From: Desulfobacterales bacterium
Lineage (GTDB): Bacteria > Desulfobacterota > Desulfobacteria > Desulfobacterales > UBA5852
Reading direction: 5' to 3'
NCBI GenBank assembly: GCA_963674755.2
Contig: CAXXVS010000001.1
Span: 800,001 to 864,000, forward strand
DNA: 64,000 nucleotides
In this document: positions 1 through 64,000 of the stretch, piece by piece
How the letters are laid out: each line of letters begins with the position of its first letter
Numbering within the stretch: the stretch's first letter is position 1
Made by a program: the position numbers and the translations under genes
The notes under the pieces: model-generated
Told to the model about the DNA's origin: nothing
The model's database searches: none
What the model saw: only the letters and a program-made list of their open reading frames with translations

Positions 1-107
1 GCTGCCGACAGCAGGTCGGCATCGGGAAGCGTTGGGACGGTTCCGCGCAGTCCCACCATCAGGGGTAGAAGAAAACCGCTGAACACCACTAAACGGAGTG
101 TGGACAT
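1..107 (-). CDS. possible 5' end of a gene running off the window (MSTLRLVVFSGFLLPLMVGLRG...)
   Basis: ATG at 107, 25 nt after the phnL stop, same strand, open to the window edge, hydrophobic N-terminus; too short to identify. Confidence 0.3.
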   Translation of the reverse strand, partial: MSTLRLVVFSGFLLPLMVGLRGTVPTLPDADLLSA

Positions 108-132
108 GGAAACAACTTTCTATGGAGGGGCA

Positions 133-876
133 CTATTCAGCCTGTGATGCAGATCGCACTTCGCTCCGTGAGGATTGCTCGGCCGCTTCCGGGGTCATCG
201 CCAGGTCGATGGTGCGCCCGGTGGTCGCCCGGCGGTCACCGGCATCATGGAAAATGGACAGAATGGCCGCTCCCTGCTGCCGGGCGGCGGAAATCAGGTC
301 CAGCACGGTCCGCCGGTTGACCGGATCGAGGGAGGCGGTGGGCTCGTCCAGCAGCATGAGCGGATAAAAGGCGGCAAAGCCCCGGGCAATATTGATACGC
401 TGCTGCTCGCCGCCCGAAAAGGTCGTGGGGGACAACGACCACAGGCGCTCGGGAATCCGCAGCTGATCCAGAAGACTTTCCGCCCGCCGGCGCGCTTCGG
501 CCGGGCCGGTTCCGCGCCGGCACAACGGCTCCATGACGATATCCAGGGCCGGCACCCGGGGAATCACCCGCAGGAATTGACTCACATAGCCCACGGTCCA
601 GCGCCGCAGGTCGAGGATCACGTCGCTGGAGGCTTCGGCCAGGTTGACCACCCCATCGCGGTGGCGCACCCGGATCGCACCGGCACCGATGCGGTAGTTG
701 CCGTAGACCAGGCGCAGCAGGGAACTTTTGCCGGCTCCCGACGGCCCGCACACAGCCGCACTCTCGCCCGGACAGAGCTCCAGGTTCAGCGCGTCGAAAA
801 CCGGGATACGGATGCCGCCCTGGGTGTGCAGGCGAAAATGTTTGGCGAGCTCTTCGACTTTCAGGATCCAGTCCAT
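133..876 (-). CDS. phnL: C-P lyase system ABC-type ATPase PhnL
   Basis: Walker A GPSGAGKS, FSGGEQQRINIARG, LLDEPTASLD; F.LH.QGG N-terminus typical of PhnL; follows phnK. Confidence 0.95.
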   Translation of the reverse strand: MDWILKVEELAKHFRLHTQGGIRIPVFDALNLELCPGESAAVCGPSGAGKSSLLRLVYGNYRIGAGAIRVRHRDGVVNLAEASSDVILDLRRWTVGYVSQFLRVIPRVPALDIVMEPLCRRGTGPAEARRRAESLLDQLRIPERLWSLSPTTFSGGEQQRINIARGFAAFYPLMLLDEPTASLDPVNRRTVLDLISAARQQGAAILSIFHDAGDRRATTGRTIDLAMTPEAAEQSSRSEVRSASQAE

Positions 877-897
877 GTTTTTCTTTCTATTTGGACT

Positions 898-1677
898 TCA
901 GTTGCGCAGGATCGAAGACACCAGCAACTGGGTGTAGGGATGCTGGGGATCATCCAGGACCTGGTCGGTCAGGCCCGTCTCGATCACGCGCCCCCGCTGC
1001 ATCACCATCATGCGGTGGGCCAGAAGCCGCGCCACACCCAGGTCGTGGGTCACGAAAATGAGCGACAGGGACAGTTCGCCCACCAGGCGCCGCAGGACAT
1101 CCAACAGGCGGGCCTGCACCGATACGTCCAGGCCGCTGGTGGGCTCGTCCATAAAGACCAGCCGCGGGCGCGTGACCAGGCTGCGGGCCACCTGGAGGCG
1201 CTGCTGCATGCCGCCCGAGAAGGTTTGGGGCAGGTCGTCCATGCGGGCGGCATCGATTTCCACCCGTTCGATCCACCGCAGGGCGGCCTCCCGGATGCGC
1301 CCGTAGTGGCGCCAGCCGTTGGCCATCAGCCGCTCGCCGATATTGCCGCCGGCGCTGATGTTCAGCCGCAGGCCGTCCCGGGGGTTCTGATGCACGATAC
1401 CCATTTCGGAGCGCAGGATCAGCCGCCGGCGCACCTCACTGCAGCGGCATAGATCCACCGGCCCCTCGCTGCTGTCGAACACCACCCGGCCGCTGCTGGG
1501 CGATGTCAGACCGGCCACGCATCCCAGGAGGGTGCTCTTGCCCGAGCCGGACTCGCCCACCACGGCCAGGACTTCCCCGGGGTTCAGATCGAAGGCCACC
1601 TCCCGGCAGCCGACATAACGGCCGTAATATTTGGACAGATTGCGGACCGCCAGCAGCGGCGCAGCATCCCGGGTCAT
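898..1677 (-). CDS. phnK: C-P lyase system ATPase PhnK
   Basis: GESGSGKS, VHQNPRDGL, FSGGMQQRLQ, LDDPQHPYTQLLVSS; ATG at 1677 overlaps the phnJ stop (ATGA). Confidence 0.95.
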   Translation of the reverse strand: MTRDAAPLLAVRNLSKYYGRYVGCREVAFDLNPGEVLAVVGESGSGKSTLLGCVAGLTSPSSGRVVFDSSEGPVDLCRCSEVRRRLILRSEMGIVHQNPRDGLRLNISAGGNIGERLMANGWRHYGRIREAALRWIERVEIDAARMDDLPQTFSGGMQQRLQVARSLVTRPRLVFMDEPTSGLDVSVQARLLDVLRRLVGELSLSLIFVTHDLGVARLLAHRMMVMQRGRVIETGLTDQVLDDPQHPYTQLLVSSILRN

Positions 1678-2579
1678 CCGCAACACCTCCTGTGATCGGC
1701 CGCCGGCGCCGCATCCCGGGCTTGCCGACGGCGCGCGCAGTGATCCGTGTCCGAACAGATGAACATGCGGCCGCCCTTGTCGTCGACGATGACTTCATCC
1801 AGAAAACTGTCCCGGCTGCCGCACAGTTCGCAGGCGTGCTCCCAGGTCTCGACCTGGAAGGGATGATCCTCGAAATCCAGCGATCGTACCGGCGTATAAG
1901 GGGGCACGGCATAAATGCGCTTTTCACGTCCGGCACCGAAAAGCTGCAAGGCCGGCAGCCGATCCATTTTGGGGTTGTCGAATTTGGGGATCGGTGAAGG
2001 GCTCATGATATAGCGGCCGGCGACGTTGACCGGGTAGTCGAACCCGGTGGCAATGCGCCCGTGGCGGGCCAGGTCCTCGTAGAGTTTGACGTACATGGCC
2101 CCGTACTCCTCGAGGGCATGCATTTTGCGCGCTTCCCCGCGGTTGGGTTCGATGAACTGGAGCGGTTCGGGAATCGGCACCTGGAAGACGATGATCTGGT
2201 CTTTCCGCAGCGTCGTTTCCGGGATCCGGTGGCGGGTCTGGATCAGGGTGGCCTCCGCGGTGTGCGTGGTGGTGGCGACCCCGGCCGTGCGCTGGAAGAA
2301 GCGGCGGATGCTCACGGCATTGGTGGTGTCGTCGGCCCCCTGGTCGATCACCTTGAGGACGTCCCGGGGGCCGATGAGGGCGGCGGTTACCTGAATCCCC
2401 CCCGTGCCCCAGCCGTAGGGCAGGGGCATCTCGCGGCTGCCGAAGGGCACCTGATGCCCGGGAATGGCCACGGCCTTGAGGATGGCGCGGCGCACCATGC
2501 GTTTGGTCTGCTCGTCGAGATAGGCGAAGTTATAGGGGCTGTCCTGCCCGGCGGCCGTGGAAGAAGATGATGACGTCAC
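1674..2579 (-). CDS. phnJ: C-P lyase radical SAM subunit PhnJ
   Basis: YNFAYLDEQTKRM, PYGWGTGG, CELCGS...FICSDTDHC cysteine cluster. Confidence 0.97.
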   Translation of the reverse strand: MTSSSSSTAAGQDSPYNFAYLDEQTKRMVRRAILKAVAIPGHQVPFGSREMPLPYGWGTGGIQVTAALIGPRDVLKVIDQGADDTTNAVSIRRFFQRTAGVATTTHTAEATLIQTRHRIPETTLRKDQIIVFQVPIPEPLQFIEPNRGEARKMHALEEYGAMYVKLYEDLARHGRIATGFDYPVNVAGRYIMSPSPIPKFDNPKMDRLPALQLFGAGREKRIYAVPPYTPVRSLDFEDHPFQVETWEHACELCGSRDSFLDEVIVDDKGGRMFICSDTDHCARRRQARDAAPAADHRRCCG

Positions 2580-3706
2580 GTGGATTGCCCTTTTTTACCG
2601 GTGGTCAGGGCCTCTTTGGCCAGTTTGTCGGCGTAGTCGGCCTGCAGGCGCCGCAGCAGCACCAGCTCGGACTGGAAATCGACGTAGTGGGGCAGCTTGA
2701 GGTGCTGAACAAAGCCCGAAGCCTCCACATTGTCGCTGTGGAAGAGAACGAACTCTTCGTGCTGGGCCGGATGGGCCGGCGTTTCCCCCATCTCGCGCCA
2801 GCGCAGGGCGCGGTCCACCAGGGCCATGGCCATGGCCTTGCGTTCGCAATGGCCGAAGGTCAGCCCGTAGCCCTGGATGAAGCGGGGGGCGCGTTCCGGG
2901 GAGCCGTTGAAACGGTTGAGCATGACGCACTCGGTGACGCCGATCACGCCGATCTCGATCTCGAAATCGAGTTCCGGCGGTGCCATGACCACGGCCACCT
3001 CTCCCATACGGATTTCCCCTAGGAAGGGATGATGGGCGGCGCCAAACCCCCGTTGCAGGGAATAGGCCATGGCCAGCAGAAACCCTTCATCGCCCCGGGC
3101 CAGGTTTTGCAGGCGCATGTTCCGCGCGGCCGGCACCTGCAAGGGCTGGCGGGTCAGGTCACCGGTCGCGCTCGGACCGCCGGCCGGGGATTCGGTTTCC
3201 ACCAGGCCGTCGCGGGCCAGGAGATCGGCGATGCGCGGCATGGCCTGGGACCCGCTGTCCATGTGATCGTCTCCGGTGAAGGAGCCCTCGACGGTATCGT
3301 CTGCCATCAGCGCAAAATCCAGCAGGCGGTGGGTGTAATCGTAGGTCGGTCCCAGCACCTGCCCGCCGGGAAGGTCCTTGAAGGTTGCCGAAACACGGCG
3401 GCGGATCGTCATGGTATCGGTCTGAAGCGGTTGGCTGTAACCGAAGCGCGGCAGGGTCGTGCGAAAGGCCCGCAGAAGAAAAATGGCTTCCACCAGATCC
3501 CCCTGGGCCTGCTTGATGGCCAGGGCAGCCAGTTCGCGGTCGTATAGGGATCCCTCGGTCATCACCCGGTCGACGGCCAGCCCCAACTGCTGCTCGATCT
3601 GGCTGACGGAAAGGGCCGCCTGGCTCCGGTCGCCGCGCCTGTCCGCGGCGAGAAGCTGATGGGCGTTGTCGATGGCGCGCTCGCCGCCTTTGACAGCAAC
3701 ATACAT
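2576..3706 (-). CDS. phnI: C-P lyase core subunit PhnI
   Basis: MYVAVKGGERAI start and HLKLPHYVDFQSEL signature. Confidence 0.97.
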   Translation of the reverse strand: MYVAVKGGERAIDNAHQLLAADRRGDRSQAALSVSQIEQQLGLAVDRVMTEGSLYDRELAALAIKQAQGDLVEAIFLLRAFRTTLPRFGYSQPLQTDTMTIRRRVSATFKDLPGGQVLGPTYDYTHRLLDFALMADDTVEGSFTGDDHMDSGSQAMPRIADLLARDGLVETESPAGGPSATGDLTRQPLQVPAARNMRLQNLARGDEGFLLAMAYSLQRGFGAAHHPFLGEIRMGEVAVVMAPPELDFEIEIGVIGVTECVMLNRFNGSPERAPRFIQGYGLTFGHCERKAMAMALVDRALRWREMGETPAHPAQHEEFVLFHSDNVEASGFVQHLKLPHYVDFQSELVLLRRLQADYADKLAKEALTTGKKGQST

Positions 3707-3709
3707 GGC

Positions 3710-4312
3710 TCAGACGTCCACCCGGGTTGAGCGGGGCAGGGCTGCCAGCCGTGCTCCGCAGACAAAGATAAACTCCAGTCCCAAAGGAAAGGCCTTGCCA
3801 AGCAGGCGGCGCTGGTCCCAAAAGCCGGGGGGCAGCCCCACGGCCTCCAGGCGGCGGTCGTCCTGTAGACCGGGGCCACTTAGCCTGCATGGGCCGCCGG
3901 CGGATAGGGCTTCGACCTGGAGGATCAAGGTGGCGGCCGTCTCCGGGGCTTCGTCGGTGCCCGGGCGGAAGGCCTCCAGCGCCGGCAGCCGGACGGCCTC
4001 GGTCGCCAGAGCAAAGTGCGCCCGGCCGGCATCTTCGGCAAGAGGACAGCCGCAGTGAAACCGCAGCCAGGGCCGAACCGGCGAGGCATTGTCCAGGTCG
4101 GTCCAGAGGGGCGTGTCGCTGTCCAGCAAGGTCAGACAGACGGCGGCCGCGGCCGGACCCAGGCCCGGCGGCGGCGTATCGATTACGGGCGGCACACGGA
4201 ATATCCGCCCGGGATAGCTCATGCCGTTCAACAGCACGCGGAAAACCGCTTGGGCGTCTAAGGTCGGGTTCTGAAAACCCGGCAATAGGTGTTGGCTGGC
4301 AGCGGGTATCAT
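3710..4312 (-). CDS. phnH: C-P lyase subunit PhnH
   Basis: PGF...AQAVFR.LL..MSYPG, LTLLDSDTPLW, WLRFHCG, FPLG, LPRST. Confidence 0.93.
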   Translation of the reverse strand: MIPAASQHLLPGFQNPTLDAQAVFRVLLNGMSYPGRIFRVPPVIDTPPPGLGPAAAAVCLTLLDSDTPLWTDLDNASPVRPWLRFHCGCPLAEDAGRAHFALATEAVRLPALEAFRPGTDEAPETAATLILQVEALSAGGPCRLSGPGLQDDRRLEAVGLPPGFWDQRRLLGKAFPLGLEFIFVCGARLAALPRSTRVDV

Positions 4313-4318
4313 CTCGGC

Positions 4319-4768
4319 TCAGTCTCCCCGTGCCATGGTGAAAAATTCCACTTTGGTGGCCGCGGTTTTCCGGGCCTGTTCGGCGGCGCGGGTGCGCAGG
4401 ATGGCGGCCAGCGGCCGAACCACGGTGGACATGATCCGGGGCTGACGTTCGGGATCGAGCAGCAGGGCATCCAGCAGGGCCGCCAATTCCGCATGGTGCC
4501 GGTCGCGCCCCAGCACATAGGCCGTGCCGGCCGCGCCTTGCGCCACTTGCAAGGTGCAGCGCGTAACGGTGGCCTCCCCCAGGTTGAAAGGCGCCCCCAC
4601 GCCGCCGGTGCGGCCCTGCACCATCACCATGCCGATCTCCGGTCCGCGAACCAGACGATAGTCCGGAAAGGGCGTCAGGCGTCGGCAGGCCGCTTCAATG
4701 TCGCTTCGCTTGGAGAGCGCCAGAATCCGCATCCAATCGCGGCGGCTCATTTGTTCGGCAACGCTCAT
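4319..4768 (-). CDS. phnG: C-P lyase subunit PhnG
   Basis: R.PEIGMVMVQGRTGG.GAPFNLGEATVTRC and ATKVEFFTMARG. Confidence 0.95.
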   Translation of the reverse strand: MSVAEQMSRRDWMRILALSKRSDIEAACRRLTPFPDYRLVRGPEIGMVMVQGRTGGVGAPFNLGEATVTRCTLQVAQGAAGTAYVLGRDRHHAELAALLDALLLDPERQPRIMSTVVRPLAAILRTRAAEQARKTAATKVEFFTMARGD

Positions 4769-4869
4769 TGTCGTCTCAAGTCCTTTAGTTTTAATCTAAA
4801 CCCTCCACCTATAGTGGAGGGTCCGGAGAGGTTCGACCGATCCGGGGGCGTTTCTGTAAGCGGATTCTT

Positions 4870-5626
4870 CATTTTCTTGCACGTGCAAGAAAACGGAAGC
4901 AAAAGAAAACGCCCGTGTCCCGCTTGATCCTGCGCGTCGTCGCGTCGGCCGGAGCACGCGGAAACTCGCCCCGCCTACGCTAAAGCTACGGCGGGACTCA
5001 GACAGTCCGCGCGCTTTAATCCGTCCGCCCCGCCGATGCTCGGCGCGGAACAATGGGAAACCTGAAAACCAAAGACCAAAACTTCATTCTTGAAGCCTCC
5101 TTTTAGGAGACTACCTGATGCCTTCCGCTATGCGGGAGGAGACTCTCTCTTCGCGGACCGCATGGGGATTTCGATTTCTGCCCATCACGACCATGCGGTG
5201 CCGATTGCTGTGAAGGTCTTTGAATGCGGCCTTTGGCTTAGGCGCCGATGAGGATCAGGTTAGGATTTGATAAGCGGCCGGCCATTTTCTTTCACGAGAA
5301 AGAAAATGGAAGCAATCACGCCTCGGCGTGACAGGTTTCAAACGCCTGTGTGCGCGTATCCTGCGCGTCGTCCAACCGGCCGATGACGCGGCGCATCGTG
5401 CCGCCGTGCTGCGTTGTCAGGCTAACTCGGGCGCTCATCCCGCCATCGGCGGGACTGAGCGCCTCGCTTCACCTGACGCCTTGCCCGGCAGCACGATGCT
5501 TGCTTCATTGACCGGTTGAAGCGGCCGTAGCGCGCGGAAACTCGCTTCGCTCAGACAGTCCGCGCGCTTTAATCCGTCCGCCGCGCCGATGCTCGGCGCG
5601 GGACAAAGGGAAACATGAAAGCCAAA
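4870..5626. repeat. two tandem copies of a structured REP/MITE-like element (about 4870-5073 and 5283-5626), each with different nested hairpin insertions
   Basis: Shared blocks cattttctt...aagaaaa.ggaagcaa, atcctgcgcgtcgtc, cgcggaaactcgc and ctcagacagtccgcgcgctttaatccgtccgcc.cgccgatgctcggcgcgg.acaa.gggaaac.tgaaa.ccaaa. Confidence 0.8.
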
Positions 5627-5830
5627 AACCTTAGCCCCCTTTCAAACATTTCTGCAAAGCTTCCTGAGCATCCACTATTTTCATTAAGATGTTTTTCGTT
5701 ATTTTCCGTCCGCCAGGGCGGAAAATTCTCGCTGGGAAAAGTCTAACCGGATTCTCATCAAATCTTTGCAGCCGTCCGCTTTCTTGTGCGGCGCGGATCA
5801 TTTCACCAACGCCGAGCAAGGAGATACCCC

Positions 5831-7024
5831 ATGACCCAAGCCGCACCCGCCCTGATGTTTCGCGATCGCCGGGCCGCCTGTTTCCAGATCGTCAACAGCA
5901 CCCTGGTAACCCCTGAAAAGGTCATCCCCGAAGGATGTCTTCAGGTGGAGGAGGGGCGCATCGTGCGTTTGCAGGAAGGCCCTTTCAAAGGCGCAGGGCA
6001 GGTTATCGACGCCGCTGGGGCCCTGCTGCTGCCCGGATGGGTGGACATTCACAGCGACGCCAACGAAAAAGCGATTCAGCCGCGGCCGGGCGCCCGGTTT
6101 CCGGTCGCCCTGGCGCTGCAGGAGCTGGACAAGACTTTGGCCGCTTGCGGGGTGACCACCATCTTTCACTGCGTGGCCTTCTCCAACGGACAGAAGGGGC
6201 TGCGGGCCACGCGGGAAGCCCAGGCCTTGATGCAATCGATGGACAAATGCCGGGACCATCTGCTGTGTGCCACCCGCATTCACCTGCGCTACGATGTCAC
6301 CCTCACGGAAGCGCTGCCGATTATGGCGCGCCTGATCGATGACGGTGCTGCGGATCTTTTTTCTTTCATGGACCACACCCCCGGGCAGGGCCAGTTCGCG
6401 ACCTACCAGGCCTTCCAAAACTACCTGGGGCGTCATCACCATTACGCGGAAGACGAAATCCGGGCCGTGGTGGAAAAACGGATGGCCGACCGGCGGGACG
6501 TCAACGAGGACGCCCTGGGCGACCTGGCGCAACTCTGCCGGTCCCGCGGCATCCCCATGGCCTCCCATGACGACGACACGGCGCACAAAGTGGTCCGGAT
6601 GCACGACATGGGGGTGGCCATCTCCGAATTTCCGGTCACCCTGGAGGCGGCCCGGACGGCCAAAGCCTTGGGGATGCAGGTCGCCATGGGGGCGCCCAAC
6701 CTCCTGATGGGCAAGTCCACCAATAACAACCTGACCGCCATGGACGTGGCCGGAGCCGGGCTGCTGGACATCGTCTGCAGTGACTACGCCCCCATGACCC
6801 TGCTGCATGCGGCCCTGACCCTGTCCCGGGCCGGCTTCATGTCGCTGCCCCAGGCTGTGGCCTGCTTCACCTTGAATCCGGCCCGGGCCGCGGGCATCGA
6901 CCACGAGACCGGGTCGCTGACCGAAGGCAAGCGGGCCGACCTGGTCCTCGTCGATCGCGGCGGCCCGGTGCCGCGGGTGCGCCGGACTTTCGTAGGCGGC
7001 CGGCAGGTGTATGCCTGTGGCTGA
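5831..7024 (+). CDS. phnM: ribose 1-methylphosphonate 5-triphosphate diphosphatase PhnM (amidohydrolase)
   Basis: LLPGWVDIHSD, SFMDHTPGQGQF, ASHDD, SEFP, MGAPN, SDY.P, GKRADLVLV. Confidence 0.95.
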   Translation: MTQAAPALMFRDRRAACFQIVNSTLVTPEKVIPEGCLQVEEGRIVRLQEGPFKGAGQVIDAAGALLLPGWVDIHSDANEKAIQPRPGARFPVALALQELDKTLAACGVTTIFHCVAFSNGQKGLRATREAQALMQSMDKCRDHLLCATRIHLRYDVTLTEALPIMARLIDDGAADLFSFMDHTPGQGQFATYQAFQNYLGRHHHYAEDEIRAVVEKRMADRRDVNEDALGDLAQLCRSRGIPMASHDDDTAHKVVRMHDMGVAISEFPVTLEAARTAKALGMQVAMGAPNLLMGKSTNNNLTAMDVAGAGLLDIVCSDYAPMTLLHAALTLSRAGFMSLPQAVACFTLNPARAAGIDHETGSLTEGKRADLVLVDRGGPVPRVRRTFVGGRQVYACG

Positions 7025-7124
7025 CCCGAGCGTGGTTGAAAAAAGAGGGGGCGGGCGATGGTAGCGCCGGCGGCTGGAAGCTTTCACGGACAAGACGGTC
7101 ACGGAAGTTGACCGCTAATACAAT

Positions 7125-7153
7125 CCTGACAGCGCGGTAACATCACATGAATA
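7125..7153 (+). promoter_or_regulatory. possible Pho-box-like 11-bp-spaced repeats upstream of phnC
   Basis: ctgacagcgcg gtaacatcaca tgaata resembles tandem CTGTCAT half-sites; degenerate, context-driven. Confidence 0.3.
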
Positions 7154-7261
7154 TTGCCGCAGCATAGTCTGAGGCCACAGCGGGCGACGAGCCCGCGACA
7201 CCCCGCGCGGCGCCTTAGCGATCCGCGGACAGCACTTACCAGAAGATCCGGGAGGGAGAGC

Positions 7262-8077
7262 ATGCCAGCGGCAGCCGTTCAGATCCAGCATGTCTACAAG
7301 TCGTTTCAGGCCGGAAAACCGGTATTGAAGGATATCAACCTGTCGGTCGCGCCGGGGGAGATGGTGGGGTTGATCGGTGCCTCGGGCTCCGGCAAATCGA
7401 CCCTGATCCGTATGATCAGCGGCCTGGAGACCATGGACCGCCGCGGCGGGCAGATCGCCCTTTTCGGCAAGGCGACCCAGGCCGCCGGCCGGCGCACGGC
7501 CGAACTGCGGCGTCTGCGGAGCAATGTCGGCGTCATCTTCCAGCAATTCAACCTCGTGGGGCGCTTATCACTTCTGAAGAACGTCCTGATCGGCAGCCTG
7601 GCCCATATCCCGAGCTGGAAAGGTCTGTTGAGTCTTTTCCCCCACCGGCAGAAGATCAAGGCGTTGCAGGCCCTGGAGCGCGTCAACATGGTCGAATATG
7701 CCCACCAGCGGGCCTCGACCCTTTCGGGGGGGCAGCAGCAGCGGGGCGCCATTGCGCGCGCCCTGACCCAGGAGGCCAAACTGATTCTGGCCGATGAGCC
7801 GATCGCCTCCCTGGACCCCGCTTCCTCCGATCTGGTCATGGACCTTTTAAGCGACATCAACCGCCAGGACCAAACGACCGTCGTCGTCTCCCTGCATCAA
7901 TTCGAGGTGGCGCGTGAGCGCTGCCGGCGGATCGTGGCCCTGCAGGAGGGACGGATCATCTACGACGGCCCTTCGGAAGGCCTCTGCGAGGACGATATTG
8001 CCGAGCTGTACGGCGTCGAAGCCACCAAGGCGGTCCGGGTCCCGAAAGAGTCGATCTATTTCCGGAAAGCCATCTAA
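7262..8077 (+). CDS. phnC: phosphonate ABC transporter ATPase
   Basis: GASGSGKS, IFQQFNLVGRL, LSGGQQQR.AIAR, ILADEPIASLDP; gggag RBS before ATG 7262. Confidence 0.95.
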   Translation: MPAAAVQIQHVYKSFQAGKPVLKDINLSVAPGEMVGLIGASGSGKSTLIRMISGLETMDRRGGQIALFGKATQAAGRRTAELRRLRSNVGVIFQQFNLVGRLSLLKNVLIGSLAHIPSWKGLLSLFPHRQKIKALQALERVNMVEYAHQRASTLSGGQQQRGAIARALTQEAKLILADEPIASLDPASSDLVMDLLSDINRQDQTTVVVSLHQFEVARERCRRIVALQEGRIIYDGPSEGLCEDDIAELYGVEATKAVRVPKESIYFRKAI

Positions 8078-8122
8078 TACCGATAGCCTTCCCCTATACC
8101 CCCTAACTGATCCATAAGGAGA

Positions 8123-9121
8123 GTGAAGATGGTGAAAAAGGTTTTCTATTTGGCGTTCATCGTACTGCTGCTTTGCGGCACGGCCCAAGCGGAGATGCCT
8201 GCGCGGATCAACTTCGGCATCATTTCGACGGAATCCACGACCGCCCTGGAACAAAGCTTCGGCCCTTTTATGGAGGACATGGCTGCCTACCTGGGTGTCC
8301 CGGTCAAAGCGTTTTTTGCCTCCGACTATGCCGGTGTGATCGAAGGCATGCGCTTCAAGAAGGTGGATGTGGCCTGGTACGGCAACAAATCGGCCATCGA
8401 AGCGGTGGATCGCGCCGGCGGGGAAGTGTTTGCCCAGACCATCAAGGACGACGGCTCACGCGGCTATTATTCCCTGCTGATCACGCAAAAGGATTCCGAT
8501 CTCAATTCCCTGGAAGACGTCCTGAAATGCGACGGGACCAAAACTTTCGGCAACGGCGATCCCAACTCCACGTCAGGCTTCGCCATTCCCGGCTACTACG
8601 TATGGGCCCTGCACAACCAGACGCCGGAGAAATGCTTCAAACGGGTGGTCAGCTCAAACCACGAAGGCAACGCCATTGCCGTGGCCACCGGAAAGGTCGA
8701 TGTGGCCACGAACAACACCGAATCGCTCTATGACCGTCTGGCGAAGACCCAGCCCAAAATGGCCGCCAATATCAAGGAGATCTGGCGCTCGCCCATGATC
8801 CCCTCCGATCCGATGGTCTGGCGCAAAGACCTTCCGGAAGATGCGAAGCAGAAGATTCTGTATTTCTTCATTCAGTACGGCCGCTTCGGTGATATGGCCA
8901 AAGTCGCCCGTGAGCGCAAGATCCTGGCCAACATGTCCGACGGCTGGGGCCCCTTCCTGGCCTCCTCCAACGCGCAACTGCTCGAAGTACGCCAGATCGA
9001 AGCGTTCAAGAAAAAGCTCAAGGCCGAGGCCAAGGGTGATGCGGCCGGCGTGAAGGCGGCGGAGGCTGATTTGGCGAAGCTGCAGAAAATGAGCGCCATC
9101 GTGGGCCAGGGCGGGTACTAG
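8123..9121 (+). CDS. phnD: phosphonate ABC transporter substrate-binding protein
   Basis: Signal peptide, NFGIISTES, FFASDYAGVIEGMRF, GNGDPNSTSGF, NHE, DVATNN. Confidence 0.95.
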   Translation: MKMVKKVFYLAFIVLLLCGTAQAEMPARINFGIISTESTTALEQSFGPFMEDMAAYLGVPVKAFFASDYAGVIEGMRFKKVDVAWYGNKSAIEAVDRAGGEVFAQTIKDDGSRGYYSLLITQKDSDLNSLEDVLKCDGTKTFGNGDPNSTSGFAIPGYYVWALHNQTPEKCFKRVVSSNHEGNAIAVATGKVDVATNNTESLYDRLAKTQPKMAANIKEIWRSPMIPSDPMVWRKDLPEDAKQKILYFFIQYGRFGDMAKVARERKILANMSDGWGPFLASSNAQLLEVRQIEAFKKKLKAEAKGDAAGVKAAEADLAKLQKMSAIVGQGGY

Positions 9122-9311
9122 AAGCTATCTCAAAAAAGTCTTTTGGCCCCATATCGGCGTTGGACGCTCGTTTTATGTCCTCGAAATACCGATGTATTCC
9201 TGCGGACACCCACCGCTGTAGAATCAATCAGATGGGAAGTCCCGCTCTGAGTGATAAAACTCGCGTCCGCCTTGATATGAAACCAAAATCCTAATTTTGA
9301 GATGGCTTCTA
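9119..9311. mobile_element. MITE-like element with terminal inverted repeats (family E), full copy
   Basis: Ends tagaagctattcaaaa...ttttgagatggcttcta; left end includes the phnD TAG stop; second copy at 13967-14054. Confidence 0.7.
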
Positions 9312-9541
9312 ATAAAAGAGGATTTGTATAACCGTCCGCCGGATGGCCCGAATCACCCCGGCGGCTTCCGGTAAGCGTGCCCGGCAGGAGGGCGGGGCTC
9401 CGGCCTCCCGCTCCTGCCTCCACCTTATGTAAGGAAACGCGTTCTTATCCGATGGGCATACGCCGCCGTCATCGCCAAACGGAATGCCGAATTGTCATCC
9501 CCATGCGCCTTAACGTCTACCCCATGCGAAACAGTGGTCCC

Positions 9542-10360
9542 ATGAATCGTGAACCCCACGAGCGACTATCGCCGGCTGTCCGAGCCCAACTGAAACCGCG
9601 CTGGTCCGGCACCCTGGTCAATGGCACCATGGCCTTGATCCTGGCGACCCTGCTCGGGTTGTCCTACTACCCGGCCGAAATGAACAACTGGACCATGCTG
9701 TTTACGGATGCGGGCAACATGGCCGTGTTCATAGCCGACTTTCTGAAGCCCGACTTCAGCGACATCCGGATGTTTGTGGCCAAAATGCTCGAAACGGTCG
9801 AGATGGCGCTCTGGGGGACATTTCTCTCGACGCTTTGCGGGATCCCCTTTGCGCTGCTTTCTTCCAGCAACATCGCCCCCTTCTGGATCGTGCAGCCGGC
9901 GCGCCGCCTGATGGATGCGGCCCGCGCCATCAATGAACTGGTGTTTGCGATCCTGTTCGTGGCGGCGGTGGGATTGGGGCCCCTGGCCGGGGTCATGGCC
10001 CTGTTCGTCCATAACCTGGGTATCATCAGCAAATTGTTTTCCGAGGCCGTGGAGGCCATCGACCAGCGCCCCGTGGAAGGCATCCGTTCCACCGGCGCCG
10101 GCTATTTGCACGAAATCATCTACGGCGTCATCCCGCAGGTTCTTCCCCTCTGGACCAGCCTGACCCTCTACCGCTTCGAAACCAACGTCCGTTCGGCCAC
10201 CGTGCTGGGCATCGTCGGGGCCGGCGGCATCGGTTTCACCTTCTACGAGTCCTTCCGTGCCTTTCAATACCCCCGGGCCTCGGCGATCATCCTGGTCATC
10301 GTGGTTGCCGTAAGCCTGATCGACCTGCTCTCCGCCCGTCTGCGCAGGCGTTTGATTTAA
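9542..10360 (+). CDS. phnE: phosphonate ABC transporter permease
   Basis: RAINELVFA, GLGP.AGV.AL, KLFSEAVEAID, YRFETNVRSATVLG.VGAGGIG; start codon uncertain (9524/9542). Confidence 0.93.
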   Translation: MNREPHERLSPAVRAQLKPRWSGTLVNGTMALILATLLGLSYYPAEMNNWTMLFTDAGNMAVFIADFLKPDFSDIRMFVAKMLETVEMALWGTFLSTLCGIPFALLSSSNIAPFWIVQPARRLMDAARAINELVFAILFVAAVGLGPLAGVMALFVHNLGIISKLFSEAVEAIDQRPVEGIRSTGAGYLHEIIYGVIPQVLPLWTSLTLYRFETNVRSATVLGIVGAGGIGFTFYESFRAFQYPRASAIILVIVVAVSLIDLLSARLRRRLI

Positions 10361-10511
10361 AGCTTAGTGGCTCTATTTACAAATACGCTGACATTCAGCC
10401 GTCAATTCATCCTGCCGTACGGTGTTGCGCAAACACAGCCTATTCCGGATAGGCTTTAGTTTGCGCGCCTTGTCCGCCAGGCGACTTGACGACCTCATGA
10501 CGTCACCGTAT

Positions 10512-12659
10512 TCACGAACAGGACCATTTAGGCCCGCTTTCAAACAGGGCATCCACCACCACCGGCCGGCCATCACAGATGAGAATGGGGTTCAGGTCGA
10601 CGGCGGCGATTTGCGGAAAGTCCAGGGCCAGTTGCCCCAGGTTGACCAGGATGTCTGCCAAGGCCCGGCGGTCGACCGCGGGGCGGCCGCGGTGGGCCTC
10701 AAGGAGGGTCTGGGCGCGGATCGAGTCGATCTGGTCGAGGGCTTCGGATAGGGTGATGGGGGCCAAGCGCATGGCGGTATCCTGCAGGGCTTCGGCCCAG
10801 ATGCCGCCTAAACCGAACAGGAGACAGGGGGGGAACCCCGGTTGGCGGTGGATGCCGGCGATGAATTCCCGGTCGCCGGCTACCATTTCGCAGACCAGAA
10901 AGGCAGCGTCGGTCGTTTGCATTTGGATGGCGCGGCAGGCTTCCGCCACTTCTGCGGCCGTTGCCAGATTCAGGTGGACCAGTCCGTGTTCGGTTTTATG
11001 GGTCAGGTCCGGGTGGCAGCCTTTGAGCACGACGGGGTATCCCATGGCTTCGGCCGCGGCAACGGCATCCCCAGGCGATTCGGCCAGGGTTTCGCGGCAG
11101 GTCGGAATCCCGTAGGCCCGTAATACTGCTTTGGCCCGGAATTCATCCCATCCTGTCTCAAGAGCGTCATCCACCAGGCGCTGCGCCGCAGCAGGGATAG
11201 CTGTCGCTGTGACGATCGCGTCGTCAGCCCGCGACGCTATGGTGCGGTACCGCTGGAGGGTCGCCATGGCGGCCGCGACTTTTTCGGGGCTGTTAAAAAC
11301 CGGAATGCCCCCGTCCTGAAGCCGGCGGGCGGCCCGATCGTCTCGCCCGAAAAAAGAAGACGCGATGACCGGCTTGTTGAAACGCGCCGGCATTTGGATA
11401 AGATCGGCCACGTCGGCCTTCACGTTTTTGCGGAAATCCTCCTGGCTGATGTCGAAGATATTCTTGAACACCGGGTAGGCCAGGTCCGCCCAGCCGGTGT
11501 CCATGATGCCGTGAATCAGGAGGGCATCCACTTCATCCGAGGCGAGCAGGGCTTCGGGCAGGGTTCGGGTCATCAGGGTCATGTCCACATGGAAGGTCAG
11601 ATCCACCGGATTGGCCGTACTGGCATGCCCCGGCAGCAGGGCCTGGAGTTTCTCCTGCAGGGTGGCGCTAAAGGTCGGCACCGTCATACCCATGCGGTCC
11701 AGCGTATCGGCCATGGCCGTACCGGGGCCGCCGGAATTGGTCAGGATGGCAACCCGCTTGCCGGCCGGCAGGGGCTGGGTCGCCAGGACCTGTCCGAAAC
11801 GGTAGACATCTTCGATGGATTGGACCCGGATCACACCGGCCTGCCGGAAAAGCCCGTCGTAGATCTCATCCGATCCGGCCAGGGCGCCGGTGTGGCTGGA
11901 TCCCGAACGGGCGCCGGCGTCACTTCCGCCGACGTATTGGGCAATGATGGGTTTGCGGCGTGTAATGCGGCGGGCCGCTTCAAGAAAACGCGCGGGCCGT
12001 CGAATGCATTCGATGTACATCCCGATGGCCTTGGTATCCGGGTCATCGGCCATATAGTCAAGGACATCCACCAGATCGATGCTGGCTTCGTTGCCGACAC
12101 TCACGGCCTTGTCGAGGCGTACGCCCCGTTCGTGGAGATAGCGCAGGGTCTGGGTGATATAGGTGCCGCTCTGGGAGATCAGGCTGAGGCCGCCAGGGGG
12201 CGATACCAGGGGCGCGGCCGTCACATTCAGGGGCAGGCGGGTGTTGACCAGTCCCATGCAGTTGGGGCCCAGGAAGCGCAGTCCATGGGCGTCGGCGGCC
12301 TCCATGAGCGCGGCCTCCCGGGCTTGCCCGTCTTGGCCGGTCTCCTTGAACCCGGCCGTGATGATCACGGCGTGGCGGGTGCCCAAGGCTCCGAAGCGTG
12401 CGATCATGTCCGGCACCAGGCGACCGGGCACCACCAGCATGGCCAGATCGGGAACTTCCGGCAGATCTTCGATACGCGGGTAGGCTTGGGTGCCGAAAAC
12501 GTGGCTCTCGGTGGGATGGATAGGGTAGATCGGACCGGGAAAACCGCTGTGGCGCAGGTTGAGGAACTGGATCGTGCCCATTTTGAAGGGATTGTTGCTG
12601 GCGCCTGCGATGGCGATGGAACGGGGGCACATGATGGTCCGGAGAGGATTGGTCGGCAT
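10512..12659 (-). CDS. ADP-forming acetate/acyl-CoA ligase (fused alpha/beta)
   Basis: CoA-binding N-terminus (PRSIAIAGAS), GPNCMG, SQSG, SHTGALAG phosphohistidine motif, NPVDL, ATP-grasp with HKTE and DLNP. Confidence 0.9.
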   Translation of the reverse strand: MPTNPLRTIMCPRSIAIAGASNNPFKMGTIQFLNLRHSGFPGPIYPIHPTESHVFGTQAYPRIEDLPEVPDLAMLVVPGRLVPDMIARFGALGTRHAVIITAGFKETGQDGQAREAALMEAADAHGLRFLGPNCMGLVNTRLPLNVTAAPLVSPPGGLSLISQSGTYITQTLRYLHERGVRLDKAVSVGNEASIDLVDVLDYMADDPDTKAIGMYIECIRRPARFLEAARRITRRKPIIAQYVGGSDAGARSGSSHTGALAGSDEIYDGLFRQAGVIRVQSIEDVYRFGQVLATQPLPAGKRVAILTNSGGPGTAMADTLDRMGMTVPTFSATLQEKLQALLPGHASTANPVDLTFHVDMTLMTRTLPEALLASDEVDALLIHGIMDTGWADLAYPVFKNIFDISQEDFRKNVKADVADLIQMPARFNKPVIASSFFGRDDRAARRLQDGGIPVFNSPEKVAAAMATLQRYRTIASRADDAIVTATAIPAAAQRLVDDALETGWDEFRAKAVLRAYGIPTCRETLAESPGDAVAAAEAMGYPVVLKGCHPDLTHKTEHGLVHLNLATAAEVAEACRAIQMQTTDAAFLVCEMVAGDREFIAGIHRQPGFPPCLLFGLGGIWAEALQDTAMRLAPITLSEALDQIDSIRAQTLLEAHRGRPAVDRRALADILVNLGQLALDFPQIAAVDLNPILICDGRPVVVDALFESGPKWSCS

Positions 12660-12694
12660 ATCTCGTCCTTTAGTCCTTTAATGGAAAGCATTTC

Positions 12695-13028
12695 GCCGCA
12701 GATGGGTACCGATAAAATGCTTAAGACATTTCACCACGAAGATCACGAAGATCAAGAGGAAATGATTAGTGGGCATTAATGAATACAAATGACGCAGATA
12801 AATGTGAACTAACCAAAAAGCATTTACCATGAAGGGCATGAAGGTTATGAAGATATCAATTTGTCGGGGACAAATTAATAAAAGATAATTCTATTAGTGA
12901 TATCTTCGTGTCCATTGCGGTCTTCTTCGTGGTGATTTTTTAAGCTATGTTTCGCTTTCATGTCCTTCATGAACTTCATGGTAGAAGGAGTTTCTGAAGT
13001 AACCTGCGCCTATCCGCGTCGATCTGTT
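12695..13028. repeat. composite periodic inverted-repeat element, module order C-A-C-B-D-A'-B'-C'
   Basis: A caccacgaagatcacgaag ~12732; B accatgaagggcatgaaggttatgaag ~12826; D atcaatttgtcggggacaaatt ~12855; A' cttcgtggtga ~12925; B' ttcatgtccttcatgaacttcatggta ~12957. Confidence 0.85.
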
Positions 13029-13034
13029 TTCCTG

Positions 13035-13751
13035 TTATAAGATTCCCTTGCCGTTACGGGTTGAAGCAGGATCCAGGCGATGGTAGGCCATTACGAATTC
13101 CACCACGAAATCGGCATACTGATCCACTTCCGTGTGGTGTTTGGCATATTTCCAGCGCTTGACATACCAGTCCTGCAGGAGCGCCTTGATGCCGCTGGCG
13201 CTCTGCCGGGGATCGCGGGGTGCAAAGCGCCGGGCCTCCTGACCCTCCTTAAGGATGTCGGCCAGGAGTTGATCGGTATAGAGTTCGCTGGCAATGGTCT
13301 TCTCTTTTTCCTTGGGGCTCATGTTTTTGGCTTCCATGAAGGAAAAATAAAACCAGGGCTGCAGGGCTTCGCTGAGATAGATGTGGACCCGGATGGCGGT
13401 TTCCAGTTTGGCGACCGGATCGCTGATGGGGTGGATATGCTCCTCGAGTAAGCGCTGCACCAGGCGTCGCCCCTGCCGCAGGATCATGTCCAGCAACTCG
13501 TCTTTGCTGGCGAAATAGGAATACAGGGCCCCCATGCTGAGGCCGGTTTCTTTGCTGAAATCCCGCATGCTCATGGCCTGAAACCCTTTTTCGTTGCTGA
13601 TTTTCAGGGCGGCATCAAAGATGCGGGCCAGGTTGCGGATGACGGTTGCTTCCTTCTTGACCTGAATCCGGTCCCGGTAGGCCTGGTAGATCTCCTGGTA
13701 GAGATGCTCCCTGGAGATGGCGATGGTTTGCTGAAATTCCCGGTAGTTCAT
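13035..13751 (-). CDS. TetR/AcrR family transcriptional regulator
   Basis: IFDAAL...KGFQAMSMRD.....GLSMGALYSYFASKDELL helix-turn-helix. Confidence 0.92.
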   Translation of the reverse strand: MNYREFQQTIAISREHLYQEIYQAYRDRIQVKKEATVIRNLARIFDAALKISNEKGFQAMSMRDFSKETGLSMGALYSYFASKDELLDMILRQGRRLVQRLLEEHIHPISDPVAKLETAIRVHIYLSEALQPWFYFSFMEAKNMSPKEKEKTIASELYTDQLLADILKEGQEARRFAPRDPRQSASGIKALLQDWYVKRWKYAKHHTEVDQYADFVVEFVMAYHRLDPASTRNGKGIL

Positions 13752-13764
13752 AAAAACCTTTGAT

Positions 13765-14190
13765 CCACTACAGATGCATATCGATTGGGCCTGCTAAAAA
13801 GCTGTTCACCACGAAGAGCACGAAGGGTACGAAGAAAAGCCAAATAGAGCACAGATTGAAACGGTTGACACAGATAAATGGGAAACCAAAAGACCATTTA
13901 CCATGAAGAGCATGACGGTCATGAAGATATCAATTTGTCAGGGGAAAATTGATAAATAAATTCTTTTAGAACCTATCTCAAAATTAGGATTTTCGTTTGA
14001 GACAAGGCTTCAACGCCGATATCGGGCGAAAAAACTTTTTTGAGATGGCTTCTAATGAAATCTTCGTGTCCCTCGTGCTCTTCGTGGTGATCGGTCCTTC
14101 TCTTTGGTTTTACCCTTCAGGCCCTTCATGAACTTCATGGTAGAAAGGGTTTTTACCTTTATCTGTGTTCATCTGCGTGCTTCATGGTAA
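13765..14190. repeat. second composite element with the same module order, interrupted by a family-E MITE
   Basis: A 13806-13834, C 13849-13878, B 13897-13926, D 13929-13953, A' 14062-14090, B' 14115-14142, C' 14158-14178. Confidence 0.85.
13967..14054. mobile_element. internally deleted, inverted copy of family-E MITE
   Basis: Reverse complement tagaagccatctcaaaaaag...atatcggcgttg...ccttg...aaaatcctaattttgagataggttcta matches both ends of 9119-9311. Confidence 0.75.
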
Positions 14191-14196
14191 TAAGGG

Positions 14197-16011
14197 TTAT
14201 CCGCCAAACGCTGCGTCTTCCATCGCCACCGCCGCATCCGAACAATCTTCGATGGCAGCCATTTTCCCGAGCGTTACCGGCAAAATGGTGCGGATGAAAA
14301 ATTCGGCGGTCTTGATTTGCCCCTCGTAGAAAGGCTGATCCTTTTTCTTGGCCTGCGCGAGGTTTTGCGCGGCCACGGTGGCGCGCCACAGAAGCATCCA
14401 GGCCATGATCACATCCCCCATGACCTCAAGGAATGGCACCGAATGGGAAAAGGCCGCCTTGATCTTGGGCGACATGGCGGTTTGCCCCAGGTGAAAGGCG
14501 ACCTGGCCGAGCCGGTCCACGGCCGCGTCAAAGCGCCCGGCCATGTCCGCGGTGGCTTCCTGGGCCTTGGCGACCTCGGCGGCTTTTTTCATCCGGCCCA
14601 GGAAGTCCATGTAAACCGTGCCCTTTTTCTGGCCCAGCTTGCGCCCCAGCAGATCGAGGGCCTGGATGCCGGTGCAGCCCTCGTAGATGGTGGTAATTTT
14701 GCAGTCCCGGGCAATGGCCTCCATGGGGTAGTCTTTGGTATAGCCGGCCCCTCCGAATACCTGAATGCCCTGCACGCAAACCTCGTAGCCGCGCTCGCTG
14801 CCATAGCCCTTGATGATGGGCGTCAGCAACCCCAGCAGGTCCATCAAGCGGGTCTGCTCTTCTTCGGAATCGGCCACTTTGGCCCGATCGGTCAGGTTCC
14901 AACAGTAGTAGATCAGCGCCCGCAGTCCTTCCACATGGGCTTTCATCCACAGGAGGCTGCGGCGGATGTCGGGGTGACGGATAATGGCCACAGACTGGGC
15001 GTCGCGATTCTTGAAATCGTCCAGATCGCGGCCTTGGATGCGTTTGCGGGCATAGTCCAGCGCATAGCAATAGGAGGTGGAGGCATAGGCCAGGGCTTGC
15101 AGGCCGGTTCCCAGGCGGGCGCCGTTCATCATCTGGAACATGATTTCCATGCCCTGGCGCTCCGATCCAAGGAGGTAGCCGATGCATTGGCCCTTGGTTC
15201 CCAGGGCCATGCTGCAAGTGGCGCTGGCGTGGATGCCGTGCTTTTCTTCCACACCGGTACAGACGATATCGTTGCGTTCCCCCAGACTGCCGTCCGGGTT
15301 GACCATAAACTTGGGGACGATGAAGATGGAGATGCCCTTGGTGCCCTTGGGGTCGCCCTCGATACGGGCCAGCACCGGGTGGATGATGTTTTCCACAAGG
15401 TCATGTTCGCCGTTGGTGATGAAGATTTTGTTGCCGGTCAGGGAATAGGTGCCGTCCGGGTTGCGGGCGGCAGTGGTGGTGAGAGCCCCCACGTCCGAGC
15501 CGGCGTCCGATTCGGTGAGCAGCATGGTGCCCCCCCATTTTCCGGTGTAAAGATTTTTGAGGTAGGTCTTTTTCTGTTCTTCAGTGCCGTAGTTCTCGAT
15601 CATGTAGCCGGTGCCGACCCCCATGGAGCCATAGGAGCTGATGGCCCAGTTGGCGCCCATGAGATATTCGTCCACAGCGACCGCCAACGAATGGGGCAAG
15701 CCCTGGCCGCCGTATTCGGTATCCATGGCCGGGGCCGTCCATTCGCTCTCCAGATAAAGTTGATGTACCCGGTGGAAGCTTTCCGGCACCTTGACGGTGC
15801 CGTTGCCCTCGTAACGCACACCGATGCGGTCGCCCTCCTCGTAGGTCGGCAGCATTTCCTTGATGGCAAACCGCCGGCCTTCGCTGAGGATCAGGTCGAA
15901 GGTTTTGCGGTTGAATTCCTTGAAGAGGTCCGCCTGGGTCAGGTTTTCGATGTCAAGCAGCTCGTAGAGGACGAAGTCGATGTCCCGTCGGTCGGCGATG
16001 AGTTGGGCCAT
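14197..16011 (-). CDS. acyl-CoA dehydrogenase (long, about 600 aa type)
   Basis: YGGQGLP, GTMLLTESDAGSDVG, GNKIFITNGEHD, GISIFIVPK, MNGARL, QVFGGAGY, IYEG.TGIQALDLLGRK. Confidence 0.93.
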   Translation of the reverse strand: MAQLIADRRDIDFVLYELLDIENLTQADLFKEFNRKTFDLILSEGRRFAIKEMLPTYEEGDRIGVRYEGNGTVKVPESFHRVHQLYLESEWTAPAMDTEYGGQGLPHSLAVAVDEYLMGANWAISSYGSMGVGTGYMIENYGTEEQKKTYLKNLYTGKWGGTMLLTESDAGSDVGALTTTAARNPDGTYSLTGNKIFITNGEHDLVENIIHPVLARIEGDPKGTKGISIFIVPKFMVNPDGSLGERNDIVCTGVEEKHGIHASATCSMALGTKGQCIGYLLGSERQGMEIMFQMMNGARLGTGLQALAYASTSYCYALDYARKRIQGRDLDDFKNRDAQSVAIIRHPDIRRSLLWMKAHVEGLRALIYYCWNLTDRAKVADSEEEQTRLMDLLGLLTPIIKGYGSERGYEVCVQGIQVFGGAGYTKDYPMEAIARDCKITTIYEGCTGIQALDLLGRKLGQKKGTVYMDFLGRMKKAAEVAKAQEATADMAGRFDAAVDRLGQVAFHLGQTAMSPKIKAAFSHSVPFLEVMGDVIMAWMLLWRATVAAQNLAQAKKKDQPFYEGQIKTAEFFIRTILPVTLGKMAAIEDCSDAAVAMEDAAFGG

Positions 16012-16049
16012 TGTAATAATTCCTTTTCTGTTAAAATTCAAACGGCAGT

Positions 16050-16465
16050 TACCACGAATATCACGAAGTAAACCGATTTTTTAGTTAGAGATTAAAGCTG
16101 ATAGGCAGAGAAAAAGCGATTACCATGAAGGTCATGAAGAAATCAATTTGTCTGCAACAAATTGATTAAATTACGTTGTGTCCCTTTGTGCTTATCGCGG
16201 TGAATAACTATTTTAATTGGTTTTTACCTTCATGTTCTTCATGTACTTCATGGTAAACATCTTTAGATTTACATCTTTTGATCTTCTTCGTGTACTTCGT
16301 GCTCTTCGTGGTGAATAACTATTTTAATTCGTTTTTCCTTCATGTTCTTCATGCACTTCATGGTAAACATCTTTAGATTTACATCTTTCGACCTTCTTCG
16401 TGTACTTCGTGCTCTTCGTGGTGAAATATTTTTTTAATGGTTTTCCCTACATTTTCTTCACGGTA
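16050..16465. repeat. periodic repeat cluster A-B-D-A'-B' with a ~110-bp tandem duplication
   Basis: D aatcaatttgtctgcaacaaattgatt 16141-16167; the block ggtgaataactattttaatt...cttcatggtaaacatctttagatttacatctt...cttcgtgtacttcgtgctcttcgtg occurs twice in tandem. Confidence 0.85.
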
Positions 16466-16487
16466 GACAACTTTTAGTTTTCTTCTT

Positions 16488-17198
16488 TCAACGATAGGTC
16501 AGCAACGTCGGGTCGCCCTGGAGTTCAAGCCCCGCCACGTCGTTGAAGCCCACCAAGGTCATTTCCCTCGTGTTGTAGCGAAAGCGGGTCACCGAGGCAT
16601 TCATGACCTGCCAGGAAAGGCTGATGCAGCGGTCATCGGGCATGCCGGTGGCCAATTGCACGGCCACGGCGATCGGACCGGCCGAAGAGAAGAGCATCAC
16701 GTTTTTGCCCGAGCCTTCCTGGTGCATGATGTGGTTCAAGCCATTGATGATGCGGGTGCGGAAGGCCTGCCAGGATTCGATGTCCGATTGGTTGTATTCG
16801 CCTTTGACCCAACGGTGAACGATGCGGGCAAATACTTTCTGGAATGCTTTCGGATCTTGTACCAGACGGCTTTCATCCAGGTCCGGTTGTTCGTTTTCCC
16901 GCGCCATTTGTGGGAAAAACCGCTGCCACACCCCTTCGGAGTCGTATTCGTTGAGAGCCGCAGTTGCGATGGGTGCCGGAAGGTGCCGATGGCTATCCGC
17001 AAACACATCTGCCATGGCTTGGAAGGTTTGTTTCTGGCGGTCCATTGCACCGGTATAAGCGGCATCAAAGCCGATTCCCAACCCCTTCAAGTGCCGGGCA
17101 ACCATACGGGCCTGGCGATAGCCGGTAGGCGAAAGTTGATCATAGTTTTCGCGGCCGAAAGAAGCTTGGCCGTGGCGGATGATATAGAGGGTGCTCAT
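16488..17198 (-). CDS. histidine phosphatase (phosphoglycerate mutase-like) family protein
   Basis: LYIIRHGQASFG..NYDQLS motif, LNEYD, NASVTRF. Confidence 0.9.
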   Translation of the reverse strand: MSTLYIIRHGQASFGRENYDQLSPTGYRQARMVARHLKGLGIGFDAAYTGAMDRQKQTFQAMADVFADSHRHLPAPIATAALNEYDSEGVWQRFFPQMARENEQPDLDESRLVQDPKAFQKVFARIVHRWVKGEYNQSDIESWQAFRTRIINGLNHIMHQEGSGKNVMLFSSAGPIAVAVQLATGMPDDRCISLSWQVMNASVTRFRYNTREMTLVGFNDVAGLELQGDPTLLTYR

Positions 17199-17338
17199 GA
17201 CTGTCCGGGGAAGCCTTTGGCGGGACGATGTTGCTTCCGGGCTTCCGGTTTGGCTTCGTTTAAAGTTGAATTTATCGCGCTTTAAGCGGGCGTCTGCCGC
17301 TGCCACGTTCAATGAGATATGGCAGAACCCCATCACGG

Positions 17339-17400
17339 TGTCAATATAAAACGAACGCTCGTTCTATAAAGATTGACATCAAACGATGTTTTGGTCTATC
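17339..17400. promoter_or_regulatory. divergent sigma70-like promoters with an intervening TetR-type palindrome
   Basis: TTGACA on - (17339-17344) and on + (17373-17378); near-palindrome gaacgctcgttc at ~17353-17364 between them. Confidence 0.5.
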
Positions 17401-17418
17401 CAACAAATAACAGATAGT

Positions 17419-17566
17419 TCACCATGAAGGACATGAAGATCATGAAGTGTAGCCAAAAAACCAAATGACTATCCACTCGAAAATGAGGTCCAGACTGGTT
17501 TCTGATTAAATTTTTCAATTTGTCTAAGACAAATTGAAATCTTCATGACCTTCATGCTCTTCATGG
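17419..17566. repeat. periodic repeat cluster B...D-B'
   Basis: caccatgaaggacatgaagatcatgaag; ttcaatttgtctaagacaaattgaa; cttcatgaccttcatgctcttcatgg. Confidence 0.85.
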
Positions 17567-17603
17567 AAGCTTTATTATTGTTGAGGTTTTCTAAAGACGC
17601 CCT

Positions 17604-18689
17604 ATGCACACTTATGAGAACAGCTTTGTCATCAAGGCCGGGCCCAGGGCTCTGGCCCTGATCCGCGACGAGGGGCTGCGGCCGGAACGCGTCCGGGTAT
17701 TGGCCGGGGCGGCCGGCGGTCCCAAATGGCTGGTGCTCTATCACCTGGACCGCCTGTTGTTTGCACACTTTTTCCAAGTGCGCCGCAACCCGCTGCATCT
17801 GATCGGCTCCTCCATCGGTGCCTGGCGGTTTGCGGCCCTCAGCCAGAAGGATCCCCTGGCGGCCCTGGATCGTTTCAAGGACGCCTATATCCACCAGACC
17901 TACGCCACCGCGCCCACCGCGGCCGAGGTCACGGCGGAAAGCCGCAAGGTGATGGACGGCTATCTCCCCGATGAGGTGATTCCTGAGATTCTTCGTCATC
18001 CCTGGTGCCGTATCAATATGGTAACAGTGCGCTGCCGCCACTTGGTCGCCCTGGAGAACAAGCCCGGCATGGCGGTGGGGCTCGCCGGCGCCGTGATGGC
18101 CAATCTGATCGCCAGGCGGCATCTGGACCTTTTCTTTGAAAGGACCCTGTTCCATGATCCGCGGGATCTACCGCCGATAGCAGAGCGCGATACGATTCCC
18201 TTTGTACACAATCCCCTGCGTGCGGAAAATTTCAAGGATGCTCTCCTGGCATCCGGTTCCATTCCGCTCGTGATGTCCGGTGTTTCCCATATTGAGGGAG
18301 CACGCCCGGGTATCTATCGGGACGGCGGCATGATCGATTATCACATGGATTTGCCCTATCGCTTGCCCGACGACGAGATCGTGCTGATGCCCCACTATAC
18401 CGACCGCATCGTCCCCGGCTGGCTCGACAAACAACTCAGCTGGCGCAAACCCGCTGCCGATCATATGGCCAACGTGGTCATGGTGGCGCCCACAAAAGCA
18501 TTCGTCCAGCAATTGCCCAATGCCAAGATTCCGGACCGGACGGATTTCAAACTCTATTTTAAAAAAGACCGGGAGCGGTTTGAAGCCTGGGATAAAACGG
18601 TTGAAATGTGCCGTCCGCCGGCCGAGGCCTTCATGGAGCTGGTCGCCTCCGGGCGCATCAAAGAAAAGGTGCAACCGATGGAATTTTAA
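17604..18689 (+). CDS. patatin-like phospholipase family protein
   Basis: GAAGGPKW oxyanion loop, GSSIG nucleophile elbow, ASGSIP, YRDGG. Confidence 0.88.
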   Translation: MHTYENSFVIKAGPRALALIRDEGLRPERVRVLAGAAGGPKWLVLYHLDRLLFAHFFQVRRNPLHLIGSSIGAWRFAALSQKDPLAALDRFKDAYIHQTYATAPTAAEVTAESRKVMDGYLPDEVIPEILRHPWCRINMVTVRCRHLVALENKPGMAVGLAGAVMANLIARRHLDLFFERTLFHDPRDLPPIAERDTIPFVHNPLRAENFKDALLASGSIPLVMSGVSHIEGARPGIYRDGGMIDYHMDLPYRLPDDEIVLMPHYTDRIVPGWLDKQLSWRKPAADHMANVVMVAPTKAFVQQLPNAKIPDRTDFKLYFKKDRERFEAWDKTVEMCRPPAEAFMELVASGRIKEKVQPMEF

Positions 18690-18695
18690 AAGAAT

Positions 18696-18898
18696 TCACC
18701 ACGAAGAGCACGAAGAACACGAAGAGTTCAACAGCCGAAAAGCAAGAAAGACATCGATCCACCATGAAGGACATGAAGCACATGAAGGGGAGAAGTCAAA
18801 AACAAAAATTTGAAAGCAGTGATTTTGCATAATCAGTGATCCTCTGTGAGAATCTGTGACTAAAGGAGCTTCACCGCGAAGGTCACGAAAAATGCGAA
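18696..18898. repeat. periodic repeat modules A-B-C'-A upstream of GxxExxY gene
   Basis: tcaccacgaagagcacgaagaacacgaag; accatgaaggacatgaagcacatgaag; tcaccgcgaaggtcacgaaaaatgcgaa ending 4 nt before the ATG. Confidence 0.85.
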
Positions 18899-18902
18899 TG
18901 AT

Positions 18903-19289
18903 ATGAGTGATAAATATCTAAAATTCAGTGAATTATCATATCGGGTCATAGGATGTGCCATGGAGGTGCACCGTGTTCTCGGGCCGGGTCTCTTGGAATC
19001 GGCATATCAACGATGTTTAGCGTACGAATTCGATAACCGGGGGATTGCATACAAAGCAGAATATCCGCTGCCTGTATCATATAAGGCCATCGATCTTGAT
19101 TGTGGGTATCGCTTGGATTTTTTTGTTGAGGACCGCATTGTTCTGGAACTTAAAAGTGTTGAAAAGCTGTTGCCGATCCATGAAGCACAGTTATTGACCT
19201 ACATGAAACTGATTAGCGTTAAGGAAGGCTTATTGCTAAATTTCAATGCCTTACGCCTAAAAAGCGGATTGAAACACTTTGTATTATAA
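18903..19289 (+). CDS. GxxExxY protein (PD-(D/E)XK nuclease-like)
   Basis: GPGLLESAYQ (GxxExxY), YRLDFFVEDRIVLELKS (D...ExK), HEAQLLTYMK, GLLLNF; 128 aa. Confidence 0.93.
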   Translation: MSDKYLKFSELSYRVIGCAMEVHRVLGPGLLESAYQRCLAYEFDNRGIAYKAEYPLPVSYKAIDLDCGYRLDFFVEDRIVLELKSVEKLLPIHEAQLLTYMKLISVKEGLLLNFNALRLKSGLKHFVL

Positions 19290-19300
19290 ATATATTTTTT

Positions 19301-19328
19301 CTTCGTGACCTTCGTGTTCTTCGTGGTT
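19301..19328. repeat. A' module immediately downstream of GxxExxY gene
   Basis: cttcgtgaccttcgtgttcttcgtggtt, reverse complement of the upstream A modules. Confidence 0.85.
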
Positions 19329-19354
19329 CAATCTTTTTCTTAGAAGAGGCCCTT

Positions 19355-20677
19355 ATGAATCGTTCACTCGTCGCCATCGTCTGTTATGAAAAGCCCTACG
19401 ACTCCGTCCGGAAAGCGGTCGAACTGGCCGGCGGTTTGTCACACTTGAAACCTTCCGACCATGTTTTCATCAAGCCCAATATCGTTTTCTGGACTTCCAA
19501 GGCCGTGCTGCCCAAATGGGGCGTCATTACCACCTCCCGGGTGGTGGAGGACATGGTGCGCCTGCTCAAAGATCTTGGCGTTCAGCACATCACCATCGGC
19601 GAGGGGTCGGTGACGGCGAATCCCAAGGACAAGGAGACCCAATTCCACGCCTATGAGACCCTTGGCTACAATACGCTCGCCAAACGCTACGGGGTGAAAT
19701 GCGTCAATATCCTGGCGCGTCCTTTTACCAAAGTCGACCTCGGGGACAACATGACGCTGAGCTTCAGCACGGATGTGCTGGAAAGTGATGCCGTGATCGA
19801 CCTGCCGGTCTTGAAGACCCATGCCCAAACCACGGTCAGCCTGGGTATCAAAAATCTCAAAGGCACCATCAGCATCCCATCGCGCAAGCGGTGCCACAAT
19901 GCCGACCCAGCGATGCCGCTCCATCGCTGGGTGGCCCGTCTGGCCGACCCCATGCCGCCGGTGTTTACGCTCATTGACGGTATTTACAGCAACGAGCGCG
20001 GCCCGAGTTTTGACGGACGCATCCGGCGCAGCAATCTGCTGCTTGCATCAAATGACATATTCGCAGTCGATAAAGCGGCAGCCCGTGTCCTGGGTTATGA
20101 AACCGCCGATGTACCCCATCTGAAGCTTTACGCCGAACATCATCGGAGGCCGCTTGATTTGTCGGATGTGGAGATAATGGGCGAGCTTATTGAAAATGTG
20201 GCCGATTCTTACCAGTATGATTTTAAATACAATGAAGATGGCACGTTACCCCGCCCCATGGCCAAGATGGGTATCCAGGGTGTATCCTACTACAAATATG
20301 ATCTTTCCATGTGCACCTATTGTTCCGGCATCACCGGCGCCGTGCTGACGGCCATCGCCATGGCCTGGAAGGGTCAGCCCTGGGACGACGTGGAAGTCCT
20401 CACCGGCAAGCAAATGACGCCTCGCCCCGGAAAGAGGAAAACCATCCTGCTTGGCCAGTGCATGTGCAAGCGACACAAGGACAACCCCGCCATTCAGGAG
20501 GCTATTCTCGTAGACGGTTGTCCCCCCAGCCCCAAATCCATCGTGGCCGCCTTCCACAAAGCCGGCATCATGATCGATTCGAACCTTATCGAAAACTACG
20601 AGCAGCTTCCGGGATTCCTGATGGCGCGCTACAAAGACAAGCCGGAGTTCGAAGAGGGCTTTTTCAAAATCGAGTGA
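19355..20677 (+). CDS. DUF362 domain protein with Cys-rich C-terminus (probable Fe-S)
   Basis: VFIKPN, TIGEGS, PVLKTH.QT.VSLGIKNLKG, LIDGIY; C-terminal CTYC, GQCMC, GCPP. Confidence 0.8.
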   Translation: MNRSLVAIVCYEKPYDSVRKAVELAGGLSHLKPSDHVFIKPNIVFWTSKAVLPKWGVITTSRVVEDMVRLLKDLGVQHITIGEGSVTANPKDKETQFHAYETLGYNTLAKRYGVKCVNILARPFTKVDLGDNMTLSFSTDVLESDAVIDLPVLKTHAQTTVSLGIKNLKGTISIPSRKRCHNADPAMPLHRWVARLADPMPPVFTLIDGIYSNERGPSFDGRIRRSNLLLASNDIFAVDKAAARVLGYETADVPHLKLYAEHHRRPLDLSDVEIMGELIENVADSYQYDFKYNEDGTLPRPMAKMGIQGVSYYKYDLSMCTYCSGITGAVLTAIAMAWKGQPWDDVEVLTGKQMTPRPGKRKTILLGQCMCKRHKDNPAIQEAILVDGCPPSPKSIVAAFHKAGIMIDSNLIENYEQLPGFLMARYKDKPEFEEGFFKIE

Positions 20678-20684
20678 GAGATTG

Positions 20685-20953
20685 AACCACGAAGATCACG
20701 AAGGACGCGAAGAAAGCCAGAATGGGGCACGGATGAACACAGATCTTGGACTAAAAGCAATTTACCATGAAGGCCATGAAGAAATCAATTTGTCGGTGAC
20801 AAATTGATTGAAAGTAAAACAAACGATAAATTGTCGCAAATGACAGCCTGTCATCCACCGACCACCCACCACCCCCAACCGACGGTTTCCCCCAACTCAA
20901 CAAACCCAACGAACCCAATGAACTCAACAAACCCAATAAACTCAATAAACTCA
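20685..20953. repeat. periodic modules A-C-B-D followed by C-rich 7-mer-like and 9-mer (aac[ct]caa) tandem arrays
   Basis: aaccacgaagatcacgaaggacgcgaag; gcacggatgaacacagat; aatcaatttgtcggtgacaaattgatt; aactcaacaaacccaacgaacccaatgaactcaacaaacccaataaactcaataaactca. Confidence 0.85.
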
Positions 20954-20954
20954 C

Positions 20955-22228
20955 CTACACCTTGGGCGCCTGAAACAGACGATGGGAGGGCACGGCAAAA
21001 ATATCCGGATCACCGAGAGGTTTGATCTCGCTTCCAGAATAAACGACCATCCCGCCGCACCAGCTCTGCCCCAGTTTTTCGGCGACCATTCTTAGCGGAC
21101 GAAAGTCCTTGGGGCTCTGCGTGGCTCGGGATTTGATTTCGATGCCGATGATACCGGAAGAGGTTTCCAGCAGAAGATCCACTTCGTTTCCGGATCGTGT
21201 CCGATAAAAATAGATGTTTACATCGCGTTGGCAAGTGCGGATCCATTTGACGATTTCAGCCACCACCATGGTTTCGTACAACTGGCCTGACAAAGCGCCG
21301 CGAAAACCCGTCAAATGGCGCCATATGCCGATATCCAACCAGTAGAGTTTGGGCGTTTTAACCACTGAGCTTGTCAAATTGCGGTAATAGGGCTGCAGCA
21401 AAATCGTTTGGTATGAGAGCTTGAGGTATTCCATATAGCGACGGGCGGTGTCGACGCTTATACCGCTGTCGCGCGCTATCTCGGAATAGTTCAGCAATTG
21501 GGCGGATCGTAGTGCCGAGAGCTGCTGAAATTGACGAAACGGCATGAGATCGTCCAGCTTGGCAAGATCGGCCAGGTCTCTTTCCAGGTAGGTGTATTCA
21601 TAATTTTTCAGCCACAGCCAGCGGTCCTCGTCGGAAAGATTAAGCAATGCAGGCATGCCGCCCCATTTGATGATGTGCTGTTCAGCTGCCTGGCAGCGAT
21701 GAGCGGCAGGCCCTATGAGCATTGGTGCCGTATCCGCTAATGCATTGGCGACAGATGCGCCTGTTAGCATACTGTCCAGCAGCGGCGGCCTTCCTTCGGC
21801 GCAGGACGGGTTTAATTCACATTGCATCAACGGCCAAAGCTCGTAAAAAAGGCTCTCCCGGCGAGGGACTCTCTGATTTGTTTTAGCAACAGGATTTGGC
21901 TCGAGCCGGTGAGTACGGTAAAAGTGATGCCGCCGTCGTCATATGCGTATTTAATTTTTTCGAAAACCGAAGGCGCTTTCTGGGCCTCGTCGATTACGGC
22001 AGTGCCAACCGTTTTGGACCATGCAAAGGTACTGAGCTCCCGAACGGTATCCCTATTTTCCGGTGCATCCAGATTGATGTAGGTGAGGTCGGGATAAAGA
22101 TCCTTGACCAGCGTGGTTTTGCCGGTTTGACGCGCGCCTGTTAGCACCACGATTCGTCGGTGGTTGGCATCTGGTAACCGACTCGACATCATGCGATTAA
22201 CATGTAAATTAGCAGACATAAACATCAA
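20955..22228 (-). pseudogene. AAA+ ATPase with DUF4143 C-terminal domain, split by a 1-nt frameshift
   Basis: ORF1 has GARQTGKT, IDEAQ, LTGSS, ESLAGR; ORF2 has GGMP, KTPKLY..DIG, YRT.SG.EVD..IEIK; adding one T to the T6 run (+ strand A21845-21850) restores RAFFYELWPLMQ. Confidence 0.85.
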
Positions 22229-22501
22229 ATAAGCTGTATATCATACGATTGTCAACGAAAATTTACAGTAAAAATCTATAGAGGCAGGGAAAGATAGGCT
22301 GTAGGAAAAAGCGGTGGGTAGTAGGTCGGAGGTCGTGGGTTGAAACAGAAAAAGACAGAGGGTTTGTGGTAAATTCACTTGCCCTGATCAATCACGGATT
22401 GATAAGTTGATTTCCAGTTGCTACATCGGTGAACATCCGTGCAAATCAGTGGCGATTTATTGGGTTTTCTGGCCGAAACGGCCATCGGAAAGGAAGCGGA
22501 G

Positions 22502-23569
22502 ATGAAACTACTGGTAACCGGGGGGGCGGGATTCATCGGCACAAATTTCGTCCGTACTGTCTTTGAAAAAAGGCCTGGGTGGGAGGTAGTAAACTTGGAC
22601 CTTCTGACGTATGCCGGCAATCCGAAAAACCTGCTGGATATCGAAAAAGAGCATCCCGAACAGTATCGCTTCGTCCAGGGGGATATCAAAGACAGCGAAT
22701 TGCTGAAGCGCCTGTTTGAAGCAGAAGGGTTTGATGCTGTTGTCCATTTTGCGGCCGAATCCCATGTCGATCGGTCTATTTATGGACCTGGCGCATTTAT
22801 CGAAACCAACATTGTCGGTACCTATCAACTCCTGGAGGCCGCCCGGGGATACTGGACATCCGGAAAGGCACCGGAGGGCTTCAGGTTTCTGCATATCTCC
22901 ACGGACGAGGTTTACGGCAGCCTTGGACATGAAGGATATTTCACGGAAAGGACCCCCTACGACCCTTCGAGCCCCTATTCGGCGTCCAAGGCCGGCTCGG
23001 ATCATCTGGCCAAGGCGTATCACCGGACTTACGGTTTGCCCACGGTCGTTACAAATTGTTCCAACAATTACGGGCCCTACCAATTCCCCGAAAAGCTCAT
23101 ACCCCTGATGATCCTGAACATTCAGGAGGAAAAACCCCTGCCGGTATACGGAGACGGCAAAAATGTGCGCGACTGGCTGTTCGTGCTTGATCACTGCGAC
23201 GCGTTGCTGACGGTTCTAACGGAGGGGAAAATCGGTGAGACTTACAACATCGGCGGCGGGGCGGAGATGCAGAATATCGATGTGGTGAACCTGCTCTGCG
23301 ATTTGCTCGATGAAAAGCTGGGACGGCAGGGGGAGACCTCGAGCTCCCGCCTGATCCATTTCGTCAAAGACCGGCCCGGCCATGACAGGCGCTATGCCAT
23401 CGATTCCACCAAAATCCGCACGGAGCTGGGCTGGGCCCCTAAACACGATTTCAAGGCGGCCCTCGCCAAAACCGTGGACTGGTATTTCGACAACCAGGAT
23501 TGGGTCGAAAGCATCCGGACCGGTGAATATTTGACATGGATCGATCGGAACTACGGTGGGAGAGCCTGA
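22502..23569 (+). CDS. rfbB: dTDP-glucose 4,6-dehydratase
   Basis: [68 protein letters not shown]. Confidence 0.96.
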
Positions 23570-23645
23570 CGTGGCTCACCAATGCATCCGTGTTGTGAGT
23601 GGGAGATTCAATGCCAGGCTTTGAGGTGATGCGGGGCTGTGCCTT

Positions 23646-23845
23646 AAGGGTTCAAGGGCCCGAGGGGCCGAGGCGTCAAGGGAGGGGTTCCCTTAGCGCC
23701 TGATTTGTATCATCGGCGCCAAAGTAACTTGGGTTTGACTTTCAATCAATTTGTCGCCGACAAATTGATTTCTCCATGGACTTCATGCCCCTCATGGTGA
23801 ACAGCTTTATTCTTTAATCAGTGTCTATCCGTGCCCATCTGTGTC
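23646..23845. repeat. periodic modules I (aagggttca-type), D, B', C'
   Basis: aagggttcaagggcccgaggggccgagg; aatcaatttgtcgccgacaaattgatt; cttcatgcccctcatggtga; aatcagtgtctatccgtgcccatctgtg. Confidence 0.8.
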
Positions 23846-23964
23846 CCATTTGGTCTTCTTCCTGGTAATGCTTTTTTACGTTTATCCGTTTTTATCAGCC
23901 TTGGCCTGCATCCCATCGGTTAACCTTCTATGGCCGGTGGTCCCTATGACGGCGATTCTTTCCA

Positions 23965-24525
23965 TCACGGCTCCTCGTAGGGCGGCAAATCCTCATCCGA
24001 AAGGTCCGCAAGAAGAGGATAGTCCGCATCCTTTTTCGATAGAATCGGGACGCCTTCAGGCCAAGCAATGGCTATCTCCGGGTCGGAATAAAGGATGCCT
24101 TTTTCCGTGGCGGGATTGTAGTAGTCCGAACACTTGTACATAAACAGGGCGGTTTCGCTGAACACAAAGAAGCCGTGGGCGAACCCTGCCGGGATGAACA
24201 GCTGGTGCTTGTTGGCGGAAGATAAAACCTGGTTGACGCTCTCCCCGAAGGTGGGGGAGCCCCGACGGATATCGACGGCCACATCTAGCACTTCCCCTTC
24301 CAATACTTGCACAAGCTTGGCCTGGGGGTGGGGCCACTGGTAGTGCAGCCCTCTCAGGACATTTCTTTGGGAATTAGACAGGTTGTCCTGCACAAAGTCA
24401 GCCGCAATGCCGCTTTCGTGATAGCGGCTTCCGTGGTAGGTTTCCAGAAAGAAACCGCGCTCGTCGCCGAATATGGCCGGTTCAATCAACAGAACATCCG
24501 GAATTTTAGTAGGGATCACTTTCAT
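23965..24525 (-). CDS. rfbC: dTDP-4-dehydrorhamnose 3,5-epimerase
   Basis: FGDERGFFLE, FVQDN.S.S..NVLRGLHYQ, DIRRGSPTFG, IPAGFAHGF; true start MKVIPT at 24525. Confidence 0.95.
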   Translation of the reverse strand: MKVIPTKIPDVLLIEPAIFGDERGFFLETYHGSRYHESGIAADFVQDNLSNSQRNVLRGLHYQWPHPQAKLVQVLEGEVLDVAVDIRRGSPTFGESVNQVLSSANKHQLFIPAGFAHGFFVFSETALFMYKCSDYYNPATEKGILYSDPEIAIAWPEGVPILSKKDADYPLLADLSDEDLPPYEEP

Positions 24526-24549
24526 GTGGCGCTCCTGGTCGTCCGAAAA

Positions 24550-24955
24550 AAGGGTCCAAGGATCCAAGGGGTCGAGGGAAAAAGAAAAGGCGATTATCCG
24601 AAAAGGACAGGATTGGCTAAGTGCAACAGCTTGAACTAGGAAGGGAATGAAGGAAACCGAATAGGACGCTGATGAACGCAGATGTGCGCGGATGTTAAAC
24701 CAGAAGCCATTTACCATGAAGATCATGAAGGACATGAAGGTAAAGAAACTGCGGCTGCAGGCTATTGGTTTTGGGGGGTTCCGCGATAGCGGAACAACCC
24801 TGTGTGCATCCGTGTTTATCTGTGGCGAAACGGTTTTTTTGACCACGAAGGCCACAAAGGGATTCATCTGCTCTTGATGGGTTTTCTTCGTGTTCTTCGT
24901 GGTAAATTCTTGTCGACGGGAGCATTTCTTTGACCCCTCGGATCCACGAACCCTT
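24550..24955. repeat. nested cluster I-[C-B-H-C']-[A-A']-I'
   Basis: agggtccaaggatccaaggggtcgaggg ... tgacccctcggatccacgaaccctt encloses C/C' and A/A' pairs. Confidence 0.8.
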
Positions 24956-25039
24956 AAATAATCCATCTCACAGTACATTAGCGGAATAGATTCTGGCGCA
25001 GCCTTCACAATAGATGAGATGCTTTCGAGAGGAGGCTTT

Positions 25040-25921
25040 TTATGGCATCCCGTTGGCCAACTCATACAGATACTTCCCATAATCGTTTTTCATGAAGGGT
25101 CCCGCCAGCTCAAGGAGCCGGGTCCGGTCGATGAAGCCCTTGCGAAAGGCCACCTCCTCGATGCATCCGATTTTTTGGCCCTGGCGTTTCTGGATGGTCT
25201 CGATGAAATTGGCCGCGTCCAGCAGCGACTCGTGGGTTCCGGCATCCAGCCAGGCGTAGCCGCGCCCCATGGTTTCCACGCGCAGCTCTCCCAGTTTGAG
25301 ATAGGCGTCGATCACTTCGGTGATTTCCAGCTCGCCGCGCGCCGAAGGCTTGACTCCGGCGGCAATCTCGGCCACGCGGTTGTCGAAGAAATACAGACCT
25401 GGCACGGCATAGTTGGATTTGGGCTGTTGCGGTTTTTCCTCGATGCTGAGCACTTTGCCTTCCTGGTCGAATTCGACCACGCCGTAGCGCTCCGGGTCCC
25501 TTACCCAATAGCCGAAAACCAGGCCGCCGGTGTCCATTTGGGCTGCGCGTTCCAGAATTGCGGAAAAGCCGTATCCAAAGAAAATGTTGTCCCCCAGAAT
25601 CAGGCAGGCATTGTCGTCGCCGATGTGCTCGCGGCCGATGATAAAGGCCTGGGCGAGCCCTTCCGGTCGGGGTTGCTCGGCATAGGAAATCTGCATGCCG
25701 AACCTGGATCCGTCGCCAAAAAGGGCCTGGTATTTGGGTTTGTCCTCGGGGGTGGAAATGATCAGGATGTCACGGATGCCGGCCAGCATGAGCACCGACA
25801 GGGGATAATAGATCATGGGTTTGTCGTAGACCGGCAAGAGCTGCTTGCAGACCACGCTCGTAATCGGAAACAAGCGGGTACCGGACCCGCCTGCCAGGAT
25901 AATTCCTTTGTATTTCTTCAT
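25040..25921 (-). CDS. rfbA: glucose-1-phosphate thymidylyltransferase
   Basis: [61 protein letters not shown]. Confidence 0.97.
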
Positions 25922-25949
25922 TTAACCCTCCATGTCAAAAAGGCATTTT

Positions 25950-26107
25950 CGCCACTGATAAACACAGATCATTATAGATCAGACTGTAGGCGATTAGCCT
26001 ATAGGCTGAAAGCAAATCAAATAATCTGGAGTTGTTATGCCCCCAATGAATCCGATAAATTAAATAACCTTGCGGTTTTTCTACAGCCTACAAGCCTCAA
26101 AAGCTTA
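25950..26107. repeat. periodic modules C, H and H'
   Basis: gccactgataaacacagat; agactgtaggcgattagcctataggctgaaag; ctacagcctacaagcct. Confidence 0.65.
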
Positions 26108-26121
26108 ATAACCAGCGCTTC

Positions 26122-26475
26122 TCACTCCGTGGTCAACCCCACAGGTGGTATGGGCGGTGTATTATCCCCTGGCGTGAACACGACCGGGGCGCAAGGCTGG
26201 CTTTCGCCCACTGCGTTGTAAGCCGATACTGAGAGGTAATAGGTCACCCCCTCTGACAATGGCAAGTTATTCAAATCATATTGCAAAATGTTGCCAACAT
26301 CAGTCGAGTTGGACCGGTCGGTAGAATTGGTACCCCAATAAACCTTATACCCGTCCACGGTCCCGGAACTGGTATCCCAGACGAGCGTTTCCGCTGCAGT
26401 TGAAGCAGGGGTGAAAAAAAAGGCTGCCAAAGCCCATATCAAGCCAACGGCCATCATTCCTAGGTTTTTTCCCAT
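26122..26475 (-). CDS. small secreted single fibronectin type III domain protein
   Basis: Signal peptide; TLVWD...VDGYKVYWG...L.EGVTYYLSVSAYN.VGES; tail DNTPPIPPVGLTTE. Confidence 0.85.
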   Translation of the reverse strand: MGKNLGMMAVGLIWALAAFFFTPASTAAETLVWDTSSGTVDGYKVYWGTNSTDRSNSTDVGNILQYDLNNLPLSEGVTYYLSVSAYNAVGESQPCAPVVFTPGDNTPPIPPVGLTTE

Positions 26476-26626
26476 GCCCGTTCCCTTCAGAAAACCAAAA
26501 TTTTTTTAATCGGATTGGTGAAATTAGGATTACCCTCAGCGGCAAACGGCGGTATTTGATTATCATTTGTATACACTGATTTCCATAATGTTGACAACCG
26601 ACAATCTGATCAGAAAAGCGGAGCGG

Positions 26627-26832
26627 GACGCAAATGAACACAGATTGTCACGGGTCAGGCTGTAGGGGATTGGGCTACAGGCTGAAGGGTAAGCAGAAGA
26701 CTTATAGGACAGTGGGTTTTTCCCTTTCAGCTTGATACTTCGGTTTTCCTTCGTGCCTTTTCGTGTCCTTCGCGGTGAAATTATTTCGATCTTGATTTTA
26801 CCCCTTCAAGTTCTTCATGCTCTTCATGGTAA
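26627..26832. repeat. periodic modules C, H, A', B'
   Basis: acgcaaatgaacacagat; caggctgtagg...gctacaggctgaagg; cttcgtgccttttcgtgtccttcgcggtgaa; cttcatgctcttcatggtaa. Confidence 0.75.
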
Positions 26833-26853
26833 ATTTTGTGTATTACTGAGCAT

Positions 26854-26885
26854 AAAAAAAGGCGACAGTCGCAAACTGTCGCCTT
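26854..26885 (-). terminator. intrinsic terminator after the second FN3 gene
   Basis: Stem aaggcgacagt/actgtcgcctt followed by a T-run on the - strand. Confidence 0.75.
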
Positions 26886-26962
26886 AGAGTCATAGTTATG
26901 CTCAGCCTATTTCGTAATTGCTGAGCAAATATAACCGCTTAGATTTATGTCAATTTCTATTG

Positions 26963-27304
26963 TTATTGCGCCTCCAAACCGACCGGTGGCTGCGGTGGCG
27001 TCGTGTCAGCCGGGGTATAGGCGACAGGGGCGCAGGGGGCGCTCTCACCAGCGGTATTGTAGGCCGAAACGCAGAAGTAATACTGGACATTTTCAGATAA
27101 CGGCAACGAATCGATGGAATATTGGGTAACATCCCCGACATTGACGGATTCAGATGGATTGGTCGCACTGGTGCCATAGTAAACATTGTATCCATCCACC
27201 GTTCCAGTGCTTGCATCCCAGACCAAGGTCGCCGCCGAGCCAACCGTAATTGTGGTAAAAACCGTGATCAACATCAAGATGATTATTTTGGTGTATATTT
27301 TCAT
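26963..27304 (-). CDS. small secreted single FN3 domain protein (paralog of 26122-26475)
   Basis: Signal peptide; TLVWDASTGTVDGYNVYYG...YYFCVSAYNTAGESAPCAPV; tail DTTPPQPPVGLEAQ; aggagg RBS. Confidence 0.85.
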   Translation of the reverse strand: MKIYTKIIILMLITVFTTITVGSAATLVWDASTGTVDGYNVYYGTSATNPSESVNVGDVTQYSIDSLPLSENVQYYFCVSAYNTAGESAPCAPVAYTPADTTPPQPPVGLEAQ

Positions 27305-27360
27305 ACTATCCTCCTGCAATATTCGTAAGATTTTGTATCAGATTTCTAAATTGGCGAATC

Positions 27361-29802
27361 CTATTTCCACAGGAATACAGCCAGTGATTGCTCGCTGGTA
27401 TTTCCCGCGTCATCAATTGCCGTAACAGTGATGGTGTTCCACCAGCGGCTAAGTTCAATGCCGCTGGCTTCCCAGTTGTCGGTTCCAACACATGTACCGC
27501 TTTCTCCACGGCTGTTGCGCCATATTACTTTAGCAAGACCGACATCGTCAGAGGCATTGCCTCCGATTGTCACAGTAGCTGTCCTTGAGAAATAGGACTT
27601 TTTGGTTGTCGGTGACGTTATTTGCACTGTCGGCTTAGTCGTATCGGTTGCATTATAGATAACCGTTAGCACATCGGTTGATTTGTTGCCGGAACTGTCC
27701 ACAGCTGTCACGGTTATCGTGTTGGTACCCAATGCAAGATTGATGCCTGGAATTGACCAACTGAGGGTGCCGTTGGCGATCCCGCCAGCACCTGTCGAAC
27801 TGCTCCAGGTAACTTGCTTGAGGCTTTGGTCATCATCAGCGGTGCCAGACAAGCTGGCTTGGCTTGAGTTCGTTGTAAAGGTTCCGTTATCGGTAGGCGT
27901 GGTGATCGTGATAACGGGGGCCTGGGTGTCGGGTGCCGTAAAAGATACGGCAATAGTATCGGAGGCCTGATTGCCGCTGGCATCGACTGCTGTCACAGTG
28001 ATGATGTTTTGGCCTTCAGCCAGAGCGATGCCGTCGATGGACCAGTTGGTCGTGCCCGAAGCCGTTCCATTGCCACCGGTTGAGCAGGTCCAGGTGACCT
28101 GTTGTAGGCTATTGTTATCACTGGCTGTACCTGCCAGCGAGATCGTTGCCGTGTTCGTTGAGTGGGAATCCGCCGATACCGGTGACGTAATAGCCACTTC
28201 AGGGTTGGTGGTGTCAGGGGCCGTGTACGTTACGGTCAATGTGTCCGTGCCTTCATTGCCGGCGGCATCCACAGCCGTTACGGTGATCGTGTTGACGCCC
28301 TCCTGTAAAGCGATCGCATTTATTGCCCAATTTGTCGTACCGGTGGCGGTGCCGCTTTGACCGGCGGAACTTGCCCACCGAACTTCGGTGAGCCCGCTGT
28401 CATCCTGGGCCGATCCGGAAATGGCAAGGGTTGCCTTGTCGGTCGGGTAGCTGCCGCTAGTGGTCGGGCTGAGAATGGACACGATGGGCGCCGTTTCATC
28501 GGGAGAGGTGGCGGCGACCCCGAAGATATCGACTTCAGTAATGCTGTTCCAATCATTGTTAAGGTTGCCGTAGCCGACGATGCGAACGTAGCGACCAACT
28601 GCATTGGAGATTTGGTAGCTTTCCTGCTGCAGCGTTGTCCCACTGCTTTGCCCTTTGAAAACACTGCTCCATGAACTCGCATTGTTGGATACAAAGATTT
28701 CGAACTCAGAATTGACGTTTATTGTATCGGCCCAAGCGTAGGCGATCAGAATTTTAGAAAGGTCAAAGGAGGCCCCTAGATCATATTGAATCCACTGACC
28801 GTCACCATATGCAGACCATCTGGTCGACAGGTCATTGTCAATGGTATTCGCAGCGGTGTTGCCGTCGTCGCTGCTAGAGGTTACAGAGACCACGGGCAGA
28901 CCCTCGACAACCGCAAAATAGCTGATCGTAATGGCATCGGTAGCCTGATTACCGCTGGCATCGGTGGCTGTCACGGTGATCGTGTTGACGCCCTCCTGTA
29001 AAGCGATCGCATTTATTGTCCAATCTGTCGTACCGGTGGCGGTGCCGCTTTGACCGGTTGAGCAGGTCCAGGTGACCTGTTGTAGGCTATTGTTATCACT
29101 GGCTGTACCTGCCAGCGAGATCGTTGCCGTGTTCGTTGAGTGGGAATCCGCCGATACCGGTGACGTAATAGCCACTTCAGGGTTGGTGGTGTCAGGGGCC
29201 GTGTACGTTACGGTCAATGTGTCCGTGCCTTCATTGCCGGCGGCATCCACAGCCGTTACGGTGATGACATTTTGTCCTTCGGTAAGCTCGATGGCTCCCG
29301 TGGCCCAGGAGTCGGTTCCGGAGGCCGTGCCGCTGGCGCCGCTGGAACTCTGCCAGGTGATCTGCTGGAGATCGTGATCGTCAGTGGCCGAACCGGAAAG
29401 GGTCACCGCCGGATCTAAAGAGGTGTAGGTATCCGCCTCCACTGGTGATAAAATTGATACACTCGGGGCGATATTATCTAGGGTTGAAAACTGTTTGCTG
29501 ATCTCCGAGGAGAATCCGCTTTCGTTGCCTGCATTATCCAAAGCGGAAACAGCAAAATAGTAGGTTTCGCCTTCTACCAAGCCTTGGATTTCATATAGGT
29601 TGACGTTCCCAACAGGAATGGGCGGCCCATAGGATCGAGGTTGGGTGCCAAAGTATACATTATATCCCTGTAAATCGAGCTCGGTGTTCGGCTGCCAAGA
29701 CAAGCGAACCGTAGCGGCAGTAGAGATTTGCGGTATGAAAAGGATAAGTGCGGTTGGAAAAATGAGCAACCAGAGACTGATTTTACGTGTTATATCTTTC
29801 AT
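27361..29802 (-). CDS. large secreted protein: N-terminal FN3, multiple Ig-like repeats, internal F5/8 type C (discoidin/CBM32-like) domain
   Basis: VRLSWQPN..DLQGYNVYFG; repeated D...P.V.I.SP...G.N.ITVTA.D..GN; SSDDGN....IDNDLSTRWS..G.GQWIQYDLG...RYVRI. Confidence 0.85.
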   Translation of the reverse strand: MKDITRKISLWLLIFPTALILFIPQISTAATVRLSWQPNTELDLQGYNVYFGTQPRSYGPPIPVGNVNLYEIQGLVEGETYYFAVSALDNAGNESGFSSEISKQFSTLDNIAPSVSILSPVEADTYTSLDPAVTLSGSATDDHDLQQITWQSSSGASGTASGTDSWATGAIELTEGQNVITVTAVDAAGNEGTDTLTVTYTAPDTTNPEVAITSPVSADSHSTNTATISLAGTASDNNSLQQVTWTCSTGQSGTATGTTDWTINAIALQEGVNTITVTATDASGNQATDAITISYFAVVEGLPVVSVTSSSDDGNTAANTIDNDLSTRWSAYGDGQWIQYDLGASFDLSKILIAYAWADTINVNSEFEIFVSNNASSWSSVFKGQSSGTTLQQESYQISNAVGRYVRIVGYGNLNNDWNSITEVDIFGVAATSPDETAPIVSILSPTTSGSYPTDKATLAISGSAQDDSGLTEVRWASSAGQSGTATGTTNWAINAIALQEGVNTITVTAVDAAGNEGTDTLTVTYTAPDTTNPEVAITSPVSADSHSTNTATISLAGTASDNNSLQQVTWTCSTGGNGTASGTTNWSIDGIALAEGQNIITVTAVDASGNQASDTIAVSFTAPDTQAPVITITTPTDNGTFTTNSSQASLSGTADDDQSLKQVTWSSSTGAGGIANGTLSWSIPGINLALGTNTITVTAVDSSGNKSTDVLTVIYNATDTTKPTVQITSPTTKKSYFSRTATVTIGGNASDDVGLAKVIWRNSRGESGTCVGTDNWEASGIELSRWWNTITVTAIDDAGNTSEQSLAVFLWK

Positions 29803-29849
29803 TAAATACCTCTCACGGGAAAAAATTCTATTGTTGGGTGAGGGGTATC

Positions 29850-29865
29850 TGCAAATGTTGAGCCA
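29850..29865 (-). promoter_or_regulatory. sigma54 (-24/-12) promoter
   Basis: TGGCTCAACATTTGCA on - strand, GG-N10-GC, about 50 nt upstream of ATG 29802. Confidence 0.7.
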
Positions 29866-30112
29866 GAAAGCAAAGAGAAGAATTTAAAAGAAATTGTTTG
29901 TTATCAAGGATAAATTTGTTTTTATCGGCAGCTTTTCGGAAGGACTTTAGATGAAAAAATAATTTTCATCTAAATAATTGAATATTATATTGAAATTAAT
30001 ATTACGATATTCATTTTCGGCTGAAACTCTGTGAAGAAAAATTAGCAAATAGAATCATGGCGCGAGAGAAAACGTCAGATAAATGTGCACAATAATTTAC
30101 AGGCTGGAAATA

Positions 30113-30139
30113 GAAAACGCCAAGCAAATGCTTGGCGTT
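30113..30139 (-). terminator. perfect hairpin, probable terminator (or protein-binding palindrome)
   Basis: aacgccaagca-aa-tgcttggcgtt with a short T-run on the - strand. Confidence 0.5.
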
Positions 30140-30261
30140 CTGTACCGGATTTCGAAAATTTTTAAAGGGAGTTGAAGCGAAGATGTCTTTCTGTTTGCCC
30201 CTTTGTCAATGGGAATGAAAATTGTACCATTTTCGGGAAACGAAAAGTGTACCACTCCCGC

Positions 30262-31050
30262 TCAGTTAAGGGTTTCGGTTGCTGCAGCTGGTGAAGCCGG
30301 CGCGGTGTTAAATTCGTTCTTTGACAAAGTGTGCTTTCTGAGCCGGTAGCTATGGCCCTTGATGTTGACCACCCGACAGTGGTGCAGCAGCCGGTCGAGG
30401 ATCGCGGTGGCAATGACCTGATCGCCGAACAGCTCCTGCCAGTCCCCGAAGCTCTTGTTGGAGGTGATGATGGTGGAGCTTCGTTCGTAGCGGTAGCTGA
30501 TGAACTGGAAGAACAGGTAGGCTTCCTTGCTGTCGATGGGCAGATAGCCCACCTCATCGACCACCACCAGACTGGAGGTCAGATAGGCCTTGTGCCGGGA
30601 CTGGGACTGCTCCTTAAGTTTTCGCATCAGGGCGTCCATGGTCATGAAATAGACCTTGAAGCCGTGATGACAGGCCTTGGTGGCCAATGCGATCGCCAGA
30701 TGGGTTTTGCCCACCCCCGGAGGCCCCAGGAAGATCACGTTCTCGTGCTTGGGGATGAAGTCCAGATCGAAGAGCGCCATGACGTCTTTCTTATTGAGAT
30801 CCGGGTGGAACGAGAAGTCGTAGGCATCGATGGTTTTGGCCGCCGGAAGGCCCGCGGTCTTCATGGCGGTCTCCACCCGCCGCTTTTCCTTGGCGCCGAC
30901 TTCCTCCTCCAGCAGGTGATCCAGGAAAGCCATATATGAGCTCTTGTCGGTTTCGGCCTGCAAAAGGACAGTGTCGAGCACGGCGGCAGCCTGGGTGAGC
31001 TTTAGCCGCTGAAGATTGTCCCGAAGGCGGTCTGTAATCAGTTGATCCAT
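30262..31050 (-). CDS. istB: IS21 helper ATPase
   Basis: GPPGVGKTHLA, VDEVGY, IITSNK.F.DW, AILDRLLHH, G.SYRL. Confidence 0.95.
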   Translation of the reverse strand: MDQLITDRLRDNLQRLKLTQAAAVLDTVLLQAETDKSSYMAFLDHLLEEEVGAKEKRRVETAMKTAGLPAAKTIDAYDFSFHPDLNKKDVMALFDLDFIPKHENVIFLGPPGVGKTHLAIALATKACHHGFKVYFMTMDALMRKLKEQSQSRHKAYLTSSLVVVDEVGYLPIDSKEAYLFFQFISYRYERSSTIITSNKSFGDWQELFGDQVIATAILDRLLHHCRVVNIKGHSYRLRKHTLSKNEFNTAPASPAAATETLN

Positions 31051-32315
31051 ACCCCACCTCCTTTCTGGGCCGCCTGTTCGTAGACGGACAGCGGCCTGTA
31101 GAGCACTTGGGGAAACAGGCTGCCGTTGACCAGACCCCGCGTGGCCTTGCCCTTGCGGCGGCCGTAGGGTGGTGTCTTCGGCGGCTGTTCGCGGCGCAGC
31201 TTGAGGATCTCCTCGATGATGGCCGGATCGGTGATCATCCGCCCCTTCTCCGGACTCTCGGCATGGGTGATCAGCAGCCGGTCATCGTCGTAAATGCGGA
31301 TGACGCCGTCCTTGATCCTCAGCAGCACTTTTTTGCCGACGGCCTCCGGCGGCACCTGGTAACGGCTGGCGTTGTAGGAGATCAGACAGTCTTTGTAGAC
31401 CTTCCGGTAGACCTTGATGGCGGTGTCGTAGTCTCTGGGCACCGGGCCGAGACTGCGGACTTCCTGCTGCCAGCGCAAGTCAACGAGCTGGCGGTGGGTA
31501 CGGTGCTGGCGCCGGTTGGCGGTCTCCGACAGCCAGTGGAGCAGATCCGCATTGGCCTTCTCCAAACTCTCGAACGCATAGCCCCGCCAGAAGGCCTCCC
31601 GAATGTAATCGATGGGGCGTTCCACCTTGCCTTTGGTCCAGGGGCTATAGGGGGCGCACAGCACCGGCTTGAAGCCGCAGTGGTCAGCGAAATCGGTGAA
31701 CTCGACATTGATCCGCGTTCGCCCATCACGGCGGCCGGCGAACACATGGCGCATGTTGTCATAGAGCAGTTCGAAAGGCACGCCCCCGAGATACTTGAAG
31801 GCCCTCAGGTGGGCGTCCATAAACGCCGCCAGAGTGCAGCGGGTGACGAACTCGGCGTACATGGCCCGGGAAAATCCGAGAACGAGAAGGAACAGATACA
31901 CGGTGATGTCGGCGACACCGGCAGCGGCGATCTTAAAGTCGGCCCAGTCCATCTGGCCTTGCAGGCCAGGAACCGTCTCGAATCGCAGGAAGGCTTGACG
32001 ACGATTGCGGGCTTTGACGGCCCGCACATAGGTTTTGACCGTGTCGTAGCCCCCGGAATAGCCGAGGTCTTTGATTTTCTGGAAGATCCATGTACCGCGG
32101 TAATTGTCCTGCTGGAGCCAGTCATCGATCATCTGGTGGTAGGGGGAAAGGATCGATTCCTTGCGCTTGCGTTTACAGTATCGGGGCATGGTGGGATCTG
32201 CCAGGTACTTGGTGACGGTGTTGCGGTGAATGCCAAGCTTCCTGGCAATGGCGCGCATCGTGAAGCCTTGGCGGTGATAGGAATGAATGTCCATGAATGC
32301 CTCCCTGGTGATCAT
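31038..32315 (-). CDS. istA: IS21 DDE transposase
   Basis: HTH IARKLGIHRNTV, RFET.PG.Q.Q.DW, GGVP..LLYDNM, P..KGKVER. Confidence 0.95.
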   Translation of the reverse strand: MITREAFMDIHSYHRQGFTMRAIARKLGIHRNTVTKYLADPTMPRYCKRKRKESILSPYHQMIDDWLQQDNYRGTWIFQKIKDLGYSGGYDTVKTYVRAVKARNRRQAFLRFETVPGLQGQMDWADFKIAAAGVADITVYLFLLVLGFSRAMYAEFVTRCTLAAFMDAHLRAFKYLGGVPFELLYDNMRHVFAGRRDGRTRINVEFTDFADHCGFKPVLCAPYSPWTKGKVERPIDYIREAFWRGYAFESLEKANADLLHWLSETANRRQHRTHRQLVDLRWQQEVRSLGPVPRDYDTAIKVYRKVYKDCLISYNASRYQVPPEAVGKKVLLRIKDGVIRIYDDDRLLITHAESPEKGRMITDPAIIEEILKLRREQPPKTPPYGRRKGKATRGLVNGSLFPQVLYRPLSVYEQAAQKGGGVWIN

Positions 32316-32655
32316 GGCGGCGCCCTCCTTTAGCAGAGGGTCTTACCACCAATTACACCACCGGGGTGGTACACTTTTCATTCCCATTATTGGTACACTT
32401 TAGCATTCCCGCCGACACCCTTAGGCAATTATGATCTTTTCAATCATGATGCAAAATCCGTTTGAAAAAATTAAGCCAAAAAGATGGGTGATAAAAACGC
32501 TGAAGTTCGCAGGGGCATTTTGTCACAGACACAAACAAACCTACAAAAACGGTAAATCTATTGGTTTATTGTTGATAGTTGTTAGCACAGCCCAGAAGAA
32601 TGAACCCATTAATCTGGTTACACAAAAAGGGTGCAACGGACGATACGCCATGATG

Positions 32656-33486
32656 CTACAAATTCGCCAAAATAAGGATCAAATGTTCTGCAACCTTTTT
32701 CCTGCATAGTTCGTTTAGATGGCCACCATCATAGGTATATTCAGGATCCATGGCATAATAAGTATTGCCTTCATATGTATAAGAAAAACGCGTACCATCC
32801 GGTCGGGTCGATTCTATCAAGGCAATGTCCAGAATAGGATCCTTGCCTTCAAATCGATTTCTCAGAAGTTCGTTGTACTTATGTCGGTTCATGTTCTCTA
32901 TGGCCCCGTATACCGGACGACCAATAATTTTCTTTATCCAGGCTTTTGGACCTGTTTGAAGTGTCGTTAAAGGAGATGTGAAGTGAATGATTTTAAGTTT
33001 GGGATAAGCCTTCCTGATATTTTCTATACTATTTACATAGCTTGAAAAAAGCGCTTCAGGGTCCGTATCTTTATCGATATCGACATAACAGAACTTTAAA
33101 AATACTGCGTCAGCTCTTGTTCCGACACCGCTCTGAATAATATTTAAAAAATCATTTATTTTGGATTCTGGGCGCATATTTTGGCCAATAGGAGAATGCA
33201 ACAAAGAGCCGGGTTGGATGGATGCAGCATCTTTTCCTTCAATGATTTTAAGTTTGATATTTGGGTGTTCACGCATGATATCGCGGACACCATCAAGAAT
33301 ATTGTATCCTACTGACTGGTGTCCGAAAAAAAATACTTTTTCTGAAAGTTTTTGCCACTTGCTATCGGGAATATCTTTAAGGTTATAGTAAATTTTTTTT
33401 TCTTCCATTTTACCTCCGGAACATGAAACCATAATGAGCAAAATAAAAAATATGTAAAATAAATTTAAAAAAATACGATTATACAT
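32656..33486 (-). CDS. predicted lipoprotein, SGNH-like fold
   Basis: Lipobox-like IMVSC; FFGHQSVG.NI, KFCYVD, C-terminal DGGHLN. Confidence 0.6.
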   Translation of the reverse strand: MYNRIFLNLFYIFFILLIMVSCSGGKMEEKKIYYNLKDIPDSKWQKLSEKVFFFGHQSVGYNILDGVRDIMREHPNIKLKIIEGKDAASIQPGSLLHSPIGQNMRPESKINDFLNIIQSGVGTRADAVFLKFCYVDIDKDTDPEALFSSYVNSIENIRKAYPKLKIIHFTSPLTTLQTGPKAWIKKIIGRPVYGAIENMNRHKYNELLRNRFEGKDPILDIALIESTRPDGTRFSYTYEGNTYYAMDPEYTYDGGHLNELCRKKVAEHLILILANL

Positions 33487-33633
33487 ATTTCACCTCAATT
33501 CGTGACAGATGTGAGTTTATGAGACCTTTGCGTAACTCAGATGAGGTTTTCAGCATCACTTGCTATAGCCGCCAAGGCCTACATTTTACAAAGTACGCTT
33601 TAACCGGATGAACCTTATTTTTGTAGATAGCCC

Positions 33634-34581
33634 TTAGAAATTTAAACCATTTCTAATTTGGGATAGAAATTCATCATAATCTCGGATGTAATCATCGGGG
33701 TTATATGTATCAGATGCAAGTACAAGCAAAACTGCGTCTTCAGTATATTTATATTGGATGCCCCAAACCATAGGAGGTAAGTGAACCCCAATATTTGGTT
33801 TATTTAATAAGATTTCTTGACTTATGCGTCCGTTATCAACCACAATCGAACAAGATCCTTTTACGCAAACTATAAACTGGTGCAAAGTTTTGTGCGCATG
33901 CTCACCCCTAATTTCCTTGTTCGCGACATCAAAAACAAGAAAATATCTTTTAGGAACAAAAGGCAAAAATTGTCCATATTCTGCAAAAGAAAGGCTGCCT
34001 CTCATATCGGTAATGAATGGTAAAAAGTAGACTGCGACACCATCAACATCCGAGTTAATAGTTTTTATTGTGGGGTCATTAGGAAAATCGAGCTTTGGTG
34101 AAGTTTTTGAAGGCTTTTGTGAAACATAACCGCTTATATAGGCTGGATTGCCGACAGCAATCGCGTTAGGAGGCACATCCTTTGTGACAACTGCTCCTGC
34201 GCCTATCATAGAATGTCTACCGATACTTATGCCCGGCAAAATTGTTGCATTTGCGCCAATTGAGGCACCCTTCTTAATATGTGTTTTTAAAGGAGAGTCT
34301 AAAAAATGTTTGCTTCGAGGAAATAAATCATTGGTGAATGTAACGTTTGGACCGATAAAAACATCATCATCAATTTTAACGCCATCCCAAAGTTGTACTC
34401 CTGATTTAATAGTAACGCGATCACCTATTGAAACATTATTTTCGATAAAAACGTGATCACAAATATTGCAATCAGAACCTATATTAGCTCCTGGAAGAAT
34501 ATGAACAAAAGCCCAAATTCGTGTGTTATCACCAATTTTATCGGATTCAACAATTGAATTCGGATGTTTAAAAAAATTCAT
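33634..34581 (-). CDS. WxcM-like bifunctional N-acetyltransferase / dTDP-sugar 3,4-ketoisomerase (FdtC-FdtA type)
   Basis: Hexapeptide repeats, FTND.FPRS, GAVVTKDVP; C-terminal cupin D.RG.L...PF.PKRYF...RGEHAH...Y..DDYIRDY. Confidence 0.88.
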   Translation of the reverse strand: MNFFKHPNSIVESDKIGDNTRIWAFVHILPGANIGSDCNICDHVFIENNVSIGDRVTIKSGVQLWDGVKIDDDVFIGPNVTFTNDLFPRSKHFLDSPLKTHIKKGASIGANATILPGISIGRHSMIGAGAVVTKDVPPNAIAVGNPAYISGYVSQKPSKTSPKLDFPNDPTIKTINSDVDGVAVYFLPFITDMRGSLSFAEYGQFLPFVPKRYFLVFDVANKEIRGEHAHKTLHQFIVCVKGSCSIVVDNGRISQEILLNKPNIGVHLPPMVWGIQYKYTEDAVLLVLASDTYNPDDYIRDYDEFLSQIRNGLNF

Positions 34582-34620
34582 TTGACCCCCAAAAATAAAT
34601 GGATAGGAAGAAGAAATATA

Positions 34621-34960
34621 GTAAGCGTTTACAGGGGTATCGTGGAGTGTATAGAACCGATAACAGCCTGAAAGAAAATATATTTACACACATCACAACC
34701 TGTTGAAATTGTTCTGAAGAAACTATACTTTTATTAACCGCAATGTTAGGCTGACCCGCATGAAGCTTAGTAGACCTGTCTCGGACTTACACTGGCAGAT
34801 GACGCCAAGGCCGGTACGCGACTATATCCGGGATCTGGAAGCCTCCTTGGCTAAACTGCAACGGCAGCTAAAACAATGTCTACCAAGGTGACGACTTCGT
34901 AGTGTCGTTTGAATATCGGCTGCCATCAGGGGGTGAATCTTAAACCAGGGTAAACGATCA
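34621..34960 (+). pseudogene. possible IS66-like remnant
   Basis: gtaagcgtttac start; short GC-richer frame SDLHWQMTPRPVRDYIRDLEASLAKLQRQL resembles IS66 transposase N-termini (from memory). Confidence 0.35.
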
Positions 34961-35041
34961 ACTGAAACAATTTACCATTAACCGCGGGTCAACGATCACG
35001 TGAAACTTGCCATATAGTTTTTAATGATTAAAAAATAATAT

Positions 35042-35671
35042 TTATATGATTTTAACGGCTCTACCAGGATTTCCAACAATAACACTATTTTTAGGGAATT
35101 TTCTTCTTTTTATAACCGATCCCATGCCAACAACCGAATTCTCACCAATAACAATATCAGGTCCTACTAAAACATTAGATCCGATCATTACATTATTTTC
35201 AATCTTAATAAAACGACCTTCTCCTTCTATATCAGATCCAGTATGCCGATGAAGGGGGTCAATGCTATGCATATCAGAATCAATGAATTCAGTATTATGG
35301 CCAGACATGGTTTTGTCTCCAATATTAATGTCTCTAACGATAACGAATTGGTTGTTATTTGAAAGTATACAATTGTTACCAATTGTTAGTTTTGAGGAAT
35401 TATATCTAGTGGATATCAGAATATAATGTTTTTTAAAAAATGGAGCAAATGGATACCCAAATGTAACATTATCCCCTATAAAGACTTTGCCAGGCCCATT
35501 TATCACGACTTTCTGATTAATGCGAAGATTTCTACCAGATTCAACATTTTTTAATATTCTTACATATTTCAATTTAAATAGAAAGGTGTGAATAGAGCTT
35601 TCAGCTTTAATAATTTTATAACTAATTTTTGTTATGACTTTTTTTACGTATTTAATAGGTGAGTATTTCAT
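35042..35671 (-). CDS. hexapeptide-repeat acyltransferase
   Basis: IG.N repeats, DSDMH, IENNVMIG, IGENSVVGMGSV, VIVGNPG. Confidence 0.85.
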   Translation of the reverse strand: MKYSPIKYVKKVITKISYKIIKAESSIHTFLFKLKYVRILKNVESGRNLRINQKVVINGPGKVFIGDNVTFGYPFAPFFKKHYILISTRYNSSKLTIGNNCILSNNNQFVIVRDINIGDKTMSGHNTEFIDSDMHSIDPLHRHTGSDIEGEGRFIKIENNVMIGSNVLVGPDIVIGENSVVGMGSVIKRRKFPKNSVIVGNPGRAVKII

Positions 35672-35785
35672 TTTTAATAACCTGTGTACAGACTTAATTT
35701 AGTTATAATATTTCATGGAGTAAAAGTCTTTACAAAAAAAGCCATTTAATAACTATGCATTCTTTGTCTTAGTTATTATGTATTG

Positions 35786-37288
35786 TTATTTGCGTTTAAG
35801 ATTCAGGTAAGAAGAAATTTTATTAAAAATATTATTGATATCAATATATTCTTTTAAATGCCAAATTGAATATACACATCCAGAAAATAGAAAAATAACA
35901 TTTGCGAAATAAACAATAGGAAAAGTTAAATATTTTACGGAAAAGAATGCTGATAAAACAAGAACACAAAAAATTATTATATGTTTTAAATTGGATGATG
36001 ACCATAAAAACTTACAGTATTTAAAAGCCATTAAAAATAAAATTATAGAGGATATGAGATGGGATAAAAAATAAGAAATACCTATTGCCTCTAAATTAAA
36101 GTGATGCCAACCGAGTAATGCTATAGCTATAAAAATTAAATTAAAAAAAGATTCGCATAATATAAATATGCCACCCATAGATTTTGACAAAAAAATGTAA
36201 CCTATCGGCCAAGAAATCAACTGTAAATATGTTCCGAGAAACATCCATTGTGAAAGAGTAATTGTCTCGTTAAATTCTCCTGAAAATAGCAGGTTTACTA
36301 TAATTATAGAAAAAGATATCATTCCTATAACTAGCGGACTTGCAAGAAGTAAGGCAATTTCAGTTTGCTCGTTAACAAGTTTAACTATTCTTTTGTTATC
36401 ATTATTTACTGCACACAATCTAGGAAAATAATCAGCAGCCATAGCGCCTAGAACAGCCGAAAGATACATTGCAGATAGGCTATACGCTGCTTGAAATTGT
36501 CCCGCGTATTCAATACTTGAATTTTGTATAATGAATGTCCTAATATAAAACATCGTTAGCGTACTGATTATGCCGGCAGAAACCATAAGAAATCCAAGGC
36601 GAATCATACCAATACCGCCTAAAAAAAATTCTTTAAAATTAATTTTAATTCGAAGTTTATTCACCTTTTTATAATACCAGTTTGTATAAATAAGAACAAT
36701 TAATGAAGATAATATGAAAACTGGTACTATTCCTTTTAGGCCAAATATCCAATAAAGAGGAATGGCAAAAATAAAACTAGTTAACAACCCAAATACATTC
36801 GCTTTTGCCATCAACTGAATCTTACGTAGCCCCTGGAGCGTGGCTAATTGACCATCAGATAAGGAAACTAAAAGCAAAACAGAAGAAAGAATTGCGATAC
36901 TATTAGCGAAATTCTCATTACCAAAGGCATATCGACTTATGAACTTACTGAAAAATATCGTTAAAAACATTCCCAGAAGGCCTGTAAACCAAACCCATCT
37001 ATTTAATATAGTAATTGTTCTTGAGATTTTGGTTAAATCTCCTGTGCCCGACGCTTCTGCGATATCGCGGACAGAACTAATTGAAAGACCGAATCCGGTT
37101 GCATTACGCATTAAATCAATAAAAGATTGGTAAATGCCAATAAAACCAACGCCGGTAGGGCCCAGAAGAATAGCAATGATCTTATTTCTTAAAATGCGTA
37201 TTATAATTTCAAAGACCTTGGCACCACCAAAGATACTTGTCGCTTTAAGGATTTGTTTGTGAGAGCTGTTATTATTTTTAACTTTCAT
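35786..37288 (-). CDS. wzx: O-antigen/polysaccharide flippase
   Basis: Polytopic membrane protein; QILKATSIFGG, K.IA.LLGP.G.G, DYFPRL, VNEQTE. Confidence 0.88.
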   Translation of the reverse strand: MKVKNNNSSHKQILKATSIFGGAKVFEIIIRILRNKIIAILLGPTGVGFIGIYQSFIDLMRNATGFGLSISSVRDIAEASGTGDLTKISRTITILNRWVWFTGLLGMFLTIFFSKFISRYAFGNENFANSIAILSSVLLLVSLSDGQLATLQGLRKIQLMAKANVFGLLTSFIFAIPLYWIFGLKGIVPVFILSSLIVLIYTNWYYKKVNKLRIKINFKEFFLGGIGMIRLGFLMVSAGIISTLTMFYIRTFIIQNSSIEYAGQFQAAYSLSAMYLSAVLGAMAADYFPRLCAVNNDNKRIVKLVNEQTEIALLLASPLVIGMISFSIIIVNLLFSGEFNETITLSQWMFLGTYLQLISWPIGYIFLSKSMGGIFILCESFFNLIFIAIALLGWHHFNLEAIGISYFLSHLISSIILFLMAFKYCKFLWSSSNLKHIIIFCVLVLSAFFSVKYLTFPIVYFANVIFLFSGCVYSIWHLKEYIDINNIFNKISSYLNLKRK

Positions 37289-37408
37289 TACAAATCGTTT
37301 CAAAAAAGTTCGATGTAAAATTATTTTTCAAGCAAGCTTAACCATTCCGAGGAAATTTTCAGTATGATATTCATACCGAACCACGATACGCCTGAAATTC
37401 TATCTTTT

Positions 37409-37550
37409 TTTAGTCACGGACCCACACGGACCACAGCAGACGACCACAGACTTTTGTCTGGGCGACTTGCTCGTACAAAATCAGTCGGTCCTACGGGCAA
37501 GAATACAGTGTGCGTTGGAATGTCTGCGAGTGTCCGTGTGTGTGGCTAAA
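37409..37550. repeat. inverted pair of periodic module J (cacggac/cacagac)
   Basis: tttagtcacggacccacacggaccacagcagacgaccacagac ... gtctgcgagtgtccgtgtgtgtggctaaa. Confidence 0.7.
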
Positions 37551-37606
37551 TATAGCTTTCCAGTTGTTCGTTCTCTAATTAATATTTTTAAACGAATAAA
37601 CTGAGC

Positions 37607-38710
37607 TTATGATAAATCTTTTTTAATAGAATCAATAACTCTGTCTGCCTGTTCTATTGTCAAATGTGGCCCAATCGGTATGCTTAGTACGGTTGAAGCA
37701 ATGTTTTCAGCGATTGGGAGATTGAAATGCTTTGGAAAAACTTTACTATAGGCTTTGCTTTTATGAGGTGGAATTGGATAATGAATTAAAGTTCCAATTC
37801 CATCTTTTTCCAACTTGTTTTGGAGATTATCTCTGTCAGTATGCCTTAATACGAACAAGTGCCATACTGGGTCACAGTAATCGGGAAAATGAGGCAAAAA
37901 CAAATCACGGAAATTGCCTAGTTCTTTTAGATATAGATTCGCTATATTCTTTCTGATTTGATTCCATTTATCAAGCTTGGACAATTTGACGCGTAAGAAA
38001 CCAGCCTGAAGTTCATCTAAACGAGAATTGAATCCTATAATTTCATTGTAGTATTTTTTGTTCGAACCGTAGTTCCTTAAGGTTCGAACACGACGGGCAA
38101 GATCTGAATCGTTTGTTGTTATAGCGCCACCATCACCAAAAGCACCCAAATTTTTACCGGGATAGAAACTAAAACCTGCAGCATCACCAAGGCTGCCAGT
38201 GCGATGTTGCTTATAGAGTGCACCATGAGCCTGCGCAGCGTCTTCAATTACTTTTAGTTTGTAATGATTCGCAACTTCAATGATAGGATCCATATCAGCT
38301 GGTTGACCATATAAATGGACTGGTAGGATGGCTTTAGTGCGGGAAGTTATCGATTGCTCAATCAGATTCGGATCGAGATTGTAGGTTTTTTGATTTGGTT
38401 CAACCGGAACAGGGGTTGCCCCCGTATATGTTATGGCAAGCCAAGTAGCAATGTAAGTATTTGAAGGTACGATAACTTCGTCGCCATTGCCTATTCCATA
38501 AGCTCGGAGGATCAGGTGGAGCGCATCTAAGCCATTCCCGACCCCGACACAGTAATTAACGCCACAATATTCTGCAAACTCCTTTTCAAAAGATTCAACC
38601 TCTGAACCGAGAATAAACCATCCGGAATCCATAACGCGTTTATAAGTTTTGTCTAATTCAGACTTGAGCTCATAATATGTTTTTCTTAAATCCAAGAAAG
38701 GTATTTTCAT
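37607..38710 (-). CDS. DegT/DnrJ/EryC1/StrS aminotransferase (FdtB-like)
   Basis: [52 protein letters not shown]. Confidence 0.92.
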
Positions 38711-38917
38711 TACAAATCAGTCTCCTTAACATAATTACCAAAAATTCTAATTTAATCATCAGGTAAAAATTTCATTATTTTGATTTTGTTGTTGGTTCCT
38801 TTAAAAGGACCGATAGAGATGGGACAATAATACCACGACAGTATACCGGTGCTGTATACTATCGTGGTATGTGCAAAACGGGACAGGATAGGACTATTTG
38901 ATGAGCCGGACCGAAAT

Positions 38918-38999
38918 ATATCCAATCCAGCAGGAATTCCTCAGTTGCTTTTTTCGACGACTGATTCCACAATTGTTTCAGGTCTTCCTTCATATATGC
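38918..38999 (-). pseudogene. probable ISL3-family transposase fragment
   Basis: Own translation AYMKEDLKQLWNQSSKKATEEFLLDWI resembles the ISL3 AY.LKE.LR.LW...A..FL..WI segment (from memory). Confidence 0.5.
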
Positions 39000-39104
39000 C
39001 CAAACTTTGGGGGCCACCGCCCGTTTCATTGCTTATATCACCATTCAGGCTGTCTCTCTTTTCAAGGCAATTAAATTTATTGTTACCCTGACTAGGATCC
39101 GAAA

Positions 39105-40064
39105 TCAGTGATAGCCAATCAAGTTTCTAATCAATATTTTAAGAGTCTCTTTTATTCCAATATGTTTTGCTATCTTCATAGAAATTTTTATAACATCCAG
39201 CTTTCTTGCATCAAATACTCGAAACTGCATTTCTCTGATGTAAACCAGCCTACTTAACTCTGATAATGTTTGACTACCATTTAACTTGTTTCTAATTTTA
39301 TATGCTTTGAACCACTCTTTTGCAATACCGTATCGATTACGAGCCCCTTCGCGCCTAAGATTCCTTCTTGTCTTAGAGGCAACTTCATTTTTAACGTTTT
39401 TATGCGTCTCATAAAGCGACTGGCCATGTTTTCTACGGAGAACTAATGGTTCATCTAAAACTGCGATACCATCTTCAAGCCATGCTCGAAAAGAGAACAC
39501 CCAATCTTCAGCAATAACGTCTGGATCAAGTGGGCCGTATTTATCATACAGTTTTCTATTATAGGAAGCACAAGCACCAGTTGCACCACACATCCATTTC
39601 GTGACATCAGTTGAAACGTCCGGCAAAAATGCTACATCTTTTTCGATGACACCAGTTTTCTTACCATTTTCATCAATTTCAACAAAACTTGAAACAGCTA
39701 AATCTACAGGTTGGATTTTGTTCTCCAATCTTTTGACTAATTTCTGTACTCTATCTTTGAAAAAAATATCGTCACCGGCACCTGCAATTATATATTTCCC
39801 ACTGGAAAGTTTCCAAGCAATATTCATATTTTCGGCGAGCCCCATATTTTTCTGATTTTTGTTTAAGATAATACTATGGGGTCCGTTATATTTTTCAATT
39901 TCATCCTTAATTATTTCAAAAGTATTATCAGAAGAAAAATCATCGGAAATGATTATCTCTAGTGGTTGATACTGTTGCTCAAAAACGCTATGCAAACAAT
40001 CTCGAATATACTTCTCTTGATTGTAAGATAGAATTAAAAAACTAGCTATTGGTTTGCAGTCCAC
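39105..40064 (-). CDS. glycosyltransferase family 2
   Basis: SYNQEKYI, EIIISDDFSSD, N.GL..N.N, AGDD, ED motif. Confidence 0.9.
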   Translation of the reverse strand: MDCKPIASFLILSYNQEKYIRDCLHSVFEQQYQPLEIIISDDFSSDNTFEIIKDEIEKYNGPHSIILNKNQKNMGLAENMNIAWKLSSGKYIIAGAGDDIFFKDRVQKLVKRLENKIQPVDLAVSSFVEIDENGKKTGVIEKDVAFLPDVSTDVTKWMCGATGACASYNRKLYDKYGPLDPDVIAEDWVFSFRAWLEDGIAVLDEPLVLRRKHGQSLYETHKNVKNEVASKTRRNLRREGARNRYGIAKEWFKAYKIRNKLNGSQTLSELSRLVYIREMQFRVFDARKLDVIKISMKIAKHIGIKETLKILIRNLIGYH

Positions 40065-40134
40065 AAAACTCTCCTCTTGAAATATTTTTCATCGTTGCCT
40101 ATACAAAGTAACCGATTCCAATACAGGATTGACA

Positions 40135-40581
40135 TTAGTCTAATCTACAACCACCAAGTTCACCTTTTACCATTTTTATATCCCTTTTAATTATTTTTGC
40201 TGGATTTCCAGAAACAATGACGTTTGAAGGAACATCTTTCGTTACAACTGATCCGGCACCAATAACAACATTATCCCCAATTGTAACTCCTGGTAATATA
40301 ATAGCGCTAGTCCCTATAAATACTCTATTGCCAATTTTTGTATTAAAATTTGAGTTATATTTACACCTAACCATGTCATGTGCCAATATTGTGACCCCAA
40401 AAGTGATGTAGCAGTCTTTTCCGATATAAATTCCCTTTGGATTCGTAAAATCCAATTTTACTCTAGTAGAAAGTCGACTCGACTTGTCGATATTCATACC
40501 CCAAATTTTCGTATAATAAAAATGCCTAATCGTCCAAAGGCTTTTCCCGATAAGATATCTAATTTTTATAAGTCCATTCAT
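40135..40581 (-). CDS. hexapeptide-repeat acyltransferase
   Basis: [41 protein letters not shown]. Confidence 0.9.
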
Positions 40582-40939
40582 AACAATTCCTCATTCCTAA
40601 CTAATTCTTGTAGATATCTTTAAACAGTAAGTTATATCGCTCAGAGGTCCCAATTGTTTAAACAATCTTAAAGGTATGTAAATCTTTAAACAGCGATCAT
40701 CTTTCAAACCTCTCAGTTCGAAGAGTCTATCATGTCTAGATTTAAAGAGAAATCATATTGAACTCACATGGGTTATCCGCCAATATGGTCGAAGTGCAAA
40801 ATTCCGTATGAATGTTTCATATTGACACACACTGAAGAAAAATCTACTATTTTAACGCCGAATCGTAAAAACTTAACCGTACTCACCAATAGAAGTGGTG
40901 GCTTAAAGCCAGCGTGACAATAATAGAAAGTACTCATCT

Positions 40940-41704
40940 ATGTCAGCCAGGTTAAATAAACATTATTTATTTCAAACGATTATCGCAGTCATAATAGTGT
41001 TAAGCACATCCGCAAATGTTTTTCTGATCATAAAAGTTTTTCATGATTATAAATCCATCAACCTCTTAAGACTCTACCCACTTGAGCAATATGCTTTAAA
41101 AAGTAAACCTGTTGTTGATTTTGAAAAAAGTAACTTGCCCAAAATTATATTGTTCGGCGATTCACGAATTGCCAATTGGAAACCAGTTTTGACTCTACCT
41201 GGCTACCAAATCCTGAATCGTGGTATTAGTGGACAAACAACAACTCAGTTAAGGATGCGGTTGCATAATGATGTAATCAATGCATCTCCTGAGTTGGTCA
41301 TTCTTCAGGCTGGAATCAACGATTTAAAAAATATCGGTTTATTTCCCAACCATGCAGAAGAGATAGCCTCTAATTGCAGGATGAATTTAAAATACATTAT
41401 TGACCACATCAGCGGTAAAGATATCGAAGTTGTCGTACTAACCCTTTTCCCTGTTGGAAAACCATCCTGGGTAAGATCCTGGTTTTGGTCTGAACAAATT
41501 AACGATGAACTGAAATTAACCAACGATTATTTGAAAGGAATGGGAAACTCTAAAGTTCATATTATTGATGCAGATATTATTCTAAAAAAAAAAGAATATA
41601 TTTCCCCAAAGTATGAAAAAGATATGCTTCACCTCAATCGCTTTGGGTACGAGAAATTAAATAAATTATTGGACACCTATCTGCAGAAGCTAATACTGGA
41701 ATAA
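40940..41704 (+). CDS. SGNH/GDSL hydrolase with N-terminal membrane anchor
   Basis: LFGDSR, NRGISG, QAGINDL, DMLHLN blocks. Confidence 0.88.
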   Translation: MSARLNKHYLFQTIIAVIIVLSTSANVFLIIKVFHDYKSINLLRLYPLEQYALKSKPVVDFEKSNLPKIILFGDSRIANWKPVLTLPGYQILNRGISGQTTTQLRMRLHNDVINASPELVILQAGINDLKNIGLFPNHAEEIASNCRMNLKYIIDHISGKDIEVVVLTLFPVGKPSWVRSWFWSEQINDELKLTNDYLKGMGNSKVHIIDADIILKKKEYISPKYEKDMLHLNRFGYEKLNKLLDTYLQKLILE

Positions 41705-41937
41705 AGGCTTGGCAATAAGTCAACTCAACTTTAATGATTTGATATGTGGCATAAAAAATGTAAAAAATTAGAATTTCATAAAAATATATTGCAGGGCGTA
41801 AACCTTTTAATTTATAATAATTTTGCCGAAGAACGCTAACTTTAAACTACCTTTATTTTGGCCAGCTTATTCCTTCTTTGCGGGGCAATTCCATTACTTT
41901 TCCGTCATAATTTGTAATTCTCCAAAAATTTAAACAT

Positions 41938-43248
41938 TCATCTATAATTACTGGTATTTCGTTGTATTGCTTCGTTTACCTGATTTTGTTTCAATAAACT
42001 GTATGCATATGAACCAATCGCTATGTTGAAATACAGCAACATAGTAATCTGTCCAAAATAGGCAACCGATAGAAACGATATACAGTGAGATATCATCATT
42101 GTAGTTAAGCCCCACCATAGCCATTGATCATTTTTACTTCTTAGCGCTAATGATCCGGTAGCTTTTACTGTTTTATAACAAAGAGCAATGAAAGTTGCCA
42201 TCGCGAAGACACCACCTTTAGCTCCTAATAGCAAATAATGATTCGTGAAGTCTGTAAATGTTGCATGGGCGTAAGGCCAATACTTAATATGCCAATCAGC
42301 TCCCATATCACCATAACCAACAAGCCACCATTTACTAAATTCTCTCAATGCAGCTTCTACAAGTAAATATCTGTGCCAACCAGTTGAGCTGGCTTTGAGA
42401 GGAATCCTTACATATAAAAATTGCCATATAGGTGCGTCTCTAGCAAAATGAATAAACAGAGTGGCCAAAATAACGGCAAAAAAAAGTTTTTTGCTGTGAT
42501 GTTTCCATTTAAACAAACATAGGAGAGATACAACTCCTGCAAATGCCACTATAGGACTACTGGAGGAACACGCGATAATATAAAAAACACAACAAATTGA
42601 TGCTAATAGATATTTAATCTGCTTTTCGGTTTTGTACTCGGACCACAGAGCAGGGAAGACCGATGCTGAAAAAGACCCAAATAATATTGCGTGGCTGAAT
42701 GTTGCAGCCGCTCGAATTTCACCATCTCTTATTTCTGTCATGGAGCTTCCAAATAAGATTGGAAAAAGATTGTTTGAAGTAAAATACTCAAATACTACAA
42801 ACGGCAATAAGGCTATTATACAATAACAAAATGTTTTTATTGCAAGCTTTATTGATTCTGATGATTGAAGGATATATCTAAACACTAAGTAGACAAAAAT
42901 GGTATCGACAGTCTCTCCGAGTGTGTAAATAAAGGCCTCCGATTTGTTGACGCTAGCAATAACATAAGCAATAAATCCAATTAGATTGTATGAAATAAAA
43001 AGGTTGTCTATTAGATTAAAGAATTTATACTTAGGAGGCTTCGATCCAAGCCAAAGCTTTCCAAGACTCACTATTGCTATGATTCTAATTGCATAAAAAT
43101 GTAAGCCGCCAATTGTTATCGGTATATCGGCTGGTAAAAAGCACATAGCGATAACGAATGGTATTATAAGATGTTTTTTCTTTAAGAAAAAAATAGAAAT
43201 GCAGAGTGTGGTTATTAACGCTAAAAAAGTAGGAGTCAACTGAGCCAA
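41938..43248 (-). CDS. O-antigen ligase/polymerase-like membrane protein
   Basis: Many TM helices; RAAATFSHAILFG, SSSP, HRY.L, DFTNHYL. Confidence 0.7.
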   Translation of the reverse strand: MAQLTPTFLALITTLCISIFFLKKKHLIIPFVIAMCFLPADIPITIGGLHFYAIRIIAIVSLGKLWLGSKPPKYKFFNLIDNLFISYNLIGFIAYVIASVNKSEAFIYTLGETVDTIFVYLVFRYILQSSESIKLAIKTFCYCIIALLPFVVFEYFTSNNLFPILFGSSMTEIRDGEIRAAATFSHAILFGSFSASVFPALWSEYKTEKQIKYLLASICCVFYIIACSSSSPIVAFAGVVSLLCLFKWKHHSKKLFFAVILATLFIHFARDAPIWQFLYVRIPLKASSTGWHRYLLVEAALREFSKWWLVGYGDMGADWHIKYWPYAHATFTDFTNHYLLLGAKGGVFAMATFIALCYKTVKATGSLALRSKNDQWLWWGLTTMMISHCISFLSVAYFGQITMLLYFNIAIGSYAYSLLKQNQVNEAIQRNTSNYR

Positions 43249-43510
43249 TTTTATTGTATTCCTTTAGGTCGAAAGCTAGGAAGAACCTGTGCGGAAATTT
43301 TAATTTTGATACAACTTTATTTTGATACTGGATAGCGACAGAATGGATTTGAATTAGCAGGACCGGTCTCACGAGTGGAAGAATTAAGGCCACATAAAGG
43401 CGAGGGCGTCTTTTTGGATAAAAAAATACGAACGATGATTCTGATTTTATATTCAGAGAATCTCTGCGGCTTTCGATGTTTTGAGGCGGGGAAACAAAGA
43501 ATACCCGGGA

Positions 43511-43558
43511 AGAAAAACGTGAGTCATCCCAGCCCCTTTTATGGAGCTGGGATGACTT
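43511..43558 (-). terminator. probable intrinsic terminator
   Basis: 12-bp stem agtcatcccagc/gctgggatgact, T-run nearby on the - strand, downstream of the 43635 gene. Confidence 0.6.
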
Positions 43559-43634
43559 ATATCAAGCGTCTGGAAACATCTTTACTTTTTCATTTTTTTA
43601 GCGATGCTGTGCATTGTGGTTCAGCAATCGTTAA

Positions 43635-45539
43635 TTATGGCAGATACTCATGAACTTCGAACTCAGTAATGCTGTTCCAACTATTGTTATTGTTCCCATA
43701 TCCGGTTATCCTTACATACCTTACCGGTATTTGCGAAATTTCATACGTCTCTAACGTATCGGTTCCACCACTATTTCCTCTATAGTGTTGAGTCCACGTT
43801 GTTCTATCCACTGAGGTCTCTAACCCAAAGTCTGCAATTTGTGTCTGTCCAATAAACCATGCAATTTGAACCTCAGATAGAACTTTATTAGATCCTAAAT
43901 CGTATTCTATCCACTCCCCTATACCTTCAGCCGACCATCTGGTAGTGAAATCACCATCAATGGTATTTTCCGGAATATTGCCATCGTCTGAACTAGCTGT
44001 TATCGACACAGGGTTAAGCTTAACAACAGGGCTAGGTGTAACAACAGGGCTAGGTGTAACAACAGGGTTAAGCACTACACGAGCACTAGGTGGAGATGTA
44101 GGAGGTACAATTTCTGAGGATCCACTGTCTGAGGGGTCGCTTGGCTGCCCACTGACATATTCAAATGCCCCAATATCCCAATTTCCGTCAGCACCACGTA
44201 CGTTACCGAACATATCGACGTTGTATGGAGATGATAGTACTATAGTTGTGTCACCTCCCAATCCAGTAGCAAGGCGATAATTATCATTGGATGAGTCTGC
44301 AAACGGGTCCCCTGTGGTTACGATACTGTGTGTCGGGGGTTGTGACGGGGCATATTGATCGCTCCAATAACCATAATCTATAGTTACATTCGTACTAACA
44401 AAACCAGTCGTACTGTTGTTCCACCACAAGTTATTATAGGCTACGTTCCCGCTTGCTCTCCCGGGAAAATAAAGTCCGCCACCGTAATAACCAGATGTCA
44501 TATTAGCGATTGTGTTGTTATATATTTTCCAATTAACAGCCCAGGTGGCGTTTCCTGCATCGTCATGTACCGCAGCTAAACCGCTTGCTCCCGTCTGAGA
44601 ATAACTTGAGTTGAAGTAAAAAAGGTTCCCGTATATTTCCCAATTTTCACAAGCTCCGTAACTTTCAACGCCACCTATATTTGATGTTCCGTTGGCATTT
44701 TCAAACAAATTATAACGGACAGTGTAATTATCGTCACCACTCATCGACCAAAGTTCTGCGTGATATGCTGACGTGCTTTTATTATTTGAAATACAATTAT
44801 ATTCGACTATCCATCCATCATTTCCCCTGGTGAATAGAGGGCACCCATACGGATCATAAATATAGCAATATGCAATATGCCAATCGTCATTCCGGATTGT
44901 GCCTAAATTCCATATTAAGTGGCCATATCCATTATTTGTATCAACTCCCCATTTTGGGACTGCATGGATTTGCAAGTGGTAAAGATTTACATTTGTTACC
45001 GGGCCCACTCCATAGGGAACATTAATACACCTATTGGCAACACCTGAAGTCCACGGTGCTCTGATCTCAATCCCAAAACCTTCACGAAATGAATCGGGGA
45101 AATTGTTTTCATCGGGACCGCCACCAGTTTGCCCGTCCCAAGTGTAGTAGCCTGTGTAGAAGGTGTATAAGCCAGTGAAAACTGCCTTACCATCGCCATA
45201 ACTGATGCTCCATCCAGTGTCAGTACCGTGATCGTCTTCAGTTGCTTTTACAATATAGATATAATCTGTACCACTGGTTGGGTCGTCAAATTGATAAGAA
45301 CCATATTCACCGTCAGCGATCATATAAATCGTATTTCTTTTAAGAGTCGAGGGGAGATCATCCAAAGCGTTTGTCCATGAAGTCCCATCTCCGATTCCAC
45401 CATCCCTTATGTAAACTATATCCCTGCCGCTGGCAGTATAGTTTTCGGCATATGCATTACCAGCTAAACATATCATGAGAAAAAAGGCGCATAATAAAGG
45501 AGTTAATGCATATACATTTTTTCTTATTCTAAAAAACAT
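43635..45539 (-). CDS. secreted parallel beta-helix (pectin lyase-like) protein with Pro/Ser linker and C-terminal F5/8 type C domain
   Basis: Signal peptide; GDGTSWTNA, Asn-rich I.YN/IYNNT/YNNL repeats, D.FGN.R...WDIGAFEY; discoidin ASSDDGN...TRWS...RYVRI; aggagg RBS before ATG 45539. Confidence 0.75.
   Translation of the reverse strand: MFFRIRKNVYALTPLLCAFFLMICLAGNAYAENYTASGRDIVYIRDGGIGDGTSWTNALDDLPSTLKRNTIYMIADGEYGSYQFDDPTSGTDYIYIVKATEDDHGTDTGWSISYGDGKAVFTGLYTFYTGYYTWDGQTGGGPDENNFPDSFREGFGIEIRAPWTSGVANRCINVPYGVGPVTNVNLYHLQIHAVPKWGVDTNNGYGHLIWNLGTIRNDDWHIAYCYIYDPYGCPLFTRGNDGWIVEYNCISNNKSTSAYHAELWSMSGDDNYTVRYNLFENANGTSNIGGVESYGACENWEIYGNLFYFNSSYSQTGASGLAAVHDDAGNATWAVNWKIYNNTIANMTSGYYGGGLYFPGRASGNVAYNNLWWNNSTTGFVSTNVTIDYGYWSDQYAPSQPPTHSIVTTGDPFADSSNDNYRLATGLGGDTTIVLSSPYNVDMFGNVRGADGNWDIGAFEYVSGQPSDPSDSGSSEIVPPTSPPSARVVLNPVVTPSPVVTPSPVVKLNPVSITASSDDGNIPENTIDGDFTTRWSAEGIGEWIEYDLGSNKVLSEVQIAWFIGQTQIADFGLETSVDRTTWTQHYRGNSGGTDTLETYEISQIPVRYVRITGYGNNNNSWNSITEFEVHEYLP
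44008..44073 (-). repeat. 18-bp in-frame tandem repeat in linker (LNPVV/TPSPVV)
   Basis: taacaacagggctaggtg twice plus variants. Confidence 0.8.
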
Positions 45540-45600
45540 CGTATCCTCCTGGTAGTTAAAATGATACAAACGGTAATACATTTTTTTCGGTCCATGCATA

Positions 45601-45616
45601 TGCAACATCCGGGCCA
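45601..45616 (-). promoter_or_regulatory. sigma54 promoter
   Basis: TGGCCCGGATGTTGCA on - strand (GG-N10-GC), about 60 nt upstream of ATG 45539. Confidence 0.7.
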
Positions 45617-46041
45617 TTTTAGCAAACAATATTTTATAGTGTAATCAACGTGTAACAGAATTTAAAATACTATCAAAGTATGATGAAGTGCAAAATTTTA
45701 GACAGATTCCAACTTTTTCACATTTAATAAACTTTTTCTCTTTGGATAGCATCAGCCCTATCAAGGCAGGCTTCATACTAAATCAACTTTATGGGGTGAC
45801 GATGTTTGTTGGATGAAACGAGGTAGTTATCTATGTTTTTATTTCTATAGTAAATCCCTATCGCTATCTACTATGTAAATTTATTCACAATTCCATAGTT
45901 TTTATGGAATCTATTACCACATCTTGTGGTCTGCTCAAAACCCCATCGCAATAATTTCAAGCATTTGCACTTTTGCACAATTCTTGCACTTCTAACTAGC
46001 TCTCGCCCTATATTGGCTAAATAGACAATTTGGAGGTTTCA

Positions 46042-46794
46042 ATGAGGCGCATCAGCATGTTCGCACTGGCATTCTCGATATTGTTCGTTCCATCTGTATT
46101 CGCTTTCCCGGTACAATTGATAGACAATAGCTATTATTACGATATCTATTCTATAGCTTATTCCTCAGATGGAGAAATGACGGAAGGAAGATTATCTGGA
46201 ACCTCCAACCAAGATTCAATTTCTAAAGATTTTATCCTGGCTCAAGGTGACCTATCCAGTTATGTTGGCGGTAGTATAACAGCAGATCCATTTTCGTTGT
46301 CATGTATTTCAGGGGGTCATGCTTATAGCGATGCATATGAATTGTTAGGCTCCGGGTACGCTTTCGTATCAAGTTCCACCACATTCAAACCCTTAGAAAC
46401 GACAACTTCAATTAATTTTGACACTTATTATTATGTTCCTTGGGCGGCCTCTTATTTTATTCTAACAGACATCACAGAAGGTACTGAACTTTTTAACGGT
46501 TCAGTATTTCTTTGGCTGCAAGATTATATATCCCAATATATAGGTGATTCATGGAAGGGTTCGACAACCAATGTTCTTCAATTGGATTTCGACATATTGG
46601 ATGCCACGCTTTATGATGACCATTTATACAAACTTGAAATAGGTGCGCTCGCACAATCAGGGGGTGATTTTTCATCAGCACATCTCACCGCCGATATTCA
46701 GGTTGTCCCCGTACCTGAGCCATCAACGCTGTTATTGTTGAGTCTTGCATTGCCCGTCGCTTGGATAAGAAAAAACAGATTTTCAAAAAACTAA
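46042..46794 (+). CDS. PEP-CTERM sorting-signal protein
   Basis: Signal peptide; C-terminal VPVPEPSTLLLLSLALPVAWIRKNR. Confidence 0.9.
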   Translation: MRRISMFALAFSILFVPSVFAFPVQLIDNSYYYDIYSIAYSSDGEMTEGRLSGTSNQDSISKDFILAQGDLSSYVGGSITADPFSLSCISGGHAYSDAYELLGSGYAFVSSSTTFKPLETTTSINFDTYYYVPWAASYFILTDITEGTELFNGSVFLWLQDYISQYIGDSWKGSTTNVLQLDFDILDATLYDDHLYKLEIGALAQSGGDFSSAHLTADIQVVPVPEPSTLLLLSLALPVAWIRKNRFSKN

Positions 46795-47048
46795 TAGCAA
46801 ATCATGGGCTCCGTGAAGCTCATGATGAGAAATGAGTCGGCCCAATCGATCAATTACCGCCCATTTTTTCGACGCACTAACTGAATTAAATTTACTGAAA
46901 AATTTTCCCGGAAGTGTAAAATCGGAGATGTGGCATGTTTTTCAAAGGTCTCACCGCTTTGAGCGGTTCACGAGTCAATCCTTCGGCTTTTCCAGAGGTC
47001 ATGAATTTGCATTAGACCTAAAGAGAAATTATTCAAATTGTGCCTTTC

Positions 47049-47951
47049 TTACTCTGGACGCCAAGTGTTATTTTCTATTTTAAACAATCTTCTTAATTGC
47101 TCTTTTCGAGAATATGAAATGGCTTCCGGGGGTAAAGGTTGTTCTAAGTTTCTTAACAACCCAACAAAATAGCCGGTTAGCCTCATCAAACCAGATAAGA
47201 AATAGGGGCGTTCCCACATCATTCTTTTAAGGCATTTTGCGAACATAAAAAGAGGGTGGGAACCTAAACAATAGTCCGTTATTCCTAGACGATATCTTGC
47301 CATAGTCAAACTTCGTCCATCACCGGTACCAACCGGTCTATGGTGTTTTACGATGATATCATCAAAGGACCATGTCCCCCAACCATTCATTCTAGCTAGG
47401 ATTTCCATTCCAGAGTCTTCACCTCCGTGTTTAAACGGAAGATAACCTCCACATTTTTCGTAACACTCTTTTTTAAATACTTGGATAGCTTTTGGTGTTG
47501 AGTGCCGAGAAATTTTAGCCACTATCCAATTATCACCCTCAATCTCTATGTATGTTCCTGTGGCAATCCCAAGTTTTTTATACTTATTAAAGTTAGAAAA
47601 AATTTTTTCATAGTAATCTTTGCATAATTCAATATCAGCATCAAGAATGGCTAGATACGAAAAGTTTATTTGTTTGATATGTCTATAGCCGGTTGTTATT
47701 GCATTTACATTGCTACCATAATATGTTTGATTCGAAAGTTTGTTGATATGTAAATATTCAATCCACTTATATTTTTTACTATAATTTTTAATAATTTTTG
47801 CAGTTGAATCAGTGGACCCGTCATCGATAATAATCCATTTCAGCGGCTTGATAGTTTGAGCAATAACCGACTCTATTGGGTACGTTATAAGTTTCTCTTC
47901 ATTAAAACAAGGCGTTAATATTATATATGATGGATTTTTATTGAGATCCAT
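47049..47951 (-). CDS. glycosyltransferase family 2
   Basis: TPCFNEE, IIDDGSTD, LDAD, GGED. Confidence 0.9.
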   Translation of the reverse strand: MDLNKNPSYIILTPCFNEEKLITYPIESVIAQTIKPLKWIIIDDGSTDSTAKIIKNYSKKYKWIEYLHINKLSNQTYYGSNVNAITTGYRHIKQINFSYLAILDADIELCKDYYEKIFSNFNKYKKLGIATGTYIEIEGDNWIVAKISRHSTPKAIQVFKKECYEKCGGYLPFKHGGEDSGMEILARMNGWGTWSFDDIIVKHHRPVGTGDGRSLTMARYRLGITDYCLGSHPLFMFAKCLKRMMWERPYFLSGLMRLTGYFVGLLRNLEQPLPPEAISYSRKEQLRRLFKIENNTWRPE

Positions 47952-47961
47952 TCCAACCTCA

Positions 47962-49824
47962 TTACTGTACAAATCTATTGCGGTTCGAGATGCATGTATT
48001 ATGCCATAAAGCGAGCCCTAACAAAGTCCATATTTGCAAAAAGTAATTTTTTTTGCCAGAAACATGCTCGTCCAATATTGAACGAGCATATTCAATTGAA
48101 ATGATATCTTCAGGAAGGTTTTTTTCAGATATCATATCATAACAATAATCCCTGAGCTTTCCTCGAAACCATTGGGAAAGGGGCACAACGAAACCAGCTT
48201 TTTTTCGATTGATGATTGTTTTAGGTAAATATTTTTTTGAAATTTCCTTGATTACAATTTTTCTTCTGAGTCGATAAATTTTTAAATTGTCTGGCAAACA
48301 AAATGCCCATTCGACCATTTCATGATCAAGGAAGGGAACGCGCCCTTCAATTGATGCCCCCATCGTCATCTTATCGCCTCGGTCTAGTAAGTTATCAGGC
48401 AACCATATTTTACAATCGAAAAATAAAAATGAGCGCAATGAACTATCGAGATTGTAAGAACTAAAAAAAGCATTCGCGCCATCTTGGTAATTAAAATTCC
48501 GATTTATCAAAAGGCGCAATTTTTCCTGATCATTAAATGGTGAAAACCATAAAGGCCATCTTTTTAATTGATCTGATTCGGACAAGCTTTTTATCGCGAT
48601 TTGCATCTTCCTGTATTTTGTATCGGTGCTATTTATTAAAGCGTCTGTAATAAAGACGGGTAGTTTGCTAATGCATGGGCTGAGAAAATCAGCTCCATAC
48701 TTAGGATAGCCTGCAAACAGCTCATCACTACCCTCGCCAGAAAGTAATATTTTAACTTTTTCCGAGGCCAATTTCGATAACAAATGAAGTGGAATATCTG
48801 CTGGTTCACTTAAGGGGGAATCTCTTAGAAATGTTAGCTTTTCAATATTTTCTAAAAAATCATTTTCGCTGATAAGTAATTCATGGTGATCAGTTTTATA
48901 TTGGTCAGCAACGATTTTAGCGTAACCTGTTTCTGTGTCAGGAAAATCTTTAAAGCCTACAGAGTATGTCTTAACTGGCTCATCTATCAGATGGCTCATT
49001 ATGGCGACAATAAGACTAGAATCTATCCCGCCACTTAAAAAAGCTCCCAGCGGGACATCGCTAATCAACCTTCGTTTTATTGACTTGATTAAGATAGATT
49101 CCGTATCTTCTACAAGTTTGCTGAGATTCCTATTCTTTTTAATATGATTATAAATTGGAATATCCCAATACCGTTTAACGACTGCACCATCTTTGTTGAA
49201 AATTAAATAATGACCAGGTTGCAACTTATTAATGCCATTGTAAAGGGTGTTAGGTGATGGAACGGAACGAAAAGTAAAATAATTCCAAAGTGATTGGATA
49301 TTGGGTTCCGGAGAAACAGCCGGGTGCTGCAAAATACCTTTTTGCTCAGATGAAAATATTAAAAAATTTTGTTTCTCATAATAATAAAGAGGTTTGATGC
49401 CCATCCTATCACGGACTAATAAGAGGCGCTTTTTATCGATGTCCCAAATGGCAAAAGAAAACATACCATTTAGAAAATTCATCATTTCAGTGCCATATTC
49501 TTCATACAAATGTACCAACGTTTCCGTGTCACCATGTGTCTGGAAGCGATGGCCCAGACCTTTTAGTTTTTCTCTCAATTCTTTATAGTTATAAATTTCA
49601 CCATTAAAAGTTATCCAAACTGTATGATTTTCATTACAAAGTGGTTGTTTGCTTCCTTCGACATCAATAATGCTTAATCGTACATGGCCCAAACCGCAAA
49701 TTAAACGATCGTTGAAAGTGCCTTTACCATCTGGCCCCCGGTGCGCAATTATTGAATTCATATTTTCAATAATATTCATATCAATAGGATTTTTAAAGCT
49801 GACTATACCGTTAATCCCACACAT
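47962..49824 (-). CDS. asnB: asparagine synthase-like glutamine amidotransferase (EPS-associated)
   Basis: MCGI, HRGPD, RLSIID, FNGEIYNY, DTE, LSGGIDSS, SGEGSDE.F.GY, RVPFLD. Confidence 0.9.
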   Translation of the reverse strand: MCGINGIVSFKNPIDMNIIENMNSIIAHRGPDGKGTFNDRLICGLGHVRLSIIDVEGSKQPLCNENHTVWITFNGEIYNYKELREKLKGLGHRFQTHGDTETLVHLYEEYGTEMMNFLNGMFSFAIWDIDKKRLLLVRDRMGIKPLYYYEKQNFLIFSSEQKGILQHPAVSPEPNIQSLWNYFTFRSVPSPNTLYNGINKLQPGHYLIFNKDGAVVKRYWDIPIYNHIKKNRNLSKLVEDTESILIKSIKRRLISDVPLGAFLSGGIDSSLIVAIMSHLIDEPVKTYSVGFKDFPDTETGYAKIVADQYKTDHHELLISENDFLENIEKLTFLRDSPLSEPADIPLHLLSKLASEKVKILLSGEGSDELFAGYPKYGADFLSPCISKLPVFITDALINSTDTKYRKMQIAIKSLSESDQLKRWPLWFSPFNDQEKLRLLINRNFNYQDGANAFFSSYNLDSSLRSFLFFDCKIWLPDNLLDRGDKMTMGASIEGRVPFLDHEMVEWAFCLPDNLKIYRLRRKIVIKEISKKYLPKTIINRKKAGFVVPLSQWFRGKLRDYCYDMISEKNLPEDIISIEYARSILDEHVSGKKNYFLQIWTLLGLALWHNTCISNRNRFVQ

Positions 49825-49938
49825 AAATTACGTCCTTTTCATTTTCTCAAAAAAAGTTCTAAATTACAATTTAGAACTTTTTACTTAAAAATAACAGTGA
49901 ATTAAAGGGAAATGCTTTAAATGGGAGAAAGGGTACAT

Positions 49939-50874
49939 TTAGGAGTCACATTTTAGCCACTCTTTTCTTTTATTCCATATCTTTGACCAGCTATCCGCTT
50001 TTTCACGGAATTTGTTATGAGTCAAGAATGATAAAATATTGCTCGCAAGCATTCTTGAGAATACTGATACTTTAAGCAATGTTACTCCAATAAATTTTTC
50101 GATTGGTGCAAAATGTCTTCTAATTAATTGTATTTTGGCACGAAATAAACGAATCATTTTGTCTGGATATATCTTTTCACTTGCTCCGCAATAGTGAATA
50201 ATTGTAGCATCTGGGGTGATTACCGGATTAGCTCCGTATTTAAAAGATCGAAGACAAAGGTCCGCATCCTCTCCGTACATGAAAAAAAGCGGATCAAAGC
50301 CATTGAGACGTTGCCATAATTGTCGTTCGATCAATAGAAAACATCCGGTTACAATATCAACTTCCTTTATACTATTACGTTGCCAATCTCCATATGATTC
50401 TGGATCGAAAATTCTGTTTCTTCTGAAAATGGATGTTAAACCGGTAGCATAGCAAAAAAGACTCCATAAGGTTGGGCGTGCCCAACAAGATTCGTGGTTT
50501 AACGAATGATCTCCATATAACGTACGCCCACCGTATATTTGATGATGAGGATTAGCAACAGCAAACGAATGGATTTTTTGTATTGCACCGTCGAGAATTA
50601 CGGTGTCCGGGTTTAAGAGCAAAATATAGTTGCCTTTCGCTTTTTTTGCGGCAAAATTATTTGCTCTCGCAAAACCAAGATTTTCATTAGATGCAATTAG
50701 ATCAATGTTCTTAAATTTATCTCTAATGGCTTGTTCTGAACCATCTCTGGAATCGTTATCTACTACGATTATTTCGTATGAAATACCCTTGGTTTGCTCT
50801 AAAATTGAATTTATGCAAGCCAGAGTCATCTCTCTAGTATTATAACTAATAATTATAATGCTAACGTTTATCAT
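49939..50874 (-). CDS. glycosyltransferase family 2
   Basis: IIISYN, VVDNDSRDG, NLGFARANN, LLNPD, FFMYGEDAD. Confidence 0.92.
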   Translation of the reverse strand: MINVSIIIISYNTREMTLACINSILEQTKGISYEIIVVDNDSRDGSEQAIRDKFKNIDLIASNENLGFARANNFAAKKAKGNYILLLNPDTVILDGAIQKIHSFAVANPHHQIYGGRTLYGDHSLNHESCWARPTLWSLFCYATGLTSIFRRNRIFDPESYGDWQRNSIKEVDIVTGCFLLIERQLWQRLNGFDPLFFMYGEDADLCLRSFKYGANPVITPDATIIHYCGASEKIYPDKMIRLFRAKIQLIRRHFAPIEKFIGVTLLKVSVFSRMLASNILSFLTHNKFREKADSWSKIWNKRKEWLKCDS

Positions 50875-50996
50875 AATTGTCTCATATTTGAATTATAATT
50901 TTGATGTCATGACTATAACAACACCATAAAAAGTGTTTCAAGATATAGTCATGAGCGTTTACCCGTATTTTGTTTCAACTGACGTGAAGATAAACT

Positions 50997-51473
50997 TTAT
51001 GTAATTATCTTATTCAAATAATTAATAAGTCCCTCTTTTTGGTCTTTGCCACTCAGGTTGGCTACACTCTTTGTCTCACAATTTACGAAGTTGGACAATT
51101 CACTTATATCAAATATTATCTCAACTAGACCGGTTGTAGCGAACTTTTTAGAGAAGGAGACCTGATGATCATCAACATGCTCGCCGAATTCCTTTCTGCG
51201 GGGTACAAGAAGCGGGCGGTGCCCTAACTGGACACACAAAAGAGTCGTGCCTGCACCGGCATGCGCAATAATCGTGTCGGCTTCCTTAATTTTATTACAC
51301 ATATCTCCGAAATCTAAAAAACGCCGCCATTTGCAGTGCTTAGGCTCGAAAGAACAGGATCCCAACTGCACGAACACATCCTGCTGGATGACATTTTCAT
51401 ATACCAGCCTGTCGACTTCCTTCACCATCCTGTCGATGGGGAATTTCTCAGTTCCAGTTATTACGAAAATCAT
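50997..51473 (-). CDS. PssE/Cps14G (Alg13-like) glycosyltransferase subunit
   Basis: MIFVITGT..FP.DR, QLG, IAHAGAGT, VPR...GEHVDDHQ. Confidence 0.9.
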   Translation of the reverse strand: MIFVITGTEKFPIDRMVKEVDRLVYENVIQQDVFVQLGSCSFEPKHCKWRRFLDFGDMCNKIKEADTIIAHAGAGTTLLCVQLGHRPLLVPRRKEFGEHVDDHQVSFSKKFATTGLVEIIFDISELSNFVNCETKSVANLSGKDQKEGLINYLNKIIT

Positions 51474-51949
51474 AATACCTGCCCCCTGTACTGCGCCTTG
51501 GGGTAACGTAACTCTAAATCCTTCCACTGAACCAAGAGTTTATCCACAAATGGGTAAACCAATTTGGCGCTTAAAGAAAGCTCTTCGTTCCTTGTTATTG
51601 ATTCCAAGTAGATTGTTTTAATTCCCACTAACTTTGCAATTATTATGAATGGTACCCCGACACCAGCACCCGTCGACAAAACTAAAGAAGGCCTTTCTTT
51701 TATTATAAGTTTCCAAGCGAACCATAAATTCTTAATTAGGTTTTTCAAATTACGATTCGTCGGATAGTATGCCCAATATTTTCGTTCATCTTTTAGTAAA
51801 TAAAGAGCATCCTGGGTTGGAAATGAAACCCAAAAATGAGATTTATTACCCCAAAATGCTTTTAGGTTGTACAATTGAAATAAATGCCCTCCTGATGAAC
51901 AAACCAAACAAATACTTTTTGTTTTCATAAGACCTTTGGTCAACTCCAT
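51470..51949 (-). CDS. PssD/Cps14F (Alg14-like) glycosyltransferase subunit
   Basis: CLVCSSGGHL.QL, STGAGVGVPF, IYLES, VQW. Confidence 0.9.
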   Translation of the reverse strand: MELTKGLMKTKSICLVCSSGGHLFQLYNLKAFWGNKSHFWVSFPTQDALYLLKDERKYWAYYPTNRNLKNLIKNLWFAWKLIIKERPSLVLSTGAGVGVPFIIIAKLVGIKTIYLESITRNEELSLSAKLVYPFVDKLLVQWKDLELRYPKAQYRGQVL

Positions 51950-52180
51950 TACTAATTACAATTAATGCCTGTCCTTGTATTCGACAGGGGGCAGGATATA
52001 AAATAGCCAGATATTTTTATACGTATATCAGTGAATTGGTGGCTCTTGCCATTGGCTTCCTCGAAAGTGAATTGTTCTATCATGTATGCTTCAAAGTATT
52101 GGATGATATTCTCTGCGTGATTTTTTTAAATGCATTGATACTTTCTGAAACCGAAAACACTTAATATTCGGCTGCCAAAA

Positions 52181-52316
52181 TTGATGGCATCGTAAAAAGT
52201 CTCAATACCGTCACTCCCGCGAAGGCGGGATTCCATAAACCACTGAAATGACTGGATCCCCGCCTGCGCAGGGATGACGAAACAATACTGTCAGTGACTT
52301 TTTACGAGCTCATCAA
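52181..52316. mobile_element. MITE-like element with a nested dRS3/RPE-like palindrome pair
   Basis: Outer IR ttgatggcatcgtaaaaagtc / gactttttacgagctcatcaa; inner cgtcactcccgcgaaggcgggattcca ... tggatccccgcctgcgcagggatgacg. Confidence 0.75.
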
Positions 52317-52705
52317 AACTAGATCAGCATGAACGTTTTATTTAAAGGCTGTTTCAAAATTGGTTAAGCGTTATCCTTATACACGCAATAAAAAAGAGGC
52401 ACTTATAAACAGAGAGCAAGTTCTGGTGCAAAAACAGCAATCGGAGGTAGTTCCCACTCCAATAGAATGTAAGCTTAAGATTCGTCCTCATTAAATACCG
52501 TCAGCGATTTCGACAGTCTTTGCGTTTCGATTTTTTCATGCCTTTCCTATGCGGCCATATCAGTTCAATCTGGTGTCTCTTTATAGATACGGAGCGGAGA
52601 GAATCCAAGATAGCCATTTTCATATTGTATCTGACGATAATGCCACTAATATCAACATTCAATAATAAACAATTCTTGTTTGAGTTGCAGGAACATCTTC
52701 TTACG

Positions 52706-53362
52706 CTAAGACAAATGGATACTGTTGATGAAGTTTAAAAACGATGGATAAAAAGAACGGATATATTGTTCCCCGATTTTGAGAGCTTCCGCTTTCCCAA
52801 TGGACTGCATGGGAATGGAAATCCGAACGAAGGCGCTTTGGCCATCGTTCCGGAAAAGATCGTTGTAAAGGACATACATTTTGTTGAGATAGGTGTCGGT
52901 GGTGGTGAGATCGAAGGCTTGGTACCAGTAGATGATTAAATGCGACTGCTGCCCCAATTGCGCTTCCATCACCGCATAGTTGACCTGATGTTCACCGATG
53001 GAAAGCATGCCGGTCTGCGGTTTGGTGGTGACCCAACCCTGCGCCGGGAAGCAGACGAGAGGCGAATGCGCTTTCGTTGCCTTGTCGGCGGTGTAGTAAT
53101 AACCGATGTAAAGGTTCAGCGAATCGGTGCCGTGAAGATAGGCGGCATAAACATAATCGTCCAGCGCGAGGAAATCGTAGATATTTTGCTCCAAGGGAAT
53201 GCTGCCGGCATAGCGGAAGTTATTGAAATCGTGGAAATAGTGCTTCAGCTTGACGTCAGGGGGAGCGAAGGGCCTATGCGTTTTGCCTGGCAGGGCCGCG
53301 ATGCTTGTCAGGGCCAGCATCGCAATGAGAATGATTAACTTATAGTGTATTTTTTTTCGCAT
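52706..53362 (-). CDS. epsI: EpsI family exosortase-associated protein
   Basis: LYIGYY, HSPLVCFPAQGW, YWYQ, AFVRIS; overlaps the exosortase gene. Confidence 0.88.
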   Translation of the reverse strand: MRKKIHYKLIILIAMLALTSIAALPGKTHRPFAPPDVKLKHYFHDFNNFRYAGSIPLEQNIYDFLALDDYVYAAYLHGTDSLNLYIGYYYTADKATKAHSPLVCFPAQGWVTTKPQTGMLSIGEHQVNYAVMEAQLGQQSHLIIYWYQAFDLTTTDTYLNKMYVLYNDLFRNDGQSAFVRISIPMQSIGKAEALKIGEQYIRSFYPSFLNFINSIHLS

Positions 53363-54201
53363 CGAGCCAATGGCTTGTATAGAAGGAGCAGGATGCCCAT
53401 GGATATCAAAAACACGGCCATGCCTAGTGCCGTGTGGGCGAGGCCGGTGCTGAGGTCCAGTCTAAAATAATAAAAGAGCATTATCAGCGACACGACCCGG
53501 ATGATGTTGACCATAATTGCGACCGGTATGCTTAAAGCGACCAACATCAATTTGATCTTTTTTAAATTGAGGGTGAAGTAGCCGACGATAATGCTCAGCA
53601 CGACCAGGGTCATGATCGAACGCATGCCGCTGCAAGCTTGTACGATCTGGAAAGTCTTGTCCGGCAGCGATATGACGTTCCCCTCCCGGTAGATGGGTAT
53701 GCTAAAAAGGCGCACAATGAATTCACTGGCCTGGGAAACCTTCAACTGCAGCGGCAGGGTGGCGGCCGCATACAGCCAAGAGGGGACGGGGACCAGCAGG
53801 AGAAAGAGCAGGAACGGGGTGGCGAGGATGTGAATGGCCCTCGGCCCGATCAGGTAGACGCATGCGCCGGCCAGAAACAAGATCATGGCGAGAGAGGTCA
53901 AGGTGTTGATTTGAGCTTTCAAGGCCACGATGTAAAAGCACAGTGAAAAAATGACGACGAACAGCCCGATTCCAGATCCCCTCCACAGATCGACCTTTAG
54001 CATCAGCCGCTTCTGCCAGACCATGAAGAGCACGATGGGAATGGTCAGAAAGGCATGTTGATAGTCGTCCAGGAGGGTCCATTGGCTGAAAAGGTATTTG
54101 AAAACCGGGAAAAAAGCGAAGCCGCCCAAAACGACCAACACACCGGTCAAGGTGTAGATGAGCGTTCCATGGTCATTGACGTTTGGGGAGGATCGCCGCA
54201 T
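53335..54201 (-). CDS. exosortase (EpsH-like)
   Basis: W...DDY.H, PLQ, REGN.I, ACSG.RS (catalytic Cys), N.IR (Arg), H...G (His). Confidence 0.92.
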   Translation of the reverse strand: MRRSSPNVNDHGTLIYTLTGVLVVLGGFAFFPVFKYLFSQWTLLDDYQHAFLTIPIVLFMVWQKRLMLKVDLWRGSGIGLFVVIFSLCFYIVALKAQINTLTSLAMILFLAGACVYLIGPRAIHILATPFLLFLLLVPVPSWLYAAATLPLQLKVSQASEFIVRLFSIPIYREGNVISLPDKTFQIVQACSGMRSIMTLVVLSIIVGYFTLNLKKIKLMLVALSIPVAIMVNIIRVVSLIMLFYYFRLDLSTGLAHTALGMAVFLISMGILLLLYKPLARCEKKYTIS

Positions 54202-54215
54202 TCGTTATCGTCGGG

Positions 54216-55640
54216 TCAAACCGCCCCCTTTTTGAGCAGCACCGCGGGGATTGTTTTGAAGAGAATAATAAAGTCCAACATGAGGGACCAGTTGTTGATG
54301 TATTTCAAATCTAATTCGAGCCATTCCGAGAACGGCAGATTGGACCTGCCGCTGATTTGCCAAAAGCATGTCAAACCAGGTTTGACACTGAAGCGCTTGC
54401 GCTGAATACCCTTGTCAAAGAGGTCGACGTCCCTTACCGACATGGGCCTGGGGCCGACCAGACTCATTTCCCCTTTCAAGACATTGATCAGTTGCGGCAG
54501 CTCGTCGAGGCTGGTGCGCCGCAGGAAACGCCCCACCCTGGTAACGCGGGGGTCATTGGCCATTTTGAAGATCGGTCCCTCCGCCTCATTTTGTTCCTCC
54601 AGTTCCGCCATCAATTCTTCGGCGTTGGGAACCATGGAGCGAAATTTGAACATTTTGAAAGGCCGTTTTTTCCAGCCGATGCGATCCTGGACGAAAAAGA
54701 CCGGGCCGGGTGAATCCAGCTTGATAGCCAAGGCGATGATTGCCATTAGCAGCCCAATGATCGGCAGGAACAAAAGCGTCAAAAAAAGGTCGAAGCCCCG
54801 TTTGATGAGCAGCTTGACTTCGTCTTGAACAACTGGCTCCAGGGTCATGAGAGGGATTTCCGCAAACTCGACGATTCTGACGCGCACGACCCGGAAATCA
54901 AAAAAATCGGCCATGAACCTGACGCGGACGCCTTCTTCTTCACAGGCGAAGAAAACATATCCCACGGACTCGAGCATACTCCGGGGGGTGGCGATGACGA
55001 CTTCGTCGACCACATTATTCTTCAATATCTTATGGATATCCATCACACTGCCCAGCACCGGGGCGCCGTCCACGATCTGGCCGGTCATGGAAGCATCGGG
55101 GTCGACGTGGCCGACGATGCGGATCCCCCATTCGGCTTCAGCTTTGAGCTTTTTAGATATCATTTGGGCACGCGGGCCCGTGCCGACGATCAACAGCTGG
55201 ATGAAATTTTTGCCTTTTTTAAGCGAAAAGCGAAAATATTGAAGGATTGCGATTCTAATCAGAATGAGGCCGAGCGTATTGCAAACCCCGAATACAATGA
55301 CGATAAATCGGTTGACGTAGGTGATGTCGAAAATGAAGACCATCAGCAAAATGAGTGCGAGGGCTGTGATCATCGAGTTTACAATAGCAATAATATAGAA
55401 AAGCAGGGAGGCGCCGCGGGGTTGCCGATAAGCTCCAAAATAGGAAAGGAAATAGAGAACGAGTGCCAGGAAGAGGGGCAGGACAGACATGTGCGAAAAA
55501 AAATCGATTGTTTCATAATCGACAACCTCGGACAAAAAACCTCTGGACCCGTAAAAGGCGACTATAAAGAAAATAATCGTGACGGCTGAATCCAGAAGCG
55601 TCATCAAGCGATCGAGCTGATTTGATTTTTCCTCAAACAC
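54216..55640 (-). CDS. polyprenyl glycosylphosphotransferase (priming sugar transferase, WcaJ-like)
   Basis: N-terminal TMs, KR.FD, SPGPVFF.Q.R.G, KFRSM, DPRVTRVGRFLRRTSLDELPQL, GPRP, KPGLT..WQISGR. Confidence 0.93.
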   Translation of the reverse strand: MFEEKSNQLDRLMTLLDSAVTIIFFIVAFYGSRGFLSEVVDYETIDFFSHMSVLPLFLALVLYFLSYFGAYRQPRGASLLFYIIAIVNSMITALALILLMVFIFDITYVNRFIVIVFGVCNTLGLILIRIAILQYFRFSLKKGKNFIQLLIVGTGPRAQMISKKLKAEAEWGIRIVGHVDPDASMTGQIVDGAPVLGSVMDIHKILKNNVVDEVVIATPRSMLESVGYVFFACEEEGVRVRFMADFFDFRVVRVRIVEFAEIPLMTLEPVVQDEVKLLIKRGFDLFLTLLFLPIIGLLMAIIALAIKLDSPGPVFFVQDRIGWKKRPFKMFKFRSMVPNAEELMAELEEQNEAEGPIFKMANDPRVTRVGRFLRRTSLDELPQLINVLKGEMSLVGPRPMSVRDVDLFDKGIQRKRFSVKPGLTCFWQISGRSNLPFSEWLELDLKYINNWSLMLDFIILFKTIPAVLLKKGAV

Positions 55641-55680
55641 TTTTTACGAAGCCATCTCTTTCTCGAGGTATAAAATGCCC

Positions 55681-57261
55681 TTAAGCACCGGAAAGTTTGC
55701 GCATTAGATCCAGGCAGGCCTGCCGGTCCACTTTGCCGCTGCTATTTTTGGGCAGGGAACGAACGAAATGCAGTTCCTGCGGGTGCTTATATTTCGGCAG
55801 CCGCTCGGCGATCTGTTGCATCAACGCCTGTCGTTGGTCGCCATCCTCTTTGGCCACAGCTATGGCTGAAAGTTTGTTCCCGAGGAGTTCGTCCGCTAAC
55901 CCCAGAACGGCGATCTCCACCAGAAACCCCGTGGCCATCATGGTGTCTTCGATCTCCTGTAGACTGATGCGGTGCCCCCCGACCTTGAGGATGTTGTCTT
56001 TACGCCCTTCCAGGAACAGAAAACCATCCTCATCGCAAAAGCCGACATCGCCGGTGTGATAACCGTGGTCATCCAGCGCTTTAGCGGTCGCCTTCGGGTT
56101 TTTCCAATAGCCCATCATGATATTGCTGCCGGCGCCGACGATTTCGCCGACTTTTCCGGGGGGTAGAGAATTGCCCTCTTTATCCAAGACCTTCATGGTG
56201 ACCCCCGGAATTCCAATGCCAATGGATTCCAATTTCGTTCTCAGATGTTCGGGCGGCAGATAGGTCAGTCGCGCCGCCGCCTCGGTGGCGCCGTACATGA
56301 TGAAAAGCTTGGTGTGGGACGGTAAAATACGAAGCAGTTCCTGCTTGATGTGCGCGGACATGTGGCCTCCGGCCTGGGAGCAGTATCGCAGCGCCGGCAA
56401 TTTATCGCGGTATTTGGCGAGCGGTGATCGGTGCAGGAGGTAGGCATATGTCGAGGGAACGCCGGAAAAGCCGGTCACTTCTGCCGCCGCCATTTCCTGT
56501 ACCACTGCTGCCGGGTAGGCAAACTTGTTGTTGATCACCACGCGCCCACCGGCCGCAACATGGGTGTTGAGCAGGGATTTGCCCATGACGTAGAAAAACG
56601 GCAGCACAGCCATCTGAATATCGTTGGCAGTCAATTCGAGATAATCGCAAATGGCATTGGCATTGTCGACAATATTGCGGTGGCTCAACATGACACCTTT
56701 GGGTTTGCCAGTGGAACCGCTGGTATAGATGATGCTGGCCAGACAGTTGGCATCCAAATCAAGCTTGGAGGTGTCGCCTTCGGATGATGGCGTCCTGACA
56801 ATTTCGTCGAGCGCGGCCACTTGAACCGAGAGCGCCTGCCAGGCCAGCTTAGGGTTGCCGATAACGATCAGCGGCCACGGGTAATCCGTTGCTTTCAAAA
56901 GGCGCTCGAAACGCGATGTCGCGATGACCGCCGAGGGTGCCAGCTCTTCGAGCAACGGTTTGAGGGCAGCCGGCTTGAGATCGGTGCTCAAGGGCACTGC
57001 CACTGCCCCGGCTTTCAGGATCCCGTAATAGACCATTACGTAGTCGATGCCGTTTTCCATGATAAACGGCACCCGATCGCCGGGCGCGATGCCGTTGGCG
57101 ATCAGCCAACGGGCAAAGCGGTTAGTGCGCCGGTTGAGCTCGCGGTAGGTAACCCTCTCTTCCTGGTGCACCACCGCAATTTGATCAGGGTGGAGCGTGG
57201 CGCTGCCCTCAAGGAAGTGATGGATCAGCTTGGCGGTGTGGCGTGGGGCGGTTTGCGTCAT
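55681..57261 (-). CDS. AMP-forming acyl-CoA/acyl-carrier ligase
   Basis: YTSGSTGKPKG, MYGATE, YHTGD, GRKD. Confidence 0.9.
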   Translation of the reverse strand: MTQTAPRHTAKLIHHFLEGSATLHPDQIAVVHQEERVTYRELNRRTNRFARWLIANGIAPGDRVPFIMENGIDYVMVYYGILKAGAVAVPLSTDLKPAALKPLLEELAPSAVIATSRFERLLKATDYPWPLIVIGNPKLAWQALSVQVAALDEIVRTPSSEGDTSKLDLDANCLASIIYTSGSTGKPKGVMLSHRNIVDNANAICDYLELTANDIQMAVLPFFYVMGKSLLNTHVAAGGRVVINNKFAYPAAVVQEMAAAEVTGFSGVPSTYAYLLHRSPLAKYRDKLPALRYCSQAGGHMSAHIKQELLRILPSHTKLFIMYGATEAAARLTYLPPEHLRTKLESIGIGIPGVTMKVLDKEGNSLPPGKVGEIVGAGSNIMMGYWKNPKATAKALDDHGYHTGDVGFCDEDGFLFLEGRKDNILKVGGHRISLQEIEDTMMATGFLVEIAVLGLADELLGNKLSAIAVAKEDGDQRQALMQQIAERLPKYKHPQELHFVRSLPKNSSGKVDRQACLDLMRKLSGA

Positions 57262-57438
57262 GGGTGGTGAGAGGATCCTAATTTGATATAGATCTAAATT
57301 CTCGCGATTTATCCCGTCCGCTTTGCCGATGCTTGGCGTGTAACAAAGGGAATTTCAAAACCAAAGGCAAAAGACCGATATTAAACACCTTTCAAGGCGA
57401 TAACTAAATAATTCGATCTGCTAAAGGCGCTTGGTATT

Positions 57439-57687
57439 TTATGTTGATAGCTTGCGTTCGATAAACGCGTCGACGTTGGTAATGGAATCGAGATTTTCGG
57501 GGACCAGTTCCTCGTCCTCGATTTTGATGTTGAATTCCTGCTCCAGGAAGTCCACGAGTTCAAGAATGCCCGTGGAATCGATGATACCTTCGTCAAGAAA
57601 GGAGGTCTCTTCCGTCAGTCCGTCCGAGCTGCCGAACATGAAGTTGTCAACTATGAATGCTTTGATTTTTTCTTTGTGTGCTGGCAT
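57439..57687 (-). CDS. acyl carrier protein
   Basis: Acidic 82 aa; GIIDSTGILELV phosphopantetheine site; PENLDSI. Confidence 0.9.
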   Translation of the reverse strand: MPAHKEKIKAFIVDNFMFGSSDGLTEETSFLDEGIIDSTGILELVDFLEQEFNIKIEDEELVPENLDSITNVDAFIERKLST

Positions 57688-57714
57688 TGATGACTCCTAA
57701 TGAATTCAGTTCTT

Positions 57715-57859
57715 ACAAGTGGTTTCAAAACCCCATCTAACGTCCGATGACTGCGTTACCGCCTTCTTCAAAATGCTCACATATCGTTGAATATGCTCCG
57801 CTTTTTCATCAGGCTGCGCCTTGCCCTCAAACGCTATCTACAGTTTTGAAACCACTTGT
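57715..57859. mobile_element. MITE-like element with perfect 17-bp terminal IRs overlapping the nadE-like 3' end
   Basis: acaagtggtttcaaaac ... gttttgaaaccacttgt; internal hairpin catat-cgttga-atatg. Confidence 0.75.
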
Positions 57860-58849
57860 CGCGATCTCCGGCACATCGCCCGTCAGGAGTGCGGACAGAT
57901 GGAGGTAGCGCGTGGTTGAGCGTTTGGTGTCGATATCGTCGTATACCCGCTGCACCTGCTCCGGCGTTATGCCCACGTAAGGTGCCAGGGCATCGGGCGC
58001 TATCTGGTTGTTGCGGCCGTAAAGGCACAAATCCATTTTATCATGGGGCAATGAAAAATAAAACTCGTCCTGTCCCTGGGGCAGGGAATAGGTGTCGGTT
58101 GTAGGCGGTCGTTTGCGGATTTCCTCCGGAACTCCCAGATATTCCGCCAGCTGATAGACTTGGCTCTTGTAGAGGTGAGCGATGGGTTTGATGTCGGCGG
58201 CCCCGTCGCCAAGTTTGACGAAGAAGCCCTGATCGTATTCAAGGCGATTGGGCGTGCCGGCCACGGCAAAATTGAGACGGTCGGCGTGATAGTATTCCAT
58301 CATCTTGCGGATACGCTGCTTGAAGTTGGTGGCGGCGACGATTTCGAGATAGGCCTTGAGGGGCAGCCGTTTTTTGATCTCTTTTCCATCCGGGTCCCGG
58401 GCCACGATGGAAAAGAGGCTGAAGCCCTTGGTCGCGAAGACGCTCGGGATGACGATTTTGGATTTCCAACCCTCCGCGTATTCCGGGATCACCTGGCAAA
58501 CCGCCTCGTTGTAGCGCCGGTAAAATCCCACGGCTTCCAGGATGCCGGAGATGTCCTCATGCACATAGGTTACGCCGAAGGCCTCGGCGACGCTGCGGCT
58601 CAAATCAAGGGTTTCATCAGCGGAGTGGCGTTCGGGCATCAACAGGACAAGGACACGTTCCGGTCCGACGGCTTGGACGGCCAGGGCGGTGGTGACACTG
58701 CTGTCGATGCCTCCCGACAAAGCGACCACCAAACCCCGCCGCTTCAGGTCGTTGGCGAGGATCCGGCGGATGCGGTCACAGATGGTTTCGACTTCCTCTT
58801 GGGCATTCAGTTTCAGGACGTCTTCGGTCAGTCCGGTTTCGGATGGCAT
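57827..58849 (-). CDS. NAD(+) synthase-like ATP pyrophosphatase (EPS-cluster paralog)
   Basis: LSGGIDSSV PP-loop, N.KQR.R, GTPN..E, F.K.GDG, KPIAHLYK.QVY.LA..LG.P..I....PT. Confidence 0.85.
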   Translation of the reverse strand: MPSETGLTEDVLKLNAQEEVETICDRIRRILANDLKRRGLVVALSGGIDSSVTTALAVQAVGPERVLVLLMPERHSADETLDLSRSVAEAFGVTYVHEDISGILEAVGFYRRYNEAVCQVIPEYAEGWKSKIVIPSVFATKGFSLFSIVARDPDGKEIKKRLPLKAYLEIVAATNFKQRIRKMMEYYHADRLNFAVAGTPNRLEYDQGFFVKLGDGAADIKPIAHLYKSQVYQLAEYLGVPEEIRKRPPTTDTYSLPQGQDEFYFSLPHDKMDLCLYGRNNQIAPDALAPYVGITPEQVQRVYDDIDTKRSTTRYLHLSALLTGDVPEIATSGFKTVDSV

Positions 58850-58860
58850 TCTTTTTCCTT

Positions 58861-60858
58861 TCAATTCAACCGGTTTTCGGCATCTTGGTGGTAAATCTTG
58901 AGATCTTTGTGAAGGTGGGGGGGGCCGGACGGGAAATGCCGGACAAATTTTTCATCTAAAAGCTGGGTCGAGATGATGCCTACCAGGGCCATGTTTTCAC
59001 GTTCACTCAAAGCTCGGCCGTTAGGCTGCCGAGCTTTGAGCCCCAACTTCTGAACTTTGTGGGGGGCGAAATAACCGGATTCCTCAAGGCGCTTCTCCGA
59101 CAAAAGGTCCATCACATAGTCAGGGGGACTATATCCCACGAAAGCACTGCTGATGGGGGCCCGGTAGGGTTGTTTGGGGCGGTCGATCAACTTTTGGGGA
59201 ATCACGCCCCGCGCCGCCGCTTTCAATATATGCTTTTCGGTCAGGCCGAAGAGACGATAGCGGGAGGGCATGCGGAATGCCAGTTCGATGACGCGGTAGT
59301 CCAGGAACGGATAGCGGCCTTCCACCGAGTGGGCCATGGCCATGCGGTCCCCTTGGGAGCTGAGCAGATAATTGGTCAGGAACAACCGCATTTCGATGTA
59401 TTGCGCGCGCGATAAGGCGGGCCACTGCATGAAATCAGCTGGCAGCGAGGCGGCAAAACGCGGTTCGAATGCCGCGGTGGTGTCGATTCGGCTCTTCAGC
59501 CTGTCGGAAAAGAAATGCTGGAGCTGAGCGGTGTTGTGCCAGCGCGGCAGGTGCGAATAAAGCGGCGCGTCGGTGTGTTCCAGGTCCCTTTTGAAGAAGG
59601 CTTTCAGGTAATGTTTGGCCTTGTCGGAGCCTTCGGCAAAAATGTATGGGTAGAGCCGTTGGAGCAGCATAGGCCGCGTCTCGGAGTTCGGGTTCCGTGC
59701 CCAAAAGCGGCGCACCTGGGCTTCCTTGAAAATATTGTAACCGGCCATGATCTCGTCGGCACCCTCGCCGGTCAGCACAACTTTGAAGTTGGTTTCGCGC
59801 ACCAACTGAGCTAGCAGATAGAGCGGGGCCGGTGCAGTGCGCAGGATCGGCGTTTCAGTGTGCCAGATCACATCCGGAAAAATTTCGCCAATGCTGCTGT
59901 CGGTGCAGGTCGTCATGCGGTGCTCGGTTTGCAGGCTTTCGATGGCCAGCTTTTGAAAAGGGCTTTCGTCGAAGCGCTGGTCGCTAAAACCCACCGAGAA
60001 GGTGCACAGCCGGTTGTTGAAATGGTTTTTGACCAGCGCACTGGTGTAGGTGCTGTCGATGCCGCCGCTCAAGTAGGCCCCCACCGGAACGTCGGCCCGC
60101 AGCCGGATGCGCGTGGCATCCAGGATAAGAGCCTTGAATTCCTCCAGCCATTCTTCGAAAGGGCGCTCGCTGGGATCGGTGTTTCCGGCAGGGATCGTCC
60201 AGTAGGGGGTAATGCGAATCCCTTTTTCCGAAAATTCCGCGTAATGACCGGCCGGGATCTGACGCACACCGGCAAAAGAGGTGCGATCATCCACCGGGGT
60301 CCAGCAGGTGAAAATGTCCGTAAGAGTTTGGGTGTCCAACTCGCGGTGGATGCGGGGATCGGCAAACAGCGCCTTGATTTCGGAGGCGAACTGCAGGCGC
60401 CCTCCGTTGAGGGCATAAAACAGGGGACGGATTCCCACACGGTCGCGGCCCAGCAGAAGCAGCCGTTTGCGGGCATCCCAGATGGCGAAGGCAAATTGAC
60501 CGTTGAGCTTTTCGAAAAGGGCGGGGCCTATCTCCTCGTAAAGGTGGACGATGACCTCGGTATCGGTGGTCGTGTAGAAGTTGTGCCCGCGGTTTAAGAG
60601 CTCTTCGCGCAATTCGGGATAGTTGAAGACTTCCCCGTTGTAGACGATCCACACGCTACGGTCCTCGTTGTGGATCGGCTGGTCTCCACAGGACAGATCG
60701 ATGATGCTCAGGCGGGCGTGTCCCAGCCCTGCCCCGCGATCCAGATAAAGCCCGGCAGCATCCGGGCCCCGGTGGTCCAGAAACCCGACCATGCGCTGGA
60801 GCAAGGGCTGCATGTCTTCGTGATCTTTGAAATCGATGATGCCGGCGATACCGCACAT
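58861..60858 (-). CDS. asnB: asparagine synthase-like glutamine amidotransferase
   Basis: MCGIAG, HRGPD, RLSIID, NGE..NY, LSGGIDS, TGEGADE..AGY, RYPFLD. Confidence 0.9.
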   Translation of the reverse strand: MCGIAGIIDFKDHEDMQPLLQRMVGFLDHRGPDAAGLYLDRGAGLGHARLSIIDLSCGDQPIHNEDRSVWIVYNGEVFNYPELREELLNRGHNFYTTTDTEVIVHLYEEIGPALFEKLNGQFAFAIWDARKRLLLLGRDRVGIRPLFYALNGGRLQFASEIKALFADPRIHRELDTQTLTDIFTCWTPVDDRTSFAGVRQIPAGHYAEFSEKGIRITPYWTIPAGNTDPSERPFEEWLEEFKALILDATRIRLRADVPVGAYLSGGIDSTYTSALVKNHFNNRLCTFSVGFSDQRFDESPFQKLAIESLQTEHRMTTCTDSSIGEIFPDVIWHTETPILRTAPAPLYLLAQLVRETNFKVVLTGEGADEIMAGYNIFKEAQVRRFWARNPNSETRPMLLQRLYPYIFAEGSDKAKHYLKAFFKRDLEHTDAPLYSHLPRWHNTAQLQHFFSDRLKSRIDTTAAFEPRFAASLPADFMQWPALSRAQYIEMRLFLTNYLLSSQGDRMAMAHSVEGRYPFLDYRVIELAFRMPSRYRLFGLTEKHILKAAARGVIPQKLIDRPKQPYRAPISSAFVGYSPPDYVMDLLSEKRLEESGYFAPHKVQKLGLKARQPNGRALSERENMALVGIISTQLLDEKFVRHFPSGPPHLHKDLKIYHQDAENRLN

Positions 60859-60903
60859 AATTAGAAAACCTTAAGGAAGAAAAGACAGTTAAGGAAAGCG
60901 CTA

Positions 60904-61420
60904 CACCATGAAGAGCATGAAGGACATGAAGATATAAAAATGAATATATGGCTCCGCCTGGTCAATTCCATGGGCGGTGGTTTGACGGAGAGCAGCAAAT
61001 TATCGATTTTCTCTCAGCATGTATTGTGCCAGGATAATATTACATCATAAAATTAAATGGTTATGGGAGGTATAGGTTGTATGGAGAGGCGTATTGCGCC
61101 TGCCAGGTCTCAAAATTACGGTTTTCAGGAAGCGTTATCGTGAGAACTGGGAAAAAATTTACCTAATTGGCAGTAGGATAGTAGACTATAGGTTGATAGG
61201 CTGTCAGGCTGTAGGGCAAACAGATAGTAGGCTGAAAGCTCAAAGCTGAAAGAATAACCTGCTATTTTATGGGGTTCCTAACAGTCCGGACTGATTTTAC
61301 CATGAAGAGCATGAAGGGTAAACATAAAGGCTGATTACCACGAAGGGCACGAAGAACATGAAGAAAAAGGTATTAGGCTGGGCTGAAAGATGCCATCAAC
61401 TTCTTCATGAATTTCATGGG
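60904..61420. repeat. periodic modules B, H, K (gctgaaa), B, A, B'
   Basis: caccatgaagagcatgaaggacatgaag; taggctgtcaggctgtagg; gctgaaagctcaaagctgaaag; taccacgaagggcacgaagaacatgaag. Confidence 0.8.
61016..61031 (-). promoter_or_regulatory. sigma54 promoter for the asnB-nadE-like-ACP operon
   Basis: TGGCACAATACATGCT on - strand (TGGCAC, GG-N10-GC). Confidence 0.7.
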
Positions 61421-61445
61421 AAAATGCCTTTTTGATTTTCCTCTT

Positions 61446-62792
61446 CTATGAAGCGTAATAGCCTTGCTGCCGAAGCAGTGTGGCAAGGGACGTCTGGGCT
61501 TGTCTTTCCCCATGGACCAGCTTGACGGCTCCCGGTTTCTCGGGCATGGATGCGAGCCAGTCGATGAGTCCCTTTTGATCGGCATGGGCGGAGTACCCGG
61601 TTAGGGTGTGAACGCCTGCTTTGATCGTTCGGCGCTCCCCGTCGAGGATGGTATAGCCGCCCGGCTTTTTGGCATATTTTTGAATCGCCCGGCCTGGTGT
61701 GCCGGCGGCCTGGTAGCCAACGAAGAGAATGTCGTTTGCGGGATGTTCGATGCCATTTTGCAGGTGTCTGACGATCCGGCCGCCGGTGCACATGCCGCTG
61801 CCGGCCAGAATAACAGCGGGGCCTTTGCTTTCGCAGAGCTTCAAATGGTCCCTGTGATTTTCCACCGCGTACAAGCCGTGAAAATCGATGGGATGGTCCC
61901 CCCGCTGTTCCAGGTCGCTGGCCTCCGTGTCCCAATATTCGGCGAGCCGGGCATAAATTCGGGTGATCTTGAGCCCCAAGGGCGAATCAACGAAGACGGG
62001 CGGGCGTTGCCTGCCTTGGAGCTCCGGGAACATTTCCTGGTAGCGGGGATCGGTAAAAATCCGGTCTATTTCATAGATCAGTTCCTGGGTGCGACCCAAA
62101 GCAAAGGCCGGGATGAAGACTTTGCCGCCGTCCGCCAGTGTCCGTGTGAGAACGGCCCCGAGTTGTTCGATGCGCTGATGCCGATCGGCGTGACGTCGAT
62201 CGCCGTAGGTGGATTCCATAACCACCAGATCGGCATTGTCCGGCGGCTCGGGGTCCACCAGGATGGGCGTATCTGCTGCGCCGATGTCCCCGGAAAAGAG
62301 GGCCGACCAGCCGCTTTTATCATCCTGAAAACGGATGAAGCTGGATCCCAGGATGTGGCCGGCACGTTTCAGTTTGAAATTTACGCCGTTGGTGAGATCG
62401 AAGGGCTCGCCGTATTCGAATCCCCACGAAAGTTCGTCGATGCACTTTTCAAGGCGCTCAGCAGTCCGGTCGGATTTTCCCGAAAACTGCATGGCATCGG
62501 CCAGCATGGGTGCCAACAGTGCCTTGGTGGGATGGGAGCAGATGATCTCGCCCTTGAATCCGTTTTCGATCAACTCGGGCACCCGGCCGATGTGGTCGAT
62601 GTGGGCGTGGGTGAGAAACAGATAGTCGATTTCGGCGGGCGAAACCGGCCATTGGTCCATGGAGTGCTGCGCATCGCTCCCCTGGGCCAGGCCGCAGTCG
62701 ACCATGATGTTGAGGCCGTTGAGCTGCAGGAGGTGGCAGGAGCCGGTGACGCAGTGCTCGGCGCCGAGATGGGTTAGGCGATAGTTAGCCAC
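61446..62792 (-). CDS. MBL-fold beta-CASP metallo-hydrolase (putative ribonuclease)
   Basis: VTGSC, DCG, THAHIDHIG, AGHILGS, SGD, ESTYG, GR.QE, SGM.TGGR, SAHAD, VHGE. Confidence 0.9.
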   Translation of the reverse strand: MANYRLTHLGAEHCVTGSCHLLQLNGLNIMVDCGLAQGSDAQHSMDQWPVSPAEIDYLFLTHAHIDHIGRVPELIENGFKGEIICSHPTKALLAPMLADAMQFSGKSDRTAERLEKCIDELSWGFEYGEPFDLTNGVNFKLKRAGHILGSSFIRFQDDKSGWSALFSGDIGAADTPILVDPEPPDNADLVVMESTYGDRRHADRHQRIEQLGAVLTRTLADGGKVFIPAFALGRTQELIYEIDRIFTDPRYQEMFPELQGRQRPPVFVDSPLGLKITRIYARLAEYWDTEASDLEQRGDHPIDFHGLYAVENHRDHLKLCESKGPAVILAGSGMCTGGRIVRHLQNGIEHPANDILFVGYQAAGTPGRAIQKYAKKPGGYTILDGERRTIKAGVHTLTGYSAHADQKGLIDWLASMPEKPGAVKLVHGERQAQTSLATLLRQQGYYAS

Positions 62793-62918
62793 AGATCACC
62801 AAAGATGAACACGGATTAAGAAAAAATTTACCATGAAGGACATGAAGCGCATGAAGAGATAAAGTGACTAAAAAAAGACAATTACCACGAAGGGCACGAA
62901 GAACGCGAAGAACACAAG
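62788..62918. repeat. periodic modules C-B-A
   Basis: gccacagatcaccaaagatgaacacggatt; tttaccatgaaggacatgaagcgcatgaag; taccacgaagggcacgaagaacgcgaag. Confidence 0.85.
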
Positions 62919-62968
62919 GATATACTTTAAGAATGTAAGCCTTTAGGTCGGTGGGCAGACGGTGGGAC

Positions 62969-63406
62969 TCATGGTTCTGTGCCCGGGTACCGGTCAAGGA
63001 AACTGAGGATTCTGTCGACAAAAAGATCAAGATCGTTGAGATTGTTCTGGAAAATACCGAATACAATCGAGTCGTCCACCTTTTCATAGTAATGGACCAG
63101 TAGGTTCCTGAAAGCGGCGATTTTCTCGAATATGGGAAGGTCGGTGGGAGTAAGGATATTGTGCTCGGCCAATACTGCAAAGGTATCGCGATAGCTTGTC
63201 GGTTCCCGCATCTTCTCGTCGGAAATAATATGCTGAGCTGCATCGATGCAGCCTTCGATCGTAATGTGCAGGGTGCGTTCAACGAACCGTCGTGTCCTGA
63301 CATCGGTGCGATAAAGATCCCAGTTTATATCCCTTGCACCTCTCAATTCGGCGATATTGGCTCTAATGTCCGCCAAAATGCGCTCAATGAGAACCCGGTC
63401 GACCAT
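62969..63406 (-). CDS. HEPN (DUF86/HepT-like) ribonuclease toxin
   Basis: FRNLLVHYY (RX4HXY), ER.L...IE..ID, P.SY.D.F. Confidence 0.9.
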   Translation of the reverse strand: MVDRVLIERILADIRANIAELRGARDINWDLYRTDVRTRRFVERTLHITIEGCIDAAQHIISDEKMREPTSYRDTFAVLAEHNILTPTDLPIFEKIAAFRNLLVHYYEKVDDSIVFGIFQNNLNDLDLFVDRILSFLDRYPGTEP

Positions 63407-63803
63407 TGTTTCCCCGATAAAGCACCTTATTCACATATTTTTGATGTAGATATAGGAAGTCCTCGAAAAATTTGCGGCTCTTGATTTCGAATTGCTTGCG
63501 AGCCTTGGATGATCGTTCAAACACTAATATGCCGTCGCGCCTGATCTGATGCTTCAGAACTTCGCTGGTGTTGTTTAAAATGACGGTATCGACGCTACAA
63601 CCAATCGCTATTTCAAGGACGCTAATGAATTCGAGCAGCGAAAAGGGGTGTTTATCATCTAATAGCAAGGCAATATCGATATCACTGGAGGCCTTTTGAC
63701 AATTTTTGGCATAGGAGCCAAAAAGATAGGCGGCCACAACAGCAGGCTCCTTGGCGCAAAATTGAGCGACCCTTTCTTTGATCCTACGGGATGATAGTGT
63801 CAT
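63384..63803 (-). CDS. minimal nucleotidyltransferase (MntA-like antitoxin)
   Basis: YLFGSYAKNCQKASSDIDIA (GSX10DXD), VD.V.LN; overlaps the HEPN gene. Confidence 0.9.
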   Translation of the reverse strand: MTLSSRRIKERVAQFCAKEPAVVAAYLFGSYAKNCQKASSDIDIALLLDDKHPFSLLEFISVLEIAIGCSVDTVILNNTSEVLKHQIRRDGILVFERSSKARKQFEIKSRKFFEDFLYLHQKYVNKVLYRGNNGRPGSH

Positions 63804-63804
63804 G

Positions 63805-63875
63805 GGCTGTAGGTCACAAAATAAAGTCTGAAGGCAACTATAGGCTAAAGACTTTAGACTATTAGGGTGTAGGCC
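63805..63875. repeat. periodic module H upstream of the MNT gene
   Basis: ggctgtagg ... actataggctaaagactttagactattagggtgtagg. Confidence 0.55.
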
Positions 63876-64000
63876 TGGTTGGCTGCCCCAAGGAACGGAT
63901 AAGGGTGCCTAACACAACACTTTTTGGGCGTCTTGCAATTTCGATTCAAGAAAGGATGCTTTCGAAACTGATAAGTACAGATTACACAGGTATGTTATTA

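What the first reader, a model, noticed from the sequence alone, without database searches (positions are those of the whole stretch)
26122..29802. FN3 subunits lacking strand A but carrying it as a C-terminal tail: candidate donor-strand filament with a lectin-bearing terminal subunit
Seen: after the signal peptide both small paralogs begin at TLVWD and end with DNTPPIPPVGLTTE or DTTPPQPPVGLEAQ; the large upstream protein also begins at TVRLSW but continues into Ig-like repeats and a discoidin domain and has no such tail. Established: in FN3 domains the xLxW segment is strand B and PxxPxxL opens strand A, which in tandem arrays follows strand G of the previous domain. Inference: the short linker would point the tail into the next subunit, allowing head-to-tail polymerisation, with the large protein accepting a strand and capping the fibre as an adhesin. 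The sigma54 promoter, strong RBS and own terminator, and the position beside an EPS locus, fit a biofilm matrix fibre.
Basis: partly seen in the sequence, partly recalled or inferred. Interest (0 to 1): 0.75.

Follow-up and report, generated by a model that had tools for sequence, protein, structure and literature searches.

The report
Split fibronectin domains that may chain
Two small exported bacterial proteins lack the first strand of a fibronectin-type fold but carry that strand as a tail; the tail very probably plugs into the large neighbouring protein and may also plug into copies of itself to build a thin fibre, which has not been shown by experiment.

Summary
Both small genes encode a signal peptide, FN3 strands B-G and a 14-residue strand-A tail. 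The tail is present in 110 of 112 homologues, and 104 stop three residues after its Leu. The monomer model leaves the tail projecting like the next domain's strand A, not folded back. The small-to-large joint is well supported: 8 of 29 related loci fuse the two, with the tail as the large domain's own strand A, and 11 of 29 keep them as neighbours. Self-polymerisation is only about even odds. For it: in one 97%-complete genome the small protein is the only acceptor found. Against it: the tail's invariant Asp matches the large protein's loop type, and small-type domains stay strand-A-less inside fusions. No complex could be folded. Corrections: the discoidin domain is mid-protein and in 4 of 11 orthologues; the terminator excludes s1; tip versus base is open. 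Ten paper searches found no FN3 donor-strand filament. This scan has noted split-FN3 tags, and subunits with both halves, before on other DNA (unchecked notes). Verdict: new variant of donor-strand assembly; interest 0.62.

The parts
27361..29802 (-). L: 813-aa exported acceptor-only protein: signal peptide, strand-A-less FN3, six bacterial Ig-like repeats, discoidin insert; no tail, no anchor motif seen
   Evidence: (NCBIfam Ca_tandemer 68.2 bits, cut-off 50)
29479..29715 (-). L's N-terminal strand-A-less FN3 domain with a D-type F-G loop: the inferred acceptor of the tail
   Evidence: fusions; Asp/Asp rule
28513..28905 (-). Discoidin (F5/8 type C) domain; a variable passenger, present in 4 of 11 orthologues
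27364..27645 (-). Last Ig-like repeat of L with conserved aromatic/basic residues (YFSR, RWWN, VFxWK); candidate surface- or polysaccharide-binding end (inference)
   Evidence: orthologues were selected with this region
26963..27304 (-). s2: 113-aa exported subunit, FN3 strands B-G (27008-27232) plus strand-A tail
26966..27007 (-). s2 strand-A tail, 14 residues
26122..26475 (-). s1: 117-aa paralogue, strands B-G (26167-26391) plus tail; lies downstream of the terminator-like hairpin
26125..26166 (-). s1 strand-A tail, 14 residues
29850..29865 (-). sigma54-like -24/-12 site about 50 bases upstream of L
   Evidence: consensus recalled, function not tested
26859..26885 (-). terminator-like hairpin after s2
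   Evidence: count in the region not above shuffles

Best explanation
s1 and s2 are FN3 domains cut one strand out of register. After export and signal-peptide removal (inferred from sequence) each folds into six strands with an open strand-A groove, and its C-terminal 14 residues project away from the domain (model). The tail completes another molecule's FN3 domain in trans (inferred, about 0.85). One acceptor is L's first domain (inferred from fusions, about 0.8). The small subunits also accept one another's tails, giving a thin beads-on-a-string chain that looks like a non-covalent tandem FN3 array, needs no usher, and stops when L or the second acceptor-only protein of the genome takes the last tail (inferred, about 0.5). 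Subunits with passenger domains behind the tail would decorate the chain. The likely role is an extensible linker or adhesive fibre in the exopolysaccharide/PEP-CTERM surface layer (inferred from gene context).
For: Tail conserved and cut at a fixed length. Monomer model: pLDDT 87.3, six strands, tail without secondary structure, last blocks 80 and 65. The whole model aligns across ranges that run from one domain into the next in tandem FN3 structures: 9ba4_A model 1-89 to 829-934, Z 8.8, rmsd 2.7, 87 aligned; 1qr4_B 1-88 to 16-107, Z 9.2, rmsd 3.0, 83 aligned. Spacing from the F-G loop Ser to PxxPxxL is 15 in 107 of 107 parsed members, inside the 13-15 mode of tandem arrays, so no extra linker exists for folding back. 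Of 29 best non-self loci in the order, 8 are s-L fusions and 11 have a free small gene beside an acceptor-only gene; one family holds both states (G313 fused; G118, G164, G376 split). In G059 (97% complete, 2 contigs) the small protein is the only strand-A-less FN3 found by three searches; G081 (91%) and G242 (76%) give the same. The both-halves design recurs with the other loop type (G634, L380) and in phage contigs (L303, L301). Groove-facing residues L3, W5, V55, A57, V70, Y/F72 are kept (mapping to the groove is recalled from the FN3 fold). Tail position 88 is mostly Ala (79 of 107), as in complete N-type domains, against Val/Ile in 98 of 105 other tails. No usher gene in the genome.
Against: An Asp four residues before PxxPxxL goes with a D-type F-G loop in 77 of 88 complete domains, and its absence with an N-type loop in 977 of 1027 (repeats and kin are not independent). 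The tail has the Asp, L has the D-type loop, the small domain has the N-type loop. Small-type domains are strand-A-less even when internal or in tandem within fusions, for example L093, L132, P0158, P0265, so they may be stable without a donor. In G111, G231 and G313 (97-99% complete) a fusion is present but no free subunit was found. Several genomes hold equal numbers of small and acceptor-only genes (2:2 here). Fused tails also often have Ala/Gly at 88, which weakens that hint. G207, in G059's genus, has an L-type acceptor elsewhere, so G059 may simply have lost it. No membrane or wall anchor was seen on either acceptor in this genome.
Confidence: 0.5

Rival explanations
1. One-to-one adaptor. 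The tail binds only D-type acceptors such as L, rebuilding the fused s-L protein non-covalently; the small domain's own groove is closed or unused, and the domain is a stand-alone binding module. Paralogues and passenger-bearing variants give mix-and-match caps, not a fibre.
For: Asp/Asp rule; small-type domains never carry strand A in the fusions inspected, with one partial exception, P0294, whose strand A lacks the Asp; an aromatic residue at position 72 is nearly universal here (106 of 107) but occurs in 7 of 224 complete domains, as if it covered the groove; fusion-only genomes; equal gene numbers.
Against: Three genomes with a small gene and no other acceptor found; 11 of 88 Asp-bearing strands do sit on N-type domains, and the 7 aromatic-72 domains do carry strand A; G269 has two small genes and one acceptor.
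Confidence: 0.3
2. Closed species: reciprocal strand-swapped dimers or small rings, or a monomer that takes its own tail in reverse orientation, as FimA can.
For: FimA forms self-complemented monomers with the strand reversed (PMC6615685, abstract). An FN3 scaffold with N-terminal strand swapping is in the PDB (4m6a, title).
Against: The monomer model does not fold the tail back; the tail is not palindromic; fixed short spacing; fusions keep the forward register.
Confidence: 0.1
3. No strand docking. The tail is a sorting or secretion signal, or a leftover of gene fission, and strand-A-less domains work alone.
For: Strand-A-less FN3 heads are very common without a nearby tail (most of the 66 loci; 192 of 401 genomes have some match). 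About 105 distinct tails end unrelated proteins, as a sorting tag would.
Against: The tail is residue for residue the strand A of L-type domains in fusions, it stays in place when passenger domains follow it (P0214, P0271, P0275), and tail-only cargo genes sit beside anchored strand-A-less domains (L019, L176, L183).
Confidence: 0.1

Closest known systems
Type V pili of Bacteroidia (FimA, Mfa1; PMC13655056, abstract and introduction read)
   Same: C-terminal donor strand inserted into a neighbour's groove; tip subunits lack the donor strand, as L does.
   Different: Type V pilins are lipoproteins of two transthyretin-like domains activated by protease cleavage. Here one 89-residue FN3 domain, no lipobox cysteine seen, groove open as made, Desulfobacterota.
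Chaperone-usher pili (Fim, Pap; PMC6615685 abstract, PMC11821415 passages)
   Same: Incomplete Ig-like sandwich completed by a neighbour's strand; acceptor-only adhesin at one end.
   Different: The donor is an N-terminal extension there and a C-terminal strand A here; no usher gene in this genome.
Usher-free donor-strand fibres: TasA, TLP-1 (PMC11494351, passages), haloarchaeal tafi (PMC11821415, passages), CPR Pam pili (PMC13278184, passages)
   Same: Exported subunits joined by a donor strand, with separate end subunits.
   Different: In the passages read none is built from FN3 subunits (Pam's anchor PamR is described as RbmA/FnIII-like); TLP-1, TasA and tafi donate an N-terminal strand.
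Tandem FN3 arrays and FN3 strand swapping (contactin, tenascin, PTPRF structures; PMC7140400 passages; 4m6a title)
   Same: Same fold and the same G-to-A spacing; FN3 domains are known to exchange strands.
   Different: There the chain is covalent and swapping is incidental or force-driven; here the gene boundary itself lies between strands A and B.

Membership tests
FN3 domain (Pfam PF00041) | Profile match over the cut-off and FN3 fold | tested here: met
   30.6, 33.8 and 26 bits against cut-off 25; best structural match Z 9.9, rmsd 1.6, 72 aligned
FN3 domain (Pfam PF00041) | Seven strands with strand A at the N-terminus | tested here: not met
   Six strands in the model; no PxxPxxL before strand B in 111 parsed homologues
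Donor-strand-complemented filament (general) | Incomplete sandwich plus a free strand matching the missing one | tested here: met
Donor-strand-complemented filament (general) | Subunit accepts its own kind of strand (homopolymer) | tested here: inconclusive
   For. Against. Covariation too shallow
Donor-strand-complemented filament (general) | Filament observed | not testable with these tools
   Needs EM or biochemistry
Type V pilus | C-terminal donor strand; end subunit lacks it | tested here: met
   by sequence only
Type V pilus | Lipoprotein precursor with two transthyretin-like domains | tested here: not met
   Single FN3 domain; no cysteine at the signal-peptide end in s1, s2 or L (read by eye; no signal-peptide predictor was run)
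Type V pilus | Protease-triggered strand exchange | not tested
   No search for a processing protease was made
Chaperone-usher pilus | N-terminal donor extension | tested here: not met
   Donor is C-terminal
Chaperone-usher pilus | Usher gene | tested here: not met
   PF00577: 0 matches in the 97%-complete genome, control positive in E. coli

The most novel reading that the evidence does not exclude
An 89-residue, usher-free FN3 subunit self-assembles head to tail into a matrix fibre of Desulfobacterota, and it is the polymerising member of a wider split-FN3 plug-and-socket system in which tail-only cargo, socket-only anchors or caps, and both-halves extenders combine across bacteria and phages.
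Probability: 0.45. Interest if true: 0.82.

Novelty: new variant of a known kind. Interest (0 to 1): 0.62.

Why it matters
Donor-strand assembly is known from pili, but my ten searches found no case built from FN3, one of the commonest extracellular domains. If the chain forms, it is among the smallest self-assembling pilus-like subunits, a candidate matrix fibre of sediment Desulfobacterales beside their exopolysaccharide genes, and a natural tag-and-catcher pair useful for protein engineering. Even under the one-to-one rival, the split domain is a docking mechanism hidden under the routine label 'fibronectin type III domain protein'. The test is cheap: one 10-kDa protein with and without 14 residues.

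Tried and rejected
Foldseek against the PDB gave no match at E <= 0.001, and the listed rows were FN3 domains, none titled as a filament; this does not exclude one. Tail-to-body covariation: effective depth about 36, signals at 88 with 1, 53, 71, 72 cannot be told from the s1/s2 split; inconclusive. Search for tail-only genes in this genome by regex found only s1 and s2 among plausible genes; divergent tails could be missed. DNA-pattern search for tails in G111, G231, G313, G059 and G000 gave counts at control level; 9 candidates were fetched and none was a real gene end. The representative search was dominated by tandem arrays. Sequencing runs: no RNA holder listed. Phage records: only weak minor-tail-protein hits. 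ESM Atlas: nearest clusters are 91-119-aa phage proteins at 0.93-0.96, a lead only. NCBIfam has no family for s1 or s2. Simple circular permutation was rejected. Rows left out of alignment A1: P0001, P0010, P0013, P0024, P0028, P0029, P0046, P0111, P0112 (duplicates, odd starts, fragment, unrelated); P0223 and P0255 were added. Outputs were cut; I cite only what was shown, and L312 stayed unresolved.
Full report
Observation. s1 (117 aa) and s2 (113 aa from the ATG at 27304) have a signal-peptide-like start, FN3 strands B-G and a 14-residue tail; L (813 aa) has the same kind of head and no tail. Pfam fn3 passes its cut-off in all three and starts at profile positions 17, 9 and 12. These three and one more acceptor-only protein (C2:1033181-1034899, also beside dTDP-rhamnose genes) are the only FN3 matches in the genome, and all four lack strand A. 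The strand naming (xLxW = B, PxxPxxL = A) is recalled; it agrees with the alignment to PTPRF, where the tail falls on the start of the next domain.

Family. A homologue search gave 112 proteins from 115 candidates. The tail is in 110 of 112, 104 end three residues after its Leu, and none of 111 parsed has a strand A in front. D76, P80 and P83 are invariant in 107 rows. The closest named relatives are Desulfobacteraceae/Desulfobacterales. At E <= 1e-17, 11 of 401 phylum genomes match; one outside the order (G634) has two small subunits.

Where the tail points. AlphaFold2 gave six strands and a tail without secondary structure. Structural search aligned the whole model across ranges that run into the following domain of tandem FN3 proteins (only first and last aligned residues are given, so the crossing is read from the ranges). 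The spacing before the tail, 15 residues in 107 of 107, equals that of tandem arrays.

The small-to-large joint. Among the 29 best non-self loci from 401 genomes of the order, 8 are single genes in which the small domain, the tail and an L-type domain follow one another, so the tail is literally L's strand A; 11 have a free small gene beside an acceptor-only gene; 5 have a small gene with no acceptor in the 3-kb locus; 1 is unresolved; 4 are other forms. One family holds both fused and split states. Some of these genomes are the same as loci, and kin are not independent. In 1115 distinct complete FN3 domains, an Asp four residues before PxxPxxL goes with a D-type F-G loop in 77 of 88 cases. 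The tail has that Asp and L has that loop. I put this joint at about 0.8.

The small-to-small joint. This is what makes a fibre, and it is not settled. For it: in G059 (97% complete, 2 contigs) three searches found no strand-A-less FN3 other than the small protein; its two other fn3 hits cover profile positions 3-81 and 4-82. G081 (91%) and G242 (76%) look the same. The both-halves design recurs with a D-type head and Asp tail in G634, with passenger domains between head and tail (L097, L134), and in phage contigs such as L303 and L301. Against it: the small domain has the N-type loop; small-type domains remain strand-A-less inside fusions, even in tandem; three near-complete genomes have a fusion and no free subunit found; G059's genus mate has an L-type gene. 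Position 72 is aromatic in 106 of 107 members but in 7 of 224 complete domains, which could mean a covered groove, though those 7 do hold a strand A. Covariation was inconclusive. No oligomer model could be made.

The large protein. L has six Ig-like repeats that pass the NCBIfam calcium-stabilised adhesin repeat cut-off. The discoidin domain is mid-protein and in 4 of 11 orthologues (one unrelated hit, P0385, dropped from the 12). The same domain also appears behind the tail of a small subunit (P0214) and at the end of the 664-aa gene at 43635-45629, so it is a mobile passenger. The last repeat keeps a patch of aromatic and basic residues in all 11, but they were selected with that region. 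Tip or base is open: type V tip pilins lack the donor strand, which fits a tip (PMC13655056, introduction), but in other lineages socket-only proteins carry membrane or wall anchors (L019, L176, L183). I saw no anchor on either acceptor here.

Context. The genes lie between dTDP-rhamnose genes and, past an IS21 element, an exopolysaccharide cluster with exosortase, EpsI and a PEP-CTERM gene. Relatives sit beside polysaccharide export genes or PilB/PilC-like genes, read by eye from ORF lists. The genome has six secretin matches, one 12 kb beyond the window, and no usher; export through a secretin is a guess. The sigma54-like site recurs upstream of 4 of 4 L orthologues inspected. The hairpin follows s2, so s1 is outside that unit.

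Wider system. Earlier notes of this scan describe tail-only cargo with anchored sockets, and both-halves subunits in phages and bacteria; they are unchecked AI notes, not support. I had reached the tag-and-socket idea from loci L019 and L051 before reading them. None matched this sequence or place.

Literature. Ten full-text searches found no bacterial FN3 donor-strand filament or split-FN3 tag. I read passages of PMC13278184, PMC11494351, PMC11821415 and PMC7140400, the abstract of PMC6615685, and the abstract and introduction of PMC13655056; others only as listings. Subscription journals are largely missing and no supplements were opened, so a published description may exist.

Verdict. A real, conserved, out-of-register FN3 module. 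Completion in trans is likely (0.85), the joint with L is likely (0.8), the fibre is even odds (0.5), with a one-to-one adaptor as the main rival (0.3). It works like a donor-strand pilus but fails membership of type V and chaperone-usher pili. New variant of a known kind; interest 0.62.

Noticed in passing
window 30262-32315 (-): IS21-type element (IstB and integrase-family transposase) lies between the exopolysaccharide cluster and L, about 400 bases upstream of the sigma54-like site.
   Followed up: no
G000:C2:1033181-1034899 (-): Second acceptor-only protein with different passenger repeats, downstream of a second dTDP-rhamnose cluster and next to a transposase; a TGGC-N7-CTGCA site lies upstream.
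   Followed up: partly
window 43635-45629 (-): 664-aa exported protein ending in a discoidin domain like L's, inside the exopolysaccharide cluster, next to a PEP-CTERM gene at 46030-46794.
   Followed up: partly
window 25958-26019 and 26634-26695: A 62-base repeat at 74% identity flanks s1 on both sides; it may mark how s1 was inserted or duplicated.
   Followed up: no
window 17423-25091: Short 9-base-spaced CACGAAG/CATGAAG runs recur in intergenic gaps, for example 17423-17441, 18700-18781, 24715-24733; nature unknown.
   Followed up: no
s2 residues C54 and C67 (mature numbering): Cys67 is in 97 and Cys54 in 81 of 107 rows; they lie on neighbouring strands F and G and may form a disulfide. 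s1 has only Cys67.
   Followed up: no
L019:3942-9590; L176; L183; L051: Tail-only cargo genes beside strand-A-less domains with a membrane segment or peptidoglycan-binding domain.
   Followed up: partly
P0138: Protein with six tandem strand-A-less FN3 domains on flexible linkers, scaffoldin-like.
   Followed up: no
L297, L299, L300-L303, L313, L317; L098, L378, L381, L385: Phage-like contigs and prophage-like regions encode small exported strand-A-less FN3 proteins with tails of several kinds; two add a short amphipathic-looking end after the tail.
   Followed up: partly
G058:C19:16219-16536: A further small-subunit copy with one internal TAG between the two intact copies; probably a pseudogene.
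   Followed up: no
L159:4949-5914, L240: A protein that starts like a DNA-binding regulator ends in the same tail; possibly recombination between tail repeats.
   Followed up: no
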